64,000 nt of DNA from Dysgonomonas sp. UBA7710 (GTDB lineage: Bacteria > Bacteroidota > Bacteroidia > Bacteroidales > Dysgonomonadaceae). Below are positions 1-64,000 of this stretch, in pieces (within the stretch, counting starts at the first letter, position 1; each line of letters begins with the position of its first letter). The notes under the pieces are model-generated. The model was given only the letters and a program-made list of their open reading frames with translations, was not told where the DNA came from and made no database searches. Made by a program: the position numbers and the translations under genes. The stretch spans positions 39,417 through 103,416 of the forward strand of contig NZ_DLFW01000048.1 of NCBI RefSeq assembly GCF_002482385.1, written 5' to 3'.

Positions 1-1065
1 ATGCTTGCCGGGGTTATCAACCGCCAGTTTATTTGCCTTACTATAGATCCATATGCTAATGCTTTCAATGATGGCCCGGTGAAAGACAGCCGTTGGGCAA
101 GCGATGTAACTAACGAACCGGCAAACCCTCTTGTTTACGAACGCAAATGGGAGATAGACTCACACTGTTATCCTATCCGCTTAGCCTATGAATACTGGAA
201 AACCACAGGAGATACTGTCGTTTTCGGTGAGACTTGGATAAGGGCGATCGAAAATGTATTGAAAACGATGAAAGAACAGCAGCGCAAAGAAAATCCGGGA
301 GAATATTTCTTTTTACGAATGACCGATAGACAACTCGATACTAAGAACAACCGCGGTTGGGGAAACCCTGTAAGACCTGTCGGACTGATTGCTTCATCTT
401 TTCGTCCGTCAGACGATGCCACATCTTATGAGTTTCTTATCCCATCCAATTTTATGGCGGTAACAACATTGCGTAAAGCGGCCGATATACTCCTGTCTGT
501 TAACAAGAACAGCAATTTGGCGGAAGAATGTATAGCCCTGGCTGACGAGATTGAAACCGCACTAAAAAAATATGCCATATATGAACATCCGAAATATGGG
601 CCGATATATGCGTATGAAGTTGATGGTTTTGGAAATTATTGCCTTATGGATGATCCGAATGTTCCAAGCCTGCTGGCAATGTCCTATCTTGGCGATGTAG
701 ATATCAATGATCCTGTTTATCAGAATACCCGCCGTTTTATATGGAGTGATGACAATCCATATTTTTTCAAAGGAAGAGCTGGAGAAGGAATCGGCAGTCC
801 ACATATAGGACGATATGATATGATATGGCCTATGAGCATTATGATGAAAGCCTTCACTTCCCAGGATGATGTCGAAATTAAGATGTGTATGGAATCTCTT
901 CTGAATACAGATGCCGGAAAAGGATTTATACACGAATCATTTCACAAAGATGATCCTAATGAATTTACCCGCGAATGGTTCGCCTGGCAGAATACGCTTT
1001 TCGGAGAACTTGTTATAAAAATTATTAACGATGGGAAACTTGATATTCTAAACTCAATAGATTAA
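1..1065 (+). CDS. C-terminal fragment of a GH125-like (DUF1237) glycoside hydrolase / metal-independent alpha-mannosidase; the 5' end lies outside the window
   Basis: ORF open from base 1 with no start codon in the window. Motifs typical of the alpha/alpha-barrel GH125 family (..GRYDMIWPMSIMMKAF.., ..EWFAWQNTLFGELV..). Assigned from memory of family motifs, not from a search. Confidence 0.5.
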   Translation: MLAGVINRQFICLTIDPYANAFNDGPVKDSRWASDVTNEPANPLVYERKWEIDSHCYPIRLAYEYWKTTGDTVVFGETWIRAIENVLKTMKEQQRKENPGEYFFLRMTDRQLDTKNNRGWGNPVRPVGLIASSFRPSDDATSYEFLIPSNFMAVTTLRKAADILLSVNKNSNLAEECIALADEIETALKKYAIYEHPKYGPIYAYEVDGFGNYCLMDDPNVPSLLAMSYLGDVDINDPVYQNTRRFIWSDDNPYFFKGRAGEGIGSPHIGRYDMIWPMSIMMKAFTSQDDVEIKMCMESLLNTDAGKGFIHESFHKDDPNEFTREWFAWQNTLFGELVIKIINDGKLDILNSID

Positions 1066-1117
1066 TTATTTAGAGAAAATATTTTTGTACTTTTATGTCA
1101 ATAATCAAGAAGAACCA

Positions 1118-1561
1118 ATGAAGAAATATATTTATAGTTTTATCGCTTTTCTGGCTTTTAGCTGTTCATCCGTTTTTGCCCAGACCAATACAGATTCAAT
1201 TAGATATATAGATCCAAGCCCATGGGATTTCAATATTTACGAAACTACTTCATTAATAAAGCTCATTGCTAACCCAGAGAAATACGATGGCAAAATGCTT
1301 CAGGTAATAGGGTATCTGCATTTAGAATTCGAGGGCAACGCTTTATATTTACACCAAGAAGATTTCAAAAACAATATTTATAATAATTCTTTTTGGGTAG
1401 ACTTTTCAGAGAAGTTGACACAGGGTAAGAATATTATGGATTACAATGATCATTATGTATATATCATCGGTACATTCAAGATGAACGATAGAGGTCATTT
1501 GGATTTATTCGGAGGTACTATAGAAGATATTGTTCGGTTAGAATTTGTTGGTACTCGTTAA
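1118..1561 (+). CDS. hypothetical secreted protein/lipoprotein
   Basis: The internal Met at 1118 gives MKKYIYSFIAFLAFSCSS.., which is a signal peptide plus a lipobox-like Cys. The upstream Met at 1085 would add a non-hydrophobic leader. Confidence 0.45.
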   Translation: MKKYIYSFIAFLAFSCSSVFAQTNTDSIRYIDPSPWDFNIYETTSLIKLIANPEKYDGKMLQVIGYLHLEFEGNALYLHQEDFKNNIYNNSFWVDFSEKLTQGKNIMDYNDHYVYIIGTFKMNDRGHLDLFGGTIEDIVRLEFVGTR

Positions 1562-1567
1562 TACTAT

Positions 1568-2020
1568 TTATTTAATAATCTTTACTAATTCTGCATCTTT
1601 CAATAGGTACATCAGATGATTTGGGTCATCCCGATTTATAACCAGTATACCTTTAATTTCTATATACTTATCCGTTTTAACCCGTCTTAGCTCCTTATAT
1701 CCTTTTTTGACAAATATTTCCATAACCGTTTCTATACCGCCTGTCCCACAAAAAAAACACATGGAGGACGGAGACTTTGACAAAGCAAACATTTTTCCTT
1801 CCATATCGATCGGAACATAAAAACCTTTGATCGATATCTCTTTTTTATTCAAAGCTTCAATACCTGATCCAAAATGAGGGATATCGTAATATCCATCTAA
1901 TGCTTTTACATAGCTACGCTTCCAATATACGTCATTCAAAGCCTGCCAGGCTATTGGTTTCTGGGCTTTTAACAAACAAAACCAGAAAATAAAAATGACA
2001 AAGAGAATTACTTTTTTCAT
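1568..2020 (-). CDS. DUF3299-like periplasmic protein; last gene of the ABC operon
   Basis: Signal peptide and a C-x2-C-G-T-G-G motif (FFCGTGG). Its start overlaps the permease stop (ATGA overlap on the minus strand). This family partners with MacB-type ABC transporters. Confidence 0.55.
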   Translation of the reverse strand: MKKVILFVIFIFWFCLLKAQKPIAWQALNDVYWKRSYVKALDGYYDIPHFGSGIEALNKKEISIKGFYVPIDMEGKMFALSKSPSSMCFFCGTGGIETVMEIFVKKGYKELRRVKTDKYIEIKGILVINRDDPNHLMYLLKDAELVKIIK

Positions 2021-3273
2021 TGGCCTAATATTTTTGAGATGTTGGCATTCATTGCTTTAAGTGCCGGTATAAATGCTGCTATGAGGCCTATAACCAACGA
2101 AACGGATAATAGAGATAAGTCAGTTAAAGTTACCCACTCCAGCAGGCTATAATTAAAATTATTGTCAGTATAAGAAGATAAGGAGAACATTGCTAAACGA
2201 CTGATTACGAATCCGATTATATAACCGAGAATAACAAAGCTTACTCCTTCTAAAACGATACAGCCAAACAATCTAAAGCGACTTCCTCCCATGACACGTA
2301 TCAGTGCCAGCTCATATTCCCGATCTTTCAGGGAGTTCAGCAGTGAAATGAAAATACTCAGAGCGGAAATAAATATAATAAATCCGCTTATATATGTTAA
2401 AGCTTCAATGCCTATACCAAGCAATGAGTACAGACGGTTTATTTCCTGTACAGGCGATGCAGCCTGCATATTGGTCGATTTATTAATAAGGCGTGGCAAA
2501 GTTATGGTTCCCATCGGATTCTGGTATTGAATGAGCAAAGATGTTATTTCTTTTGGATTATCCGCTTGTTCATCATGTTCGTGAGTATGCCCCCCTTCTT
2601 TATTGTGCTCATGGTCACAATTGTGATGATCTCCAGACTTACTATGGTCATGATGGTGTTCATGTATTTTCCATACGCTCTCAACATTGGTTAAGATCAA
2701 CTGGTCAAGGACTGTTCCTGTTTCTTTAAAGATGCCGGTTACCGTATAAGGAGTACTTTCATGTACATGGTCCGATTCAGCAGATAGACCGTGGACTCCT
2801 GCAAATTGACGACCTATTGCTAATCCTGTCTTTGAAGCGACTTTTGAGCCGATTGTAACGTCAAAGTCTTTTTGCCATAAGCTTCCTGTTTTTAATTGTC
2901 CTTTGTAAATATCAGGGTATGCCTTATTGGTACCGACAATACGAAACCCTTTGAAATTATCGCCAAGAGCAAGTGGAATTGCCTGTTTTATTAAAGGATT
3001 CTTGCTTAATTCTATTGCCTCATTGTAATCTATATTTCCCGTTGGGTAGTCAACATGATAAATGCCTGACAATATTAGCTGTAGGGGACTCCCCTTGGCA
3101 CCCACAACAAGATCTATCCCTCCGGCATTTTTATATATCTGGTTTTCAAAAGATTCTTTTAAGAGAAAAACCAAAGAGATTATAGTGATTCCTGTTGCAA
3201 AAAGAATAATATTTAAAACCGAGGATAACGGGCGACTCTTTATTTGCTTATAATTGAATTGTATAATATTCAT
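2017..3273 (-). CDS. ABC transporter permease, FtsX/MacB-like, with a His-rich periplasmic insert
   Basis: N-terminal TM helix, large periplasmic domain, and a C-terminal block of 3 TM helices of FtsX type. The insert is HEHHHDHSKSGDHHNCDHEHNKEGGHTHEHDEQ (about nt 2560-2665). Confidence 0.8.
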   Translation of the reverse strand: MNIIQFNYKQIKSRPLSSVLNIILFATGITIISLVFLLKESFENQIYKNAGGIDLVVGAKGSPLQLILSGIYHVDYPTGNIDYNEAIELSKNPLIKQAIPLALGDNFKGFRIVGTNKAYPDIYKGQLKTGSLWQKDFDVTIGSKVASKTGLAIGRQFAGVHGLSAESDHVHESTPYTVTGIFKETGTVLDQLILTNVESVWKIHEHHHDHSKSGDHHNCDHEHNKEGGHTHEHDEQADNPKEITSLLIQYQNPMGTITLPRLINKSTNMQAASPVQEINRLYSLLGIGIEALTYISGFIIFISALSIFISLLNSLKDREYELALIRVMGGSRFRLFGCIVLEGVSFVILGYIIGFVISRLAMFSLSSYTDNNFNYSLLEWVTLTDLSLLSVSLVIGLIAAFIPALKAMNANISKILGQ

Positions 3274-3285
3274 TGTCTTTAATGA

Positions 3286-3942
3286 TTATAAATGGATGAT
3301 CTGGGAAAAATCAGAAATAAGCCGGCTGTCATGAGTTACTATTATTAAACTGGTCCCAAGCTCTTCTGCCTTATTCTGAAGAAGTCCGACAGCTTCTTTG
3401 CAATTTTTATCATCAAGACTTGATGTAGGTTCGTCGGCAAGTATAAGAGATGGTTTATTGATTACTGCTCTGGCGATGGATAATCGCTGTAGTTCTCCTT
3501 GGCTCATTTCGTTTGTTTTACTTTTCCGGCAGCGGCTGATATTCAAAGAATGGAACAGATTGTCCAGATAAGTCTTCTCTACTGGCAGGTTATTAAGGGA
3601 TGCTGCCATCATTAAATTTTCTTCGGCTGTTAATGATTTTATAAAATGGGGAACTTGGAAAACTATTCCAATTTCCCGTCCTCTATATCTGTCTAGTTCT
3701 TTACTTCTTAACCTAGTGATATCCGTCCCTTTTACATAAATATTTCCGCTTTTGGGGCTTATTAAACCTGCTATCAGGTGTAATAATGTTGTCTTCCCGC
3801 AACCCGACGGGCCTGCAACAAGTAAATGGCTTCCTTTTTTACACGAAATATTTGGAAATTTGAACGTATATTCTTGATTATAAGAATACTGTATATTATC
3901 TGTAGCTAAACTCTTATCCATAACCAATAATATTTTCAACAA
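3286..3942 (-). CDS. ABC transporter ATP-binding protein
   Basis: Walker A GPSGCGKTT, signature-like MSQGELQRLSIARA, Walker B LILADEPTSSLD, and an H-loop. Confidence 0.85.
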   Translation of the reverse strand: MLKILLVMDKSLATDNIQYSYNQEYTFKFPNISCKKGSHLLVAGPSGCGKTTLLHLIAGLISPKSGNIYVKGTDITRLRSKELDRYRGREIGIVFQVPHFIKSLTAEENLMMAASLNNLPVEKTYLDNLFHSLNISRCRKSKTNEMSQGELQRLSIARAVINKPSLILADEPTSSLDDKNCKEAVGLLQNKAEELGTSLIIVTHDSRLISDFSQIIHL

Positions 3943-3963
3943 AAGTAATTAATTTTTTAATTC

Positions 3964-3976
3964 GCAACATTGTTGC
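3964..3976. promoter_or_regulatory. candidate metalloregulator (Zur/Fur-type) operator 1: GCAACA-T-TGTTGC
   Basis: A perfect 6-1-6 inverted repeat in the divergent promoter between the ABC operon and the Fur-family gene. Confidence 0.45.
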
Positions 3977-3997
3977 AAATGAATTTTTATTACATTT

Positions 3998-4010
3998 GCA
4001 ACAATGTTAT
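3998..4010. promoter_or_regulatory. candidate operator 2: GCAACA-A-TGTTAT
   Basis: A second copy of the same 13-mer 34 bp downstream, with 5 of 6 positions in the right arm. The flanking TTTGCAACA is also repeated. Confidence 0.4.
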
Positions 4011-4038
4011 TTCAAGATTGATTTAAAAACATACTGAG

Positions 4039-4471
4039 ATGGATTCAGTCAAAGATATATTACACCGGAATAACTTAAAAGGGACATCAGCCCGGATTGC
4101 AATTTTGAATACGATTATAAGTAGTGAGGCCCCTTTGAGTGAATCTGATATAAAAAAAAGAATACATGAAGTTGACAGGGTAACATTCTATCGCTCAATA
4201 AAAAGTCTGTTGGATACAAAAATTATTCAAGGAATGATTACTCAGGGCAAAATAATCAAATACACTTTTTGTCCGGAGAATCAAAAACAATGAAACAGCA
4301 GTTCAATTTTATTGTACCGAGTGCCAAAGAATAGCTGATGTGGAAATAAAAACTCAGTTTCCGGTCGTTCCGCAAGGATATAAAGAAAAGACGCGTAGCA
4401 TAACTATAACGGGAATTTGTAAAGCATGTAATAATTCATCTGAAGAAGAAATAGACGGTGTTGTTATTTAA
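4039..4471 (+). pseudogene. Fur-family (Zur-like) transcriptional regulator, apparently frameshifted
   Basis: The N-terminal winged-helix domain (ARIAILNTI..VTFYRSIKSLL..) ends at the stop at 4291-4293. The +1 frame continues with the Fur C-terminal metal/dimerisation domain (..VQFYCTECQRIADVEI..ITGICKACNN..) up to the stop at 4469-4471. The shift falls inside T5/A5 homopolymer runs at about 4266-4290. Confidence 0.6.
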
Positions 4472-4626
4472 TTCTATGGCGGCATACGGATCTTTGATCC
4501 GACCCGGAGGTAATATCTGCGTAGTTGCCTGTATTAATGCGCTGATTTGGACAAAATTTAAATCGATGGAGCAATCATAAATCCAAAAATAGAACTAAAC
4601 TGATTATCTAATTAAATTAAATAATA

Positions 4627-5595
4627 ATGGGCAAGATCCCTGTGACAATAATAACCGGATTTTTAGGAGCCGGGAAAACTACTTTAATAAACAACCTGAT
4701 AAAAGAATATCCGGAGAAAAAGTTCGCAATTATCGAAAATGAATTTGGAGAGATCGGTCTGGACGGAAGTTTTATTATCGGAGCTGATGAGAATATATTC
4801 GAACTCTCCAACGGCTGTATCTGCTGTTCTTTAAATAATGATTTTTATGAACTTATAAACAAGTTGTTGACAGGGAATTATGATTTCAACCACTTATTGA
4901 TAGAAACAACGGGAATCGCCGACCCCATATCCATCGTAAATGCTTTTCTGTCTGATTATGAGATCATAGAACGTTTTGCTATTGATTCTGTGATTTGTCT
5001 GGTAGATGCAGTTAATATTGAGGACCTGATAAATTCGGAACCCGAAGTGCGTAAACAACTAGCTATAGCTGATATCATTTTGTTGAATAAAGTAGATCTG
5101 GTAAGAACAGGATATTCCGATGAATTAAAAGATAGGATGCAGGAATTCAATCAACTGGCTAGAATATATCCAACTTCAAAAGCGGATATCTCTCAGGTTG
5201 AAATTCTGGATACTTGTCAGTATTTGGGCAGAAAAATCGAACAATCCGTCTCTTCTTTTAAGAATCTTACCTTTCTGGGTAATAATAATGTGAAGCATGA
5301 TATAAAATCGGTTGGAATCTCCATTCCCGGAGACTTGGACTTTGAACGTTTCCGCTTTTGGTTCGAGACTATCCTCTTCTTTGCCAAATACAGGCCGTAC
5401 CGGGTAAAAGGTATTCTCAGTTTTAAAGATGTGCCTGAGAAATGCATTTTACATGCAATAAAGGATAATTATGTATTTGATAAAGGCGATTTGTGGCAGT
5501 CTAATGAAGAACGTTATTGCAAACTCGTATTCATTGGCCGCAATCTCGATAATCTGGAAATAGAAGAAAACATATACAAATTAAGAGCAGAATAA
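4627..5595 (+). CDS. COG0523-family GTPase (CobW/ZigA/YciC-like putative zinc metallochaperone)
   Basis: P-loop GFLGAGKTT, the family-defining GCICCS (CXCC) motif, and NKVDL. Confidence 0.85.
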   Translation: MGKIPVTIITGFLGAGKTTLINNLIKEYPEKKFAIIENEFGEIGLDGSFIIGADENIFELSNGCICCSLNNDFYELINKLLTGNYDFNHLLIETTGIADPISIVNAFLSDYEIIERFAIDSVICLVDAVNIEDLINSEPEVRKQLAIADIILLNKVDLVRTGYSDELKDRMQEFNQLARIYPTSKADISQVEILDTCQYLGRKIEQSVSSFKNLTFLGNNNVKHDIKSVGISIPGDLDFERFRFWFETILFFAKYRPYRVKGILSFKDVPEKCILHAIKDNYVFDKGDLWQSNEERYCKLVFIGRNLDNLEIEENIYKLRAE

Positions 5596-5607
5596 AATAA
5601 TAAAACA

Positions 5608-6798
5608 ATGAACAAAATACCTGTAACAGTCTTAAGTGGCTTTTTGGGGGCCGGAAAGACAACCATATTAAACCATATTCTCAATAACCGTGAGAATATG
5701 AAGGTCGCTGTCATAGTCAATGATATGAGCGAAGTCAATATTGATGCTCAATTAGTGGAAAGAGGCTCTACTCTTTCCCGCACAGAGGAAAAGCTGGTAC
5801 AGCTTAGCAATGGTTGTATATGCTGTACGCTGCGGGACGATTTGGTAAAAGAGGTAACCCGTTTGGTCGAAAATGGCAAATTCGATTATTTATTGATCGA
5901 AGGAACAGGGATAGCAGAGCCTATGCCTATCGCACAGTCATTCAGCTATGCCTTTGAAGATTTGGGCGTTGACCTGACGAAAATTTCACGTCTGGATACA
6001 ATGGTAACCGTTGTCGATGGATTCAATTTTTATAACGATTTCGGATCGTCCGAAACATTAACAGACAGAGACCCTGACAATACGATCAGTGAACGCTCCA
6101 TTGTAGATCTTTTAGTAGAACAGATCGAATTTGCGAATGTCATCATATTGAATAAGGTAGACCTGATATCTGTACATCAACAGGAAGAAATGAAGAGCAT
6201 TATCCGTAAATTAAACCCCGGTGCGAAGATTATTTTAGCCGATCATGGCAAGATTGATCCTAAAGAGATTCTCAATACACATCTATTCGATTTTGTAGAA
6301 GCTGCCCAAAGTTCGGGATGGCAGAACGAATTGCAGAACAAACATATTCCCGAAACAGATGAATACGGTATCGGTTCATTTGTTCTCAGAGAGCACCGTC
6401 CTTTACACCCTCGAAGATTCAGGGAATATCTTAGCAAACATTGGGATGCAGGCATTGTCCGCAGCAAAGGATTTTTCTGGCTGGCAAGCCGCAAAGACGA
6501 AGCATTGTTGCTTAGTCAGGCCGGAGGATCTATTGTCGTGGAACGGATTGGTTCCTGGTGGGCATCTTTCCCTATAAAAGAAAGAAATCAGCATCCTTCA
6601 TTTCAGGCAAATGAAGAATATATATTGAGCCGGTGGGATAAGAAATGGGGAGACCGTATGAATGAAATTGTATTTATCGGACAAAATATGGATGAAAAGA
6701 AGATAAGAGCGGAAATGGAATCTTGTCTTTGCACAGACATTGAATACAATGCTTATCAGAATCAACTACTGACGGATAACAACTGGGATTTTTTATAA
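5608..6798 (+). CDS. COG0523-family GTPase paralog with a CobW_C-like C-terminal domain
   Basis: [21 protein letters not shown]. It is longer than its neighbour because it has an extended C-terminal domain. Confidence 0.85.
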
Positions 6799-6806
6799 AA
6801 AAGCGA

Positions 6807-9152
6807 ATGAAATTTATTTATACATATCTGGTTTTTCTTTTTATGGGTATCAATCTTTCGGCACAATCTTCAATTAAAATCAGCGGATTTATTATGAACG
6901 ATGAAAGAGTACCGATAGAAGCTGTTACAGTTTCGGTTGTAGGGGTTAATAAAGTAACCCGAAGCGACCGGAACGGATACTTTGAACTCATGCTATCAAC
7001 ATCCGGGACTATAACAATCCATATTGATGCTTTAGGCTATTTCCCTATGTCAACACAATTAAGCGTGGATAATAATATGCACCGGGATTTTATTCTTAAA
7101 AAGAATGATATAGAACTGAATGAGGTCACAGTAAGCGCTGATAGCAGGAAAAACTTTCAAATGAAATCATCTCTGAATATCGTTAAGGCCGATAAATCAT
7201 ATATTGAAGATAATTTCTCGGGAAGTCTGATGCAAAGTTTAGAGAAAATACCGGGTGTCAGAGCAATGACTATCGGTTCGGGGCAATCAAAACCGGCTAT
7301 CAGAGGATTTGGCTTTAACAGGATGATGGTTACCGAAAATGGGATCAAACACGAAGGACAGCAATGGGGTGAGGATCACGGATTGGAAATAGACCAGTTT
7401 TCGGTCGATGATATTGAAATTCTAAAAGGCCCGGGTTCGTTATTGTATGGTGGCGACGCCATAGGTGGAGTAATAAGTTTACGTAATAATTATATTCCTT
7501 CAACCAAAACCGAAGGGAATATAAATTTCTACGGAAGAAGCAATAATGAATCGCTTGGTTTTTCCGGTCTGATAGCCGGACGAAACAATAAGTTTTATTA
7601 TAAAGTTAATGCCACCTATGTAGATTATGGTGATTATAAAGTCCCTACTGATAGTATACAGTACTATTCTTATTATATAAAGCTCAAAGATAGACGATTA
7701 CGGAATACAGCCGGGAGAGATCAAAATGCAGGAGTTACACTGGGATACATAAATGAGAAATTTCGCAGTAACTTTCTGATATCGGATGTATATTCAAAGA
7801 GCGGCTTCTTTGCCGATGCGCATGGCCTGGAGGTACACATGTCCGGTATTGATTACGACAAATCCTCTAGGGATATTGATTTACCCTACCATTCGGTTAA
7901 TCACTTCAAGGTAATCAACAACTCCCATTTACAGCTGGGAACACTGCATCTTGAAGGTAATTTTGCTTATCAGAACAATCTGAGAAAAGAATTGTCAGAG
8001 CCTGTATCACACGGATATATGCCTATCCCGTCCGATGCGTTGGAGCGTAAGTTTAATAAAAATACATATACATCCAATATCTTATTTAAACTGCCAATAA
8101 AGAATAAGCACAGTTTACAAGGTGGAATTAATTCGGAATATCAGCATAACTCAAGAGATGGATGGGGGTTTATTATTCCTGATTTTCGAACAACCAATAT
8201 AGGAGTTTTTCTCTATGATCGTTATTCCTTATCAGAAAGCTTAATTATTAATTCCGGAATACGGATAGACAGGACGAAGATTCATACAGACAGTTATCAC
8301 GACTGGTATCAAACACCTGTGGAAAATGGAGACTGGGTATATAAGGAACGGGCTGCCAACCTGAAAAGGAGTTTCAATAGCTTCACCTGGTCGGTAGGCA
8401 TTAATTACAATAAAGATAATTGGATGCTTAAAGCCAATGCAGGTAAAAGTTTCCGCGCTCCTACTCCAAAAGAGCTGGGGTCTGATGGGGTGAACTATCA
8501 CATATTCCGCTACGAAAAAGGGGATAAGAACCTGAATCCGGAAGAATCTTATCAGATAGATATGGGTATCAATTGGAAAAATGATGTCTTGGATATCCGG
8601 TTGGAGCCTTACTTGAATTATTTTCCCAACTATATTTATTTGAATCCGACATCGGGATATTATGAAGGTTTACAGATGTATTACTATACACAGGCAAAAA
8701 TAATAAGATATGGATTTGAGACCAGTCTGGAATACAAACTAAATCATCAGATCACATTGGGAATAGAAGGCGAGTACTTATATGCCGAACAACTTTCAGG
8801 CGATAAGAAAGGATATACGCTTCCCTTCTCTCCTCCATGGTCTTCCAATTTTATTGTTGCTTATCATCCTCAAAATAAGATATTCGGAACAGATGGAAAT
8901 ATCCGGCTGGAATATAATATTGTAGGTTCTCAAAACAGAATAGTACCTCCTGAAAACAAAACAAAAGGATACCAGACGATAAATCTGTCGTTGGGGCGTA
9001 GCTGGCAGATAAACCGAAACCAAATAAAATTACGTCTGCAGGGGCAAAATCTATTGAATAGGAGGTATTACGACCATACAAGTTATTATCGGCTGATAGA
9101 TGTTCCGGAACCGGGACGAAATATATCAATTATGATCGGATATAATTTTTAA
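6807..9152 (+). CDS. TonB-dependent receptor (ZnuD-like candidate)
   Basis: Signal peptide, a carboxypeptidase-regulatory-like N-domain, a plug (..IRGFGFNRMMVTENG..LLYGGDAIGGVISL), a long beta-barrel and a C-terminal ..IGYNF. Confidence 0.85.
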   Translation: MKFIYTYLVFLFMGINLSAQSSIKISGFIMNDERVPIEAVTVSVVGVNKVTRSDRNGYFELMLSTSGTITIHIDALGYFPMSTQLSVDNNMHRDFILKKNDIELNEVTVSADSRKNFQMKSSLNIVKADKSYIEDNFSGSLMQSLEKIPGVRAMTIGSGQSKPAIRGFGFNRMMVTENGIKHEGQQWGEDHGLEIDQFSVDDIEILKGPGSLLYGGDAIGGVISLRNNYIPSTKTEGNINFYGRSNNESLGFSGLIAGRNNKFYYKVNATYVDYGDYKVPTDSIQYYSYYIKLKDRRLRNTAGRDQNAGVTLGYINEKFRSNFLISDVYSKSGFFADAHGLEVHMSGIDYDKSSRDIDLPYHSVNHFKVINNSHLQLGTLHLEGNFAYQNNLRKELSEPVSHGYMPIPSDALERKFNKNTYTSNILFKLPIKNKHSLQGGINSEYQHNSRDGWGFIIPDFRTTNIGVFLYDRYSLSESLIINSGIRIDRTKIHTDSYHDWYQTPVENGDWVYKERAANLKRSFNSFTWSVGINYNKDNWMLKANAGKSFRAPTPKELGSDGVNYHIFRYEKGDKNLNPEESYQIDMGINWKNDVLDIRLEPYLNYFPNYIYLNPTSGYYEGLQMYYYTQAKIIRYGFETSLEYKLNHQITLGIEGEYLYAEQLSGDKKGYTLPFSPPWSSNFIVAYHPQNKIFGTDGNIRLEYNIVGSQNRIVPPENKTKGYQTINLSLGRSWQINRNQIKLRLQGQNLLNRRYYDHTSYYRLIDVPEPGRNISIMIGYNF

Positions 9153-9215
9153 ATGAATACACTTAATATTTTTATTTTCTAACCGGGCATATACAGCCTA
9201 CTTAATTAATGTATT

Positions 9216-10319
9216 ATGAAACAAAAATTTTTATGGGGAGCAATCCTTCTTTTAAACATGTCCTTACTAGTTTTTTCGTCTTGTAGTAGTGATGACGATG
9301 ATGACAATCCAGCTAAGCCAACAGTTCAGATATTGGAATTAGGTTCCGGCCACGATTCACCTAATGACCAAACGGCCTATATAGGAACAGATGCGCATAT
9401 TGAAGCTACAATCCTGGCTGAAGGCCTGATAAAAGAAATTGAAGTGGAAATACATCAGATTGATGGTACGTATGAGTTTGGAAAAGTGTATACTGATTCC
9501 AAGTATGTGGGGAATAAAAATGCAACATTCCATGAACATCTGGACATTCCGGCGGATGCTCCGGCAGGAAAATACCATTTACACTTAGTTGTAGTGGATC
9601 AATTTGGACAAACAGCTACGGCTGAATCTGAATTAACTCTCAAAGAAGCAGAAGTGTCTATTTCTATTGACGGGCTTATTTTCGGATCTGGTCATGATTT
9701 TCCGGATGACAAAACCGGATATATCGGTACTGCTCCGGTGATAGAGGCTGCATCTATTAAAGCGGAAAAAGGGATTGACAGGATATTTGTAGAAATTCAC
9801 AGCGAAGGTGGAACTGCTGCTTTTGAATTGGATACGACTTATACCTATGCAGGTGAAACTGAACTAAAAGATTTCCATAAGCACTTACTTATACCTGATA
9901 ATACTCCTGCCGGGGATTACCACCTTCACTTCCAAGTATATGATAAAAGCGGAAAGTCTCTTGAAAAATCGATGGATATAGAAGTTAAAGAAACAGGGAT
10001 TGCTATATCCGGCTTAGAAATAGGAAGCAATAATTCAGCCGTAGCATCTAACATTCATACCGAGTTTAAAGTGAATGCAACACATCCGTTAAAATCTATT
10101 CGCGTGCGTGTCTATAAAGCAGAAACTCCAACAACTTATGTACTCAATGAAACGTATGTTGATGAATTTGCAACAGGTGATGTAAAAGAATATACTTTTC
10201 ATAAACACTTGAAGGCAACCGGAGCTGCTGTTGGAGAGTATATAATTGAAATAAGGATAAATGATGCTAAAGGTGCCAATAAAACTATAAAAGATAAACT
10301 TACTATTACAGGAGAATAA
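9216..10319 (+). CDS. surface lipoprotein with three tandem ~105-aa His-motif domains
   Basis: Signal peptide and lipobox (FSSCSSDDDDDN). Three internal repeats each carry FH[EK]HL; repeats 1 and 2 also carry PAG(K/D)YHLH. Confidence 0.6.
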   Translation: MKQKFLWGAILLLNMSLLVFSSCSSDDDDDNPAKPTVQILELGSGHDSPNDQTAYIGTDAHIEATILAEGLIKEIEVEIHQIDGTYEFGKVYTDSKYVGNKNATFHEHLDIPADAPAGKYHLHLVVVDQFGQTATAESELTLKEAEVSISIDGLIFGSGHDFPDDKTGYIGTAPVIEAASIKAEKGIDRIFVEIHSEGGTAAFELDTTYTYAGETELKDFHKHLLIPDNTPAGDYHLHFQVYDKSGKSLEKSMDIEVKETGIAISGLEIGSNNSAVASNIHTEFKVNATHPLKSIRVRVYKAETPTTYVLNETYVDEFATGDVKEYTFHKHLKATGAAVGEYIIEIRINDAKGANKTIKDKLTITGE

Positions 10320-10353
10320 TTTTGAATAAAAACTATTCGCTTAAAAAAACAGA

Positions 10354-10833
10354 ATGAATAAAAAGATTATACTATTCAGCCTTTTTTGTCTTCTTGCTAT
10401 GGCTTGTAGTAATGATGATGAAGACAGCCGGGATATGGAGAAACCTTCCATAGATATGGGCTTCAAGAATGCTTATCCACAAAATTGTGTGATTTTGTAC
10501 CGGGGGGAAAGCTTCCCTTTCAGGGCAGTATTCACAGATAATGAGGAATTGGGAAATTACAATATCGAAATTCATAATAATTTCGATCATCATTCCCATA
10601 GTACGGATGATGTAGAGTGTGATTTGGAACCAAAGAAAACTCCAGTAAAAGCATTTGTCTATAATCAGGATTTCTCGATTCCTTTAGGAAAAAATATCTT
10701 TGAAGCCGATAATGAAATTTTTATACCAGAGGATGTGGATACTGGAGATTATCATTTTATGGTTCGGCTGACAGATAAAGCCGGATGGCAACAATTAAAA
10801 GCAATAAGTTTAAAAATAAAAGACAGAAATTAA
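10354..10833 (+). CDS. lipoprotein with a single copy of the same His-motif domain
   Basis: Lipobox LAMACSNDDED, a His cluster HNNFDHHSHSTDD, and a ..DTGDYHFMVRLTDKAG.. block that parallels ..PAGDYHLHFQVYDKSG.. in the upstream protein. Confidence 0.55.
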   Translation: MNKKIILFSLFCLLAMACSNDDEDSRDMEKPSIDMGFKNAYPQNCVILYRGESFPFRAVFTDNEELGNYNIEIHNNFDHHSHSTDDVECDLEPKKTPVKAFVYNQDFSIPLGKNIFEADNEIFIPEDVDTGDYHFMVRLTDKAGWQQLKAISLKIKDRN

Positions 10834-10883
10834 ACCTTTATTTTATAATTCAGACTTCAGTATTAGAATTAATATAACAATTC

Positions 10884-10922
10884 ATATATAGCTATTTATA
10901 AGAGTTGTAAATAGCTATATAT
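10884..10922. repeat. perfect 15-bp inverted repeat (ATATATAGCTATTTA / TAAATAGCTATATAT) with a 9-nt loop
   Basis: Read directly from the sequence. It lies 50 bp after the stop of the lipoprotein gene. The stem is AT-rich, so its role as a terminator is uncertain. Confidence 0.5.
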
Positions 10923-11071
10923 GACTAATAAACCGAATGCTTAATATTCCTATTTCTTATATTCATTGATACCTAATTATCGTTATTTTAACAGGAATTA
11001 TCACAAATAATGGGGATTTAATTTAGTTTCTGTAACTTCTACCTTTGTAAGGTACTAATCATATATAAATT

Positions 11072-11905
11072 ATGAGAAAATTAGTTCCCTCCATCAGTGA
11101 TAATATAGCTGATACACTTTTCATCACTGTCTATATGAGAGCTTTAGACGCCCAACAGAAAAATCCTGTTTTGGGAGACAGTAAGAGTTTAGAATTGATG
11201 AACATGGTAGATTATCCATTTGAAAAATATTCGGGAATCAAAACAATGAGTCGTCTGGGAACCTGCGTCCGTCTGAAATATATTGACAACGAGTTGGAAA
11301 AGTTTATTTCTACTCATAAAAACACAATTGTTGTAAATATCGGTTGTGGCTTAGATGATAGATATAACCGGATAAAGAATGCATCTGAAGCAGTTTTTTA
11401 TGAATTGGATATTCCTGAATCCATTCAATTACGGCAACAGTTAATCCCTGTACGAAAGAATCAATCTTTAATATCTGGGTCTGCTTTTGAAATAGATTGG
11501 CTGGATAAATTGAAAGAAAAACACTCAGATAATCACTTTATTTTTATAGCAGAAGGTGTGTTTATGTACTTCCCGGAAGAAATGGTTAGAAATTTGCTAA
11601 CAGCTATATCAAAACGCTTTCCGGGAGCATCCATTATTTTCGACGGATTATCCGGGTATCTTAGCCGGCATTCGGATAAGCATGATACCCTGCGAAAGTC
11701 AAAAGCAATTTTTGCCTGGGGATTTGATAACAACCAGATATTTAAAGAATGGCATCCTAATTTAAAATTAGATAAGGTATTTTATATTATGCATGGTATG
11801 CGACCATATAATTTTATGGTTCGCTTGCTAAGTTATATTCCCGTTTTTGGAAAAGGATCTAAAATTGTCTCGTTGAGTGTTACTTCTGACCAGAAAAAAA
11901 ATTGA
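11072..11905 (+). CDS. class I SAM-dependent methyltransferase (LCM/TcmP-like O-methyltransferase family)
   Basis: ..VVNIGCGLDDRYNRI.. motif I and ..FIAEGVFMYFPEE.., typical of the leucine-carboxyl / polyketide O-methyltransferase-like family. Confidence 0.65.
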   Translation: MRKLVPSISDNIADTLFITVYMRALDAQQKNPVLGDSKSLELMNMVDYPFEKYSGIKTMSRLGTCVRLKYIDNELEKFISTHKNTIVVNIGCGLDDRYNRIKNASEAVFYELDIPESIQLRQQLIPVRKNQSLISGSAFEIDWLDKLKEKHSDNHFIFIAEGVFMYFPEEMVRNLLTAISKRFPGASIIFDGLSGYLSRHSDKHDTLRKSKAIFAWGFDNNQIFKEWHPNLKLDKVFYIMHGMRPYNFMVRLLSYIPVFGKGSKIVSLSVTSDQKKN

Positions 11906-12277
11906 AGTTGAAATAGTTTTTTATAAAGAATAGAATATCATGATTGTATTTCCGGAGAGAAAATATCTATTTGAATTATCATTCATGGATAAATAGGAAC
12001 AGTTAGTGAAACTCTTATATTTATGTATGTCTCTGAATAATATTTCTAAGTATTAATTGAAAAATTAAAGTGAACGCTGTATAAAAAGAAGAATCTAAAC
12101 ATGTAACCTGAACTCGCATTATTGAATTTAAAGATAAAGAGAAGATTCACAAATTATAAAGACATTATTCCTGTTTATATTTCTATGGCCAGGTAATATT
12201 GACAAACTCATATACGAATTAAATAAGCATTTTGATTAGTATTTTTCATTGCTTTTTTCTCTCATTCTCTAAAAAAT

Positions 12278-12306
12278 AAAAGGAAATGCTGAAAGCATTT
12301 CCTTTT
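12278..12306 (-). terminator. rho-independent terminator of the PepSY-like gene
   Basis: 12-bp perfect stem AAAAGGAAATGC/GCATTTCCTTTT with a 4-nt loop, followed on the minus strand by a U-run. Confidence 0.7.
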
Positions 12307-12342
12307 ATCTACTAAAATTGTCAGATGTAGATTGGGTATAAT

Positions 12343-12678
12343 TTATTCGGCAGCAGTTTCTACATATTCCTTACCTTCGTCATCCAAAATAACAACTTTA
12401 ATGCTTTCATCTGATTTTGAAGATAAAGTTACTTTAGTAAGTTTCTTATCTGCATTGTAGGCCAGAGCTGTGACATTATATGATTCTGTGTACCCTTGAA
12501 TAGCAGCTTGTACTTTCTCGTTCAAATCTTCTAACTTCACGTCCACATATCCGTCATCATTTGCTTGACTAACAGCAACGACTGCATTATTCTCAACTGA
12601 TAAACTTTGTACATTTGCAAAAGCTGATGTTCCAAAAACTATCGCAATGGCTAACATCATTAATTTCATTGTTTTCAT
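12343..12678 (-). CDS. small secreted PepSY-like (DUF2874-type) protein
   Basis: Signal peptide MKTMKLMMLAIAIVFGTSAFA, then ..KLEDLNEKVQAAIQGY..KVTL..IKVVILDDEGKEYVE, which resembles PepSY-like beta-lactamase-inhibitor-like folds. Confidence 0.5.
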   Translation of the reverse strand: MKTMKLMMLAIAIVFGTSAFANVQSLSVENNAVVAVSQANDDGYVDVKLEDLNEKVQAAIQGYTESYNVTALAYNADKKLTKVTLSSKSDESIKVVILDDEGKEYVETAAE

Positions 12679-12743
12679 GTCTCCAAATTTTTAAATTACT
12701 ATTAATAAGTATAAATGTGTAAACTTCCGTTACATTATACAAT

Positions 12744-12759
12744 TTGCAATAGGTATGCC
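12744..12759 (-). promoter_or_regulatory. sigma-54 (RpoN) -24/-12 promoter: TGGCAT-ACCTA-TTGCA
   Basis: The reverse complement of 12744-12759 matches the TGGCAC-N5-TTGCW consensus with exact GG-N10-GC spacing. The -12 element is about 67 nt upstream of the ATG at 12678. Confidence 0.6.
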
Positions 12760-12847
12760 AAAAAGACCATAAATATTCTTTGTTTTTGTAATGCTCCGTA
12801 AATCAGTGCGATATGTGAATGTTGTTAATCAGATAGCAGAAATGAAA

Positions 12848-12891
12848 CTGTGGAACTGTGGAAAATTTCCACAATTTAGACTGTGGAAAAC
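12848..12891. promoter_or_regulatory. candidate enhancer (UAS) for the NtrC-type activator: three CTGTGGAA direct repeats plus the palindrome TGTGGAAA-A-TTTCCACA
   Basis: CTGTGGAA at 12848, 12856 and 12881. An 8-1-8 perfect palindrome at 12857-12873. It is about 100-130 bp upstream of the sigma-54 -24 element. Confidence 0.45.
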
Positions 12892-12950
12892 TAAATAGAA
12901 TTATTATTTGTTCGTTTTATATATGTATAATAGAAATAAATAATAAAAGG

Positions 12951-15329
12951 ATGTCAGAAACTCCCGAAAAAAATATAAGATTCAAAGCTATATTGATATA
13001 TGTAATTGTTGCTTTTATTTGTGGCGGAATGCTTATTTATATATATAAACTAAGAGATGACATTGATGATCAAAAGAGAAGTATTTCACAGTACTATAAA
13101 GAGCTATCATTAGTCAACGAACTGATTGATTCTGTAAATGCATCGCAATCGGAAGTAAATATGTATGTGTCTACAAAGCAAATAAGGCATTATAAATCCT
13201 TCAATGAAAGCCTGAATATCGTCGAACAGCTAATGGATTCTCTTAGTCATATAAATCCATTACACAACGATAAATTACAACAAATTAATCACCTTTTGGT
13301 AAAAAAAGGGGTAATTGTTTCAAATTTGAATAAACAATTTAATAATAAAAATCCCATAGAATCAATAAATGAAATATTAAAAGAAATCGATCCTGTTATC
13401 AAAAAAGATACTGTCTTGGTCACTACAACGGTACAGGATACTATAATTTATTCGGGGCCCCAAAAAGGCTTCTGGAGGAAACTGGGGGAATTGTTTTCTT
13501 CTTCAAAAGGGGCCGATACTGTGACTTCAATTACTACAGCCAGGTTGGATACATTGACTGTGCCGAAAAACGATACACTCCATGTAGTTACAGAGGTTAC
13601 AGAAATAGCAGAACAAGCCAAAGACGACTATGTAAAAAGAATTATATCTATCGAAAAAAATCTAAGCAGCCTAATTGTAGCAGATCAGGAAATTTCTTCT
13701 GAAATCACTACATTACTAATTGGCTTGTATAACCAAACTGTTCAGGCGAGACTTGATGAAATTCAGAAAAGCGAACAACTGATACGTAATAATAATACTT
13801 ATTCTATAATAAGTAGTATCGTTTCTCTTATCTTGATTTTTATATTTATATCACTCATAATAAGTGATGTAAATAAGAGTTATAGACTGCGAAAGAATGT
13901 AGAACGGGCAAACCTGAGGATTAAGCAAATTATGGATAGTCGTCATAAATTGTTACTATCTATTTCTCATGATATTAAAACGCCTCTTAATTCTATACTA
14001 GGAACGTTAGAATTAAAAGAAACAAGCAATGGGTTTCTACATGATGAAGTGCGCACGATGAAAGATTCGGGAGAATATATCCTTGCTTTGCTAGGTAACC
14101 TATTGGAATTTTCGAGTATTGAACAAGGTACTTCGAATATATCGAATCGTATCTTTAATCTACATGCCCTATGTCAGCAGACAGTTGAAATGTTTATTCC
14201 TCTTGCAAACAAGAAGAATCTTACATTGGCCTATTCGTTTGACTTCGATAAAAATTTGATATTGTCGTCCGATTCTTTAAAAATTAAACAAATACTAATA
14301 AATATATTATCTAATTCAATTAAATATACATTAGAGGGTTTCATTCAGTTTAATGTAAAATATTCTGATTCCGGATTATATTGTACTATAGAGGATACAG
14401 GCGTAGGTATTCCTGAAAATCAAATCAAAAATATATTTCAGCCATTTAGCCGGGTTGATCAAAATTCACATTTGTCGGAAGGTTCAGGATTTGGAATGTA
14501 TGTCGTAAAAGGTTTGGTCGATTTATTTCAGGGAAATATAAAAGTTACTTCGGAAGAAGGGAAGGGAACCAGAACTGAAATATCTATTCCGGTAAGTGAA
14601 GTTTCTATAAATGAAACTTTTATTCCTAAGAGAATATTAATAGTAGACGATGATATATCTTATTTGATAATTATTCGCAATATGTTATCAGACTTAGGGC
14701 ATATACCTTCTATGTGTGGTAATATAGCAGATTTTGAAAATATAATAACAGAAATCAATCAATATGATGAGATATTGACGGATATGGAAATGGAGAATTT
14801 TAATGGAATTGATGTTTTAAACAGGATAAAATATAGTGGAATAAATATACCGGTTACAGTCGTTACGGCCCGGGAAGATATTAATAATGATGATTTTATA
14901 AGAATGGGATTTAAAGCCTATATTAAGAAACCGATTTCAACCTGTGACTTAAAGTTACTGTTCGGAGGACAAATAAAAGATGAAAGAGTAGCAGGCTTTA
15001 GTTCGCTTAATAAAATGCTGGAAGAAGATTCCGATGCATTGCATGAGGTTCTAACATCTTTTGTCGATTCTACAACAGAAAATATCGGCAAACTTAAACA
15101 GGCCGTACTCAATAGTGATTATAACATGGCTCAGTTTATTAGCCATAAAATGCAGCCGATGTTTATACAGGTCGGAGCAGTTGAGAAGTTAGATATATTG
15201 AAGAAACTGGACGCACACCGTTTAGATGGAATGTCAATGTATCCCGGATGGGAGGATGATGTACTTGAACTTATTGAATATGCGGAACAGATAATAACTG
15301 AAACTGAAAATTATTTGAAATCTCATTAA
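12951..15329 (+). CDS. hybrid sensor histidine kinase/response regulator (HisKA, HATPase, REC, Hpt)
   Basis: TM helix after MSETPEK. H-box SISHDIKTPLNSILG, N/G boxes (..NSIKYT.., GVGIPE, GSGFGMYVVKG), a receiver domain (ILIVDDD..TDMEM) and a C-terminal Hpt-like helix bundle. The alternative start at 12858 is judged less likely. Confidence 0.85.
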   Translation: MSETPEKNIRFKAILIYVIVAFICGGMLIYIYKLRDDIDDQKRSISQYYKELSLVNELIDSVNASQSEVNMYVSTKQIRHYKSFNESLNIVEQLMDSLSHINPLHNDKLQQINHLLVKKGVIVSNLNKQFNNKNPIESINEILKEIDPVIKKDTVLVTTTVQDTIIYSGPQKGFWRKLGELFSSSKGADTVTSITTARLDTLTVPKNDTLHVVTEVTEIAEQAKDDYVKRIISIEKNLSSLIVADQEISSEITTLLIGLYNQTVQARLDEIQKSEQLIRNNNTYSIISSIVSLILIFIFISLIISDVNKSYRLRKNVERANLRIKQIMDSRHKLLLSISHDIKTPLNSILGTLELKETSNGFLHDEVRTMKDSGEYILALLGNLLEFSSIEQGTSNISNRIFNLHALCQQTVEMFIPLANKKNLTLAYSFDFDKNLILSSDSLKIKQILINILSNSIKYTLEGFIQFNVKYSDSGLYCTIEDTGVGIPENQIKNIFQPFSRVDQNSHLSEGSGFGMYVVKGLVDLFQGNIKVTSEEGKGTRTEISIPVSEVSINETFIPKRILIVDDDISYLIIIRNMLSDLGHIPSMCGNIADFENIITEINQYDEILTDMEMENFNGIDVLNRIKYSGINIPVTVVTAREDINNDDFIRMGFKAYIKKPISTCDLKLLFGGQIKDERVAGFSSLNKMLEEDSDALHEVLTSFVDSTTENIGKLKQAVLNSDYNMAQFISHKMQPMFIQVGAVEKLDILKKLDAHRLDGMSMYPGWEDDVLELIEYAEQIITETENYLKSH

Positions 15330-16636
15330 ATATCCATACCATATTGATGCATTTTATTATAAAGAGTTTTTCTATCTATATTGAGTAGGTTTGCTGCTTT
15401 TGTTTTATTTCCTTTCGTTATTTTCAGGGCTTTTAGAATTTGTTCCCGTTCATCTGCCGGCAGTAAGGTTTGTTCTGGTTGTATAGGGATTTGAATAAAT
15501 TCAGGTAAGAGGTCAGGGGTAATTTCCGTTCCTTTTGCAAACAATACAGTTCTTCGTATAACATTTCTTAATTCACGTAGATTACCTGGCCAGCGATATT
15601 GTTTTAGTATGGACATACTATCTTCCGAGAATCGCTCTACATTTCGTTCCAATTCTTTGTTGGCATCAGTTAAAAAACTATTTGCAAAAAGAACGATATC
15701 CTCTTTTCGCTCGCGTAAAGGGGGAACTATTAAAGTAAACTCATTTAATCGATGATATAAATCTTCACGAAAACGCCCTTCCGAGATCGCTGTTTCTAAA
15801 TTTTCATTAGTTGCGACTATCATCCTTACATCGACTTTAATGTCGCTGGCAGAGCCTACCGGACGTATTTTTCGTTCCTGTATGGCTCTTAACAGCTGAA
15901 CTTGTACTTCGTAAGACAAGTTTCCCACTTCGTCAAGGAAAACTGTTCCTCCTCCTGCTTGTTCAAATACACCTTTCTTATCCGCAATAGCAGAGGTGAA
16001 TGATCCTTTCAGATGGCCGAATAGTTCGCTTGGCGCCAATTCTTTTGACAAGCTACCACAATCTACAGCCACAAACGGAGCTTGTTTTCTTTGGCTGTTG
16101 TCATGTATCATCCGTGCAGTATATTCCTTTCCCGTTCCGCTTTCTCCTATTATAAGTACAGACAGGTGTGTCGGTGCAACTAGTTTTATATGCTCGTACA
16201 TTTGTTTGGATAAAGTACTGTTGCCATAAACGATATTTGTTGCAGGAGGATTCTCTTTTGGTATTTTAATTGGAGTATAATTTAGAGCTTCATCTATTTT
16301 TGATCTTAGAATGTCCGGATTTATAGGCTTTTCCATATAATCGAAAGCTCCCAGTTTAATTGCTGCGACAGCACTCTGAACCTCCCCGTAGCTGGTCATG
16401 ACAATTACAGGAGTGTTTATTTTCCTCTCTCTGATCCATGTCAACAACATTATTCCATCTCCGTCAGGAAGTCTCAGGTCGGTGATAATTAACTTGAAAT
16501 CAGCCTTTAATAGATTCTTTTTAGCTTCAACCAAAGTAGATTTAACGAATGCATCAAATCCATTTTTGTTAAACCATTTCTTAAGGACGATTCCGAATGT
16601 ATTGTCATCTTCAATAATTAAAACCTTGGAAGCCAT
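15326..16636 (-). CDS. sigma-54-dependent response regulator (NtrC/Fis family)
   Basis: A REC domain (VLIIEDD..DLRLPDGDG), an AAA+ sigma-54 activation domain (GESGTGKE, ..GSFTSA.. GAFTGA-like, ..LDEVG..) and a C-terminal Fis-type HTH. It converges on the kinase gene with a 4-bp overlap. Confidence 0.9.
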   Translation of the reverse strand: MASKVLIIEDDNTFGIVLKKWFNKNGFDAFVKSTLVEAKKNLLKADFKLIITDLRLPDGDGIMLLTWIRERKINTPVIVMTSYGEVQSAVAAIKLGAFDYMEKPINPDILRSKIDEALNYTPIKIPKENPPATNIVYGNSTLSKQMYEHIKLVAPTHLSVLIIGESGTGKEYTARMIHDNSQRKQAPFVAVDCGSLSKELAPSELFGHLKGSFTSAIADKKGVFEQAGGGTVFLDEVGNLSYEVQVQLLRAIQERKIRPVGSASDIKVDVRMIVATNENLETAISEGRFREDLYHRLNEFTLIVPPLRERKEDIVLFANSFLTDANKELERNVERFSEDSMSILKQYRWPGNLRELRNVIRRTVLFAKGTEITPDLLPEFIQIPIQPEQTLLPADEREQILKALKITKGNKTKAANLLNIDRKTLYNKMHQYGMDI

Positions 16637-17050
16637 TGTTCATTATGAATTAGAGGAAAGTTTTTTCAAAATTATTTGTTTTTATTTTCAGACGAAAGGG
16701 TTTTATTCTTAATTAACACTAATAAATAAGATATGGTTAGGCTAATTGATTTTAGTAATGATTAATAAAAACAGAATATGAGTAAAAGATATTACCTACA
16801 CATTCGTTATTTTTCAAAAAAGTGATAATTAATCTATTTAAGATAATAATATTCAAAATACTATTTTTATAAGATGTTAATAAAATATAATTAATGCCGC
16901 AAAAATATATATACTGTAACATATGTGACATGTTTTTAATTTTATTTTTATAATAGATTGTTTTATAGTTATATATAAGTAATCATAAATCATTATTTTT
17001 TTATTAAAAAACCCTAACTTCTAGGTATTGTGACTCACTTATGCATCGAA

Positions 17051-17058
17051 TACCTTTG
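17051..17058 (+). promoter_or_regulatory. Bacteroidetes sigma-A -7 box (TACCTTTG) for the lipoprotein/TBDR operon
   Basis: Matches TAnnTTTG 33 nt upstream of the ATG at 17091, inside a 450-bp AT-rich intergenic region. Confidence 0.4.
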
Positions 17059-17090
17059 CAAAACATTAAATTATATTAATCAATAAACAT

Positions 17091-18263
17091 ATGAAAAATA
17101 TTAAAGTTGTACTGCTTGTTCTATGCAGTATATTATTTTTGAATTCTTGCAGTAGTGATGATGATAATGATAATAATCCGGTAATACCGACCGAAAGTAT
17201 AAAGTTGGAAGGAAAATGGATTATTAAAGAAATAAACTTCAAATCGAATGTCAAAGCGTGGAAAAGCGAGACATTCTCTGATGTGATGGATGTTTTTGGC
17301 TGGGCTCCTTATATGTTCGAAAGTGCTTCGGGTGTTGAGTTTACGAACGAGGATTACACAGATTCTCAGACACAGAAATCGGGAAAAGTATTTAAGTTAA
17401 TAACCGGCAGCTCGTATGGAGGCTCAGGAAAGGTATATTGGATATGGAACCAGAGTGAAGACGGAAAAGCGTTTGAAGTCGTTCAGTTTAATAGCCAGAT
17501 GCCTCCCTATGACTTTTCAATGTCCAAAACTTCTTCTTTAGAAGAAACTACTCTGGATGGCAAACGTGTGCTTATCTTCACAACAACATTGGTAAGTATC
17601 GATCAGGATAGAATGGATGAATCTTCAAACCCAATGACTCGTCCTAAAGTGGCAGCAACAGCAACATTCACGTTAGTGGAGACCAGCGGGGAAATAGATA
17701 CGGAAGTATCTCCCAATCTGAAATTGAATGGTGCAGCGTTTAAACTGCCGGAACAAATTGATCCTACTGTGGTAACAAAAGCAAATCTGGCAGGCACTGC
17801 ATGGATGCTGAAAATAGGATCGAAAATATATGATCCGGGATTTGCTACCCAGAATCCGGTATTGGAATTTGCTAAACTTATCACTCTCTATTTCGAAGAT
17901 GAGAGTGTACTTAAATTCAGATATTCATTTCCAATGGGTATTGTGAGTACCAAAGAAACGACTTGGCAATATGATAATACAACATACATTATAAGTTATG
18001 CAAAAGGAGAAGGAGCAATGGAAAGCTCTGTAATGAAATTTGTATGGAAAGCTTCATATCAGATAACTGACGATGTGAAATCACTCGTACTGGAATTACA
18101 AGAAGTGATAAATAATGCCGGGCAGGAAGCTGAAACCAAACTTGATCTAAGTACAGTAAGCGCTGATATTCTGAAAAGAGAATTTACTTCTGTATCTGCT
18201 GACGATGTAAGCGATAATAGTACTACTGTAAAAAAGGACAATTATACGGTTTTCACTAAATAA
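17091..18263 (+). CDS. hypothetical surface lipoprotein
   Basis: Signal peptide and lipobox (FLNSCSSDDDNDNN). No recognisable catalytic motif. Confidence 0.55.
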   Translation: MKNIKVVLLVLCSILFLNSCSSDDDNDNNPVIPTESIKLEGKWIIKEINFKSNVKAWKSETFSDVMDVFGWAPYMFESASGVEFTNEDYTDSQTQKSGKVFKLITGSSYGGSGKVYWIWNQSEDGKAFEVVQFNSQMPPYDFSMSKTSSLEETTLDGKRVLIFTTTLVSIDQDRMDESSNPMTRPKVAATATFTLVETSGEIDTEVSPNLKLNGAAFKLPEQIDPTVVTKANLAGTAWMLKIGSKIYDPGFATQNPVLEFAKLITLYFEDESVLKFRYSFPMGIVSTKETTWQYDNTTYIISYAKGEGAMESSVMKFVWKASYQITDDVKSLVLELQEVINNAGQEAETKLDLSTVSADILKREFTSVSADDVSDNSTTVKKDNYTVFTK

Positions 18264-18340
18264 TGTAGATAGTATCTAAATCAGAGTAGGGAAGGAGTAA
18301 ACGGAGAAACTCCTTCTTTTACTTTATTTATTTAAACGAG

Positions 18341-20752
18341 ATGAAATATATACTAATCTGTATATTAATAATATCGCTTTGCCCATACCAATCTTATTCT
18401 CAAAATAAAAAGCATAGTATTTCCGGGCATGTATACGTTGACAATACAGTTCGGGAAAATATAGAAGTAATAATTGAAGAATTGGATACTCGGGCTTTTA
18501 CTGATGCTAAGGGCAGGTATACAATCAACAATTTACCGTCAGGGACCTATGTTCTGTACGCGCTACATCAGGATGGATATGTTGAAGTAAAGTCTGTCGA
18601 CCTCAAAGCATCTACTGATACTTTGGATTTCCATATAAAAACTTCGGCCATAGAGCTCAAAGAAGTAACTATAAGTGCCAGCAGAAAGATTGATGAACTC
18701 AGATTGAATCCCATCAAGGCAGAAGTGATCGATGTAACTCACTTTCACGAAAAGGCTACAAATATTCAAAATTTGCTGAATGCAAGTCCGGGCGTGCGTT
18801 TGCGTAATACGGGGGCATTAGGAGCTAGCAATGAGGTTATAATAAACGGGTTTAGCGGCAGATCTATCAAACTGATGCGGGACGGTATTCCCTTGGATTA
18901 TCTCGGTTCAAGTTTCGGTATAACCAAAATTCCGGTCAATTCTGTCGAACGTATGGAGGTTTATAAAGGTGTATTACCGACAGAAATAGGGATAGATGCT
19001 TTAGGGGGAGCTATAAATCTGGTAAGCCGTAAGTTATACGATTCAGAGATTCAAGTGTCATTCGAAAGAGGGTCTTTCAATACGAACATAGCGACTATTA
19101 ACGGATTCCGGCGGTTGAACAGAAATATATCAGTAGGTTTGTATGCCTTCGGAAATTATTCCGATAACGATTACAAGGTAAAAAATCTGCCTTATTATGA
19201 AGAAGAAACAGGACGTAATACATACATAGAAGCCCGTTTATTCCATAATAAGTTTAAGCAATATTTTGTAGAAGGATATGTAAACTTCGACAATCTGTCG
19301 TGGGCAGACCTTTTGCAATTCAGAGTGACCAGCTTTGCCCTGCATCAGGACATGCAGAATGATTTTACCACCCGTGACAGGGCTTTTGGTGCAGTCTATC
19401 GTACCGAAAAAGCGATTGCCATACCTTCCGTTACTTACCGGAAATCTTTTATAGACAGCAGGTTGAATACAACACACTTTCTTGTTTATAGTAAGATAGA
19501 CAATCTGTTTGTAGATACACTGAAGAATACATATTATGACTGGAAAGGAGTAGCGCACTCTTCTACTTCTGCTTCAGAGATAGGGAGTGTTTATACATCT
19601 GCTCCGGGGAAAAACGGGCTTGAGTCCGATTATCAGAATATGATATATCGTGGATTATTGTCTTACCATATCACCCCGTCCCATATACTTACCGCTAATG
19701 TAGTTGATAACTATTTCATCAACAAGAAAGATGATGAGGTCAATCCTTTAGAAAAAAAACGCATTACGTATAATCGTCTGATTGTAGGGGTAGGGTATAA
19801 TGCCGGATTGTTTGACAACAAGTTGAATACGATTGTACAAATGAAGTCCCTGTTCTATCAGACTAAAGGCAAAGAATCGGTATATAGCTCGTCCGAATTG
19901 GTAAATGAAGACAGATCCATCTCTAAACAAGGGCTTAGTTTCTCTCTGGCAGTAAAGTATAATATACTGAATAACCTTCTGATACGCGCGTCATATGAAA
20001 ATACCTACCGGTTACCCGACCAGATGGAAATCTTCGGGGATAATACTTTTATCATTTCCAATCTCGATTTATCACCTGAGAAAAGTAATAATTTCAATCT
20101 GGGACTGAAGCTGCATAAGCCGGCAAAATACAATTTTGAGATAAATACTTATTTCAGGAATACAACAGACCTGATAAAGCTCAAGGAAATCAATCAATAT
20201 CAGGGGTTGTTCCTCAATCTGGAGAAAGTAAAAGGGTATGGGATTGAACTCGACGGATACTATACCTTCTTCGATAAGCTCAGACTGACGGGGAATCTTA
20301 CTTATAATGAATTCAGATACAATGGCTCGCTCGACGAAAATGCAAATGATGTGCATTTTAAAGATGCCCGTATCAGCAATACGCCTTTCTATTATGGAAA
20401 TCTGGGTGTAGAATATACTATCAATAATGTATTGGGTAAGAATAATATACTTCGTACCTATTGGAATTATTCATATGTACATCAATATTATCTGGATTAT
20501 ATAGAGAAACAGTACGAGCCTGATGGTTTCTTAGGCCTTTTTGGCAAATCGAAAATTTCTACAGACCGTGTTATTCCTCAACAACAGCTTCACACAGCAG
20601 GCACTTCTTTCGATATGAAGACATATAAGGAAAGCCGGTTGACATTAGGATTTGAGGTGCGTAATATTTTTGATAAAGACATCTATAATAACTTCAAAAT
20701 GCAGAATCCCGGACGCAGTTTCTGGGCTAAAGCGGTTTATCTCTTCAAATAG
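18341..20752 (+). CDS. TonB-dependent receptor (XusA-like xenosiderophore/metal receptor candidate)
   Basis: Signal peptide, a CarbopepD_reg-like N-domain, a plug (..INGFSGRSIKLMRDGIPL..GGAINLVS) and a long barrel. Confidence 0.85.
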   Translation: MKYILICILIISLCPYQSYSQNKKHSISGHVYVDNTVRENIEVIIEELDTRAFTDAKGRYTINNLPSGTYVLYALHQDGYVEVKSVDLKASTDTLDFHIKTSAIELKEVTISASRKIDELRLNPIKAEVIDVTHFHEKATNIQNLLNASPGVRLRNTGALGASNEVIINGFSGRSIKLMRDGIPLDYLGSSFGITKIPVNSVERMEVYKGVLPTEIGIDALGGAINLVSRKLYDSEIQVSFERGSFNTNIATINGFRRLNRNISVGLYAFGNYSDNDYKVKNLPYYEEETGRNTYIEARLFHNKFKQYFVEGYVNFDNLSWADLLQFRVTSFALHQDMQNDFTTRDRAFGAVYRTEKAIAIPSVTYRKSFIDSRLNTTHFLVYSKIDNLFVDTLKNTYYDWKGVAHSSTSASEIGSVYTSAPGKNGLESDYQNMIYRGLLSYHITPSHILTANVVDNYFINKKDDEVNPLEKKRITYNRLIVGVGYNAGLFDNKLNTIVQMKSLFYQTKGKESVYSSSELVNEDRSISKQGLSFSLAVKYNILNNLLIRASYENTYRLPDQMEIFGDNTFIISNLDLSPEKSNNFNLGLKLHKPAKYNFEINTYFRNTTDLIKLKEINQYQGLFLNLEKVKGYGIELDGYYTFFDKLRLTGNLTYNEFRYNGSLDENANDVHFKDARISNTPFYYGNLGVEYTINNVLGKNNILRTYWNYSYVHQYYLDYIEKQYEPDGFLGLFGKSKISTDRVIPQQQLHTAGTSFDMKTYKESRLTLGFEVRNIFDKDIYNNFKMQNPGRSFWAKAVYLFK

Positions 20753-20760
20753 ATTCGATT

Positions 20761-22077
20761 ATGAAGACTTTAAAATACTTCTGTTTTATAATTCTCAGTT
20801 CTTTTTTTATACAATCGTGCGAAGTTGAGAATCTTGAAAATGACAATACACCCCGTCTGGACTTCACCTCTAATAATTATGTGCTGGCTGTAGAGGAGGC
20901 GTCCAACTCGGATATAACACGATTCTTCACATTTGAAATGAATCAGGTAAAGAATAATATTGAGCCATACGAATTATTATCGGAAGAATCTTTGTTTACA
21001 AATTCAGATCCGTCTACCTCAGCCGGACATCAATCTATCGGAAAATATTTCTTTGCTATGGCAAAGGATAAAAAGGGAATGTCGTCCACCCCCGGTATAT
21101 ATCGCTTAAGCCTTAATATGAGTAATCGGGTATTTATAAACGAGAGTCTCAACCTGAGAAAAAATAACTTGTTCCCGTCCCGTAAACTATGTATTGTTGA
21201 CCGTAACCTCGGGTTTTATTATAACGAAGGCTTGTCTCCGCAGAGCATATACATGTTCAATCCGTACACAATGAATACTACCGGGTCAATTGATCTGAAG
21301 GAAGCGATAATGAACTTCCGTCCCGATGCTAAATGGCTCGACGAAAGCGGTAATAATATGGTGCGTACGGGTTCATTGGTATTAGATGAAAAAGAAGGAA
21401 AGTTATATGTAAGCGTAGTATTTCTGGAAACAGTGGGATTTAATATTATAGCGGATAGTGAAACGAATTTTTATTTGGCTGTAATAGATATCGAAACAAA
21501 AAAAGTAGAGAAAATCATCAGTTATCCCAATACCCGTACAGTCGGCTTCTTTGTTTCGGAAAACAATCCTACAACTAAGACCGAATCGGGTGATATGTAT
21601 CTCTGTTCGTGGGGATGGAACCAATTTGGTACGCCTACCGAATCTAAAATATTCAGGATAGAAAGAGGGGAAACGGATTTTGACAAAACGTGGGAATTTA
21701 ACGTAGATAAATATTTTGGAAAGGGACGTATTGCTCAGTCTATTATCAGCTATAACAATAAAATATACCTGCATATATCCACGATTAAATATACTTTTTC
21801 AGATAGCGATTCGGAAGGGAGTAAGATAGAGATGGAGTATTATGAACTAAATCCCCGGGATATGTCTATCCGCAAGTTAGATATTCCGGCATCTGACCCG
21901 TCTGCACGAATGAACGTATTCAGTATTGTAGATGATAAACTTTATATCTGTGTGCCCAACAGCAATACGGAAAATATCAACGGGATATATTCAATAAACA
22001 GGGATGGCGCAATAGTAAAGGAAATGCTTTTGCAAAATAAGTATAGACCGGTCAGGTTGTATAAATTGACCAATTAA
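20761..22077 (+). CDS. DUF4374-like lipoprotein (XusB-like)
   Basis: Lipobox FFIQSCEVEN, about 440 aa. It sits between the TBDR and the PepSY-TM gene as in XusABC-type operons. The family name is assigned from architecture and memory. Confidence 0.5.
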   Translation: MKTLKYFCFIILSSFFIQSCEVENLENDNTPRLDFTSNNYVLAVEEASNSDITRFFTFEMNQVKNNIEPYELLSEESLFTNSDPSTSAGHQSIGKYFFAMAKDKKGMSSTPGIYRLSLNMSNRVFINESLNLRKNNLFPSRKLCIVDRNLGFYYNEGLSPQSIYMFNPYTMNTTGSIDLKEAIMNFRPDAKWLDESGNNMVRTGSLVLDEKEGKLYVSVVFLETVGFNIIADSETNFYLAVIDIETKKVEKIISYPNTRTVGFFVSENNPTTKTESGDMYLCSWGWNQFGTPTESKIFRIERGETDFDKTWEFNVDKYFGKGRIAQSIISYNNKIYLHISTIKYTFSDSDSEGSKIEMEYYELNPRDMSIRKLDIPASDPSARMNVFSIVDDKLYICVPNSNTENINGIYSINRDGAIVKEMLLQNKYRPVRLYKLTN

Positions 22078-22100
22078 AAAATAATAACAAACAGTAGAAA

Positions 22101-23618
22101 ATGAGAAAATGGCATAAATGGGCAGGACTCGTTCTTTCATTCTTCTTTATCATATTCGCCCTGTCGGGCATATTCCTCAATCATAGAGAAGGGATTTCCA
22201 GTATTGATATTCCAAGATCATATTTGCCTGCCGGCTATAAGTATGATAACTGGAATAATGGGGCTTTAAAGGGTTCTTTCAGGTTATCACAAGATTCTGT
22301 TTTGCTTTATGGAGGAGTAGGGTTACTAATCACAGACTCTCTCGCTTCAGATATTTCTTACTATGAAGAGGGTTTAAAAGCAGGAGCAGACAACCGTATT
22401 GTGGGAAATATTGTGCGGACAAACAACGGTGATGTTTTCTCTGCAACTACTTTTGATCTATATAAACTGGACAAACCGAATAATAAATGGAGTCTTCTTT
22501 CACAAGAGCTGGATACTGATGAACGCATATCTGACATTCAGGCTCAGGGCGACTCTCTTATTATCCTTACCCGTTCCTACGCCTTTGTTTCTTTATATCC
22601 CTATCAACAATTCCATAAAATAGAGCTTAAAGCTCCTGAAGGTTATAAAAAGGAAACTTCCCTTTTCAGGTTTATGTGGACATTGCACAGTGGTGAGCTA
22701 TTCGGAATGCCGGGAAGGTTATTTGTTGATATGCTAGGGATTGTTTCCATTATCTTATGTGTTACAGGCATCATATTCACCTTTTTTCCTAAAATAATAA
22801 AAAGAAGAAAGGCCCGGAAGAAAGATGGTAAACCATATACTACGGTCTGGAAAAAATCGATAAAGATTCACAACAAACTAGGAGTTACATTGCTTGCATT
22901 TTTATTGGTTCTTGTCCTTTCGGGGACTTTTCTGCGTCCTCCGTTACTGATAGCCATTATTCGTGCCAAAATTTCTACTTTGCCCGGTACAATTCTAAAT
23001 GACGATAATCCTTGGTTCGATAAATTAAGATGTATTCGTTACGATAAATCGGAGAAATCATGGATACTATATTCTTCTGAAGGCTTTTACCATCTGGATA
23101 ATTTTGAATCTACCCCTAAGAGAATACAATCGCCGCCTCCAGTGAGTGTTATGGGGGTCACGGTTTTTGAACAAGATGAATCCGGCCGGTGGTTGACGGG
23201 ATCTTTCAGCGGGGTATATTACTGGGACAGGAAAACAGGGAAAAGTATTGATGCGTATACTCTGAGACCAGCCATTATGCAGCGTGGAGGTCCACCTGTT
23301 GTAACCAATGCAGTATCCGGGTATTCGGCAGATATCAACAATATGGTCACTATTTTCGATTACAACTTGGGCGCAAGGGGATTAAGACAGGACGATAACT
23401 TTGCTCCAATGCCCGGCCATATTAAGGATAATGGAAGAATGTCTTTATGGCATTTGTGCCTTGAAACCCATGTAGGCAGGATATATTCTCCTGTTATCGG
23501 TATATTTTCTGATTTCTTTATTTTCCTCTCAGGATCGCTCATTATCTCAATACTAATATCCGGATATTTTGTTTACCGAAAACGATATAAGAAAAAAGCC
23601 AATAAAACGGGCAAATAA
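22101..23618 (+). CDS. PepSY-associated TM helix domain protein (XusC/PiuB-like)
   Basis: An N-terminal TM helix (WAGLVLSFFFIIFALSGIFLNHREG), an internal TM pair and a C-terminal TM helix. The size and layout are typical of the family. Confidence 0.7.
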   Translation: MRKWHKWAGLVLSFFFIIFALSGIFLNHREGISSIDIPRSYLPAGYKYDNWNNGALKGSFRLSQDSVLLYGGVGLLITDSLASDISYYEEGLKAGADNRIVGNIVRTNNGDVFSATTFDLYKLDKPNNKWSLLSQELDTDERISDIQAQGDSLIILTRSYAFVSLYPYQQFHKIELKAPEGYKKETSLFRFMWTLHSGELFGMPGRLFVDMLGIVSIILCVTGIIFTFFPKIIKRRKARKKDGKPYTTVWKKSIKIHNKLGVTLLAFLLVLVLSGTFLRPPLLIAIIRAKISTLPGTILNDDNPWFDKLRCIRYDKSEKSWILYSSEGFYHLDNFESTPKRIQSPPPVSVMGVTVFEQDESGRWLTGSFSGVYYWDRKTGKSIDAYTLRPAIMQRGGPPVVTNAVSGYSADINNMVTIFDYNLGARGLRQDDNFAPMPGHIKDNGRMSLWHLCLETHVGRIYSPVIGIFSDFFIFLSGSLIISILISGYFVYRKRYKKKANKTGK

Positions 23619-23832
23619 TTAATCATCGCAATGAAGTCAAAGAAGAAATATGTATTAATCGCCTTATTTGCCCTGTCAGTTATTAAAGAATGACTTTAAT
23701 AAAAGAAAATTCTTTCAAACTTTTTATTTTTTGAAAAGGAGAATTAAAAAAAGAATTTATATGATAAAACTTCAACCTTGTCGTTGAAAGCTATGTAAAG
23801 TCTGGAATAATTCCGTTTCTTGTTATAATTAT

Positions 23833-25371
23833 TTATTTCTGTTTAGTGCTATCTTTTTTCTTTGAAGTTATCAGTATCACACCATTTTTTCCTTCAGTAC
23901 CATATATGGAAATGGCGGTCTTGTCTTTAAGTACCTCGATACTTTCTATATCGTCAGGGTTTATATTCTCTAAGGTTTTTATTTTTACACCATCGAGATA
24001 AATTACAGGTTCATTTGATTTCCAACGTTTTATTATTTTAGTTGGAACTCCATTCAAATCTGTATTCAGAGAGTCCCTCTTCATAAATGTCATTCCTTTT
24101 CCTGTTTTTAGCTCAAACTTATTGCTTCCTTGTTCCGGATTATTCTTTACATATTCCTTTGTTTTGATATGAATAACCCCGTGTTTAGTGCCTTCTCCAT
24201 GCATCTCTACTGCGAGAGCATCTTTAAGTACGGAAACAGATTCTACGTCAGCAGGATTTATAGTTTCCATTTTTACCTTATCCGATTTTTTACCATCAAT
24301 AAAAACTATAGGGTCTGCATCTCCTGCGGTCATAGTATATACCCCTTTGATCTCTATTTTTGTATTGCTTTTATCTGAACTAATGGAGTCTTTTTTCTTC
24401 TTTATAATTATCTTTTTGGTTTTAATCAGAGAATCGGTAGAAACATTGCCCGTTGACCCATATCCGACTACGACAATAGAGTCGTCCGGAACAACCTGTA
24501 TATCCGGCTGGCCGAATACATAACGGGGTTCTGACGAGGCCCACAAAAACAATCCGAAGATAGGAATAATGGCTAAAACCATAGCTCTCCTCCATGGCGA
24601 ACTCTTCGCCTTTTTTATCATAGATAAACGATTTAACGGTTTGGAATAATTGAATGAATTGGAAAAAGAGAACACAGGTCCCTGAAATTTCTGATTAATT
24701 AATACTGCTTGATAAAGCGCCGGGGAAACTCCAGAATCTATCACGGCCTTATCCGCCAGAAACTCATGATTTTCTTTCAATAGTTTTACATATACCCATG
24801 CCAGTGGATTGAACCATTGCAATACGAGCATGCATTCGCTGCATAAAAGGTCTACCCAATGTTTTTGGCTAACATGGGTTATTTCGTGCCTGAGAATCAA
24901 ATCTTTTTCTATCTGGCTCAGATTGCTTGTATTCATTAATATATAATTCAATACCGTGAATGGAGAGTTTATGTTATTGTTCTCTACAAGTTTAAAACCT
25001 TTGTTATTATATTTCACTCCGCTTTTTACCAGTTTCCGGAGTTTTGTATAAGCATACATATTCCGGCCTGTCAGTACTAATGTACCAACCAGATACAGAC
25101 TTGATAACACAATCCAGATATTGATGCCGGCGGTAGGTGTTACAGGCACAGTTTCTGAAGCTGTTTCTATATTTTGGACTACAGAGACCGGGATAATCAC
25201 CTCATAAGTATACTTAATAGCAGGAATAACCAATGATGCTACAAAGCCGGAGAGCAGAAATATCCTATTGAAACGAAAGAATGTGGTCGGGCGCAAAAAT
25301 AAGGAGTATATAACGAGAAATATACCCAGACAAATACCTGTTTTAGCTATGTAAATAATGAACGTTTCCAT
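23833..25371 (-). CDS. BlaR1/MecR1-like M56 family peptidase signal transducer
   Basis: Four N-terminal TM helices, HEITHVSQKHW (HExxH) and a large C-terminal extracytoplasmic region with two TonB-receptor-plug-like repeats. Confidence 0.8.
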   Translation of the reverse strand: METFIIYIAKTGICLGIFLVIYSLFLRPTTFFRFNRIFLLSGFVASLVIPAIKYTYEVIIPVSVVQNIETASETVPVTPTAGINIWIVLSSLYLVGTLVLTGRNMYAYTKLRKLVKSGVKYNNKGFKLVENNNINSPFTVLNYILMNTSNLSQIEKDLILRHEITHVSQKHWVDLLCSECMLVLQWFNPLAWVYVKLLKENHEFLADKAVIDSGVSPALYQAVLINQKFQGPVFSFSNSFNYSKPLNRLSMIKKAKSSPWRRAMVLAIIPIFGLFLWASSEPRYVFGQPDIQVVPDDSIVVVGYGSTGNVSTDSLIKTKKIIIKKKKDSISSDKSNTKIEIKGVYTMTAGDADPIVFIDGKKSDKVKMETINPADVESVSVLKDALAVEMHGEGTKHGVIHIKTKEYVKNNPEQGSNKFELKTGKGMTFMKRDSLNTDLNGVPTKIIKRWKSNEPVIYLDGVKIKTLENINPDDIESIEVLKDKTAISIYGTEGKNGVILITSKKKDSTKQK

Positions 25372-25373
25372 GG

Positions 25374-25772
25374 CTATTTAGTTTTATTGGTTTCTTCTTC
25401 GAGTGCTTTACGCGTTTCATCCAGCATTTCATCCATCTGTTCAATAGAGAGGTTAGTTTCTTTTGCAAAAAATGAAACCATAGAAGAGAATGACCCGTTG
25501 AAATAGTCTTTTACAAATCCGAATAATTGTTTCTTGGAATAATTCTCTTTCGAGATAAGGGCTTTATATACATTAACACGTCCTTCGCTACGGTGCGATA
25601 CGAAATCTTTGCCCTCCAGGATGGTTAATACTGTAGCTATTGTTGTTCTGGCAGGTTTATTTCCGGTAAATCCTTTCAATATATCCTGTACTGTGCCTTC
25701 TTCCATAGTCCACAGTATCTGCATTATTTGTTCTTCGGCTTTCGTAAGTTGCATACTATATTTATTGGTCAT
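25374..25772 (-). CDS. BlaI/MecI/CopY family transcriptional repressor
   Basis: Winged-helix N-terminal region ..LTKAEEQIMQILW..TVQDILKGF..TTIATVLTIL... Lies immediately upstream of the M56 gene on the same strand. An alternative start at 25754 is possible. Confidence 0.8.
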   Translation of the reverse strand: MTNKYSMQLTKAEEQIMQILWTMEEGTVQDILKGFTGNKPARTTIATVLTILEGKDFVSHRSEGRVNVYKALISKENYSKKQLFGFVKDYFNGSFSSMVSFFAKETNLSIEQMDEMLDETRKALEEETNKTK

Positions 25773-26002
25773 TATGCAAATGTATGTCTATTCTTTTAGA
25801 CAGCAAATTTTTTAAGACTATTTTTTTAGACAAAAACAGGTGATTAGTCGATTAACTGTTTTTATTATTTTGAGACGTGGAAATCTCAGATTTCGATAAG
25901 GGATATTTACAGTCGTTAAAACTTAATAATATTAAGATCTCTAATCTTCTTTAACTATTTTATTCCTATTTTTGTATGATTAGTATATATCGAATAATAT
26001 AA

Positions 26003-26524
26003 ATGAAGAGAATATTCCTGATTGGGTATATGGGTGCCGGGAAAACCACTGCCGGAAAAGAACTCGCGAAAGTTCTGGAACTTGAATTTATAGATTTAGA
26101 CCACTTTATACAAGCGCGTTACCAAAAAACTGTGAGCCAGCTGTTTCAGGATGTTGGCGAAGCAGAATTCCGTAAAATAGAAAGCACTGTACTGAAAGAA
26201 GTTGGCGAATTCGAAAATGTAGTCATTTCTACAGGAGGTGGTACTCCATGTTTCTTTGATAATATGGAGTATATGAATAAGGCCGGTACTACGGTATATC
26301 TGAATGCTGCGCCTGAGGCACTCGCCGCACGGTTAAACACATGTAAGGAAAAACGTCCACTCATAAAAGACAAAAATGAAGAAGAACTTTTCGCTTTTGT
26401 CGTAGAGAGTCTGGAGAAAAGAAATCCGTATTACACTCAGGCACAGATTATATTCGAAACGGAAGAACTGGTCAATCGGGATGATGTTAATAAATATGTT
26501 CAGCAATTAATTGATAAATTATGA
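26003..26524 (+). CDS. aroK: shikimate kinase
   Basis: GYMGAGKTT P-loop. Size and motifs are typical of AroK. Confidence 0.85.
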   Translation: MKRIFLIGYMGAGKTTAGKELAKVLELEFIDLDHFIQARYQKTVSQLFQDVGEAEFRKIESTVLKEVGEFENVVISTGGGTPCFFDNMEYMNKAGTTVYLNAAPEALAARLNTCKEKRPLIKDKNEEELFAFVVESLEKRNPYYTQAQIIFETEELVNRDDVNKYVQQLIDKL

Positions 26525-28353
26525 AATCTAATCTATCGAAGAAGTTTTTATCGGGTGTAATAATACTTGCGTCAGTTGTGTCTGTTGTTGCTCAGGATAA
26601 GCAATACACACTGAATGAAGATAAATCGCAGGTTTCATTGATTGTCGATTTGAAGCAGACCAAATATACTGTTGCCGACATCCAATACAATAAACGGGGA
26701 ACTGCACTATTGGAAGCAAAGGTATATACACTCGGTATAAATATGGATACTATCGGTTCCTGGTCGGCATTGTCGAACAAGGATAAAATCTGGAAGCTGA
26801 ATATTGATGTACCTCAGGCAACAGGTTTCTTTGTCCGGTTCGACGATTTTTATTTACCCGAAGGGGCAAAGCTATATGTCTACAATAAAAATAATACAAC
26901 CGATGCTGTTGTGTACAACCATAATGATAATCCTTCCGGCGGGCCATATTCTATAGAAAATTTAAAAGGGGATAATGTCGTACTGGAATATGTTATTCCG
27001 GAGAAAATAGCGGAAACACCCCGTATACTTTTATCCGATGTAGGGTATAAATATACAAACGGAAATGGGGAACATTCCGATTTTGATACATCTGCGTCAT
27101 GTATGATTAACGTTAATTGCCCTGATGCTGAAAATTGGCAATACCAAAAGAAAGGCGTGGTTTTGTTAAGAATGACAAAAAGCGATAGGAAAACGTATTT
27201 ATGTTCGGGATCTCTTATTAATAATACAAACAATGATAAGACTCCGTATTTACTTACGGCCGACCATTGTTTCGAAAATATGACTGTCGATCAAATTCCG
27301 GACAATACATCATTCATTTTTGAATATGAATATCCTACCTGCGAGATGGAAGCTGGGGCCCAGGCTCCCAGATATAAATACCACAAAGGTTCGGAAGTAA
27401 TGGTGCTTAATCCGATAAATGGAGGAAGTGACGGAGCATTACTTAAACTTACAGAAAGCATTCCTGACGATTGGGACGTATATTTTAACGGATGGAACAG
27501 AGAAAATAAAGCGAGTAGCAGCGGAGCTATAATTCATCACCCGATGGGGGATGTGAAGAAAATATCATTTTATGAAAAGGAATTGTCTACGGGTACGTGG
27601 AGTGGTTCAGCGACGAATGCACATTGGGTGGTTACTTATACAAAAGGAGCTACTCAAGGGGGTTCATCGGGCAGTCCTATTTTCAATCCGGCAGGGTTGA
27701 TTATAGGTACGCTGACAGGTGGTGAAAACAACTCTTGTGATTTGACAATCCCCGACTATTATGGGAAATTGTGGTATCACTGGGATCAATATCCGGATGC
27801 GAACAAGCATATGAGTAAATATTTAGATCCGACAAATACAGGAGTAACCAAACTTGCCGGACTGAACAACAATGATGATATAGAAAAAAATATTGTATTG
27901 GATAATAATGACCTCTCTATGATTCTGAATACAACTACTGAAGTTACAATTCTTGATGGAAATGGTGATTATACTGTTTCATCATCAAACAGTAATATAG
28001 TGTCGGCAGAATTAAATAGTAGTAAAGTTATAATCAAGGCTCTCGATTTTGGTTCTGCACTAATTAATATTACGGATAAGAAAAATAAGGCAGCCCAAAT
28101 AACGGTTTCAGTAGTAAGTACTGTGAAATACGCTATAACCGGGACAAAAACCCTTACAGTAACACTTAATAAGGAAGACGATTCTATTAGACGCATCCGG
28201 ATAATCAATCTGAACGGCGATACGGTCATTGATAAAAAAGGTCTTGATGTAAAAGAGGAGCCAATAGATATCAGTATTTTGCCAAGAGACACATATATCA
28301 TACAAACTATAACCAAAAACGGGACAAAGAAAGCGGAGAAAATAACATGGTAA
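26521..28353 (+). CDS. secreted trypsin-like (S1 family) serine peptidase with a probable T9SS C-terminal sorting domain
   Basis: Signal peptide. The catalytic His is in LTADHCF and the Ser in GGSSGSPIF. The C-terminal ~80 aa form a beta-rich domain ending ..KITW. ATGA overlap with aroK. Confidence 0.55.
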   Translation: MKSNLSKKFLSGVIILASVVSVVAQDKQYTLNEDKSQVSLIVDLKQTKYTVADIQYNKRGTALLEAKVYTLGINMDTIGSWSALSNKDKIWKLNIDVPQATGFFVRFDDFYLPEGAKLYVYNKNNTTDAVVYNHNDNPSGGPYSIENLKGDNVVLEYVIPEKIAETPRILLSDVGYKYTNGNGEHSDFDTSASCMINVNCPDAENWQYQKKGVVLLRMTKSDRKTYLCSGSLINNTNNDKTPYLLTADHCFENMTVDQIPDNTSFIFEYEYPTCEMEAGAQAPRYKYHKGSEVMVLNPINGGSDGALLKLTESIPDDWDVYFNGWNRENKASSSGAIIHHPMGDVKKISFYEKELSTGTWSGSATNAHWVVTYTKGATQGGSSGSPIFNPAGLIIGTLTGGENNSCDLTIPDYYGKLWYHWDQYPDANKHMSKYLDPTNTGVTKLAGLNNNDDIEKNIVLDNNDLSMILNTTTEVTILDGNGDYTVSSSNSNIVSAELNSSKVIIKALDFGSALINITDKKNKAAQITVSVVSTVKYAITGTKTLTVTLNKEDDSIRRIRIINLNGDTVIDKKGLDVKEEPIDISILPRDTYIIQTITKNGTKKAEKITW

Positions 28354-29714
28354 AGATAAAATCGGTATATGTTTGCAGCAATTGCGGCAATGATTCACCC
28401 AAATGGCTGGGTAAATGTCCTGTTTGCGGCGAATGGAATACCTATGTAGAGGAAATAATAAGTAAGGAGAAGTCTTCGGCAAAAAGCGGCCTGCATATAT
28501 TCGACACCACTAAGGCCAAACCTTTACTTCTGAAAGATGTACAGACAGGTGAGGAGCCACGTATCGACTTGCACGACGGGGAACTCAACCGTGTACTCGG
28601 AGGAGGCCTTGTGCCCGGCTCACTGGTATTGATAGGAGGGGAGCCCGGTATCGGCAAATCGACTTTAATATTGCAGACCGTATTAGGACTGAACGGAATA
28701 AAGACACTATATATATCGGGAGAGGAGAGCGCACGCCAGTTGAAACTACGTGCCGACCGTATCAATTCCAATAGTGAAAATTGTTTTATAGTCTGTGAAA
28801 CCAATCTGGAACAGATATTTGTACATATTCAGAATCTGAATCCCGGATTTGTTATTATCGATTCCATCCAGACGGTTTTTACCGATGCAGTAGAATCTTC
28901 GCCGGGAAGCGTATCGCAGGTACGCGAATGTTCGGCTGCGATACTCAAGTTTGCAAAAGAAACAAATACACCAGTCGTATTGATAGGACATATCAATAAG
29001 GAGGGAAGTATAGCCGGGCCGAAAGTATTGGAGCATATCGTTGATACAGTACTCCAGTTCGAAGGCGACCAGCACTATATGTACCGTATCCTGCGCAGTA
29101 TTAAAAACCGCTTTGGCAGCACTGCCGAGCTGGGTATTTATGAGATGCGCCAAAATGGATTGCGTGAAGTGAGTAATCCGTCCGAATTGCTGCTCACGCA
29201 GAACCATGAGGGATTGAGCGGTGTATCCATTTCCGCGGCTATCGAAGGCATACGTCCGTTTCTGATAGAAACACAGGCGCTGGTCAGCACGGCTGCATAT
29301 GGTACGCCGCAACGCTCGGCTACCGGATTTGACCTCCGCCGGATGAACATGCTTCTTGCCGTGTTGGAAAAACGGGCGGGTTTCAAACTTATCCAGAAAG
29401 ATGTTTTCCTGAATATTGCGGGGGGATTGAAAGTAAACGATCCCGGCATGGACTTGTCTGTTATCAGTGCCGTATTATCATCCAGCCTGGATATTTCCAT
29501 CGAGAAGCATGTGTGTATGACAGGTGAAGTCGGTCTGTCCGGAGAAATCCGTCCGGTCAACCGTATCGAGCAACGCATACTGGAAGCCGAAAAACTCGGC
29601 TTTTCGAAAATACTTGTACCGCAAAATAATTTGAAAGGATTTACATCGAAAGTCAATATCGAAATCATCCAGGTGAGAAAGGTTGAAGAGGCTTTCAGAC
29701 AACTTTTCGGATAA
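28347..29714 (+). CDS. radA: DNA repair protein RadA/Sms
   Basis: N-terminal zinc finger CSNCGNDSPKWLGKCPVCGEW, RecA-like GGEPGIGKST and a Lon-like C-terminal domain. Confidence 0.95.
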   Translation: MVKIKSVYVCSNCGNDSPKWLGKCPVCGEWNTYVEEIISKEKSSAKSGLHIFDTTKAKPLLLKDVQTGEEPRIDLHDGELNRVLGGGLVPGSLVLIGGEPGIGKSTLILQTVLGLNGIKTLYISGEESARQLKLRADRINSNSENCFIVCETNLEQIFVHIQNLNPGFVIIDSIQTVFTDAVESSPGSVSQVRECSAAILKFAKETNTPVVLIGHINKEGSIAGPKVLEHIVDTVLQFEGDQHYMYRILRSIKNRFGSTAELGIYEMRQNGLREVSNPSELLLTQNHEGLSGVSISAAIEGIRPFLIETQALVSTAAYGTPQRSATGFDLRRMNMLLAVLEKRAGFKLIQKDVFLNIAGGLKVNDPGMDLSVISAVLSSSLDISIEKHVCMTGEVGLSGEIRPVNRIEQRILEAEKLGFSKILVPQNNLKGFTSKVNIEIIQVRKVEEAFRQLFG

Positions 29715-29732
29715 AAACAGATATTTTACAGG

Positions 29733-30197
29733 ATGGAAAATGTGCCCTTCTGGATATTAACTGTAGCTTATTCGGCGCATATTCTCGAAGAGTATGTGTT
29801 GGACTGGAAATCATGGGCACAGCAAACATCCGGTCTGAAAATGGAATGGGCTGAATTTTTTGTAGCCAATTTCGCCGTCATTGTATTGGGTATTTGTTGC
29901 TCGGCTGTCGGATATACCTGTCCGGTCTTTGCATATTTATTTGTCGGACTAGCTGCTGTAAATGCTATCTTTGCCCATATCGGAACCACTGTTGTTAAAC
30001 GGAGATTTTCTCCGGGATTAATAACTTCTGTATTCCTTTTTATACCGGTTTGCGCATGGGCCTATGCAATAGCCTCCGAAAAAGGGATTCTGACTGTCTC
30101 TTTTACCATAATAAGTTTGTTGGGAGGATTTCTTATTATGTCTTTTCCCATAATACTGCAATTAATTAAGAAAAAAATGAATAATTCCCCTAAATAG
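29733..30197 (+). CDS. HXXEE-domain membrane protein
   Basis: HILEE motif in the first TM helix, and 4 predicted TM helices. Confidence 0.5.
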   Translation: MENVPFWILTVAYSAHILEEYVLDWKSWAQQTSGLKMEWAEFFVANFAVIVLGICCSAVGYTCPVFAYLFVGLAAVNAIFAHIGTTVVKRRFSPGLITSVFLFIPVCAWAYAIASEKGILTVSFTIISLLGGFLIMSFPIILQLIKKKMNNSPK

Positions 30198-30349
30198 TTA
30201 ATATCTTTACAATCTAAAGACTGATTTTATTAATATTTAAGTGCATTATTTTTTATAATGGATATACAGATAATAGCATTCGATACAGATGATACATCTA
30301 TCATGTTGTCTTATAAACTGATGTACCTTCCTACTATGCAGAATGCCGG

Positions 30350-30982
30350 ATGAAAAAAAGAATCGATTTAAATACATGGAACCGGAAAGAGCATTACAAT
30401 TTTTTCAGGTCGTTCGATGACCCCTTTTTCGGTATGACGGTCGATGTTGATTTTACTCCTGTTTATAATTATAGTAAAGATAGTAAGTCTTCGTTTTTTC
30501 TTCATTCGTTACACAGGATTATGCGGGCTGCCAATGCGGTAGAAGCGTTCCGTTACAGGATCGAAGATGAAGAACTGCTTTGCTACGATACCATTCATCC
30601 CGAATCGACGGTAGGCCGTGATGACGGTACATTCTGTTTTTCTTTTTTCGAATATTTTTCCGATATAGAAGAATTTACAAACAATGCTTTATTGGTTATA
30701 GAGCGGGTGAAGAATACGACAGGACTGGGACTGCAAAGCCTTCCCGGTAATAATAATGTTATTCATTATTCATCAGTTCCGTGGATACGGTTTACCGATA
30801 TGAAGCATGCTGTTTCGTTCGGTAATAACGGGGCCATCCCCAAAATATCGACGGGAAAACTCTTTTCAAAAGAACAAAAATTGCTATTGCCTGTTTCTAT
30901 AACTGTCAATCATGCTGTAATGGATGGCCTGCATGTAGCGCAATTTCTGGATAAGTTAAACGAGAGTATCCATTCACTCTGA
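30350..30982 (+). CDS. cat: type A chloramphenicol O-acetyltransferase family protein
   Basis: Classic N-terminus ..IDLNTWNRKEHYNFF.. and active-site region ..VNHAVMDGLHVAQF.. (catalytic His). Confidence 0.8.
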   Translation: MKKRIDLNTWNRKEHYNFFRSFDDPFFGMTVDVDFTPVYNYSKDSKSSFFLHSLHRIMRAANAVEAFRYRIEDEELLCYDTIHPESTVGRDDGTFCFSFFEYFSDIEEFTNNALLVIERVKNTTGLGLQSLPGNNNVIHYSSVPWIRFTDMKHAVSFGNNGAIPKISTGKLFSKEQKLLLPVSITVNHAVMDGLHVAQFLDKLNESIHSL

Positions 30983-31004
30983 AATATAAAAGATAACAAG
31001 GATA

Positions 31005-32297
31005 ATGACCTATCAGGAGACCATAGAATATTTGTACAACCAACTGCCCGTATACCAAAGAGTAGGTGGTATCGCATACAAAGAGGGATTGGACAACAGC
31101 CTTGCCCTCGATACATATTTTGCACATCCCCATACTAAATATAAAACAATCCATATAGCCGGAACGAACGGCAAGGGTTCGACCTCGCATTTGCTTGCAG
31201 CCATATTACAGGAAGCCGGATATAAGGTAGGGCTATACACTTCGCCGCATCTGGTAGACTTCAGGGAGCGTATACGTGTCAACGGGGAAAAGATATCACA
31301 GCAGTATGTTGTGGATTTTGTAGAAAAGCACCGGGAATATTTCGAACCGGTAGAGCCTTCGTTTTTTGAACTGACAATGATGATGTCGTTCCTTTACTTT
31401 GCGGATATGCATGTAGATGTAGCTATCATAGAGGTGGGACTGGGTGGGAGGCTGGATAGTACTAATATTATCACGCCGGACCTCAGCGTAATAACCAATA
31501 TAAGTTTCGACCATATGCAGTTTCTTGGCAATACATTGGAAAAGATTGCCTCCGAAAAGGCCGGTATTATAAAGAAAGGTATACCTGTAATTATAGGTGA
31601 AGCGGAAGGTGAGATAAAGACTGTATTTGCCGACACAGCGGAAAGGGTGGGAGCACCCATTCTATTTGCCGAAGATGAACATATAATCCAGTCGAGTTTG
31701 AGGACAGCAAGTGGCTGGCTTTTCGATACAAAGTATTATCTGCATCTTAAAGGCGAACTGTCAGGGTATGCACAAATAAAGAATGCGGCCACAGTATTAT
31801 GTGCGGTCAAGGAATTACAGAAAATAGGATATACTATTCCGTCTAAGGCTGTCTATAACGGATTTGCATATGTAACCAAACTGACAGGCCTGATGGGGCG
31901 TTGGCAGATTCTGCAGGAGTTGCACCCTAAAATAGTATGTGATACAGGACACAATGTAGCCGGAATGAAGTATATAGCCGAGCAGCTGGCTAATGAGAAG
32001 TGCGATACACTACATATTGTACTGGGAATGGTAAATGATAAAGATATTGCTTCCATACTCGAATTACTGCCCCGTAAAGCCATTTATTACTTTACCAAAG
32101 CTTCTGTTCCCCGTGCCATGAACGAGCGCGAACTGCAAATGCAGGCCCAGAAGAAAGGTTTGATGGGATATTCATATCCGACAGTGGCGGAAGCTGTTCG
32201 GGCGGCAAAAGACTGGGCAGCATCCAATGATTTCATATTCATCGGAGGTAGTAACTTTGTTGTAGCCGATGCTCTGAATACTTTTGGGTATAAATAG
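31005..32297 (+). CDS. folC: bifunctional folylpolyglutamate synthase/dihydrofolate synthase
   Basis: Mur-ligase P-loop HIAGTNGKGST and Mur ligase middle and C-terminal domains. Confidence 0.85.
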   Translation: MTYQETIEYLYNQLPVYQRVGGIAYKEGLDNSLALDTYFAHPHTKYKTIHIAGTNGKGSTSHLLAAILQEAGYKVGLYTSPHLVDFRERIRVNGEKISQQYVVDFVEKHREYFEPVEPSFFELTMMMSFLYFADMHVDVAIIEVGLGGRLDSTNIITPDLSVITNISFDHMQFLGNTLEKIASEKAGIIKKGIPVIIGEAEGEIKTVFADTAERVGAPILFAEDEHIIQSSLRTASGWLFDTKYYLHLKGELSGYAQIKNAATVLCAVKELQKIGYTIPSKAVYNGFAYVTKLTGLMGRWQILQELHPKIVCDTGHNVAGMKYIAEQLANEKCDTLHIVLGMVNDKDIASILELLPRKAIYYFTKASVPRAMNERELQMQAQKKGLMGYSYPTVAEAVRAAKDWAASNDFIFIGGSNFVVADALNTFGYK

Positions 32298-32468
32298 AGA
32301 ATAGTTGCGAGTGATTCCATAGGAGCAAAGAATTTTCCCTAATTAATGGGTGAATGTTTTTTCGTCCCTACAGGTCCGGAAACTGTTACTTTTTTAATGT
32401 CATTTTATCTATATGGTACAGATAACAAGCGTGTTGTCGATAGAAAAGTAACAGTGTGAAAAATTTCG

Positions 32469-32690
32469 AAAGGTTGTTACCTTTGTTACCTTTTGAAAAA
32501 AGTTACAAGTAAACAAGACACGAGATACGAGTTGTTAACTGATGACTGTAAAGGTTGTTACCTTTGTTACTTTTTAACAAGTCGTAAGTTTTTAAGTTAT
32601 ATGAGATACGAGTAGACAAGACACGAGATACAAGTTGTTGGCTGATGACTGTAAATAGTGTAACCTTTGTTACTTTTTAACAAAATATAT
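32469..32690 (+). repeat. intergenic tandem repeat array (locus A): 2.4 copies of an ~85-105 bp unit
   Basis: The unit is built from the modules GGTTGTTACCTTTGTTAC(T/C)TTTT(A/G)A.., ACAAGACACGAGATAC(G/A)AGTTGTT and CTGATGACTGTAA. The GTTACCTTTG core contains a TAnnTTTG -7 motif. Confidence 0.7.
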
Positions 32691-32792
32691 ACTGATTATG
32701 AATGGTATAAAACTTTCGGATTGCAAATCTGAAAGGATGAAAGAGACTAATATAATCTGCCTGTATTCGCTGGCAGCATAAACTAGAATATA

Positions 32793-33830
32793 ATGCAACA
32801 ATTCAACATCGAAAAACCAAACGACGAAGTCCGTTCTTATTTACAGGAAAAAATTGATAACCTTACCAAACCGAAAGGTTCATTAGGCGTATTGGAAGAC
32901 CTTGCCATGCAAATCGGCTGGGTGCAACAATCCCTCAGTCCTAAACTGACGAATCCCTGCCATATCGTATTTGCAGGCGATCACGGTATCGCAGCCGAAG
33001 GTGTAAGCCCTTCTCCGCAGGAGGTAACATATCAAATGATATTAAACTTTTGGGCAGGTGGCGCAGGAATTAATTTCTTGGCCCGTCAGCATGGGTTTAA
33101 CCTTAAAGTGGTGGATTCGGGTGTTAATTTCGATTTCAAAGATGGCGATCCTATCATAGATAAGAAAATCCGTAAGAGCACACGCAATTATCTGCACGAG
33201 GCAGCTATGACGCATGAAGAAATGGAGTTGGCCGTACAACGCGGGGCAGAATGTGCACAGACATGTTACGACGAGGGGTGCAATGTCATTGGTTTTGGAG
33301 AGATGGGTATAACGAATACTTCGTCTTCTTCCCTCTGGATGACCTATCTTACAGGTATCCCGTTAGATCAGTGCATTGGCGCCGGATGCGACCATACAGG
33401 TAAAATCATCAGCCACAAATACAATGTGCTGAAACAATCTATGGAAAATTACAAAGGCGATGCCTCTGTCGAGGATATTATGCGCTATTTTGGAGGTTAT
33501 GAGATGGTGATGACTGTGGGCGCTATGCTCAAAGCTGCCGAACTGAAAATGATGATTCTGGTCGATGGTTTCATTATGACGAATTGCATGCTTGTAGCAT
33601 CTAAGTCAAACGAAAATGTATTGCATTATGCTATTTTCGGGCATCAGGGTGATGAAGCAGGTCACAAACTGGTATTGGATTATCTGAAGGCAAAACCTAT
33701 ACTGAATCTTGGTCTCAGGTTGGGAGAGGGCACAGGTGCGTTATGTGCCTATCCTATTGTCGCTTCTGCCCTGCATATGATAAACGAGATGCATTCGTTT
33801 AAGGAGATAAAAGTGACAAAGTATTTTTAA
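32793..33830 (+). CDS. cobT: nicotinate-nucleotide--dimethylbenzimidazole phosphoribosyltransferase
   Basis: ..[14 protein letters not shown].. (the GEMGIGNTT-type motif), about 345 aa, and CobS/CobC genes immediately downstream. Confidence 0.85.
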
Positions 33831-33835
33831 ATAGT

Positions 33836-33948
33836 TACAAGTTACTTCGCCCTGTAGGCAGTTACGAGTTACAAGTTTGCTAACACATCAAAAACAGATT
33901 GGCTAATTATTGACTCGTAACATGTAACATGTAACTCGTAACTGTTTT
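33836..33948 (+). repeat. intergenic repeat locus B (module GTTACTTCGCCCTGTAGGCAGTTACGAGTTACAAGTT plus CGTAACATGTAACATGTAACTCGTAAC)
   Basis: It shares an ~40 bp module with locus C (46014-46052). Both are dense in GTTAC/GTAAC pentamers. Confidence 0.6.
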
Positions 33949-33951
33949 ATA

Positions 33952-34713
33952 ATGAAAAATATAGCTGCCGCCCTCGTTTTTTTTACCCGTTTACCGTTTT
34001 GGCGGTTAAAGGCCTTTAATGTACCTGCCCCGTATTATAAGCAGGTAATCAATTACTGGCCCGTTGCCGGATGGCTCACGGCAGCGGTGATGGCAGGGGT
34101 GCTTTGGAGTGCTGCGCAAATTTTGCCTTATTCCATTGCTGTTATTCTGGCAATACTAAGCCGTTTACTAGTTACGGGAGCATTGCACGAAGATGGTCTG
34201 GCCGATTTCTTCGATGGATTTGGGGGAGGGAATACACGCGAGCGGACGCTGGAGATAATGAAGGATTCGCACATTGGTACATATGGGGTTGTCAGCCTGA
34301 TATTTTATTTTTCATTATTTTATTTGCTTCTGAGCAATCTTAGTCTCGAAATGGCTTGCCTTGTGATATTATCGGCAGATCCGTTATGTAAATTCATAGC
34401 ATCACTCATAACTCTGTTCCTGCCATATGCCCGAAATGAGGAAACCAGTAAATCGAAGGTGGTTTATAATAAAATGTCAGTCAGAACAGGTGTTATATCT
34501 ATCATATTAGGACTATTCCCTTTTATTTTATTATTAAAAATTGACTTTTTGCCGGCTATAATATTTCCTATCTTTGTTTTCGCAGGATTAATTCTTCTGA
34601 TGAAAAAGAAAATCGGGGGCTATACAGGTGATTGTTGCGGAGCTACATTCCTGATGTGTGAATTGTCTTTTTATCTGGGAATAGTGATAATATTGAATTG
34701 TTTAGCTGTTTAA
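33952..34713 (+). CDS. cobS: adenosylcobinamide-GDP ribazoletransferase (cobalamin synthase)
   Basis: Polytopic membrane protein of about 250 aa with N-terminal ..FFTRLPFW.. and ..DGLADFFDGFGGG.. motifs. Confidence 0.75.
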   Translation: MKNIAAALVFFTRLPFWRLKAFNVPAPYYKQVINYWPVAGWLTAAVMAGVLWSAAQILPYSIAVILAILSRLLVTGALHEDGLADFFDGFGGGNTRERTLEIMKDSHIGTYGVVSLIFYFSLFYLLLSNLSLEMACLVILSADPLCKFIASLITLFLPYARNEETSKSKVVYNKMSVRTGVISIILGLFPFILLLKIDFLPAIIFPIFVFAGLILLMKKKIGGYTGDCCGATFLMCELSFYLGIVIILNCLAV

Positions 34714-34753
34714 TAGGTTAATATTCAAATTGGCTAATTTACTAATTGATTTC

Positions 34754-35272
34754 ATGAAAATATATATTGTACGACATACAGCAGTTGGCGTAAACGGTGT
34801 TTGCTACGGACAAACTGATGTGCCATTAAAAGAAACCTTTGAAAGTGAAGCTGAAATAGTAAAGCAAAACCTGAAAGATATAACTTTCGATGCTGTATTT
34901 TCCAGTCCGTTGAGCCGGGCAAAAAAACTTGCCGAGTATTGCGGATATGAAAATATACGCCTCAAGGACAGGTTGAAAGAACTGAATTTCGGCGAATGGG
35001 AAATGCAGGAGTGGGACAAGATAGATATGACGGAATGGGAAAAAGACTGGATAAATACCCCTGCGCCCAACGGAGAATCCTTTGCACAAATGTATAAGCG
35101 TATAGCATCTTTCCTCGACGAACTTAAAGGGCAGGATCACTCTACTGTGGCAGTCTTTGCTCATGGCGGGGTAATAAACTGTTTTAAAGTATATTTCGGT
35201 AAAACGGATTTGGCCGGGGCATTCGATGATTTGTCGGAGTACGGGCAGATATCAGAATTCGAATTTATTTGA
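34754..35272 (+). CDS. cobC: alpha-ribazole phosphatase (histidine phosphatase family)
   Basis: MKIYIVRHT.. (RHG-type catalytic motif) and FAHGGVI. It lies in the cobT-cobS cluster. Start chosen at the internal Met. Confidence 0.65.
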   Translation: MKIYIVRHTAVGVNGVCYGQTDVPLKETFESEAEIVKQNLKDITFDAVFSSPLSRAKKLAEYCGYENIRLKDRLKELNFGEWEMQEWDKIDMTEWEKDWINTPAPNGESFAQMYKRIASFLDELKGQDHSTVAVFAHGGVINCFKVYFGKTDLAGAFDDLSEYGQISEFEFI

Positions 35273-35415
35273 ATGAAATAAAATATTATCCGGATGTAGT
35301 TTCATAGTGTATATACCATGAAACTTATTTTATTTAAATACACCCTTTTTCATTTGCATATAATAAAATTATTTATATCTTTATGATATCATTTTAATAT
35401 CAAATAATAAATAAT

Positions 35416-36315
35416 ATGGAAACACGGGAGAAGAAGTTTGAAGGAGCTAAAATCTCAGGATTTGCAGCTATTGTAATTGGATTGATTTTGGTTGGTGCAA
35501 GTATTTTTGCTATAACAACAGAAACGATCGCAGGGGTGGCAGGAGGAATAGTCGGTTGTGTATTGCTGATTCCTGCAATATTCTACGGGCTTATTATGAT
35601 AGAACCGAACGAAACCCGTGTAATGATATTCTTTGGAAAATATAGAGGAACATTTACCGAAAATGGTTTTTTCTGGGTAAATCCTTTCTATTCTACACGC
35701 CGGATTCCTATTCGTGCACGAAATCTCGATATAGAGCCTGTAAAGGTAAATGACAAAGTGGGTAATCCTATAATGATTGGCGCAGTGTTGGTTTGGAAAG
35801 TAAAAGATACATATAAAGCATCTTTCGACATCGATGCAGCCGGAAGCAGTGTAATGACTGCAGCCGCCAACTTTGTGAAAATACAGAGTGATGCCGCTTT
35901 GCGTCAGGTAGCCGGTATGTATGCATATGATAATAACAATCATGAAGCGGATGCGATAACTCTTCGTTCCGACGGTGATGAGGTGAGCCAGAAGCTGGAA
36001 GATGAACTGAATAGCCGCTTGGCAATTGCTGGTATCGAAGTCATAGAAGCTCGCATCAATTACCTCGCATATGCAGCTGAAATAGCGAGCGTGATGCTCC
36101 GCCGTCAGCAGGCAGATGCGATTATCGCTGCCCGTGAGAAGATAGTGGAAGGCGCGGTAAGTATGGTGCAGTTGGCCTTGGATAAACTGCAAAAAGACCA
36201 GATAGTGGAACTTGACGAGGAGCGTAAAGCTGCCATGGTGAGTAATTTACTTGTGGTACTTTGTGCTGATGAGGCGGCTCAACCGATAGTGAATGCGGGA
36301 ACACTGCATCATTAA
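35416..36315 (+). CDS. SPFH/band-7 (stomatin/prohibitin-like) family membrane protein
   Basis: N-terminal TM region followed by a band-7 domain (..NETRVMIFFGKYRGTFTENGFFWVNPF..). Confidence 0.7.
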   Translation: METREKKFEGAKISGFAAIVIGLILVGASIFAITTETIAGVAGGIVGCVLLIPAIFYGLIMIEPNETRVMIFFGKYRGTFTENGFFWVNPFYSTRRIPIRARNLDIEPVKVNDKVGNPIMIGAVLVWKVKDTYKASFDIDAAGSSVMTAAANFVKIQSDAALRQVAGMYAYDNNNHEADAITLRSDGDEVSQKLEDELNSRLAIAGIEVIEARINYLAYAAEIASVMLRRQQADAIIAAREKIVEGAVSMVQLALDKLQKDQIVELDEERKAAMVSNLLVVLCADEAAQPIVNAGTLHH

Positions 36316-36393
36316 TTCTATTTCAGGTTTCAAGATTTCAAAATGGTATTTCTTTCAATATTGAAATCTTTAAATCTTTAAATTAATATTATT

Positions 36394-36591
36394 GTGGCTA
36401 AAAAAGAAAAAGAATCTACTGTAAAAAGCTTCGTCCTGCGTATCGATTCCGAAATGATGGATGCAATTGAAAAATGGGCTGCCGACGAGTTTCGCAGTAC
36501 CAACGGGCAGATACAGTATATTCTCGATCAGGCACTTCGTAAAGCAGGACGGACAAAAAAGGAGAAGGAACCCAAAACGGATAATGGATAA
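36394..36591 (+). CDS. Arc-like ribbon-helix-helix DNA-binding protein (GTG start)
   Basis: ..KSFVLRIDSEMMDAIEKWAADEFRSTNGQIQYILDQAL.. is a typical Arc/MetJ-type RHH. A terminator hairpin follows immediately. Confidence 0.5.
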   Translation: MAKKEKESTVKSFVLRIDSEMMDAIEKWAADEFRSTNGQIQYILDQALRKAGRTKKEKEPKTDNG

Positions 36592-36601
36592 TTAGTAACA
36601 A

Positions 36602-36632
36602 AGAGAACCGGTTTAGAAATCGGTTCTCTTTG
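36602..36632 (+). terminator. rho-independent terminator after the Arc-like gene
   Basis: 9-bp perfect stem AGAGAACCG/CGGTTCTCT, a 10-nt loop, then TTTGT. Confidence 0.55.
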
Positions 36633-36907
36633 TGATGAAAAGGATTTTTCTATAAATTATCTTAACATCATTTCTTTTGTTCAAGATAGCGATATGGGGA
36701 TAGGGAAAAATCTCATTTTTTTAATACTTTTGCACTATTAAGCAGAAGATAGTATTTAATGATATATCTTCGAGCGGTAACTTACATTAGTTATTATACT
36801 TACCAAAGTAAAAAAATAGGTCCGCGACCTTAAAGGAAAGAGTTATAAAACGGTTTAAAAAAATATTTCTCACTATTTTCGGGATAATTTTCGGTCTGGT
36901 TATCCTG

Positions 36908-39900
36908 TTGTTTGGCTTATTGAACACATCCGCTGTTCAGGAATATGCCAAAGACCTTATTGTGAAGGAACTGAAGGCTAAATTAGGTACAGAACTGGGG
37001 ATCGGCAGTCTTCATTTTGAACCGTTCAATACCATTGCTATCGATAGCCTGTATCTTTATGACCAATCCAATGAGAAAGTTTTGATGGCTGATAAGGTTT
37101 CGGCAGGCGTTGATATCCTTGCCCTTATAAACGGTAAGATAGTAATCACTTCTGCATGGCTTACCGATTTTGAAGTCCACTTATCGAAAGACAGTACAAG
37201 TGCTCCTCTGAATATACAATATGTAATTGATGCATTCAAATCGAAAGATGATAAACCGAAAGCCAAGCTGGATATTAAGCTGAATGCAATCAACCTGTCC
37301 AATGGCCACTTTTCATATGATGTAAAAGACCGTCCTTTAAAGGTTGGCCAGTTTGATGCAAATCATATACAAGTATCCGGTATGGATGCTAAGTTTACTG
37401 TAAAGTCTATAAAGGAAGACTCTCTTAATATTCAGGTGAAAAAAATCAGTCTGAAGGAAAAAAGCGGACTGGAGATATCGAATCTTGTATTCAGAGTAAT
37501 CAGTCAGGGGAAAAAGATGTCGGTCAGGGGATTTGAGCTGAACCTGCCATCTTCCTATATGTCGTTAGAAAAATGCGAAATAGACCTCACGCCGACAAGT
37601 GATACGGCTAAAATACTTGATTACGCAGTTCTTGATTGTCGCGTAGCCCCTTCATATATAGCTCCGAAAGATATAGCGGCATTTGTTCCCGTATTGCAGA
37701 ATTTCAATGACTTAGTTAATATACGTGCCCATGTTTCGGGTTCGCTGGATAATCTGACCCTTTCTGAATTGTTCGTAAATTATGGGGAAAAGATGCATTT
37801 GACTGCTAATGCAGAGGTCAAAGATATCCGGGATTCCGAAAAAACATATCTTTTGGGCAGTGTCGACGATTTGACTATTGGGATTAATGAGGTGGAAAGT
37901 ATACTCAATAATTTTTCCAAAAATAAGACTCAATTGCCACCGCAATTAAAAAAGTTAGGTAGATTGTCTTTTATCGGCGATATTTCGGGTTATTTAAAAC
38001 AACTTACGGCTTTTGGCAGTCTGGATACAGACCTGGGTATTATTAAAACAGATGTGCTCTTCGGGCTGAATCCAAGAAAAGGAATAAGTTCCTTTGTACA
38101 TGGGAAAGTTTATACTTCAGACTTCGAACTGGGAAAGCTTTTGGATAACAAAGACTTGAACAAGATATCATTCAATCTTGCTGTTGATTTGGAGAAACCC
38201 ATATATGGTAAAATCAGGGGGACAGCAGACGGAGATATTCATAATTTCGATCTCAAAGGATATACGTATAAAGATATTTCGCTGGATGCAACTTACGACG
38301 GCCTGCGGGTAGACGGGCAACTGAATGTGAATGACGAGAATGGTATATTGAATGTTAACGGACTGTTTGATTTGACTGATAAAGAGAATCCGGAGTTGAA
38401 TTTCAGGGCCAGAATAAAGAACGTTCAACTGGCTAATTTGCATTTGGCCGAAAAGATGCAGCACTCTTATCTCTCTCTTTCCATAGATGCAGATTTTATC
38501 GGTAGCCATATCGATAATGCAGAGGGATATGTAAGGATAGATTCTATAGATTTTATCCGGGATGATAAGTTATTTCAAATGGATAGTCTTGTGGCAAGGG
38601 TTGCCGGCTTCCCGGACAATCGCAGGCTGAGTATAAGGTCTAACTTGCTAAAAGGAGATATCAACGGGATATATTCCATGTCGTCGATGATATATAGCGT
38701 GAAGCAGACATTGAGCATGTATTTGCCGGCTCTTATAAAGCCTGACAATAAGAAAAGACCGGAAGAGAAACCTAATATGCTTAATTTCGAATTGCAGATA
38801 AACAATAGCGAATCACTAAGCAGTATACTCGATCTGCCTGTTACAGTATTGAGTACTTCTAAAATAATCGGGTCTTATAATAATATAAATGACAGGTTTA
38901 ATCTCGAAATATTTGCTCCGTCGGTAAAAGCAGCCGGAATGAGCATACAATCGGGATATGTTGCAATACGCAATCCGCACGATACGATAGATGCTAAAAT
39001 AAACGCATTGGTTGCAGGCAAGAAAAATACAATCAATGATGTTGCTATTAATTCTAAGATTAAAGATAATCTAATCAATACAAATATATCACTGATAAAT
39101 ACAGGTGCGCAGAAAGCCCGCGGAAACTTTTCAATAAGTACACTCCTTACTAAAAATGAAACAGAGCCTTTCAGAGTGGATATAAACACATTACCTGGCG
39201 AACTATTGCTGAATAATGCCGATTGGAAAATGGACCAGTCACATATAGCCATACAGGATGGTCTGGTGTCCGTCGATAATTTCCGTATATATAACGAAGA
39301 TGGTAGTCAGGAGGTAAAAGTAAACGGGAAATATACCCAAAAGGATTCAAATGATATATTAAAGGCTGAACTCAAAAATATTAATCTCGAATATGTTTTC
39401 CAGACTTTAGCTATAGATGCCCTTCAGTTTGGTGGGGCAGCCACAGGTAGCCTGTTCGTATCGAGTATAGAGAAGAAGCCATATGCAAATACACGCCTCG
39501 AAGTGACCGACTTTAAATTTAACGGGACGGAATTAGGTAAATTGAATATATTCAGTGAACTGGATGATGAGACTAATCAGGTTGTCCTCGACGGGCTGAT
39601 CGTTAGCAAGGAAAATAAGCAGACGAAAGTAGATGGAATCTTAGACCCTATAAAACAGAGATTATCATTAAATTTCGATGCCGATAGTATCAACATAGGC
39701 TTTCTGAATAAATATGCCGAAACTATCTTTGACAATATCACAGGACGGGGTACGGGAAAAGTACATCTATATGGAGACTTTTCGAATGTAACAGTAGAAG
39801 GGAAGGCGTTTATCAAAGACGGAAGCTTGGGAATTCGTTTCCTGAATACACGCTATTCGTTTTCCGATACGGTTTATCTGAAGAAAGACCTTATCTACTT

Positions 39901-41353
39901 TAATGATTTGATACTGACCGATCAGTTTAATAACAGTGCGCATGCAAGCGGTAAGGTTGCGCATGATTTCTTTAGTAAATTTATGTATCTGGTCGAATTG
40001 AAAGCTGATAATTTTCTTGTTTACAACGCTTCACATTCTGTAAATCCCCTGTTTTACGGAAAAGTATTCGGCAGTGGAAATGGGACTATCGGCGGTGACG
40101 AAAGTGCCGTGGATGTGAATATCAGGATGCGTACGGAAGCCAATACACTTGTACGTATGAATTTTATGGAAGATGTCGTCAATGAATATTCTTTTATAAC
40201 ATATAAGAATAAACAGGAAGGAGATACGGTAAAAGAGGTAAAAACATCGATACTGGCTCCCCGCAATGATGCGGGAATGGATATCAATATGAACTTTTAT
40301 GTGGATGTAACTCCCGACGCTACATTAGAGTTGCTGATGGACCCTGTGGGTGGTGATATACTGAGGGGAACGGGTAGCGGAGCTATGCGCTTCGAATGGA
40401 ATCTGAAATCTTCGCCACGTCTCTATGGTACATATAATATCAACAGGGGAAGTTACAATTTTACTTTCCAGAGATTGATGGAGAGACGGTTCGATATACA
40501 GGATGGAAGTAATGTGCAATTCAGGGGTGATCCGTTTGATGCGACTCTGAATGTGGATGCTATATACAAAGTGAATGCGAGTCTTAACGATTTGGACGAT
40601 GATCTGGCCAAAAAGGTAGGGCAAACTACTATCCCGGTTAATTGTATACTCAACCTGACCGGTCCGCTCAAGCATCCCAACGTAGATTTGGATATAGCAT
40701 TGCCATCGACAGATGCAGAGGTAGAGCGGCAGGTGAAAAATCTTTTGAATACTCAGGACGAAATAAACAAACAGGTTGCATACCTGCTGATATTATCTAA
40801 GTTCAAAGCTCCTAATTATGCGACGCCGGGTGCGCAGACATCTGATTTCGCAGCTGTGGCCTCCGCTACTTTATCTAATCAGCTGACAAAAATTGTCAGC
40901 CGGATAGATGACAGGTGGCAACTGGGTACTAATATCCGCTATAGTGATGCCGAATTAACGAATACGGAGGCTGAATTGTTATTGTCGAGCCAGCTATTGA
41001 ATAACAGGCTTCTGATAAATGGGAACTTTGGTTATCGTAATTATCGTAACAATATAACCATGGATAATGAAGCCATGATAACCGATATAGATATAGAATA
41101 TCTGCTCAATAACGCGGGTACATGGCGTATAAAGGCATATAATCACTATAATGAGAAGTTCTATTATCTGGAACATGCTACACAGACACAGGGTGTCGGT
41201 ATCATTTATAAGAAAGATTTTGACGGGTTGCGCGACTTATTCAACTATCCGTGGATAAGACACAAGAAAGATACGGTGCCTCCTCCGATTGTACCTGATT
41301 CCATACAAAAGGGCAGTACACTGAGCCCTTTCATCAGAATGAAGAAAAAATGA
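36908..41353 (+). CDS. tamB: translocation/assembly module protein TamB (DUF490); true start probably upstream
   Basis: Protein of about 1480 aa with a C-terminal DUF490-like region. The in-frame upstream sequence (from about 36812) encodes the expected N-terminal TM anchor (KKIFLTIFGIIFGLVILLFGLL) but has no ATG. A TACTTTTG -7 box lies at 36725-36732. Confidence 0.75.
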   Translation: MFGLLNTSAVQEYAKDLIVKELKAKLGTELGIGSLHFEPFNTIAIDSLYLYDQSNEKVLMADKVSAGVDILALINGKIVITSAWLTDFEVHLSKDSTSAPLNIQYVIDAFKSKDDKPKAKLDIKLNAINLSNGHFSYDVKDRPLKVGQFDANHIQVSGMDAKFTVKSIKEDSLNIQVKKISLKEKSGLEISNLVFRVISQGKKMSVRGFELNLPSSYMSLEKCEIDLTPTSDTAKILDYAVLDCRVAPSYIAPKDIAAFVPVLQNFNDLVNIRAHVSGSLDNLTLSELFVNYGEKMHLTANAEVKDIRDSEKTYLLGSVDDLTIGINEVESILNNFSKNKTQLPPQLKKLGRLSFIGDISGYLKQLTAFGSLDTDLGIIKTDVLFGLNPRKGISSFVHGKVYTSDFELGKLLDNKDLNKISFNLAVDLEKPIYGKIRGTADGDIHNFDLKGYTYKDISLDATYDGLRVDGQLNVNDENGILNVNGLFDLTDKENPELNFRARIKNVQLANLHLAEKMQHSYLSLSIDADFIGSHIDNAEGYVRIDSIDFIRDDKLFQMDSLVARVAGFPDNRRLSIRSNLLKGDINGIYSMSSMIYSVKQTLSMYLPALIKPDNKKRPEEKPNMLNFELQINNSESLSSILDLPVTVLSTSKIIGSYNNINDRFNLEIFAPSVKAAGMSIQSGYVAIRNPHDTIDAKINALVAGKKNTINDVAINSKIKDNLINTNISLINTGAQKARGNFSISTLLTKNETEPFRVDINTLPGELLLNNADWKMDQSHIAIQDGLVSVDNFRIYNEDGSQEVKVNGKYTQKDSNDILKAELKNINLEYVFQTLAIDALQFGGAATGSLFVSSIEKKPYANTRLEVTDFKFNGTELGKLNIFSELDDETNQVVLDGLIVSKENKQTKVDGILDPIKQRLSLNFDADSINIGFLNKYAETIFDNITGRGTGKVHLYGDFSNVTVEGKAFIKDGSLGIRFLNTRYSFSDTVYLKKDLIYFNDLILTDQFNNSAHASGKVAHDFFSKFMYLVELKADNFLVYNASHSVNPLFYGKVFGSGNGTIGGDESAVDVNIRMRTEANTLVRMNFMEDVVNEYSFITYKNKQEGDTVKEVKTSILAPRNDAGMDINMNFYVDVTPDATLELLMDPVGGDILRGTGSGAMRFEWNLKSSPRLYGTYNINRGSYNFTFQRLMERRFDIQDGSNVQFRGDPFDATLNVDAIYKVNASLNDLDDDLAKKVGQTTIPVNCILNLTGPLKHPNVDLDIALPSTDAEVERQVKNLLNTQDEINKQVAYLLILSKFKAPNYATPGAQTSDFAAVASATLSNQLTKIVSRIDDRWQLGTNIRYSDAELTNTEAELLLSSQLLNNRLLINGNFGYRNYRNNITMDNEAMITDIDIEYLLNNAGTWRIKAYNHYNEKFYYLEHATQTQGVGIIYKKDFDGLRDLFNYPWIRHKKDTVPPPIVPDSIQKGSTLSPFIRMKKK

Positions 41354-42522
41354 ACCTTAGCGACGAATTAAAGGCTTTTATAATTACTCATGAGGCTGAT
41401 GATGTGCATTCGCTTGCTTTACAGGCAAAGCAATATCCCGATATAGATATGGAAATGGCTATTCGTCAGGTTACAGGACGCAAGATAGCCAAAGAGAAAA
41501 TCCCTTCGTGGTATGCCAATGACAACATAATTTATCCCAAACATTTGTCGATGGAACAATGCTCGTCGGAACAAACAGCCCTGTTTAAGGCCTCGCTATG
41601 CGGAGGTGAATCTATGGCCGATCTTACCGGTGGCCTGGGAGTAGACTGTTTTTTTCTCGCTCATGGTTTCAATAATGCCGTTTATGTAGAGCAGCAATCG
41701 GAGTTGGCCGAAATAGCTGTTCATAACTTTAAAATACTGGGACAGGATATAAAGGTCGTAAATGAAGATGCAGTGAGTTACTTGTCTTCTATGCCTCCTG
41801 TCAACCTTATTTATATAGATCCTGCACGCAGAGATAGTACAGGCCGTAAAACAGTACTGATAGAAGATTGTACTCCGAATATTCTCGATATAGAATCATT
41901 GCTGGAAGAAAAATCGAAGCAGGTAATGATAAAACTGTCGCCGATGCTGGATATTACTCTTGCCGTAAAATCGGTGAAATCCGTGTCGGATGTATATATT
42001 ATCAGTGTGAATAATGAATGCAAAGAGTTGCTCTTTATCAAAAAAGGAAATACAGGTAAAACTCTTTACCATTGCGTAAATATACAGAATAGCAATACAG
42101 ATACTTATACTTTCTATAAAGAAGATGAAGACACTATCTCTTTGAATTATACAACTAAAATAGCAAAATACCTGTACGAACCAAATGCGTCGATATTGAA
42201 AGCCGGTGCATACAAAAGTATAGCAAAAGCTTATTCTCTGGATAAATTACATCCCAGCAGTCACTTGTATACGTCTGATGTATTGTATGAAGATTTTCCG
42301 GGACGAAAGTTTGTTGTGGATAATATCTGCTCTCTGAATAAGAAAGATATGAAGGAATACCTGTCGGATATTAAGCAGGCAAATATTACTACCCGCAATT
42401 TCCCTTTGTCAGTTCAGGAAATAAGAAAAAAAACAGGGCTGAAAGATGGGGGAGATATATACATATTTGCCACTACATTAGCCGACGACAGGAAAGTATT
42501 ATTGATTTGCCATAAAGCCTGA
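41350..42522 (+). CDS. class I SAM-dependent methyltransferase (THUMP-like/RNA methyltransferase-like)
   Basis: Motif I LTGGLGVDCFFLA and motif ..LIYIDPARRD... ATGA overlap with tamB. Confidence 0.65.
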   Translation: MNLSDELKAFIITHEADDVHSLALQAKQYPDIDMEMAIRQVTGRKIAKEKIPSWYANDNIIYPKHLSMEQCSSEQTALFKASLCGGESMADLTGGLGVDCFFLAHGFNNAVYVEQQSELAEIAVHNFKILGQDIKVVNEDAVSYLSSMPPVNLIYIDPARRDSTGRKTVLIEDCTPNILDIESLLEEKSKQVMIKLSPMLDITLAVKSVKSVSDVYIISVNNECKELLFIKKGNTGKTLYHCVNIQNSNTDTYTFYKEDEDTISLNYTTKIAKYLYEPNASILKAGAYKSIAKAYSLDKLHPSSHLYTSDVLYEDFPGRKFVVDNICSLNKKDMKEYLSDIKQANITTRNFPLSVQEIRKKTGLKDGGDIYIFATTLADDRKVLLICHKA

Positions 42523-42532
42523 ATATAAAAAA

Positions 42533-42567
42533 AGCCTCGCAAAATCTTTTATGCAAGGCTTTTCTTC
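42533..42567. terminator. bidirectional intrinsic terminator between the methyltransferase gene and the flotillin gene
   Basis: Stem AGCCTCGCA/TGCAAGGCT (1 mismatch), flanked by an A-run and a T-run. Confidence 0.55.
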
Positions 42568-42582
42568 AATTATTTACTGATA

Positions 42583-44136
42583 TTATTTCTTCTTTTTCTC
42601 ATCTTCAGCAGGTGTAGGAGCCAGTGGAATTATTACCTCTTTATCCTTTTCCGCCTGTCCTTTCAGATAAGACGGAAGATTCATTCCCGCCATTCCGAAC
42701 AAGTCGTTTAACGGAGGTACGGATTTCATCAGGCCCGATATAAAGTTGGCGGTAGATGTCCTGCCATCGTCACCCGCACCGTTTCCTGTATCCCAGACAG
42801 TAACTTTGTCAATTTTGATATTCTTAACGGCCTCAACCTGAGTCTTAACCAGTTCAGGCAATTTCTCTATCAACAATAGCTGGTAAGCTGCCACAGGATC
42901 GCCTTTTGCAGCATTTACAACATCCCTGTAACCTTCCGCCTGTTTGGTCAGTATTTCATACAAACCGCGTGCTTCCGCATCCATTTTGGCGAAGATAGCG
43001 TCTGCATCTCCTTTAGCCTGTTCACGTACACGTTCGGCGGCAGCCTGCGCTTCAATGATAATTCTTTGCTTTTCTATCTCGGCAGGAACAACAACGTTGG
43101 CTATCTGCGTCGAACGCTCTCTTTCCGAACGAGCCAACTCGGCTTTTTGTTCAGCCATATATGCTTCTTCGAGAGCCTTGGCCTGCTGTACTTTTTCGGC
43201 AGCAACAGCCAGACGTGCAGCTTCCGCTTCTTTCTCGCGGCGTTGGGCATCCGAACCTGCAATTTCTATTTTCGCGGTGTTTTCACCCTTTACGGCTATT
43301 GCATTGGCTTCGGCGGTTTTCACACGGGTATCCCTGTCTGCTTCGGCCTTACCGATAGATTCGTCTCTTGCAGCACCTGCAATGCTTACTTCTCTGTCCT
43401 TCTGAGCCACAGCGATGGATACGTCCCTGTCTCTGTGAGTTTCGGCAATTTGTACATCGCGCATTCTGTCGGCGACAGCCTTACCTGTTTCCCCGATTTT
43501 TTCCTGCTCAGCCACGCTGATTTTTGCTTCATTGATAGCTTTTGCAGCGGCTTCCTTACCCAATGCTTCTATGTAGCCTGATTCATCATTGATGTCGGTA
43601 ACATTTACATTTATCAGTTTCAGACCAATTTTGCGAAGTTCCGTATCCACGTTTTTCGCAATGTTGTCAAGGAACTTGTCGCGGTCGGAGTTGATCTCCT
43701 CGATCATCATGGTAGCGATAACCAGACGCAATTGTCCGAACAGGATATCTTTAGCCAATTCCTGTATCTGGGAAGTAGTCAGTCCCAGAAGCCTTTCTGC
43801 CGCGTTATTCATATTTTCCTTCTCGGTGGAAATGGCAATTGTAAAGCGACACGGAACATCTACACGGATATTTTGTTTACTCAGTGCGCTGGTGAGGTTG
43901 GCTTCGATGGATATCGGTTTCAGATCCAGATAAGCAAAATCCTGGATAACAGGAATAATGAACGCACCGCCACCGTGAATACATTTGGCCGATGCACCGC
44001 CTGTTTTTCCATATACTACCAGGATTTTATCGGACGGACATCGTTTGTATCTCGACACCATGGCCGAAATAAATACAAACAGGGCAATGACACCTACGAC
44101 TATAATAATCGCAACATCAGGTATACCATCAATCAT
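42583..44136 (-). CDS. flotillin-like SPFH protein with a long Ala/Glu-rich coiled coil
   Basis: N-terminal TM helix, SPFH domain and an EA-rich coiled coil (..EKEAEAARLAVAAEKVQQAKALEEAY..). The reverse-frame ORFs on the plus strand are artefacts. Confidence 0.8.
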   Translation of the reverse strand: MIDGIPDVAIIIVVGVIALFVFISAMVSRYKRCPSDKILVVYGKTGGASAKCIHGGGAFIIPVIQDFAYLDLKPISIEANLTSALSKQNIRVDVPCRFTIAISTEKENMNNAAERLLGLTTSQIQELAKDILFGQLRLVIATMMIEEINSDRDKFLDNIAKNVDTELRKIGLKLINVNVTDINDESGYIEALGKEAAAKAINEAKISVAEQEKIGETGKAVADRMRDVQIAETHRDRDVSIAVAQKDREVSIAGAARDESIGKAEADRDTRVKTAEANAIAVKGENTAKIEIAGSDAQRREKEAEAARLAVAAEKVQQAKALEEAYMAEQKAELARSERERSTQIANVVVPAEIEKQRIIIEAQAAAERVREQAKGDADAIFAKMDAEARGLYEILTKQAEGYRDVVNAAKGDPVAAYQLLLIEKLPELVKTQVEAVKNIKIDKVTVWDTGNGAGDDGRTSTANFISGLMKSVPPLNDLFGMAGMNLPSYLKGQAEKDKEVIIPLAPTPAEDEKKKK

Positions 44137-44177
44137 AATTAATAAATGTTTTTAAATTAGTTTATAATAGAGTTACT

Positions 44178-44753
44178 TTAATTAGCCATGGGCGAAACCA
44201 GAAGAATACCTCCTTCTATGGCCTCTACTTTCACCAGTGAACCGCTTTTTATGTCCATATCACTGGATGTGATAGCCGGTAATTCGTGCGTAGAACCTTT
44301 GATACTTATAAATATTTTACCTTTTCCGCCTTTTGCGGCAGGGATATTCATATATACATCGGCTGTTTTCCCTATTGTATCTTCTATTTTGAAGGTGTTG
44401 TCTTCTGATAATTTCATCAGTCCTTTCATAACAAGGAAAAAGAGAATGATAAATAGTGAACCTACAAGGAATGCGATTATGCCTACTATAATCTTACTTT
44501 CGAACGAGCCGTACAATACTGCTCCTGTCCATCCGAATCCAAGCAGGAAGTTAACCAAATTCCTTAGTGAAAATAATTGAAAAGGAGAATCAGCCCCATC
44601 CAGATTACCATCGAAATCGGCATCTATACCTGTATCGGTATCGGCTCCGATAAAAGTCATAATGGTCTGGATTATAAATATAACACTGGCTCCTATAGCT
44701 ACATACCAATAAAACTGTTGTGTAGCATCCATACTTGAAAAAAACTCTTTCAT
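44178..44753 (-). CDS. NfeD-family membrane protein (flotillin partner)
   Basis: Several TM helices and a C-terminal OB-fold-like ..GSLVKVEAIEGGILLVSP... Lies upstream of the flotillin gene on the same strand. Confidence 0.7.
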   Translation of the reverse strand: MKEFFSSMDATQQFYWYVAIGASVIFIIQTIMTFIGADTDTGIDADFDGNLDGADSPFQLFSLRNLVNFLLGFGWTGAVLYGSFESKIIVGIIAFLVGSLFIILFFLVMKGLMKLSEDNTFKIEDTIGKTADVYMNIPAAKGGKGKIFISIKGSTHELPAITSSDMDIKSGSLVKVEAIEGGILLVSPMAN

Positions 44754-44925
44754 GGCAGTTCTTTGTTAATAGTTTATTTTCGCTTTTTTAGCTTAATACA
44801 AAAATAAGATTTTTTCCGAAATATACAATAGTTTTGAAAGGTTCTGAAATAAAAATATTTTAGAAAGTTTGTTTTTTAGATATTATAAAATAAAGAAATC
44901 TCTCACAAAGATGTAAAGACGCTTT

Positions 44926-45780
44926 TCAACGATTATTTATGTTTACATTTTCCCATCCTATTATTGCAGCCTTACGGCTGCTATCCCAGTGATACTGTCC
45001 GAATGAACCCGAAGATAGTATTACCCGGTGGCAGGGAATAAGGTATGCAACAGGGTTGTCGCCCACGGCAGAACCTACAGCCCTGCTTGCCTTGGGGTTG
45101 CCTGTTTGTCTGGCAATGTCGCTATAAGTTAAGAGTCTGCCCATGGGTATTTTCAAGAGGGACTCCCATACTTTAAGCTGAAAATCGGTACCTTTCACAT
45201 GCAGTTTTATTTGTTCCGGTCGTTGCCAGTCTTGTTTGAATATATATAGTGCATTTTGTTGGTTGTTGTCTGTCAGTTGTTTATAGTCTGCGTTCGGGAA
45301 TAGTTTTTGAAGTTCTTCCAAAGCGGTTGTTTCATTATTAGCGAAAGCCATGTAGCAGATACCTTTCATAGTAGATGCTATCAGAATCTCGCCGAAGGGA
45401 GTTTCTGCAAAGCTGTAATTGATAGCCAGGTTTTCTCCTCCGTTTTTATATTCTCCGGGTGTCATCCCTTCTATTTTTACAAACAGGTCATGTAGGCGTC
45501 CTGTGCCCGATAATCCGACCTCAAAAGCAGCATCGAAAAGTGTGGCACGGCTCTCTTTGAGTATCTTCTTGGCATTTTCGATACTGATGTATTGGAGAAA
45601 TTTTTTAGGGCTTACTCCCGCCCACTCGGTAAACATACGTTGAAGATGGTAAGGGCTAAGCGCAACATGGGCAGCAACATCGTCCAAACCGGGCTGGAAT
45701 TTATAATTATTGGTTATATATCCGATAGCATCTTTGATGCGGTCGAAGTCTATATTGTTTTGCTGGTTCATAAGAAACAA
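44926..45780 (-). CDS. Ada-like regulator: AraC-type HTH fused to O6-methylguanine-DNA methyltransferase
   Basis: N-terminal AraC HTH (..HVALSPYHLQRMFTEWAGVSPKKF..) and C-terminal MGMT with the active site IPCHRVI. Confidence 0.8.
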   Translation of the reverse strand: MFLMNQQNNIDFDRIKDAIGYITNNYKFQPGLDDVAAHVALSPYHLQRMFTEWAGVSPKKFLQYISIENAKKILKESRATLFDAAFEVGLSGTGRLHDLFVKIEGMTPGEYKNGGENLAINYSFAETPFGEILIASTMKGICYMAFANNETTALEELQKLFPNADYKQLTDNNQQNALYIFKQDWQRPEQIKLHVKGTDFQLKVWESLLKIPMGRLLTYSDIARQTGNPKASRAVGSAVGDNPVAYLIPCHRVILSSGSFGQYHWDSSRKAAIIGWENVNINNR

Positions 45781-45960
45781 ATTTAAATATTATAATGCGA
45801 AGTTAGGGTAGGGGAATTAGAAAATAAACCCGATTCTTGCGGAAAAAAATTATCTATATATGTAATAATAGCTTTTAGCTTTTAGCCGTTAGCTGATAGC
45901 TATCAGCTTTTTGAAAGAATGATATGAGGATTTGAAGATTCAAGGTTTAATGATTAAAAA

Positions 45961-46203
45961 AAGTGTAACCTTTGTAACCTTTTAACAAGTAGTAAGTCAA
46001 GTTTTTTTAATAATGAGTTACTTCGCCCTAGGGCAGTTACAAGTTACGAGTTGGCAGACTGTTTACTGCTTACTGCTAACTGAAAAGGTGTCACCTTTGT
46101 TACTTTTTAATAGTACGGGTTACGAGTGGACGGGATGCGGGTTGTTTTCTGATAACTGATGACTGCTAACTGATATATGTGTTACTTTTGTTACCTTTTA
46201 TAT
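45961..46203 (+). repeat. intergenic repeat locus C: three GTNACCTTTGTTAC-TTTTAA cores plus modules shared with loci A and B
   Basis: Cores at about 45964-45990, 46087-46112 and 46180-46200. GAGTTACTTCGCCCTAGGGCAGTTACAAGTTACGAGTT (with the palindrome GCCCTAGGGC) matches locus B. CTGATAACTGATGACTGCTAACTGATA matches locus A. Confidence 0.65.
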
Positions 46204-46375
46204 CTTATGTCTGTTGTTTGCTTATTTCCGATTACTGTTTACTAAAATATATTTTGTATTTTTGACGGACTTTTTTTGAACGTTTCAGAAAGCAAGATCA
46301 GAAGCAGTATTTATTCTGATTGTGTTGACTGTCGGGAAACCGGCAAATGAAATAAAAAATATAAACTATCATATA

Positions 46376-48841
46376 ATGAATATTTCGTACAATTGGTTGA
46401 AAGATTACCTTGATTTCGATTTGACTCCGGAGGAAACATCCGCCGCCCTTACATCCTTGGGTTTGGAAACAGGCGGTGTGGAAGAAGTAGAAACCATCAA
46501 AGGCGGGCTGGAAGGCCTTGTTATCGGAGAAGTGCTAACATGTGCAGATCATCCCGATTCCGACCACCTGCATGTAACCACCGTTAACGTGGGACAGGAA
46601 GAACCGTTGCAGATTGTTTGCGGCGCACCGAATGTAGCTGCCGGACAGAAAGTAGTGGTTGCTCTTGTGGGTACTAAACTGTATCAGGGAGAAGAATCGT
46701 TTACAATCAAGAAATCTAAAATCAGGGGAACGGAATCTTTCGGGATGATATGTGCCGAAGATGAAATCGGTATCGGTACCAGCCATGCGGGAATCATTGT
46801 GCTGCCAGCTGATGCGAAGGTAGGAATGCCGGCCAAAGAATATTACAATGTCAAAAGCGATTATATACTCGAAGTAGATATTACACCTAACCGTATAGAC
46901 GGAGCGTCGCATTACGGTGTAGCCCGCGATTTGGAAGCCTATTTGCGTCAGAATAAACTGAAAGGGGCACTCACATTGCCATCTGTGGATGACTTCAAGA
47001 TCGATGAACCGACGGGTGCAGTTACGGTAAGAGTAGAAAACACAGAGGCTTGTCCGCGTTATGCAGGACTTACAATCCGGGGTGTGAAAGTAACCGAAAG
47101 TCCCGACTGGCTGAAAGAAAAGCTTACACTTATCGGTCAGCGACCTATTAATAATGTGGTGGATATCACCAACTATGTATTGCATAGCATGGGACATCCC
47201 CTTCATGCTTTCGATGTGGCTCATATCACAGGCGGAGAAGTAATTGTAAGAACGTTACCCGAAGGTACAAAATTCGTTACACTCGATGAGGTGGAGCGTA
47301 CCCTTAGCGACAGAGACCTGATGATATGCAACGATAAAGAGGGTATGTGTATCGGGGGTGTATTCGGAGGAATGAAATCGGGTGTGACGGAAAGTACAAC
47401 AGAGGTGTTTCTGGAATCAGCGTATTTTAATCCTACATGGATACGCAAAACAGCGCGCCGTCACGGACTGAATACGGATGCTTCTTTCCATTTCGAGCGT
47501 GGCTGCGATCCGAATGATACCATTTATGTACTGAAATATGCCGCAATGCTGATAAAGGAGATTGCAGGAGGAAAGATTACAGGAGATATTCAGGATGTAT
47601 ATCCTAATCCTGTGGAGAGGCCGATTGTAAAATTATCATACGAAAAGGTAAACTCGCTTATAGGCAAGATTATAGATAAGCAAACGGTGAGGTCTATCCT
47701 GAATAATCTGGAGATGGTTATCACAGAAGAAAGCGATGATATGCTCACTATCGAAATACCGACATACCGCGTAGATGTGCTGCGTGATGTGGACGTGATA
47801 GAAGACATACTTCGTGTATATGGCTATAATAATATAGAAATAGGCGACAACCTGAAATCGAACCTGTCATACGAAACACCTACCGATAAGGGATATGATC
47901 TCCAGAATCTGGTCTCGGAACAACTGACAGGAAGTGGTTTCAACGAAATAATGAACAACTCGCTTACGAAAGAGGCTTATTATACCGATTCGCAAGTATA
48001 TCCTGCTTCTAAGTGTGTGTATCTGCTCAATCCTTTGAGTACTGACCTGAATGTTATGCGCCAGACACTTATTTACGGAGGGTTGGAGAGTATCGCTTAT
48101 AACCGTAACCGACAGAATCCTGATATCCGTTTCTACGAATTCGGAAATTGCTATTTCTATGATGCCGAGAAAAAAACGGAAGGCGAAACACTGAAAGAAT
48201 ACAGCGAGGAATATCATTTGGGTATATGGCTCAGCGGAAGCAGCATAGATAATAGCTGGACTTCAGCTAATGAGAAATCGTCTGTATTCCAGTTAAAAGC
48301 CTATGTGGAAAATATACTTGCCCGTTTGGGGATACCTGTCTCTAAATATGATTATGAGCAATTATCGAATGAAATATTCAGCACTGCTATAGCTATTCAG
48401 GCAAAGGGCAAAGGAAAATCGTGGGGTGTATTGGGTATCGTAAACAAAAAGCTGCTTAAAGCGCAGGATATAAATACCGAAGTATATTTCGCGGAACTCA
48501 ACTGGGATGCGCTGATGAAAGAGATAAGGAAGAATACGATCACGTATTCTGAAATGTCGAAATTCCCGGCTGTGAAACGGGATTTGGCATTGTTGCTGGA
48601 TGAGCCTGTATTGTTCGACCAGATAGAGAAAATAGCATACAAGGCGGAACGCAAGTTGCTGAAAGAGGTAAGGCTATTCGATGTATATGAAGGTAAGAAT
48701 CTGCCTGAAGGCAAGAAGTCATATGCTGTGAAGTTTGTATTGCAGGACGATGAAAAGACGCTTAATGACAAGCAGATAGATGCCATTATGCAGAAAATAC
48801 AGAAGTCGCTGGAGAGTGAACTCGGTGCACAATTGAGATAA
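46376..48841 (+). CDS. pheT: phenylalanine--tRNA ligase beta subunit
   Basis: MNISYNWLKDYLDF.. canonical N-terminus, B3/4 and B5 domains, and a C-terminal anticodon-binding domain. The ORF-track start at 46322 is judged too early. Confidence 0.9.
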   Translation: MNISYNWLKDYLDFDLTPEETSAALTSLGLETGGVEEVETIKGGLEGLVIGEVLTCADHPDSDHLHVTTVNVGQEEPLQIVCGAPNVAAGQKVVVALVGTKLYQGEESFTIKKSKIRGTESFGMICAEDEIGIGTSHAGIIVLPADAKVGMPAKEYYNVKSDYILEVDITPNRIDGASHYGVARDLEAYLRQNKLKGALTLPSVDDFKIDEPTGAVTVRVENTEACPRYAGLTIRGVKVTESPDWLKEKLTLIGQRPINNVVDITNYVLHSMGHPLHAFDVAHITGGEVIVRTLPEGTKFVTLDEVERTLSDRDLMICNDKEGMCIGGVFGGMKSGVTESTTEVFLESAYFNPTWIRKTARRHGLNTDASFHFERGCDPNDTIYVLKYAAMLIKEIAGGKITGDIQDVYPNPVERPIVKLSYEKVNSLIGKIIDKQTVRSILNNLEMVITEESDDMLTIEIPTYRVDVLRDVDVIEDILRVYGYNNIEIGDNLKSNLSYETPTDKGYDLQNLVSEQLTGSGFNEIMNNSLTKEAYYTDSQVYPASKCVYLLNPLSTDLNVMRQTLIYGGLESIAYNRNRQNPDIRFYEFGNCYFYDAEKKTEGETLKEYSEEYHLGIWLSGSSIDNSWTSANEKSSVFQLKAYVENILARLGIPVSKYDYEQLSNEIFSTAIAIQAKGKGKSWGVLGIVNKKLLKAQDINTEVYFAELNWDALMKEIRKNTITYSEMSKFPAVKRDLALLLDEPVLFDQIEKIAYKAERKLLKEVRLFDVYEGKNLPEGKKSYAVKFVLQDDEKTLNDKQIDAIMQKIQKSLESELGAQLR

Positions 48842-48867
48842 GGTTCGCCAAAAGGACAGATATAAAA

Positions 48868-48898
48868 AAGCGATAGGAGTCAATATCTTATCGCTTTC
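48868..48898. terminator. bidirectional terminator between pheT and the HMA gene
   Basis: Stem AAGCGATAGGA/TCTTATCGCTT (1 mismatch), flanked by A and T runs. Confidence 0.5.
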
Positions 48899-48912
48899 TA
48901 TATTGGTTATAC

Positions 48913-49188
48913 TCATTTACAACAGTCGGACAGTTCATCATGTTTTACCTTGTCGGCTTTGTTCTTATCGGTGTCGTGGCCTACTTTTGCGATAGCTTTA
49001 CTGATCTCTTCGGAATTTGTTTTCTCAGGGTTAAAGCCTATCTGGAGTTTGCCATTCTGTATGTTCCATGTCGCGGAAAATACGCCGTCTACTGATAAAG
49101 CTGCGTTTTCTATCCGTTGTTTGCATATCTCACAATTGCCTTGAACTGTAAGTGTTGCGTATTTTAGGTTATTGTATATAATATCCAT
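48913..49188 (-). CDS. heavy-metal-associated (HMA) domain protein
   Basis: ..TVQGNCEICKQRIE.. carries the HMA CxxC motif with a ferredoxin-like fold spacing. The C-terminus is ..DCCK. Confidence 0.55.
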   Translation of the reverse strand: MDIIYNNLKYATLTVQGNCEICKQRIENAALSVDGVFSATWNIQNGKLQIGFNPEKTNSEEISKAIAKVGHDTDKNKADKVKHDELSDCCK

Positions 49189-49475
49189 ATCCGTAGATTT
49201 TTAAAGGTTGATAATAATATGGGGATATAGATCTATGAAACTATATATATCCTAAAACAAAGATGATATATATTAGTTTCGATATAGGGCTGTTTTTAAT
49301 AATGATTATACAAACCGGATAGTTACTGTGATTTTTTGTGATGAAATTATCGGGGATTGAGGCTAATTGTTAATTATAAATCTGGTAACTATCATATATT
49401 GAAAAGGGGCAAAAGAAAATCCTTATCCGTGATAATGAATAAATGGTCCTTATTCCAAATCTCCGATATTTTTTA

Positions 49476-49483
49476 TACTTTTG
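49476..49483 (+). promoter_or_regulatory. -7 box TACTTTTG upstream of yebC
   Basis: Matches TAnnTTTG 35 nt before the ATG at 49518. Confidence 0.35.
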
Positions 49484-49517
49484 CCTACCAAAAGAATAAA
49501 CGATTGATATAAATATT

Positions 49518-50246
49518 ATGGGAAGAGCGTTCGAATACCGCAAAGCGACAAAGATGAAACGTTGGGGCAATATGGCCCGTGTGTTCACTAAACTAGGGAG
49601 ACAAATAACAATAGCAGTAAAAGAGGGTGGCCCTGAGCCTGATACCAATCCCCGTCTTCGTGTGTTGATGCAGCAAGTGAAGAAGGAGAATATGCCAAAG
49701 GAAAATGTAGAACGTGCCATAAAAAAAGCAATATCGAAAGACGAGGCTGATTATAAGGAGGTTGTATATGAAGGATACGGGCCGTTTGGAATTGCTATCG
49801 TGGTGGAGACTGCAACCGATAATCCGACGCGTACTGTTGCGAATGTACGCAGCTACTTTAATAAGCATAATGGTTCACTGGGGACTTCGGGTAGCCTTGA
49901 ATTTCTTTTCGACCACAAATGTGTGTTTAAAATCGGAGCAAAGGACGGTGTCTCACTGGAAGATCTGGAACTGGAATTAATTGACTACGGTGTTGACGAA
50001 GTAGAGCATGACGGTGATGATATAATACTCTACGGAGAGTTTAAATCTTACTCTGAAATACAGAAATATCTCGAAGAAAACGGATTTGAAATACACAGTG
50101 CCGAGTTTGAGCGTATTCCGAATGACCTGAAAGAACTGACAAAGGAACAACAGGAACAAATACAAAAGCTATTGGATAAATTCGAAGATGATGACGATGT
50201 TCAGAATGTGTTCCATAATATGAAAGGAGATTTCGAAGAAGAGTGA
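49518..50246 (+). CDS. yebC: YebC/PmpR family DNA-binding transcriptional regulator
   Basis: MGRAFEYRKATKMKRWGNMARVFTKLGR.. is the hallmark N-terminus. About 240 aa. Confidence 0.9.
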   Translation: MGRAFEYRKATKMKRWGNMARVFTKLGRQITIAVKEGGPEPDTNPRLRVLMQQVKKENMPKENVERAIKKAISKDEADYKEVVYEGYGPFGIAIVVETATDNPTRTVANVRSYFNKHNGSLGTSGSLEFLFDHKCVFKIGAKDGVSLEDLELELIDYGVDEVEHDGDDIILYGEFKSYSEIQKYLEENGFEIHSAEFERIPNDLKELTKEQQEQIQKLLDKFEDDDDVQNVFHNMKGDFEEE

Positions 50247-50272
50247 CTCTGCTTTGATAATACCATATAAGG

Positions 50273-50305
50273 AACTGCAAGATACTACTCTTGCAGTTTT
50301 TTTAT
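50273..50305 (+). terminator. rho-independent terminator after yebC
   Basis: 9-bp perfect stem AACTGCAAG/CTTGCAGTT, an 8-nt loop, then T7. Confidence 0.75.
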
Positions 50306-50336
50306 TACATTTGCCAATATAAGAAAAAATAAGGCG

Positions 50337-51593
50337 ATGATGAGATATAAGCTTATAACGATACTCCTGTTTATTTGCAGTATGCTTTCGGCGCAGGCAT
50401 ACCGGACTCAGGCCCTTTCAGATGAAATATATACAATAGAGGTAAACCTGAATGGGAGCCGGAACCAGAATCCGGTGGCTAGACTGAATAGCGATGATAA
50501 TATCAACATCAGTTTTGACCGCTTGTCGGATAATTCCTTCAACCGCCTGCGATATCGCGTCATACATTGCGATGCTTATTGGTTAAAAAGCAAGGGCATC
50601 TCTGAGATCGATTATCTGAACGGATTTAATGACAATCCTATAGATGATTACGCTCCATCGGTCAATACTACAGTCGAATATACACATTTCAATCTGGATA
50701 TACCAAACAGGGATGTGAGCCTGAAAATATCGGGAAATTATGTTGTCGAAGTTTATGAGGACGGTGAACCCGGTATAGTATTACTTACAGCCTGCTTCTC
50801 GGTGGTAGATCCGGCTATAAATATAGCGGCCACAGTCTCATCCAATACCGACATAGACTTTAATAAAAGTCACCAGCAGGTATCTTTCACGATTCATCAT
50901 CAAGGTATGAATATCAGAGATCCCTTTACCGAAATTATGGTGTTTGTACAACAAAACAACAGATTGGATAATGAAAAGCGCAAGCTAAAACCGACATATG
51001 TGAATCCCGGCAAACTGATATACGAACACAATCGGGATTTGATATTTCAGGCCGGGAACGAATATCGCCGCTTTGAAACATCGAGCCATAGATATAATGG
51101 TATGAATGTAGCCCACATCAGATATGTCCGTCCGGGTTATGAGATGGATATTGAAACGGATAAGGTACGTGCCGGACGTTCTTATAGTTACGATCAGGAT
51201 CAGAACGGCCGCTTCTTTATAAGGAATAATGATAGTGAATATCCTGAAACAGAGGCTGATTATTTTACTACCAATTTTACATTGGCTATGGATGAGCCTT
51301 TGTTGGAAAGTATATATATAAATGGAAATTTTACCGATAATACCTTTACCGACAAATACAAGATGAAATATGATTATAATGAGAAGTTATACCGTCTTTC
51401 CTTGTTATTGAAACAGGGTATGTATAATTATCTCTATCTTACAAAAGACGGAAACAACTTTGTTACTACTAATATCGAAGGCAATTATTTCGAAGCGGAG
51501 AATGAATATTCTGTCTATGTTTACTACCGCCCCACAGGCCAGCGTTACGATAGCCTGATAGGTGTGCAGAATATACAGTCGCGGGCGAAGTAG
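50337..51593 (+). CDS. hypothetical secreted protein
   Basis: Signal peptide (LLFICSMLSAQA). No catalytic motifs recognised. Confidence 0.5.
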   Translation: MMRYKLITILLFICSMLSAQAYRTQALSDEIYTIEVNLNGSRNQNPVARLNSDDNINISFDRLSDNSFNRLRYRVIHCDAYWLKSKGISEIDYLNGFNDNPIDDYAPSVNTTVEYTHFNLDIPNRDVSLKISGNYVVEVYEDGEPGIVLLTACFSVVDPAINIAATVSSNTDIDFNKSHQQVSFTIHHQGMNIRDPFTEIMVFVQQNNRLDNEKRKLKPTYVNPGKLIYEHNRDLIFQAGNEYRRFETSSHRYNGMNVAHIRYVRPGYEMDIETDKVRAGRSYSYDQDQNGRFFIRNNDSEYPETEADYFTTNFTLAMDEPLLESIYINGNFTDNTFTDKYKMKYDYNEKLYRLSLLLKQGMYNYLYLTKDGNNFVTTNIEGNYFEAENEYSVYVYYRPTGQRYDSLIGVQNIQSRAK

Positions 51594-51604
51594 GAGGTAT
51601 GAGT

Positions 51605-53980
51605 TTAATAAACTCTTACTTCATCTATCATCAGGTAAGCCTTGTCCCCTTTCTTTTCGTGCCAATCGGGCAATTCCTTTATTGATTCGGCAATTACTTT
51701 TACGTACCGGGCTTTCACTGTTTCGTCCAGATTAGCCGATAAAGTAATCACCACAGGGCTTATATGCTCTGTACGTTCTTCGTATGTCTCCTTAAATACT
51801 TCCTTATATGTATTACCATCTGCAGATACTAATAAAGCAAGGCTTTTCGGTGCAAATAATCCCCCTCTGGTATTTACATATGAATTCAAATCCAAGGATG
51901 AAATGTCGGTCTGCTCTTTCATATCTATGTCTGCTTCAAAATCGGTGCCGGCAAAACCCAGCCACATGCCTGTACGGTAACTGGCATTCGAACCTAATTG
52001 TCCATTAACCAGTGTTGTCGCGCCACTGAAAGTATAGCGTTTATCCGGATCATATTTTAATGTTATGGGTTTGGCACAAGCCTTATGAAAAATGAAGTCT
52101 TTCGAATAAACCTTGCCTCTTACATTTTTCCGATATGCAACAGCCTTGAATATAGTATTGCCTTTTATGGTTATCGGGCTGCCATATATGTAAGGTACAG
52201 ATTCGGCTGTCGGCTCTTTATTGCCCAGTGTATAATAAATAGGGCTGTTGTCAAATGTCGACATATAAAGGTTTATCTCATTCTTAATTGTATCCACAAC
52301 TATAGAATCCTGTATTTCGTAAGCCTGCTTACAATTCTCATATCCCAGTTTGTCGAAGTGTTTAGATAGCCGGTATAAACGAGAAACAAAATCACCATAA
52401 TCTTTCCTCTCCGGATTTGTCCATACAGTTTCTGCGAGAGCGCATATACGGGGAAGCAACATATATTCAACATTCTGTCCCGAAGGCATATATTCTGTCC
52501 ATATATTAACTTGTGCTCCCAGAATATGCTTCTGACTGTTCTCATCTAAGCCGGCAGGCATCGGATTAAATGAATATGTCTTTTTCAGTTCCGTCAGCCA
52601 GCCAAATGTGAAAGGTTCGTTATCTATATCAGGAGATTGATAATAATCCAGATATACATATTGTTCAGGCGTCATTATCACATCGTGACCTTTGTTAGCA
52701 GCATAGACACCTCCTTCAGTACCGCGCCATGACATGATTGTTGCATTAGGGGCGATTCCACCCTCCAGTATTTCATCCCAGCCGATAATTTTTTTGTTTT
52801 TAGCGTTTATCATTTTTTCTACTCTGGATATGAAATAGCTCTGTAATTGTTCTCCGAGAGAATGTTCCGGTGATTCTTTCAGTCTCAACTGTCTCATTCT
52901 TGCCTGACATTTAGGACATGCCATCCATCTGCTTTTAAGGCACTCATCACCTCCTATATGGATATATCGGGAGGGAAACAATGGGAGTACTTCGGTCATC
53001 ACATCATCGAGAAACATAAACACTTCCTCATTACCTGCGCAAAGCACATCTTCATAGATACCCCATTCGGCACCGACCTGATAGGGCCCTCCCGTACAGC
53101 CCAGATAAGGGTATGAAGCTAGAGCGGCTAATGTATGTCCCGGAATATCTATCTCCGGAATGATGGTTATAAAATGCTCTTCAGCATATTTTACAATATC
53201 TTTTATTTCTTCTTGTGTATAAAATCCGCTAACAGGTTTGTTGTCAAATTCGCCTGTATGGCGGCCTATAATTGTATGCTCACGCGTAGAACCTACTTCG
53301 GTAAGCTTAGGGTACTTCTTTATCTCAATACGCCAGCCCTGATCGTCGGTCAGATGCCAGTGAAAGATATTGATATTGAACATGGCCAGTATATCAATAT
53401 ATTTTTTCACAAAATCAACAGGGAAAAAATGTCGTGATACATCCAATGAAGCTCCCCTGTGAGCATATTCGGGATAATCTGTAATCTCGGCGCTCGGAAA
53501 TTCTATTTCGGTATCAGCATTTACCGGAATTGATTTCCGGATGGTTTGGATTCCGTAAAAAGTTCCTGCTTCAGTAGATCCGTTTATGGTGATGAGCGAA
53601 GAATTCACACTTATAATATAGGCTTCAGGATTATCGCTTGAATAGTCAATGGTGAGTTTTATAGCATTCTCAATATCCTGCTTGTTGGTTATTTCAAGTC
53701 TTAAGCCTGTTATCTGCGCAATATATTCGGATAATAAAGCCGCTGATCGTGCCAGCTTGCTATTTGCGGCAGGAAATGATATCTTTGTAGTCTTATTCAG
53801 TATGAAAGGCTTACCGTCTACCGCTTTTATTTCCTGTACCATGGGTACTATATCGTAACTGGCTACGGGAGTAGGTTTGTCGGAAGTACAGGCAATGAAA
53901 AATAAAAGAGTCGACAGACAGAGAAAATTTCTAAACATAAATGAATGATTTTGTGTTTTATATGATAAAAAGTTAAACAA
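51605..53980 (-). CDS. beta-N-acetylhexosaminidase (GH20) with a C-terminal discoidin-like domain
   Basis: GH20 catalytic region ..HWHLTDDQGWRIEIKKYP.. and ..HIGGDE.. plus a signal peptide. Confidence 0.85.
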   Translation of the reverse strand: MFNFLSYKTQNHSFMFRNFLCLSTLLFFIACTSDKPTPVASYDIVPMVQEIKAVDGKPFILNKTTKISFPAANSKLARSAALLSEYIAQITGLRLEITNKQDIENAIKLTIDYSSDNPEAYIISVNSSLITINGSTEAGTFYGIQTIRKSIPVNADTEIEFPSAEITDYPEYAHRGASLDVSRHFFPVDFVKKYIDILAMFNINIFHWHLTDDQGWRIEIKKYPKLTEVGSTREHTIIGRHTGEFDNKPVSGFYTQEEIKDIVKYAEEHFITIIPEIDIPGHTLAALASYPYLGCTGGPYQVGAEWGIYEDVLCAGNEEVFMFLDDVMTEVLPLFPSRYIHIGGDECLKSRWMACPKCQARMRQLRLKESPEHSLGEQLQSYFISRVEKMINAKNKKIIGWDEILEGGIAPNATIMSWRGTEGGVYAANKGHDVIMTPEQYVYLDYYQSPDIDNEPFTFGWLTELKKTYSFNPMPAGLDENSQKHILGAQVNIWTEYMPSGQNVEYMLLPRICALAETVWTNPERKDYGDFVSRLYRLSKHFDKLGYENCKQAYEIQDSIVVDTIKNEINLYMSTFDNSPIYYTLGNKEPTAESVPYIYGSPITIKGNTIFKAVAYRKNVRGKVYSKDFIFHKACAKPITLKYDPDKRYTFSGATTLVNGQLGSNASYRTGMWLGFAGTDFEADIDMKEQTDISSLDLNSYVNTRGGLFAPKSLALLVSADGNTYKEVFKETYEERTEHISPVVITLSANLDETVKARYVKVIAESIKELPDWHEKKGDKAYLMIDEVRVY

Positions 53981-54088
53981 ATTTCAAATATATGCTTTAT
54001 TCTGAAATTTTTGCCACAAAAAATTTATATTTTTGCACCTTGATTGCATAGTCGTTATGCAATGAACAGTTTAATTAAAATGTAGAAG

Positions 54089-55402
54089 ATGAAAGTCCTG
54101 AAATTTGGTAGTGCGTCTATTGCTACAGCAGACAAGATGAAAAATGTAGCAAATATTGTTGCCCGCGGAGGCAATAATATCATTGTGTTGTCATCGATGC
54201 GGGGAACAGCAGAGGCATTAGCCGAAGTGTCGGACTATCTGTACAAAAAGAATCAGGAAGGGGCCATTGAAATAATAAACAGGCTGGAGAAGCAGTACAA
54301 CGATTTCGTTTCCGACCTTTTTAGCGGAGAAGCCTTCAGATTGAAAGCGGAAGAAGTAATCGCGGCAAAGTTTAATTATATCCGTACTTTCACTAAAGAC
54401 CTGTTCACTCTTTTTGAGGAACGGGTGGTAATGGCACAAAGTGAATTGCTCAGTTCGGAACTATTCCATTTATACCTTACCGAGAAGAAGATAAATGCAG
54501 TATTGATACCTGCGCTTGAATATATGCGTACCGATAAGAACTCGGCGCCCGACCCTGCATATATAAAGGAAAAGCTCACAGCTTTACTTGATGCGGCCAA
54601 AGGAGCGGATTTGTATATCACACAAGGATATATCTGCCGCAATGCATATGGCGAGATCGACGATTTGCGTAAAGGGGGAAGTGACTATACGGCATCGCTT
54701 GTTGGTGCGGCGGTAGGTGCTGACGAAATTCAGATTTGGGCTGATGTGCATGCAATGCAGAACAATGATCCGCGTTATGTAAAAGGAACTACAGCTATCC
54801 GCCACCTGAATTTCGATGAAGCAGCCGAGTTGGCGTATTTTGGTATAAAAATACTTCATCCATCGAGCATACTGCCTGCAAAATTGGCTGATATAGCCGT
54901 ATGTCTTAAAAATACGGAATATCCCGATGCCGCAGGAACACTTATCTCCAACGAAACAGAGGCCCGCGCCATAAAGGCAGTGGCCGCTAAGGAGAATATT
55001 ACTGCAATAAAAATAAAATCGGGCAGGATGTTGCTCGCACATGGTTTTCTACGTCGTGTTACCGAAGTATTTGAAAACTACCAGACATCAATCGATATGC
55101 TGGCTACGTCCGAAATAGGAGTTTCTCTTACTATAGATGATGACAAAAATATACAACTTATTCTTGACGAACTGAAGAAATATGGTACAGTTTCCGTCGA
55201 TTCCAATATGGTAATCATTTCCGTAATCGGAAATCTGGAATCGGAAGACGCCAGTTTTGCATCTACGATATTGAATGCCGTAAAGGGCATATCTATCCGG
55301 ATGATTTCATATGGCGGCAGCAAATACAACTTTTCATTTCTGATAGAAAGTAAAGATAAAGAAAAGACGCTCCAAATTCTGAATGACAAATTGTTTAATT
55401 AA
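54089..55402 (+). CDS. lysC: aspartate kinase
   Basis: MKVLKFGSAS.. kinase domain and tandem ACT domains. lysA lies immediately downstream. Confidence 0.85.
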   Translation: MKVLKFGSASIATADKMKNVANIVARGGNNIIVLSSMRGTAEALAEVSDYLYKKNQEGAIEIINRLEKQYNDFVSDLFSGEAFRLKAEEVIAAKFNYIRTFTKDLFTLFEERVVMAQSELLSSELFHLYLTEKKINAVLIPALEYMRTDKNSAPDPAYIKEKLTALLDAAKGADLYITQGYICRNAYGEIDDLRKGGSDYTASLVGAAVGADEIQIWADVHAMQNNDPRYVKGTTAIRHLNFDEAAELAYFGIKILHPSSILPAKLADIAVCLKNTEYPDAAGTLISNETEARAIKAVAAKENITAIKIKSGRMLLAHGFLRRVTEVFENYQTSIDMLATSEIGVSLTIDDDKNIQLILDELKKYGTVSVDSNMVIISVIGNLESEDASFASTILNAVKGISIRMISYGGSKYNFSFLIESKDKEKTLQILNDKLFN

Positions 55403-55416
55403 TTATTAAATTCCAA

Positions 55417-56574
55417 ATGACAAAAGGAAATTTTCCTGTTGACAAGCTAAAAGGTATCGAAACGCCTTTTTATTATTACGATATGGATTTGCTGAAAAGG
55501 ACATTGAAGATCGTAAAAGAAGAGACAAAAAAATACGGATTTGTACAGCATTATGCTGTAAAGGCCAATGCAAACCGCAGGATTCTTGAACTTATTGCTT
55601 CGGAAGGTTTTGGCGCCGACTGTGTAAGCGGAAATGAAGTGAAAGCGGCGGTAAATGCAGGGTTTCCGGCTTCAAAAATTGTTTTTGCAGGAGTAGGTAA
55701 GACTGATAAGGAAATAAATCTGGCTCTCGACCTTAATATTTTCTGTTTTAACGTAGAGTCCTTACCCGAATTGGAAATAATCAATGAACTAGCAGGCAAG
55801 AAAGGCAAGCAAGCTCAGGTAGCTTTGCGAATCAATCCGAATGTAGATGCTCATACACACGAATATATAACAACCGGCCTGAATGAAAATAAATTTGGTT
55901 TTGCTATGGCGCATCTCGATGCGGTGATAGAGAAACTGAAGACTCTGAAAGCGATCAAACTCATAGGGATACATTTCCATATAGGTTCTCAGATAGAGGA
56001 GGCAGAGACTTTCGAGCCTTTATGTAAACGTGTTAATGAATTACAGACATATTTCGAGGAAAAAGAAATAAAACTGGAGCATATCAATCTTGGTGGAGGC
56101 CTCGGTATAGATTATGAGAATCCTGATGCTCATCCGGTTTCAGATTTCGCTGGATATTTCGCTTTATTTAATAAAAACCTTAAGCTCAGAGACGGGCAAA
56201 TTGCACATTTTGAATTAGGACGCTCTATTGTAGCTCAATGCGGAGCATTGGTAACTCGTACAACATATGTAAAGCATGGAGAAAATAAAGTGTTCGTGAT
56301 TGTAGATGCTGGTATGACAGATCTTATTCGTCCGGCACTATATCAGGCATATCATAAAATTGAAAATATTTCGTCCAGCCTTCCGGTTAAAAAATATGAT
56401 GTGGTAGGGCCTATATGCGAATCTTCGGACGTTTTTGCAAAAGATTACGAGCTGAATGAAACCCAGAGAGGTGATATGCTTGTCCTTCGTTCGGCCGGTG
56501 CATATGGTGAAATAATGGCATCACAATATAACTGCCGCGAATTGCCAAAACCATATTACTCGGATAAAATATAA
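55417..56574 (+). CDS. lysA: diaminopimelate decarboxylase
   Basis: PLP-dependent fold-III decarboxylase. ..YAVKAN.. (PLP Lys) and ..HFHIGSQ.. motifs. Confidence 0.9.
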   Translation: MTKGNFPVDKLKGIETPFYYYDMDLLKRTLKIVKEETKKYGFVQHYAVKANANRRILELIASEGFGADCVSGNEVKAAVNAGFPASKIVFAGVGKTDKEINLALDLNIFCFNVESLPELEIINELAGKKGKQAQVALRINPNVDAHTHEYITTGLNENKFGFAMAHLDAVIEKLKTLKAIKLIGIHFHIGSQIEEAETFEPLCKRVNELQTYFEEKEIKLEHINLGGGLGIDYENPDAHPVSDFAGYFALFNKNLKLRDGQIAHFELGRSIVAQCGALVTRTTYVKHGENKVFVIVDAGMTDLIRPALYQAYHKIENISSSLPVKKYDVVGPICESSDVFAKDYELNETQRGDMLVLRSAGAYGEIMASQYNCRELPKPYYSDKI

Positions 56575-56646
56575 TCGTACAACAATATAAGTCAGGAGTC
56601 GTATGAATATATGGCTCTTGTCTTTTTATGAAGATATTTCTTTAGA

Positions 56647-57831
56647 ATGCAGGCAATGATTGAGCAAATCTTACATTACTTCATGTTTAACGAACTGGAA
56701 ATTGCAGGGATAGCATTTTTCTCCCTGTTGTTTCTTATTCAAATTTTCTTCTATTTCAATTATTACAGGAAGCCCTATTCTGTTGCCTGTAAGAGAGAGA
56801 AGAATAGTAACAAACCATTTTGCCGGAAACCTAAAGTATCTGTTATTATAGCTTCGGAAAATGCTGCTGATGAGTTGGCTGAGAATTTGCCTGTAATTCT
56901 GACTCAGGATTATCCGGATTTCGAAGTTATTGTTGTTAATAATGGTTCTACGGATGAGAGTGAAACTTTGTTACAGTCTCTGCAACTTAAACACCCTCAT
57001 TTGTACATCACATATTTGCCTTATTCGAACGATATAACTTTTGGCCGTCGCAAACTGGCTCTCACTATCGGGATCAAAGCTGCTAAAGGAGAAGTTTTGT
57101 TATTTACAGAACCTTATTCCAAACCAGTATCTGATCAATGGATATCGTCTATGATGGAAGAGCTTCCGGACGGAAAAGATGTCGTTCTCGGTTATTCTTT
57201 TTATAGCAGGACAAAGACGTTTTTTAACCGTATCGCACGTTTCGATAATCATTTGTTCTCTATGCAGTATATATCCATGGCTCTCAAGAGCAGGCCATTT
57301 ACAGGAATATACCGTAATCTAGCTTTTCGTAAGCACCTCTTTTTCGATAATAAAGGTTTTGCCGCGTTTCTTAATTTAGAGAATGGGGAGGATGTATTCA
57401 TCAACCAGATAATTACTGATACTAATACTTCTGTGGCCCTATCGTCCGATAGTTTTATGGAATCCTCTAATGATCGGTTTTCATTGTGGAAACAAGTAAA
57501 GAAATCTTATTCGATTACAAAGAAGTATTTTAAACGTAAAACACCAATCAATTTATTTGCTTTGGAAGCGGCTACACGTTACTTATTTTATCTAATGCTA
57601 GTTGCTCTTGTTGTGTACTCTGCTATATTTTTCCATTGGACATTATTAGGCATCACAGTATTTTTATTTATGTTCAGATTAGTCGTACAGCTGATAATAA
57701 TAAATAAATCAACACAATACTTTCGGTCCGGGAAATTCCATTCCTCTTTGATTCTAATGGATTTTTTACAACCTTTTTATAACTTCAGATTCAAAACCAG
57801 CCATAAAAACAGGGCTACAGGCCGCCGTTGA
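56647..57831 (+). CDS. family 2 glycosyltransferase with C-terminal TM helices
   Basis: ..VSVIIASENAADEL..DFEVIVVNNGSTDES.. GT-A fold signature. Confidence 0.7.
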   Translation: MQAMIEQILHYFMFNELEIAGIAFFSLLFLIQIFFYFNYYRKPYSVACKREKNSNKPFCRKPKVSVIIASENAADELAENLPVILTQDYPDFEVIVVNNGSTDESETLLQSLQLKHPHLYITYLPYSNDITFGRRKLALTIGIKAAKGEVLLFTEPYSKPVSDQWISSMMEELPDGKDVVLGYSFYSRTKTFFNRIARFDNHLFSMQYISMALKSRPFTGIYRNLAFRKHLFFDNKGFAAFLNLENGEDVFINQIITDTNTSVALSSDSFMESSNDRFSLWKQVKKSYSITKKYFKRKTPINLFALEAATRYLFYLMLVALVVYSAIFFHWTLLGITVFLFMFRLVVQLIIINKSTQYFRSGKFHSSLILMDFLQPFYNFRFKTSHKNRATGRR

Positions 57832-57845
57832 TTCATAAGCGAAAC

Positions 57846-58574
57846 TTAAGCTTTTATGTTCTTTTGTGGATTCCTGTTTGTTTCCGGCCTCTTGTCAATT
57901 AATCTTAGATAAGGTTTATGGATTTTCTCTTCCCATATCAGCCATAAGACAAAGATAACTCCGTCGTAGTATATCCAGACAAATACATCCCGATGGAAGA
58001 CATTAAACCAGTCTTCATAAAATTTCAGGTAGCATTCTTTGGTGTTCACCCATTGACAGTTATTATACCATTCATTTACAGGTATGAACCACTCGGGAAA
58101 TGGGTTGCGTATGATAATAAGTATTATAGCCAGCCTAAGGATGTTAATTAACAAGAGGATAACCAGCGACATGGGAATGTACCACAATTTCTTCTTCACC
58201 GGTCCAAAATAGAATGTAAGGATGAAGGTGAACATGAAAAGTTGCTTCAATCCCGTGCATCCCCATATAATATCTACCGGAATAGAATTTTCGAAATAAA
58301 GTGTATACCCGTTAATGATTTTAAAATCATGATATCCGAGCAGGTCATGTACGACCCGGTATACGATATCAGCTGTCCATAGGTTCATACCTTCGGTAGA
58401 TGAAGTCAAATCTTTGCCCAGCACGAGGAGTATCCTTTCATCTTCTCCCTGATGTACACAAAGTTTCCAAATAAATTCAAATATGAGGAACAAGCATAAA
58501 AACCATATGATATCTTTGAATGGTTTCAGCTTGTTTGTGAATATACTTATGTAGTATTTACCGTAATTATTCAT
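57846..58574 (-). CDS. polytopic membrane protein, possibly exosortase/archaeosortase-family
   Basis: About 6 TM helices. ..IIWGCTGLKQ.. has a Cys in a C-x-G context and there is a downstream conserved Arg (..ILRLAIIL..). The assignment is tentative. Confidence 0.4.
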   Translation of the reverse strand: MNNYGKYYISIFTNKLKPFKDIIWFLCLFLIFEFIWKLCVHQGEDERILLVLGKDLTSSTEGMNLWTADIVYRVVHDLLGYHDFKIINGYTLYFENSIPVDIIWGCTGLKQLFMFTFILTFYFGPVKKKLWYIPMSLVILLLINILRLAIILIIIRNPFPEWFIPVNEWYNNCQWVNTKECYLKFYEDWFNVFHRDVFVWIYYDGVIFVLWLIWEEKIHKPYLRLIDKRPETNRNPQKNIKA

Positions 58575-58964
58575 TTAGCTTAAAATCGCGTATAAAGGTA
58601 CTAAAATAAGGATAATTAACCTTTTTAAGGCAAAAAAAATATGACATTTTATCTAAATCGTCGGTTAACTGGTTTTTTTTAATTTACTTTGCACAAATTT
58701 CATCTGATTTAAGTGAATTTAGTAGTAAATAAAGGATATTCGTCATTGAAAAGGCTGTTTATTAGTCAGATAAATTAAATGAAAAATACCAGTACCGATA
58801 AGGCTTTTGGATGATTATTCAGCTTTCTATCGAAGTTTTGCATTACCTGAATAATAATTTGCTTAAAAATTTGTTTATAGATGAGAATACGAAATGACTG
58901 ATAGAACAGGTGTTTTTTGTATAAAATTGAGATTTACAGGATTAAACCGTATATTGAATTAAAA

Positions 58965-60266
58965 ATGCTAAAGAGTAAAAATCTTCTTTTAATAGCCCTT
59001 TTGGCTTGTATTGTAGGCTCACTAAGAGCTCAAACCGATTCTCCATATAGCAGATATGGCTACGGAGTACTGAGAGACCAGGCAGTAGGTCCATCAAAGG
59101 CAATGGGAGGTATAGGTTACGGACTTCGCAACAGCCAGAGTGCAAACCCACAGAATCCGGCATCATATTCCAGAGTAGACTCGCTAACTTTTCTATTCGA
59201 TATAGGCATTAATTTCAATCGCGGAAAATTGAGTGACGGAGTTAATTCTGATAATAAGTATAGCGGAGGGCTTGATTATATAACAATACTCGTTCCCTTG
59301 AAGAAAGGTCTCGGTCTTAGTTTTGGTATTATACCCTTTTCTTCGGTTGGTTATAAATTCGGGTCAACAGAAACGAACGGCTCAGTATCGTATAGCAAAT
59401 CATTTTCCGGTAGCGGGGGATTAAGCCAGATATATGGAGGATTGGGGTATTCTACACCAATAAAAGGTTTGTCTGCGGGAGCAAATGTTTCTTATCTTTT
59501 TGGCACGTTAGACCATACACGTAGTTTGCCTGCATTAACAGGTAGTACTACAAATACCTCCAGAGATATGACCGAGTTATCCGTTAAAGCGGCAAAATTC
59601 GATATCGGTCTCCAGTATGAAATGCCGATAGCTAAAAATAGAATGTTGACAATAGGTGCTGTTTATTCTCCCAAGATTAACTCTTCGGCCGATTACAATA
59701 ATATACGTCAGGTAATATCTGCATCCAATACCTTAGTTCAGGGAGATACGACCGTTTATAATGGAGTTGATGCCGGAATTCCGGAAACATACGGATTGGG
59801 ATTCACAGTTAACAGTAACAATAAACTTGTGTTTGGAGCAGATGCTACTTATCAACGTTGGAGCAAAGCTAAATATACTTCGTACATGAACGACGGACTA
59901 AATGATGCCGACCGTTTTAATGACAGATGGAAGTATAGTGTTGGTGCTGAGTATATGATAGATCCGTACGACAGGAGTTTCTTTAAGAAAATCAGATTCA
60001 GGGGAGGGGTTAATTATGCCAACTCATACTTGAATGTGATGGACGCGTCCGGAAAAATAGATGGTTATAAAGAATATGGAGCGACATTAGGTTTCGGTTT
60101 GCCTATCCGGGATAATATCGGCCAGCGGGTGTCGTATATCAATATCAATTTCGAATACAAAAAATTAAAACCTAAGCTTAGTAATATGATAAGTGAAGAA
60201 TACTTTGGTGTATCGTTGAATGTCAATGTCAATGAACTTTGGTTCTTCCGTCGTAAAGTTGAATAA
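58965..60266 (+). CDS. hypothetical outer-membrane beta-barrel protein
   Basis: Signal peptide (LLLIALLACIVGSLRAQ), alternating beta-strand patterns rich in Gly/Tyr, and a C-terminal ..LWFFRRKVE. Confidence 0.5.
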   Translation: MLKSKNLLLIALLACIVGSLRAQTDSPYSRYGYGVLRDQAVGPSKAMGGIGYGLRNSQSANPQNPASYSRVDSLTFLFDIGINFNRGKLSDGVNSDNKYSGGLDYITILVPLKKGLGLSFGIIPFSSVGYKFGSTETNGSVSYSKSFSGSGGLSQIYGGLGYSTPIKGLSAGANVSYLFGTLDHTRSLPALTGSTTNTSRDMTELSVKAAKFDIGLQYEMPIAKNRMLTIGAVYSPKINSSADYNNIRQVISASNTLVQGDTTVYNGVDAGIPETYGLGFTVNSNNKLVFGADATYQRWSKAKYTSYMNDGLNDADRFNDRWKYSVGAEYMIDPYDRSFFKKIRFRGGVNYANSYLNVMDASGKIDGYKEYGATLGFGLPIRDNIGQRVSYININFEYKKLKPKLSNMISEEYFGVSLNVNVNELWFFRRKVE

Positions 60267-60336
60267 AAAATACAGAATCAAGATAAATGGCCTCAATTAC
60301 TGATTGAGGCTCATTGTTTTTAAGTATATTAGCCTG

Positions 60337-60960
60337 ATGAAGTTAATGCCACTCCAAAAACTGTTCATGGTCGCAGTAATCGCAATATTTGCTGCACCTT
60401 TCTTTTTTGCATCCTGTAAGAAGGAAGTCAGTTCTGCCGTAAATTTCAAATATGACAAAGAAATCGTGCCATCCATGCATACAGACAGTGTACGGATGCT
60501 CATTTCCGATTCGGGACTTATCAAATATAAAATGATAACTAAAACGTGGGATGTTTTTGACGAAGCCAAAGACCCTTACTGGTTTTTTCCGGAAGGACTC
60601 TATCTGGAGAAATTTGACACTGCTTTTGTTGTAGTATTCACTATCAAGGCCGATACAGTATGGAATTATACCAGACGTAAACTCTGGCGACTCAAAGGGA
60701 ATGTTTTTGCACGAAATATTGTCGGGGAAACATTTACTGGAGATGAGTTTTTTTGGAATCAGCAGGAACAGAAAATATATTCGAACAAGCTAGTCGAGGT
60801 AAATAGACCCGAAAAAGGAGTGTTAATTGCCCGAAATGGTATGGTAGCTAACCAGCAAATGACAGCATACGAATTTATGGAAGTAGGGGAGAATGCCGGA
60901 AAGAAAACAGTGTTTTATGTGAACGAAGATGAAGAAAACAAAGAAGAAAAAGCAGAATAG
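60337..60960 (+). CDS. lptC: LptC-like LPS export periplasmic protein
   Basis: Single N-terminal anchor, then a beta-jellyroll-type sequence (..YKMITKTWDVFD..LEKFDTAFVV..). It is followed by a PpiD-like gene, as in many Bacteroidales genomes. Start chosen at the internal Met. Confidence 0.55.
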   Translation: MKLMPLQKLFMVAVIAIFAAPFFFASCKKEVSSAVNFKYDKEIVPSMHTDSVRMLISDSGLIKYKMITKTWDVFDEAKDPYWFFPEGLYLEKFDTAFVVVFTIKADTVWNYTRRKLWRLKGNVFARNIVGETFTGDEFFWNQQEQKIYSNKLVEVNRPEKGVLIARNGMVANQQMTAYEFMEVGENAGKKTVFYVNEDEENKEEKAE

Positions 60961-61067
60961 TTTTTCAAATATGAATGAAATTCAATCTCAATTTATTATC
61001 TTCGCACGCTGAAAACTGTATCTTTGAGAATTTAAAATAAACAATATAAAAAGTAATTATTATTTAA

Positions 61068-63176
61068 ATGGCTGCATTACAGAAAATTAGGAGCAAATCA
61101 GGCCTGCTTGTCGGTATAATCGCGGTGGGTTTATTAGCATTTGTATTTCCATGGGGTGAAGTTACGACCTTTGTTAATAAAATGAGAGACAAAGCATTTG
61201 TTGTAGATGGAAAGGTGATTACAACGAAGGAATATTCGGACAAAATAGCTCAATGGGAAAACTTTCAGAAAGTTATGTCGAATCAATCCTCATTGGATGA
61301 GTTCACAAATTCTCAAATCAGAGAGATGGCTTACCAGCAAATGGTAAAAGAAATAATGTTGGACGAAGAAGCCAGCAATTTAGGATTGGCCGTTACACCT
61401 GAAGAATTGAATGATATGGTATATGGACCTGTTGTAGCTCCTATATTGTATCAAATACCTTTTTTCGCAAATCCTCAGACAGGCCAGTTCGACAAAGCAT
61501 ATCTGATGCAATTCCTTTCCGATATTAATCAGGATCCGGCTACTATGCAGGAACCTCATAGATCTGAGATTATGGCCAGAAGGGAAATCTGGGCCTTTAT
61601 ACAAAATATGATGAAATATCAACGTCTTGAAGAAAAATATGCTTCATTAGTGGCCGGTTCAGTTTTGGTTAGTGATACTGAAGCAAAGGCTGCCTATGAC
61701 GATTCTAAAAATGTTGCAGATATAGCATACGTCGTTCAGAGATATTCGACCTTGGCCGATTCTGCAGTCCAGGTTTCAGATAAAGAAATAAAAGCACTTT
61801 ATGATTTGCGTAAAAACAATTATAAATTGGATACAGAGCTTCGCAAAATTTCCTACTTTATTAAAGATGTTGTTCCTAGCGATGAAGATTATGCTGCTAT
61901 AGAACAAGAAATGAATGCAGCGTATGAAAAATTGAAAATGGCAGATAATCCGGCTATTGTTCTAAGTGAATATTCATCTACATATCAGGATATCTTTATG
62001 GCAGTATCATCATTGCCTGCCGATGCTAAAACATTTGTACAATCTGCATCTGTTGGCGATATTTATGGACCGGTTCGTGAGGATCAGACCTATCTGATGT
62101 ATAAACTAATAGACCGGACAAATGCTGCGGATTCTATTAAACTACAAATAATACCATTGCCGCAAGGACTTGATGAAAAAACATCAGCCCACATTGTTGA
62201 TAGTATACAGGCTGTTCTTAAAGGTGGTAAAGATTTCGGCGTTGTAGCTGACGAACTATTCCCTAACTCTAATGGCGGTGATCTGGGGTGGACTAACGAA
62301 GCGATGTTGGCAAGCGCAGGAATTGCAAAAGAATGTTTTGCTGCTGCAAAAGGTGAAGTTCTGAAATTGAAGGTAGGCGGTCAGGATCAGTTGATTCGTA
62401 TATCAGATAAGACTAATCCGGTACCAAAGGTGAAATTGGCTGTAATACAATTGCCTGTTATAATTAGCGATAAAACTCAGAATGCTATAGATAACGAATT
62501 GAACCAATTTGTAAGTGAGAATGGAAATCTGGAGAATTTTGACAAAGCAGCTCAAGCTAAAGGCTACAGTCTGATTCAGAATTCGATAATATCACCTTCC
62601 GAAATAGCATTAGGCCAGGCTACAGGGACTCGTCAGGTAATACATTGGGCTTTCAATGAAAAGGTTGGTTCGGTTAAGAAATTTGACATGTCCGATAAAC
62701 GTGTTGTTGCAATCGTGAAAAATGAAATTACCGGCGACTATATGCCGGTTTCTGAAGTAGCAACAGCATTAAAGGCAGAATTGATAAATGATAAAAAAGC
62801 AGAGAAAATCATAGCTGACTTAAAAGCTAAGAATCTGACATCTTTGGATGCTTATGCACAAGCTGTGTCAGGGAAGGTGGATACTGTTAACTTTGTTACA
62901 TTCCAGACCAATAACTTATCAGGAATTGGTTATGAGCCTCTAATGAATGTATATTCCAAATTAGGCCAGGTTAATAAACTGGAAGCTCCTATGAAAGGAA
63001 AATCCGGAGTGTATGTGTTGAATGTGACAAATAAAACAGAAGATACAAAAGAATTTAATGCAGAACAGACAAAACAGTCATTAAAGCAGGCCAATTATTA
63101 CCAGATGATGTCACAGGCTGTATCTATATTGAGGAATAAGATGAAAGTGGAAGATAACAGGGTGAAATTCTGGTAA
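61068..63176 (+). CDS. periplasmic chaperone/peptidyl-prolyl isomerase PpiD-like
   Basis: N-terminal anchor (LLVGIIAVGLLAFV), SurA-like chaperone domains and a parvulin-like segment. About 700 aa. Confidence 0.7.
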   Translation: MAALQKIRSKSGLLVGIIAVGLLAFVFPWGEVTTFVNKMRDKAFVVDGKVITTKEYSDKIAQWENFQKVMSNQSSLDEFTNSQIREMAYQQMVKEIMLDEEASNLGLAVTPEELNDMVYGPVVAPILYQIPFFANPQTGQFDKAYLMQFLSDINQDPATMQEPHRSEIMARREIWAFIQNMMKYQRLEEKYASLVAGSVLVSDTEAKAAYDDSKNVADIAYVVQRYSTLADSAVQVSDKEIKALYDLRKNNYKLDTELRKISYFIKDVVPSDEDYAAIEQEMNAAYEKLKMADNPAIVLSEYSSTYQDIFMAVSSLPADAKTFVQSASVGDIYGPVREDQTYLMYKLIDRTNAADSIKLQIIPLPQGLDEKTSAHIVDSIQAVLKGGKDFGVVADELFPNSNGGDLGWTNEAMLASAGIAKECFAAAKGEVLKLKVGGQDQLIRISDKTNPVPKVKLAVIQLPVIISDKTQNAIDNELNQFVSENGNLENFDKAAQAKGYSLIQNSIISPSEIALGQATGTRQVIHWAFNEKVGSVKKFDMSDKRVVAIVKNEITGDYMPVSEVATALKAELINDKKAEKIIADLKAKNLTSLDAYAQAVSGKVDTVNFVTFQTNNLSGIGYEPLMNVYSKLGQVNKLEAPMKGKSGVYVLNVTNKTEDTKEFNAEQTKQSLKQANYYQMMSQAVSILRNKMKVEDNRVKFW

Positions 63177-63212
63177 AATTCTTGAAAGAAAAATTTAATC
63201 ACTATATTTAAA

Positions 63213-63246
63213 GTCCCTTGTAGTAAAAGCTATGAGGGGCTTTTTT
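63213..63246 (+). terminator. possible terminator after the PpiD-like gene
   Basis: Imperfect stem CCCTTGTAG/CTATGAGGGG followed by T6. Confidence 0.35.
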
Positions 63247-63259
63247 AATTAAAGAGAAT

Positions 63260-63895
63260 ATGACAAAGAAAGAACGTTATGCCGGGGTTATTAGTTGGTT
63301 TGATAAAAATATGCCTGTAGCAGAGACAGAATTGCATTATGACAATCCTTTTCACCTGTTGATTGCTGTCATTTTATCTGCCCAGTGCACAGATAAACGG
63401 GTCAATATGGTAACACCACCCTTATTCGAAGCATACCCCACACCTGAGGTGATGGCGGTTTCTACTACCGATGCTATTTATCATTACATAAAAAGTGTGT
63501 CTTATCCCAACAATAAAGCAAAGAATCTGTTAGGAATGGCTAAGAAGCTTGTGGATGACTTTGGAGGGAAGGTTCCCGATACTATGGAAGAATTGGAAAC
63601 TATACCCGGGGTTGGTCGCAAAACAGCTAATGTGATGCTTATTGTAGCCTTTAATAAACCGGCAATGCCAGTCGATACACATGTTTTTAGGGTTTCCAAC
63701 CGAATTGGATTAACTGATAATTCGAAAAATCCGGAACAAACAGAAAGAGAATTGATAAAATATATACCGGCAAAATATTTATCAAAAGCTCATCATTGGT
63801 TAATTTTACATGGCAGATATGTCTGTGTTGCGCGGAGACCTAAATGCGAAGAATGTGGGTTAACTCCGTATTGTAAATTTTTCTCGAAAAAATAG
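63260..63895 (+). CDS. nth: endonuclease III
   Basis: HhH-GPD (..IPGVGRKTANVML..) and a C-terminal 4Fe-4S cluster loop CVARRPKCEECGLTPYC. Confidence 0.9.
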   Translation: MTKKERYAGVISWFDKNMPVAETELHYDNPFHLLIAVILSAQCTDKRVNMVTPPLFEAYPTPEVMAVSTTDAIYHYIKSVSYPNNKAKNLLGMAKKLVDDFGGKVPDTMEELETIPGVGRKTANVMLIVAFNKPAMPVDTHVFRVSNRIGLTDNSKNPEQTERELIKYIPAKYLSKAHHWLILHGRYVCVARRPKCEECGLTPYCKFFSKK

Positions 63896-64000
63896 CTTAA
63901 AATTTATTTTTTATAATGACTTGGTTATTAGTATATTGAATAAAGTGCCTAAAAATAGTTCAAAAATACCTCTTAAAATATTTGGAATGATATAAAATAT

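Follow-up and report, generated by a model that had tools for sequence, protein, structure and literature searches.

We consider the 21-bp palindrome at positions 3960-3980 of the window, the whole stretch of 64,000 nucleotides of Dysgonomonas DNA that was analyzed, quite probably to be a Zur box, at which a single zinc-loaded dimer of a Fur-family protein would repress both of the operons that diverge from it. The sequence of the site, its conservation within the genus, the constancy of its placement between the -7 boxes predicted on either side of it and its recurrence near zinc genes in other genomes all point to this reading. Such a site is an ordinary, known kind of regulatory switch, and its arrangement here is the layout expected for a Zur-controlled uptake locus.

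The gene content of the region (Table 1) agrees with the proposal of an earlier note on this DNA that a divergent promoter is located here: a zinc-type ABC operon lies on the minus strand and an operon of a Fur-family gene, two COG0523 genes and a TonB-dependent receptor (TBDR) gene on the plus strand, with the DUF4625 pair probably forming the tail of the latter. The divergent synteny of the ABC/FtsX operon and the operon of the Fur-like, two COG0523 and TBDR genes is kept in all of the orthologous loci that were compared. The same note had described a region of 96 bp between an ABC start at 3942 and a Fur-family start at 4039. Of these two starts that of the Fur-family ORF is correct, but the TTG at 3942 is only the start of the longest ORF for the ABC ATPase; its orthologs begin (as MDKSL or MEKSL) at the ATG equivalent to 3921, which makes this ATG the most likely start and gives an intergenic region of 117 bp (3922-4038).

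Judged from these predicted products the locus is a zinc-acquisition locus, and its zinc-specific genes (the ZigA-like COG0523 protein, the ZnuD-like TBDR and the FtsX permease with its His-rich loop) point to zinc and so favor Zur as the regulator. The ABC/FtsX pair has an analog in the zinc-induced PA4064/PA4065 of Pseudomonas aeruginosa, which belong to a Zur-linked cluster (PA4063-PA4066) of an ABC ATPase, a LolC/FtsX-type permease and small accessory proteins that is induced by zinc limitation and contains His-rich segments (PMC4542158). Unlike in the P. aeruginosa cluster, the His-rich segment here is a loop of the permease itself, and the accessory protein belongs to an uncharacterized 150-residue family, there being no homolog of PA4063. 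Homologs of this 150-residue protein adjoin the motif described below in four loci of other genomes (L027, L067, L079, and L132), and are encoded elsewhere in three other motif-bearing Bacteroidota loci (L054, L080, and L096).

Table 1. Positions of the genes and predicted regulatory elements at the divergent promoter, in window coordinates.
Feature	Position	Strand	Basis or description
150-aa protein without a Pfam family, last gene of ABC operon	1568-2020	-	ORF and Pfam search
FtsX/MacB-type permease with His-rich loop HEHHHDHSKSGDHHNCDHEHNKEGGHTHEHDE	2017-3273	-	PF02687, PF12704
ABC transporter ATPase, first gene of divergent operon	3286-3921 (most likely start)	-	PF00005, E 6e-32
Predicted -7 box TACTTTTG (TAnnTTTG) of ABC operon	3940-3947	-	Sole minus-strand match upstream of the operon
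Zur box 1 (predicted)	3960-3980	none	ATTCGCAAC-ATT-GTTGCAAAT, 21-bp 9-3-9 palindrome, 8/9 arm pairs
Perfect 16-nt inverted repeat	3966-3981 / 3993-4008	none	11 nt between arms, 100% complementary, this species
Predicted -7 box TACATTTG (TAnnTTTG) of Fur-like/COG0523/TBDR operon	3991-3998	+	Single plus-strand TAnnTTTG of the intergenic region
Site 2	3994-4014	+	ATTTGCAAC-AAT-GTTATTTCA; left half-site, spacer and GTT perfect, right arm lost
Fur-family (Zur-like) regulator gene, disrupted	4039-4471	+	Frame 1 stop at 4293; CxxC...CxxC part in +1 frame
COG0523 GTPase, YjiA/YeiR-like	4627-5595	+	cobW and CobW_C, E 3e-52; PRK11537, E 3.5e-59
COG0523 zinc metallochaperone GTPase, ZigA-like	5608-6798	+	NF038288, 529.8 bits, E 3.7e-159, just below the equivalog cut-off of 600 bits
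TonB-dependent receptor	6807-9152	+	Best NCBIfam match ZnuD (zinc piracy) NF038289, E 2.5e-48, far under the equivalog cut-off
Two DUF4625 genes	9216-10319, 10354-10833	+	ORFs; Pfam labels from near-identical loci L011-L014

Sequence and position of the 21-bp palindrome

The two short palindromes on which the earlier note rested, GCAACATTGTTGC at 3964-3976 and GCAACAATGTTAT at 3998-4010, are present at those coordinates, with their starts 34 bp apart. The 6-1-6 unit in which they were described is not what is conserved. That is a longer 9-3-9 site, ATTCGCAACATTGTTGCAAAT, which has the first palindrome at its core and differs at one position from the consensus ATTTGCAACNNNGTTGCAAAT; a repeat search also returned a 13-nt imperfect palindrome around 3970. 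By itself 6-1-6 symmetry proves nothing, as palindromes of this size are common in the AT-rich window: there are 32 perfect ones (22 +/- 5 in shuffled sequence), and GCAACANTGTTGC with up to two mismatches is matched four times, with 1.95 matches expected. The significance of box 1 derives instead from its sequence-specific conservation and its recurrence in other genomes. When up to three mismatches to ATTTGCAACNNNGTTGCAAAT are allowed, 3960-3980 is the sole match in the 64-kb window, with 0.08 expected. Scans with a position weight matrix (PWM) or the consensus found no further sites in the window or in approximately 150 kb of related Dysgonomonas DNA; the only other scan match (52133-52153, PWM score 15.3) lies inside an ORF of 791 residues and was attributed to chance.

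Conservation was assessed in an alignment of nine Dysgonomonas species, consisting of the window and eight orthologous loci found by exact-protein look-ups. The right arm, GTTGCAAAT, is invariant in all nine, and the left arm has between zero and three differing positions, mostly the two outermost; that of D. gadei is perfect. Between the arms, three nucleotides vary freely, with six different spacers (ATT, ACA, AAT, GTT, ATG, and AGT) among the nine species. The conserved unit is thus the 21-bp palindrome ATTTGCAAC-N3-GTTGCAAAT, a two-fold symmetric site in the range of 21-23 bp with the core TGCAAC-N3-GTTGCA; the left arm of the window copy reads CGCAAC at this core, and six of the nine species have TGCAAC. 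Conserved arms around a variable center are what a protein-binding site of two-fold symmetry is expected to show, although the nine intergenic regions are 79% identical overall, and footprinting at the level of the genus therefore has limited power and is suggestive rather than decisive.

Promoters of Bacteroidetes have the consensus TAnnTTTG at -7 and TTTG near -33, the latter motif being inconsistent even among other Bacteroidetes (PMC7366714). Each of the divergent operons has one TAnnTTTG of the sigma-ABfr type, whose position is kept in the six species measured: the first T of the plus-strand -7 box is always 21 nt from the center of box 1, and the minus-strand -7 box is always 23-24 nt from it. 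One locus (L010) has an extra minus-strand TAnnTTTG on the other side of box 1, and a CAAA(A/T)GTA block at the minus-strand -7 box is conserved in all nine species. By these distances box 1 would lie in the -33 zone of either predicted promoter. No canonical TTTG was found 19-21 nt from either -7 box; the -33 position is taken by the variable center of box 1, and the nearest TTG is 15-17 nt from the -7 boxes. A scan for sigma-70 promoters and terminators gave no excess over shuffled sequence, the sigma-70 model not being applicable to Bacteroidetes.

This geometry could be read to mean that the conserved blocks are nothing but elements of two divergent sigma-ABfr promoters, with no repressor site among them, since both arms have GTTG or TTTG-like letters resembling the -33 TTTG, box 1 lies where a -33 element is expected, and the ATTTGCA of site 2 shares letters with the -7 box. 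We regard this as extremely unlikely, as the arms are 15-17 and not 19-21 nt from the -7 boxes, strict two-fold symmetry around a free center of 3 nt is foreign to promoters, and the same 18 specified bases adjoin zinc genes, among the matches listed in our genome scan, in Proteobacteria, Planctomycetota, Leptospira, and Acidithiobacillus. These are groups not known to share the primary sigma factor of the Bacteroidetes type.

The second site and the inverted repeat

The earlier note had taken both palindromes as operators. The first holds up as a conserved site of the Zur type in nine species; the second, which lies within site 2, is not conserved as a palindrome. Likewise, the duplicated flanks it had reported exist, in that TTTGCAACA occurs twice, but they are inverted and not direct, one copy occupying the minus strand at 3971-3979 and the other the plus strand at 3995-4003, and the plus-strand letters before the first palindrome are TTCG, not TTTG. 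The perfect 16-nt inverted repeat returned by the repeat search identifies site 2 as an inverted copy of part of box 1. In the other species only 8 nt of the inverted repeat are common (TGCAAATG / CATTTGCA). An Rfam search of 3700-4800 gave matches to eukaryotic miRNAs and snoRNAs, all of which were sub-threshold, driven by this repeat, and rejected.

Compared with the consensus, site 2 has mismatches at 6 of the 18 arm positions and a PWM score below 9, versus 33 for box 1, and its right arm, GTTATTTCA, lacks two bases, a G and a C, that never vary in box 1. The part of it that is invariant across the nine species is only the ATTTGCA that overlaps the -7 box TACATTTG; ATTTGCAAC is found at this place in two of the nine, and a right arm with GTTGC in none. 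Site 2 thus appears to be a species-specific partial copy of box 1, at best an auxiliary half-site over the region of the -7 box and the presumed start site, and that it functions at all seems to us doubtful. Another possibility is that template switching extended a quasi-palindrome neutrally.

It is feasible that 3960-3980 and 3994-4014 are both functional Zur sites, with the second tightening and grading the auto-repression of the plus-strand operon, and several observations are consistent with such an arrangement. The 16 nt of box 1 that recur without change in site 2 include a perfect half-site, ATTTGCAAC, together with the spacer and GTT; eight of the matched bases lie beyond the shared ATTTGCA, which is unlikely by chance. 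Site 2 is present with zero mismatches in all four conspecific contigs, and one further locus (L139) likewise carries ATTTGCAAC at the place of site 2. In other Dysgonomonas, in which a canonical zur gene is followed by a TBDR gene, the box-like TACATTTGCAACATTGTTTCATTT lies on the -7 box upstream of canonical zur in the same register (L135 and L136). Paired Zur boxes are known for C. metallidurans cobW1, B. subtilis yciC, and S. coelicolor znuA, and one locus of our scan (L081) carries a pair of complete boxes at a distance of 28 bp. Nevertheless we think two working operators rather unlikely, given the degenerate right arm, the lack of a conserved palindrome in the eight other species and the fact that the -7 box TAnnTTTG accounts for the conserved part of site 2; moreover, template switching in a quasi-palindrome can, we infer, yield a perfect inverted repeat neutrally. 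We read the region as having a single Zur-type operator, box 1, and not two.

Recurrence across genomes and relation to known Zur boxes

The motif ATWYGCAACNNNGTTGCRWAT was scanned in 185,579 species genomes (one per species) and was found at no fewer than 120 loci, that is, at least 120. Approximately 105 of 123 sites among the matches listed are intergenic, and most bacterial DNA is coding. Flanking genes were called by tblastn with the proteins of the window, a ZIP and a canonical Zur as queries. On this basis 39 of the 120 loci listed have a COG0523, Fur-family, ZIP, 150-residue-family or FtsX-permease gene at most 1.5 kb downstream, and 45 of the 120 do so among the matches listed if TBDR genes are added. 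As a rough, uncomputed estimate, such genes with flanks of 1 kb make up well under 1% of a genome. The earlier note had named enrichment of the motif upstream of other metal genes as a check on its proposal, and the scan, carried out across genomes, bears this out for zinc genes.

In the 149 ORFs flanking the matches listed, the most frequent Pfam families are Zip (8), cobW (7), MerC (7), and FUR (5), followed by TBDR domains (4-5) and DUF4625 (3, these genes adjoining the motif in three of the loci listed). Two FeoB genes are also among these ORFs. The hosts among the matches listed are mostly Bacteroidota (Chitinophaga, Dyadobacter, Cytophagales, Saprospiraceae, Flavobacteriales, Marinilabiliaceae, and Natronoflexus), with no Dysgonomonas locus among them. 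The others are Pirellulales (Planctomycetota), Oxalobacteraceae, in which the matches listed are upstream of ZIP genes, Acidithiobacillus, Leptospira, and a deltaproteobacterium. That one Zur box is found across such distant phyla is unusual in its own right, beside the main finding.

The closest known counterparts are the Zur sites that Haas et al. (2009) predicted in the beta-proteobacteria Methylobacillus, Cupriavidus, and Ralstonia, which have the form AAATGCAAC-N3-GTTGCATTT (PMC2770081, Additional file 5). The examples include aAAATGCAACATTGTTGCATTat of Methylobacillus and gAAATGCAACAAgGTTGCATTTa of C. metallidurans Rmet_1098, and the predicted sites of Ralstonia and Cupriavidus yciC and zur have the same core (PMC2770081, Additional file 5). 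Four Zur boxes of C. metallidurans have been verified experimentally by Butof et al. (2017), according to a review (PMC6103462). The core TGCAAC-N3-GTTGCA of the beta-proteobacterial box is identical to that of box 1, both are palindromes of 21-23 bp, and the predicted Methylobacillus site contains exactly GCAACATTGTTGC. Both also lie upstream of similar genes, namely those of COG0523 proteins (yciC/cobW), zur, zupT, and outer-membrane receptors. They differ in the outer flank, which is ATTT or ATAT here and AAAT in the beta-proteobacterial box, and in the host, which in our case is a member of the Bacteroidales with -7 / -33 promoters. In the literature searched, no description of a Zur box for Bacteroidota was found. 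It is this shared core, together with the recurrence upstream of zinc genes, that leads us to interpret 3960-3980 as a Zur box.

The earlier note had left the choice between Zur and Fur undecided, and of the two it is Zur that the flanking zinc genes and the sites of Haas et al. support. An iron-responsive Fur box in an iron-uptake locus would accommodate the Pfam assignment, which says only 'Fur family', the best PDB sequence matches, which are to Fur and PerR, the weak matches of the TBDR to heme and siderophore receptor models, and the two FeoB genes among the matches listed. We consider it very unlikely. The site has no resemblance to the classical Fur box, which is GATAATGATAATCATTATC. 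Zinc markers, by contrast, flank the site both here and in the scan (ZigA-like COG0523 proteins, ZIP, ZnuD-like TBDR, and the His-rich permease), and its sequence agrees with the predicted Zur sites (PMC2770081).

The E. coli znuA-znuCB region resembles the present one in having a single palindromic operator for a Fur-family protein in a divergent intergenic region with zinc-uptake genes on both sides. The half-site of the E. coli Zur box, GAAATGTTATAWTATAACATTTC, is TGTTAT, versus TGCAAC here, and the spacing differs as well; moreover, binding as a dimer of dimers is possible for the E. coli protein, whose gene is unlinked to the operator. Repression at this gamma-proteobacterial box occurs by promoter occlusion (PMC6103462). 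Zur boxes often overlap the -35 element, and some promoters have two of them (review, PMC6103462).

Fur-family proteins and the proposed switch

The Fur-family gene next to the site has no intact reading frame in the window. The run of A at 4283-4287 has five residues, versus four in each of four conspecific contigs, and the stop of the ORF at 4293 is a consequence of this insertion of 1 nt. The four contigs are 99.3-99.4% identical to the window over 14.4 kb, and the locus is otherwise intact. The intact ortholog (P0001, 143 residues) is 99% identical to the window's gene and scores 27.1 bits against PF01475, above the cut-off of 23.1, whereas the truncated ORF scores 19.3 bits and falls under it. 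The frameshift in the window is an unusual point beside the main finding, as is the clade to which the gene belongs, in which the regulatory histidines are missing.

In the Fur alignment C92, C95, C127, and C130 are invariant, forming the two CxxC motifs of a Cys4 structural site, and the recognition helix DRVTFYRSIKSL is conserved in the Dysgonomonas Fur-like clade. The solved Zur proteins have the same winged-helix architecture, TxYR recognition helix and Cys4 site with two CxxC motifs; M. tuberculosis FurB (2O03), S. coelicolor Zur (3MWM) and E. coli Zur (4MTD) gave profile matches with E 1e-14 to 1e-16. Searched with a profile of the motif-linked Fur proteins, solved structures of Fur, PerR, and Zur score about equally (E 1e-14 to 1e-19), and Zur cannot be told from Fur or PerR by similarity of sequence to these structures. 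The regulatory metal site of the solved Zur and Fur proteins is supplied by the H-x-H and by the His or Asp after the recognition helix. Unlike the solved Zur proteins, the clade has neither: all eight members examined lack the H-x-H before the first CxxC (A/S/K-x-Q/R/L/K is found instead) and have Gln after the recognition helix, so that in the canonical alignment to HHDHMIC all three of the usual regulatory ligands are missing. Of 15 other motif-linked Fur proteins, all but two carry the H-x-H and the majority a His following the recognition helix.

The earlier note had regarded the adjacent gene as an autoregulated metalloregulator. Because the gene is frameshifted in the window and its clade is without the canonical sensing histidines, autoregulation is something that we can only infer. 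One may ask instead if a canonical Zur encoded elsewhere senses zinc and binds the box, with the neighboring gene as a regulated paralog that has another role or none. We view this as a possibility of some weight, albeit one that we lean against. The eight clade members without the H-x-H, with Gln where other motif-linked Fur proteins have His, are in keeping with it, as are the truncation of the window's copy in an otherwise intact locus and the canonical homologs carried by several Dysgonomonas. In addition, one locus with the same operon (L009) has beside it a second Fur-family gene, of 139 residues and with the sequence HPHF, whose helix DRVTFYRSLKTL is nearly identical to DRVTFYRSIKSL. 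On the other side, the Fur-like gene is the first after the box in nine of nine species, no canonical Zur of D. gadei is found among the named entries of 107 homologs (most of which are nameless), and a second Fur-family gene is absent from the 64-kb window. The conserved recognition helix and Cys4 site also suggest a working DNA-binding protein. A tblastn match of the canonical Zur at 56794-57102 proved to be an ORF resembling a membrane glycosyltransferase and not a Fur protein.

It is also conceivable, though we think it improbable, that the Fur-like clade is a zinc-blind or differently gated paralog under the control of the Zur box that competes with, or has replaced, canonical Zur at this one operator. 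If so, the zinc-starvation response of Dysgonomonas would be a circuit of two regulators, and the locus L009, which has both genes in one place, would be an intermediate.

Whichever Fur-family protein reads the box, the switch that we propose would operate as follows. With sufficient zinc, a dimer of the zinc-loaded repressor would bind 3960-3980. As the box would lie in the -33 zone of two predicted back-to-back promoters, a single dimer should block RNA polymerase on both sides, and both the minus-strand ABC/FtsX zinc-uptake operon and the plus-strand operon of the Fur-like protein, the two COG0523 proteins, the ZnuD-like receptor and the DUF4625 proteins would be off. When zinc is scarce the repressor would lose its zinc and leave the DNA, and both operons would be transcribed. 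Site 2 would contribute at most some extra repression of the plus-strand operon.

For Dysgonomonas, the palindrome ATTTGCAAC-N3-GTTGCAAAT provides a concrete candidate operator of zinc regulation. Since zinc genes of Bacteroidota, Planctomycetota, Oxalobacteraceae, Acidithiobacillus, and Leptospira are marked by this box as well, it could serve as a guide for annotating zinc regulons in a wide range of bacteria, and it flags uncharacterized members of these regulons, such as the 150-residue family, the DUF4625 proteins and the MerC-like genes.

Regulators of the Fur family

The Fur-family gene at window 4039-4471 contains a run of five adenines (4283-4287) where four conspecific contigs, which are 99.3-99.4% identical to the window across 14.4 kb, have four. 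The Fur-family protein of the window ends after 84 residues, and the half that carries dimerisation and the Cys4 site is consequently gone. Over the 14.4 kb, three of these contigs (L012-L014) differ from the window by only two indels, the A-run and a 20-bp one in intergenic DNA near 10320. The additional adenine stems either from a genuine mutation that inactivates the gene or from one error in a homopolymer.

Throughout the Dysgonomonas Fur-like clade (proteins P0001-P0013, alignment A3), the two CxxC motifs are retained. The H-x-H ahead of the first CxxC is missing across the clade and Gln replaces His after the recognition helix, meaning that the customary ligands of the regulatory metal site are lacking. 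Canonical Zur-like genes, coding for proteins of 133-139 aa with HPHF, are present in some Dysgonomonas; one locus, L009, holds such a gene together with the Fur-like gene (see table). In L135 and L136, a box-like sequence, TACATTTGCAACATTGTTTCATTT, is joined to the -7 box.

Coordinates of features in the window and in other Dysgonomonas loci
Feature	Location	Strand	Remarks
150-aa protein	window 1568-2020	minus	signal-like N-terminus
FtsX/MacB-type permease	window 2017-3273	minus	long His-rich loop HEHHHDHSKSGDHHNCDHEHNKEGGHTHEHDE
Perfect 16-nt inverted repeat	window 3966-3981 / 3993-4008		11-nt spacer
Canonical Zur-like gene	L009 1673-2092		adjoins ZIP gene of the same locus
Canonical Zur-like gene	L135 7960-8402		upstream of TBDR
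Canonical Zur-like gene	L136 7960-8405		upstream of TBDR

Variation in the operator region and plus-strand operon

The perfect inverted repeat overlapping the predicted Zur box is confined to the source species, with only 8 nt of it common to other species. A second operator favoured by selection could account for it, as could a template-switch event at a quasi-palindrome. The conspecific metagenome contig L011 has A in place of G where the right arm of the box begins (L011 position 9934, window 3972), yielding GCAACATTATTGC. This naturally occurring variant of the predicted operator scores 26 against the weight matrix of the box, compared with 33 for the copy in the window.

Further along the plus-strand operon, several other species (L001 4139-5053, L007, L137, and L138) have two further genes, one thioredoxin-like and the other a 211-aa gene of unknown family, after the Fur-like gene and ahead of the first COG0523 gene; the corresponding place in the window (4472-4626) is a non-coding gap of 155 bp. 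Between the two DUF4625 genes, at approximately 10320, the window is missing the 20 bp AATTATAAATGGCGAATAGT present in L012-L014. As L011 is different again here, this is a short variable intergenic stretch.

Proteins of the ABC/FtsX operon

No match to the 150-aa protein was found in Pfam or NCBIfam. Among the matches listed from the genome scan, several Bacteroidota have homologues of it, tandem in places, at motif-bearing loci; these adjoin the box in four (L027, L067, L079, and L132) and lie elsewhere within the locus in three (L054, L080, and L096). The protein probably serves the ABC/FtsX zinc transporter as an accessory. The His-rich loop of the permease, which separates the periplasmic core domain from the C-terminal FtsX domain, is plausibly a metal-capture segment.

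The box in distant phyla

Among the matches listed (L015-L134), zinc genes of distant phyla are likewise preceded by the 21-bp box, which adjoins Fur-family genes in Pirellulales and other Planctomycetota, ZIP in Oxalobacteraceae, and ZigA-like COG0523 in Acidithiobacillus, Leptospira, and a deltaproteobacterium. Several loci among the matches listed have two boxes each (L055, L081, and L109), the L081 pair being 28 bp apart.

The ORFs flanking the box in the same matches include MerC (at least seven), pyridine nucleotide-disulphide oxidoreductases (at least five), SCO1/SenC (at least three), and FAD synthetase/riboflavin kinase (at least three), and OMP beta-barrel proteins also recur beside it. 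All five families are seldom named among Zur targets. They may be unrecognised members of zinc regulons.

What the first reader, a model, noticed from the sequence alone, without database searches (positions are those of the whole stretch)
4039..4471. Fur-family (Zur-like) regulator split by a frameshift in a homopolymer tract
The DNA-binding domain ORF stops at 4293. The C-terminal metal-binding/dimerisation domain (CTEC ... CKAC) is intact in the +1 frame and runs to 4471. The only plausible junction is the T5/A5 runs at 4266-4290. This is a sequencing error, a recent pseudogenisation that would de-repress the whole island, or a slippage-prone on/off switch for the regulator.
Basis: seen in the sequence. 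Interest (0 to 1): 0.6.

Follow-up and report, generated by a model that had tools for sequence, protein, structure and literature searches.

The report
Frameshift-broken zinc regulator gene in Dysgonomonas
One extra A in a short A-run has cut a Fur-family (probably zinc-sensing) repressor gene in two in one natural Dysgonomonas lineage; it is a real inherited mutation, not a sequencing error or an on/off switch, and is an ordinary kind of gene loss.

Summary
ORF 4039-4293 (84 aa) encodes the winged-helix DNA-binding domain of a Fur-family regulator. The rest of the protein (CTEC, CKAC) is open in the +1 frame from 4256 to 4471.

The break is one extra A in the run at 4283-4287. This window has A5. 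Every same-species assembly outside one lineage has A4, as a 143-aa ORF: 11 that I read at the run (10 full-length, plus one fragment that starts inside the gene). Removing one A gives a protein 100% identical to theirs. The T5 run at 4266-4270 is not involved.

The A5 allele appears in at least five other assemblies. All share one haplotype: 0-1 differences over 16 kb, against 26-68 differences per 6-10 kb to every A4 strain. Two of these assemblies have since gained a SNP inside the dead gene and carry a recombinant right flank. The allele is therefore a real, heritable, single-origin mutation. It is not a miscall or a phase switch, and I found no recoding signal.

All 14 orthologues in Dysgonomonas are single ORFs.

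The gene leads a conserved zinc-starvation island: two COG0523 GTPases, a ZnuD-like receptor, DUF4625 proteins and a divergent ABC transporter with a His-rich loop. Loss of the dimerisation and Cys4 domain should de-repress this island. That step is inferred, not shown.

This is an ordinary kind of event, of low to moderate interest.

The parts
4039..4471 (+). Whole Fur-family regulator gene, disrupted. It is 433 nt here and 432 nt, as a 143-aa ORF, in A4 strains.
   Evidence: Deleting one A gives a protein 100% identical to P0001. A profile of the orthologues matches solved Fur, PerR and Zur chains over their full length, E 5e-8.
4039..4293 (+). Truncated ORF of 84 aa. It holds the complete N-terminal winged-helix DNA-binding domain plus a 2-residue out-of-frame tail (KQ), then TGA.
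   Evidence: The AF2 model has helices 4-10, 17-28, 35-41 and 47-59 and a hairpin at 63-67/73-77, with block-mean pLDDT 78-91 over residues 1-80. The top Foldseek hits are all Fur family.
4283..4287 (+). A5 run, the site of the +1 insertion. Every A4-type assembly that I read at this run (11 assemblies) has A4 here.
4256..4471 (+). Frame-2 open stretch encoding the orphaned C-terminal dimerisation and Cys4 domain (CTEC 4313-4324, CKAC 4418-4429). The first possible start is GTG at 4340, which lies after CTEC.
   Evidence: C92, C95, C127 and C130 are invariant in 14 orthologues.
4126..4126 (+). Position of a G-to-A change (E30K) carried by the A5 sub-lineage L013/L014. It is the only difference from the window in 16 kb.
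3962..3978 (.). Palindrome TCGCAACATTGTTGCAA, a candidate operator, in the divergent promoter region. The arms GCAAC/GTTGC are conserved in four Dysgonomonas species while the centre varies. It is the only such site in the 64-kb window.
   Evidence: The operator role is inferred.
3966..4008 (.). Perfect 16-nt inverted repeat, AACATTGTTGCAAATG / CATTTGCAACAATGTT, with an 11-nt spacer. The core TGCAAATGA...ATTTGCA is invariant across species.
3991..3998 (+). TACATTTG, a match to the Bacteroidetes -7 promoter box TAnnTTTG, 41 nt before the ATG at 4039. Its counterpart for the divergent ABC operon is TACTTTTG at 3947-3940 on the minus strand.
   Evidence: The consensus is from my own knowledge, so the promoter role is inferred.
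4627..5595 (+). COG0523 (CobW-type) GTPase 1, with CxCC (CICC) at 4816-4827.
5608..6798 (+). COG0523 GTPase 2, ZigA-like (529.8 bits against the ZigA equivalog model, cut-off 600), with CICC at 5815-5826.
6807..9152 (+). TonB-dependent receptor. Its best NCBIfam match is ZnuD, at 165 bits, far below the cut-off of 950.
9216..10833 (+). Two DUF4625 proteins (367 and 159 aa) that end the co-directional gene string.
1568..3942 (-). Divergent operon: ABC ATPase (3286-3942, or 3921 if the ATG start is used), FtsX/MacB-type permease (2017-3273) with the His-rich loop HEHHHDHSKSGDHHNCDHEHNKEGGHTHEHDE at 2569-2664, and a 150-aa protein (1568-2020).

Best explanation
In one natural lineage of a Dysgonomonas species, replication slippage added one A to a 4-nt A-run (CAA AAC became CAA AAA C) in the linker of a Fur-family metal-responsive repressor gene. 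Translation now ends two codons later, at TGA 4291-4293.

The product is an 84-aa fragment with the winged-helix domain only. It lacks the dimerisation domain and the Cys4 zinc site, and no start codon allows the C-terminal domain to be made separately with both CxxC pairs. This is a heritable loss-of-function allele, that is, a young pseudogene.

The gene is the first gene of a conserved zinc-starvation island and faces a divergent ABC transporter operon across a conserved palindrome. The protein is therefore most probably the local Zur-type repressor, and its loss most probably makes the island constitutively expressed.

Shown: the mutation, its position, its heritability, its single origin, the intact state in all relatives, Fur-family membership, and the zinc-related neighbourhood.

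Inferred: zinc as the sensed metal, repression through the palindrome, and de-repression in this lineage.
For: (1) Removing one A restores a 143-aa protein 100% identical to P0001, which is encoded on at least 23 contigs.

(2) Eleven A4 assemblies (10 full-length plus L020, a fragment that starts inside the gene) are identical to the window in the local sequence context (10 aligned over 140 nt; L020 read directly) and differ only in tract length.

(3) The A5 allele is present in ENA ERZ17807429 (SPAdes node, coverage 89, 100% identical to the window), JGI 3300042648, and Logan assemblies of ERR3179245, ERR3179741 and ERR3179777.

(4) All A5 copies share one haplotype: 0 differences in 10 kb to the left and 0-1 in 6 kb of island. 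Every A4 strain differs by 25-68 per 4.4-10 kb of left flank (the two shortest overlaps give 12/3.0 kb and 6/1.1 kb) and by 26-31 per 6 kb of island. Of 141 variable columns in 1568-10115, the extra A is one of only five variants private to that haplotype.

(5) L013/L014 carry A5 plus one further SNP (E30K) and a divergent right flank (15 differences in 2 kb from 10116). The allele has therefore been transmitted and has outlived a recombination event.

(6) All 14 orthologues are single ORFs of 133-143 aa with four invariant Cys. Nearly all of the 150 best of 2393 representative relatives are single chains of about 130-160 aa aligned over their full length; a few are short fragments or up to 218 aa.

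(7) Fur-family assignment: Pfam, a PDB profile and Foldseek.

(8) Zinc context: two CxCC COG0523 genes, one of them ZigA-like; a ZnuD-like receptor; a His-rich permease; and ZIP transporters next to the island in two relatives. COG0523 genes are often Zur-regulated (PMC11672702).

(9) No terminator-like site lies between the regulator and the COG0523 genes. There is a single conserved palindrome between the two divergent promoter boxes.
Against: No reads were available, so the allele fraction within samples is unknown.

The A5-bearing runs may not be independent biological samples. Three share the accession block ERR3179xxx, and the JGI contig is 100% identical to the ENA one.

The metal specificity is not established. 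The best NCBIfam hits are PerR and Fur models, far below their cut-offs. This Dysgonomonas clade also lacks the H-x-H before the first CxxC that its nearest relatives keep.

The AF2 model of the C-terminal domain has low confidence, with block-mean pLDDT 29-59 from residue 81 on.

De-repression has no expression data behind it. A monomeric DNA-binding domain might keep some residual binding.
Confidence: 0.8

Rival explanations
1. Sequencing or assembly error: the genome really has A4 and the gene is intact.
For: Homopolymer miscalls are the commonest cause of apparent frameshifts. I could not inspect reads.
Against: The same A5 is found by different assemblers in at least four other runs or samples. 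It co-segregates perfectly with a SNP haplotype. A4 strains have exactly the same local sequence, so a context-driven error would hit them too. The source contig has about 89x coverage and a SPAdes-style name, which points to short reads. Across 20 kb and 14 assemblies, the only other homopolymer length difference is an intergenic A6/A7.
Confidence: 0.04
2. Phase-variable contingency switch: the A-run flips between A4 (ON) and A5 (OFF) at high frequency to toggle the island.
For: The change is a 1-nt length change in a homopolymer inside a regulator. Both states exist in the species.
Against: The tract is only 4-5 nt. Known contingency tracts are about 7 nt or longer (my own knowledge). The tract is absent in sister species: CAT AGC in D. 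gadei, GAA AAT and AAA GAA in others. Tract length is fully linked to haplotype. All five A5 assemblies sit in one clone, and no A4 is seen in that clone even after a SNP and a recombination event. No A5 is seen in any other background. The much longer A8 run at 4152-4159 is invariant.
Confidence: 0.05
3. Programmed recoding: +1 ribosomal frameshifting or transcriptional slippage at the run still yields the full-length regulator.
For: The frameshift lies in an A-rich stretch immediately before a stop codon.
Against: Every orthologue and every other strain is in frame, so there is no conserved recoding site. The P-site codons CAA, AAA and CAA cannot re-pair in the +1 frame (AAA, AAC, AAT), as read from the sequence. 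Five A's are too few for efficient polymerase slippage (my own knowledge). The ATG that overlaps the stop (ATGA, 4290-4293) opens the third frame and gives a 14-aa peptide, not the C-terminal domain.
Confidence: 0.02
4. The truncated 84-aa DNA-binding domain remains a working, or altered, regulator, so regulation of the island is changed rather than lost.
For: The complete winged-helix domain is retained and modelled with high confidence. The promoter and operator region is unchanged in the A5 haplotype.
Against: Fur-family proteins bind their palindromic boxes as dimers formed by the C-terminal domain, and metal sensing lies at or beyond the hinge (established knowledge of the family; structures listed). 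The invariant Cys4 site is entirely in the lost part.
Confidence: 0.06

Closest known systems
Zur (zinc uptake regulator) branch of the Fur family, e.g. B. subtilis Zur, M. tuberculosis FurB/Zur (2o03), E. coli Zur (4mtd), S. coelicolor Zur (3mwm)
   Same: It has the same two-domain layout in about 140 aa, a Cys4 site made of two CxxC pairs, and self-adjacent control of COG0523 GTPases, a TonB-dependent receptor and transporters. Profile and fold matches cover the full length.
   Different: Sequence models do not place it in Zur rather than Fur or PerR. The best NCBIfam hits are PerR and Fur, at 33-35 bits against cut-offs of 180-220. The usual His cluster before the first CxxC is missing in the Dysgonomonas clade. 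In this window the gene is broken.
Natural zur mutations in Mycobacterium tuberculosis lineage 1 (PMC13284343)
   Same: These are naturally occurring changes in a zinc repressor, including a few frameshifts and premature stops, and they are linked to higher expression of its regulon.
   Different: In that study most changes are amino-acid or promoter substitutions, and the authors argue that complete loss is not favoured and is not fixed in any lineage. Here a complete truncation is carried by a transmitted lineage. No expression data exist here.
Homopolymer-tract phase variation (contingency loci of Neisseria, Haemophilus, Campylobacter, Helicobacter)
   Same: It is a 1-nt length change in a coding homopolymer that switches a gene off.
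   Different: The tract is only 4-5 nt, is not conserved, and shows no length heterogeneity within a clone. It behaves as an ordinary spontaneous indel.
Zur-regulated islands with two COG0523 genes and a TonB component, e.g. the P. aeruginosa Zur regulon described in PMC11672702
   Same: It has divergent operons under one control region, two COG0523 paralogues and an outer-membrane uptake component.
   Different: The lineage is Bacteroidota, with DUF4625 lipoprotein-like genes and a MacB/FtsX-type ABC system carrying a His-rich loop. The regulator itself is the first gene of the operon.

Membership tests
Fur family (PF01475) | Significant match to the family profile above the curated threshold | tested here: met
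   The repaired 143-aa protein scores 27.1 bits against a cut-off of 23.1. The 84-aa ORF as encoded scores only 19.3 bits, below the cut-off. A profile of 14 orthologues hits Fur, PerR and Zur chains in the PDB at E 5e-8 over their full length.
Fur family (PF01475) | One chain of about 130-160 aa with an N-terminal winged helix and a C-terminal dimerisation domain | tested here: not met
   This is met by all 14 orthologues and by all A4 strains. It is not met by the gene as it stands in this window: 84 aa, then a stop, with the second domain in another frame.
Fur family (PF01475) | Structural Cys4 zinc site made of two CxxC pairs | tested here: met
   CTEC (4313-4324) and CKAC (4418-4429) are present in frame 2. 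C92, C95, C127 and C130 are invariant in the orthologues. They are not translated with the N-terminal domain here.
Fur family (PF01475) | Regulatory metal site with a His-rich motif at the hinge, before the first CxxC | tested here: inconclusive
   The nearest outgroup representatives keep H-x-H (HVHFFC). The Dysgonomonas clade has VQFYC. D. gadei has FCHENH upstream, and this species has FCPENQ. The ligands cannot be assigned from sequence.
Fur family (PF01475) | Fur fold | tested here: inconclusive
   The N-terminal domain is confident and all top Foldseek hits are Fur family. The C-terminal domain has block-mean pLDDT 29-59 from residue 81 on, mostly below 50, and TM-scores are 0.4-0.5.
Zur subfamily | Sequence placement with characterised Zur proteins | tested here: not met
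   No Zur model appears among the NCBIfam hits. The best are PerR (34.5 bits) and Fur (32.7 bits), far below their cut-offs. The PDB ranking mixes Fur, PerR and Zur.
Zur subfamily | Association with zinc-acquisition or zinc-sparing genes | tested here: met
   Synteny with two CxCC COG0523 genes (one ZigA-like at 529.8 bits), a ZnuD-like receptor and a His-rich ABC permease is conserved. ZIP transporters lie next to the island in L015 and L019.
Zur subfamily | Zinc-dependent binding to an operator and repression | not testable with these tools
   Only a conserved palindrome between divergent promoter boxes was found.
Phase-variable contingency locus | Long, conserved simple-sequence tract whose length varies within clones | tested here: not met
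   The tract is A4/A5 only and is absent in sister species. Its length is fully linked to one haplotype.
Programmed frameshift gene | Frameshift site conserved in orthologues, with a shift-prone codon context | tested here: not met
   All orthologues and all other strains are in frame. No re-pairing is possible in the +1 frame (sequence).

The most novel reading that the evidence does not exclude
Loss of the repressor is adaptive rather than accidental. On this reading, constitutive zinc scavenging was selected in a host-associated or zinc-poor niche, and the broken allele spread.

The 16-kb block carrying it is identical in two strains that differ by 0.7% immediately to its right. That pattern would fit transfer of the block by homologous recombination, a gene-level sweep.

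The evidence does not exclude this: the lineage is found in several samples, the island genes are all intact, and natural zur variants that raise regulon expression are under positive selection in M. tuberculosis (PMC13284343). It is equally compatible with a neutral or mildly deleterious hitch-hiking mutation, with an unrelated recombination event on the right flank.
Probability: 0.15. Interest if true: 0.45.

Novelty: new member of a known kind. Interest (0 to 1): 0.22.

Why it matters
For annotation, the two pieces at 4039-4293 and 4340-4471 should be one pseudogene, not two small 'Fur family' proteins as at least one pipeline called them.

For biology, this is a natural knockout of the regulator that heads a Bacteroidota zinc-starvation island. 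Its isogenic-like wild-type relatives occur in the same data series. If isolates or reads can be obtained, comparing A4 and A5 strains would define this poorly studied regulon, including DUF4625, the His-rich MacB-type ABC system and the paired COG0523 genes, without any genetics.

Beyond that, it is a routine spontaneous frameshift.

Tried and rejected
- **T5 run (4266-4270) as the junction:** rejected. It is identical in all strains, and the repaired T-variant (…KYTFVRRIKNNE…) is not the protein seen elsewhere.
- **Separate expression of the C-terminal domain:** rejected. There is no ATG, GTG or TTG in frame 2 between 4256 and the GTG at 4340, which lies after CTEC. The ATG overlapping the stop opens frame 3.
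- **More operator copies:** searches of the 64-kb window for TTGCAACANTGTTGCAA and TTGCAACNNNGTTGCAA, with up to 3 and 2 mismatches, found only the site at 3962-3978. That count is not above chance on its own, since 19-36% of shuffles give at least one match. The case for an operator rests on cross-species conservation.
- **Sigma-70 promoter scan:** no more hits than in shuffles, and not appropriate for Bacteroidota. No terminator-like site was found in 3900-4700.
- **Second Fur-like gene in the window:** none. Only the two halves of this gene hit the profile.
- **Exact-pattern scan of species-representative genomes:** no match for any tract length from 2 to 8. The JGI metagenome scan gave one more A4 copy.
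- **Sample origin:** the literature search found only that runs in the neighbouring accession block (ERR3178962-ERR3179112, PRJEB6505) are Illumina HiSeq 2500 stool virus-metagenomics libraries from Kenya (PMC12509558). That our runs belong to the same project is a guess from accession proximity.
- **AF2 model:** it did not resolve the C-terminal domain, so it could not help with metal-site assignment.
- **Direction of the recombination event:** comparison of the right flank could not say which A5 sub-lineage is the recombinant. Both are about equally distant from all A4 strains there.

Full report
**What is in the sequence.**
- ORF 4039-4293 (frame 1) encodes 84 aa and ends at TGA 4291-4293.
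- Frame 2 is closed by nine stops up to 4253-4255. It is then open from 4256 to TAA 4469-4471 and reads SNTLFVRRIKNNETAVQFYCTECQRIADVEIKTQFPVVPQGYKEKTRSITITGICKACNNSSEEEIDGVVI.
- A single +1 event must therefore lie in 4256-4290. That interval holds a T5 run (4266-4270) and an A5 run (4283-4287).

**Where the break is.**
- Deleting one A of the A5 run gives a 143-aa protein. It is 100% identical over its full length to P0001, a 'Fur family transcriptional regulator' of Dysgonomonas sp. encoded on more than 20 contigs.
- Ten assemblies of the same species (99.4-99.6% identity over about 9.5 kb) all have A4 where the window has A5.
- The other 139 compared columns around the site, including the T5 run, are identical.
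- The extra A is the only gap in 9.5 kb for nine of the ten.
- An eleventh copy, from a JGI metagenome, also has A4.

**Error or mutation?** The truncated 84-aa product is itself on record in other assemblies.
- L011 is ENA ERZ17807429, a 142.9-kb SPAdes-style node with coverage 89. It is 100% identical to the window over 14.3 kb and is presumably the window's source.
- L021 is JGI 3300042648, a 76.5-kb contig, also 100% identical.
- L012 is a Logan assembly of ERR3179245.
- L013 and L014 are Logan assemblies of ERR3179741 and ERR3179777. They carry the variant P0019, which has E30K.

All A5 copies share one haplotype.
- They show 0 differences in the 10 kb to the left of the gene and 0-1 in the 6 kb island.
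- Every A4 strain differs from them by 25-68 positions over 4.4-10 kb of left flank (two shorter overlaps give 12/3.0 kb and 6/1.1 kb) and by 26-31 in the island. A4 strains differ among themselves to the same degree.
- Of 141 variable columns between 1568 and 10115, only five variants are private to the A5 haplotype: the inserted A and four SNPs in the receptor gene.

The local sequence is the same in A4 and A5 strains, so a context-dependent miscall cannot explain a length that tracks linked SNPs. Across 20 kb and 14 assemblies, the only other homopolymer length difference is an intergenic A6/A7 at 10343. The A5 allele is therefore a real, inherited mutation of single origin.

**Age and spread.**
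- L013 and L014 are identical to the window type for 16 kb, apart from G-to-A at 4126 (E30K, inside the dead ORF).
- From 10116 onward they differ at 15 of 2023 positions, and they carry 21 bp that the window type lacks.
- The allele has therefore persisted through at least one substitution and one recombination event, and occurs in at least two distinguishable strains.
- The C-terminal coding part carries no further damage, and the island genes all keep their full lengths. The event is young.
- E30 is a variable position, and K occurs naturally in P0010. The SNP says little.

**Not a switch, not recoding.**
- The tract is 4-5 nt.
- It is a species-specific by-product of substitutions: D. gadei has CAT AGC where this species has CAA AAC.
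- Its length never varies within a haplotype.
- The longer A8 run at 4152-4159 is invariant.
- No orthologue is out of frame.
- The codons before the stop (CAA AAA CAA TGA) cannot re-pair in the +1 frame.
- The ATG overlapping the stop opens frame 3, which gives a 14-aa peptide.
- The first start codon in frame 2 is GTG at 4340, downstream of CTEC.

**What the gene is.**
- The repaired protein passes Pfam FUR, at 27.1 bits against a cut-off of 23.1.
- A profile of 14 Dysgonomonas orthologues aligns over its full length with solved Fur, PerR and Zur structures, best E 5e-8.
- It also finds 2393 representative relatives. Nearly all of the 150 best are single chains of about 130-160 aa; a few are short fragments or up to 218 aa.
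- The AF2 model is confident for the winged helix (residues 1-80, block-mean pLDDT 78-91) and poor for the C-terminal domain. All the top Foldseek hits are Fur family.
- The four Cys of the two CxxC pairs are invariant.
- Subtype is not resolved by sequence. NCBIfam gives PerR and Fur models at 33-35 bits, far below their cut-offs.
- The clade also lacks the H-x-H that its nearest relatives have before the first CxxC.

**Neighbourhood.** The layout is conserved in D. gadei and in two other species. It runs ABC ATPase, FtsX/MacB permease and a 150-aa protein on one side, divergent from the fur-like gene, then (thioredoxin-like and 211-aa genes in some species), COG0523, COG0523, TonB-dependent receptor, DUF4625 and DUF4625. 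A ZIP transporter lies next to the island in two of the relatives.
- Both COG0523 proteins carry CxCC, and the second is ZigA-like at 529.8 bits.
- The receptor's best match is ZnuD.
- The permease has a 32-residue His-rich loop.
- COG0523 genes are frequently Zur-controlled, and a similar divergent arrangement is known in P. aeruginosa (PMC11672702).
- This makes a zinc-sensing (Zur-type) role the best reading. It remains an inference.

**Control region.**
- The 96-nt divergent intergenic region holds a palindrome, TCGCAACATTGTTGCAA (3962-3978). Its arms are conserved in four species while its centre varies.
- That palindrome is embedded in a perfect 16-nt inverted repeat (3966-3981 / 3993-4008).
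- The region is flanked by TAnnTTTG boxes on each strand, at 3991-3998 (+) and 3947-3940 (-).
- It is the only such palindrome in the window.
- No terminator-like site separates the regulator from the COG0523 genes.
- The simplest model is one operator controlling both operons, with autoregulation. This is inferred.

**Consequence.** Fur-family repressors bind palindromic boxes as dimers held by the C-terminal domain, and they need their structural zinc site (established knowledge of the family). The 84-aa fragment lacks both. The expected result is constitutive expression of the island in this lineage. Natural zur variants with raised regulon expression are documented in M. tuberculosis lineage 1, although complete loss is rare there (PMC13284343). 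No expression data exist for this case.

**Caveats.**
- I could not see reads.
- The A5-bearing runs may share a study, a host or a sequencing centre. The link of ERR3179xxx to PRJEB6505 and Illumina HiSeq 2500 rests on accession proximity only.
- The JGI and ENA contigs may derive from the same data.
- The existence of two genetically distinct A5 carriers is the strongest argument for true inheritance.

**Verdict.** This is a genuine, recently arisen, transmitted frameshift pseudogene of a Fur-family, probably Zur-type, repressor. Such events are ordinary. Its value lies in correct annotation and in offering a natural regulator knockout for a little-studied Bacteroidota zinc island.

Noticed in passing
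window 811-812 (L012) and about 82 nt left of the window start (L027): The GH125 glycoside hydrolase gene, whose 3' part is window 1-1065, is split independently in two other assemblies. L012 (ERR3179245) has a 5-bp GATAT tandem duplication, giving 397 + 81 aa. L027 (ERR3179334) has a 5-bp deletion, giving 99 + 379 aa.
   Followed up: partly
window 10116-14293; window 10319/10320: The two A5 sub-lineages are identical for 16 kb. They then differ at about 0.5-0.7% (20 SNPs in 4.2 kb), which marks a recombination breakpoint near 10116. The window type alone lacks 21 bp (TTAATTATAAATGGCGAATAG) between the two DUF4625 genes.
   Followed up: partly
window 10343: There is an A7/A6 length polymorphism in the intergenic region upstream of the 159-aa DUF4625 gene, with the shorter form in L022 and L027. 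It is the only other homopolymer length variant in 20 kb across 14 assemblies.
   Followed up: no
window 2569-2664 (-): The FtsX/MacB-type ABC permease carries a 32-residue His-rich loop, HEHHHDHSKSGDHHNCDHEHNKEGGHTHEHDE. This suggests metal binding by a transporter type usually linked to export or lipoprotein release.
   Followed up: no
window 4264-4312 (protein residues 76-91); alignments A3, A4: The Dysgonomonas Fur-like clade lacks the H-x-H motif before the first CxxC that its nearest relatives keep (HVHFFC against VQFYC). This species has also replaced FCHENH by FCPENQ. The regulatory metal site of this clade may therefore be unconventional.
   Followed up: partly
window 4152-4159: An A8 run encoding DIKKRI lies in the DNA-binding domain. 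It is conserved as A8 in D. gadei and A6 in another species, and it is invariant in all strains despite being far more slippage-prone than the A4 run that actually mutated.
   Followed up: no
window 4472-4626 vs L015:4139-5053, L017:5127-6057: This species has a 155-bp non-coding gap between the regulator and the first COG0523 gene. D. gadei and another species carry a thioredoxin-like gene and a 211-aa gene of unknown family there.
   Followed up: no
window 7837, 7868, 8395, 8897: Four SNPs in the TonB-dependent receptor gene are the only variants between 1568 and 10115, apart from the inserted A, that are private to the A5 haplotype. I did not check whether they change the protein.
   Followed up: no
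window 4340-4471: At least one public annotation (JGI/IMG) calls the orphaned 43-aa tail (VEIKTQ...) a separate 'Fur family ferric uptake transcriptional regulator' gene. This is an annotation artefact of the frameshift.
   Followed up: yes
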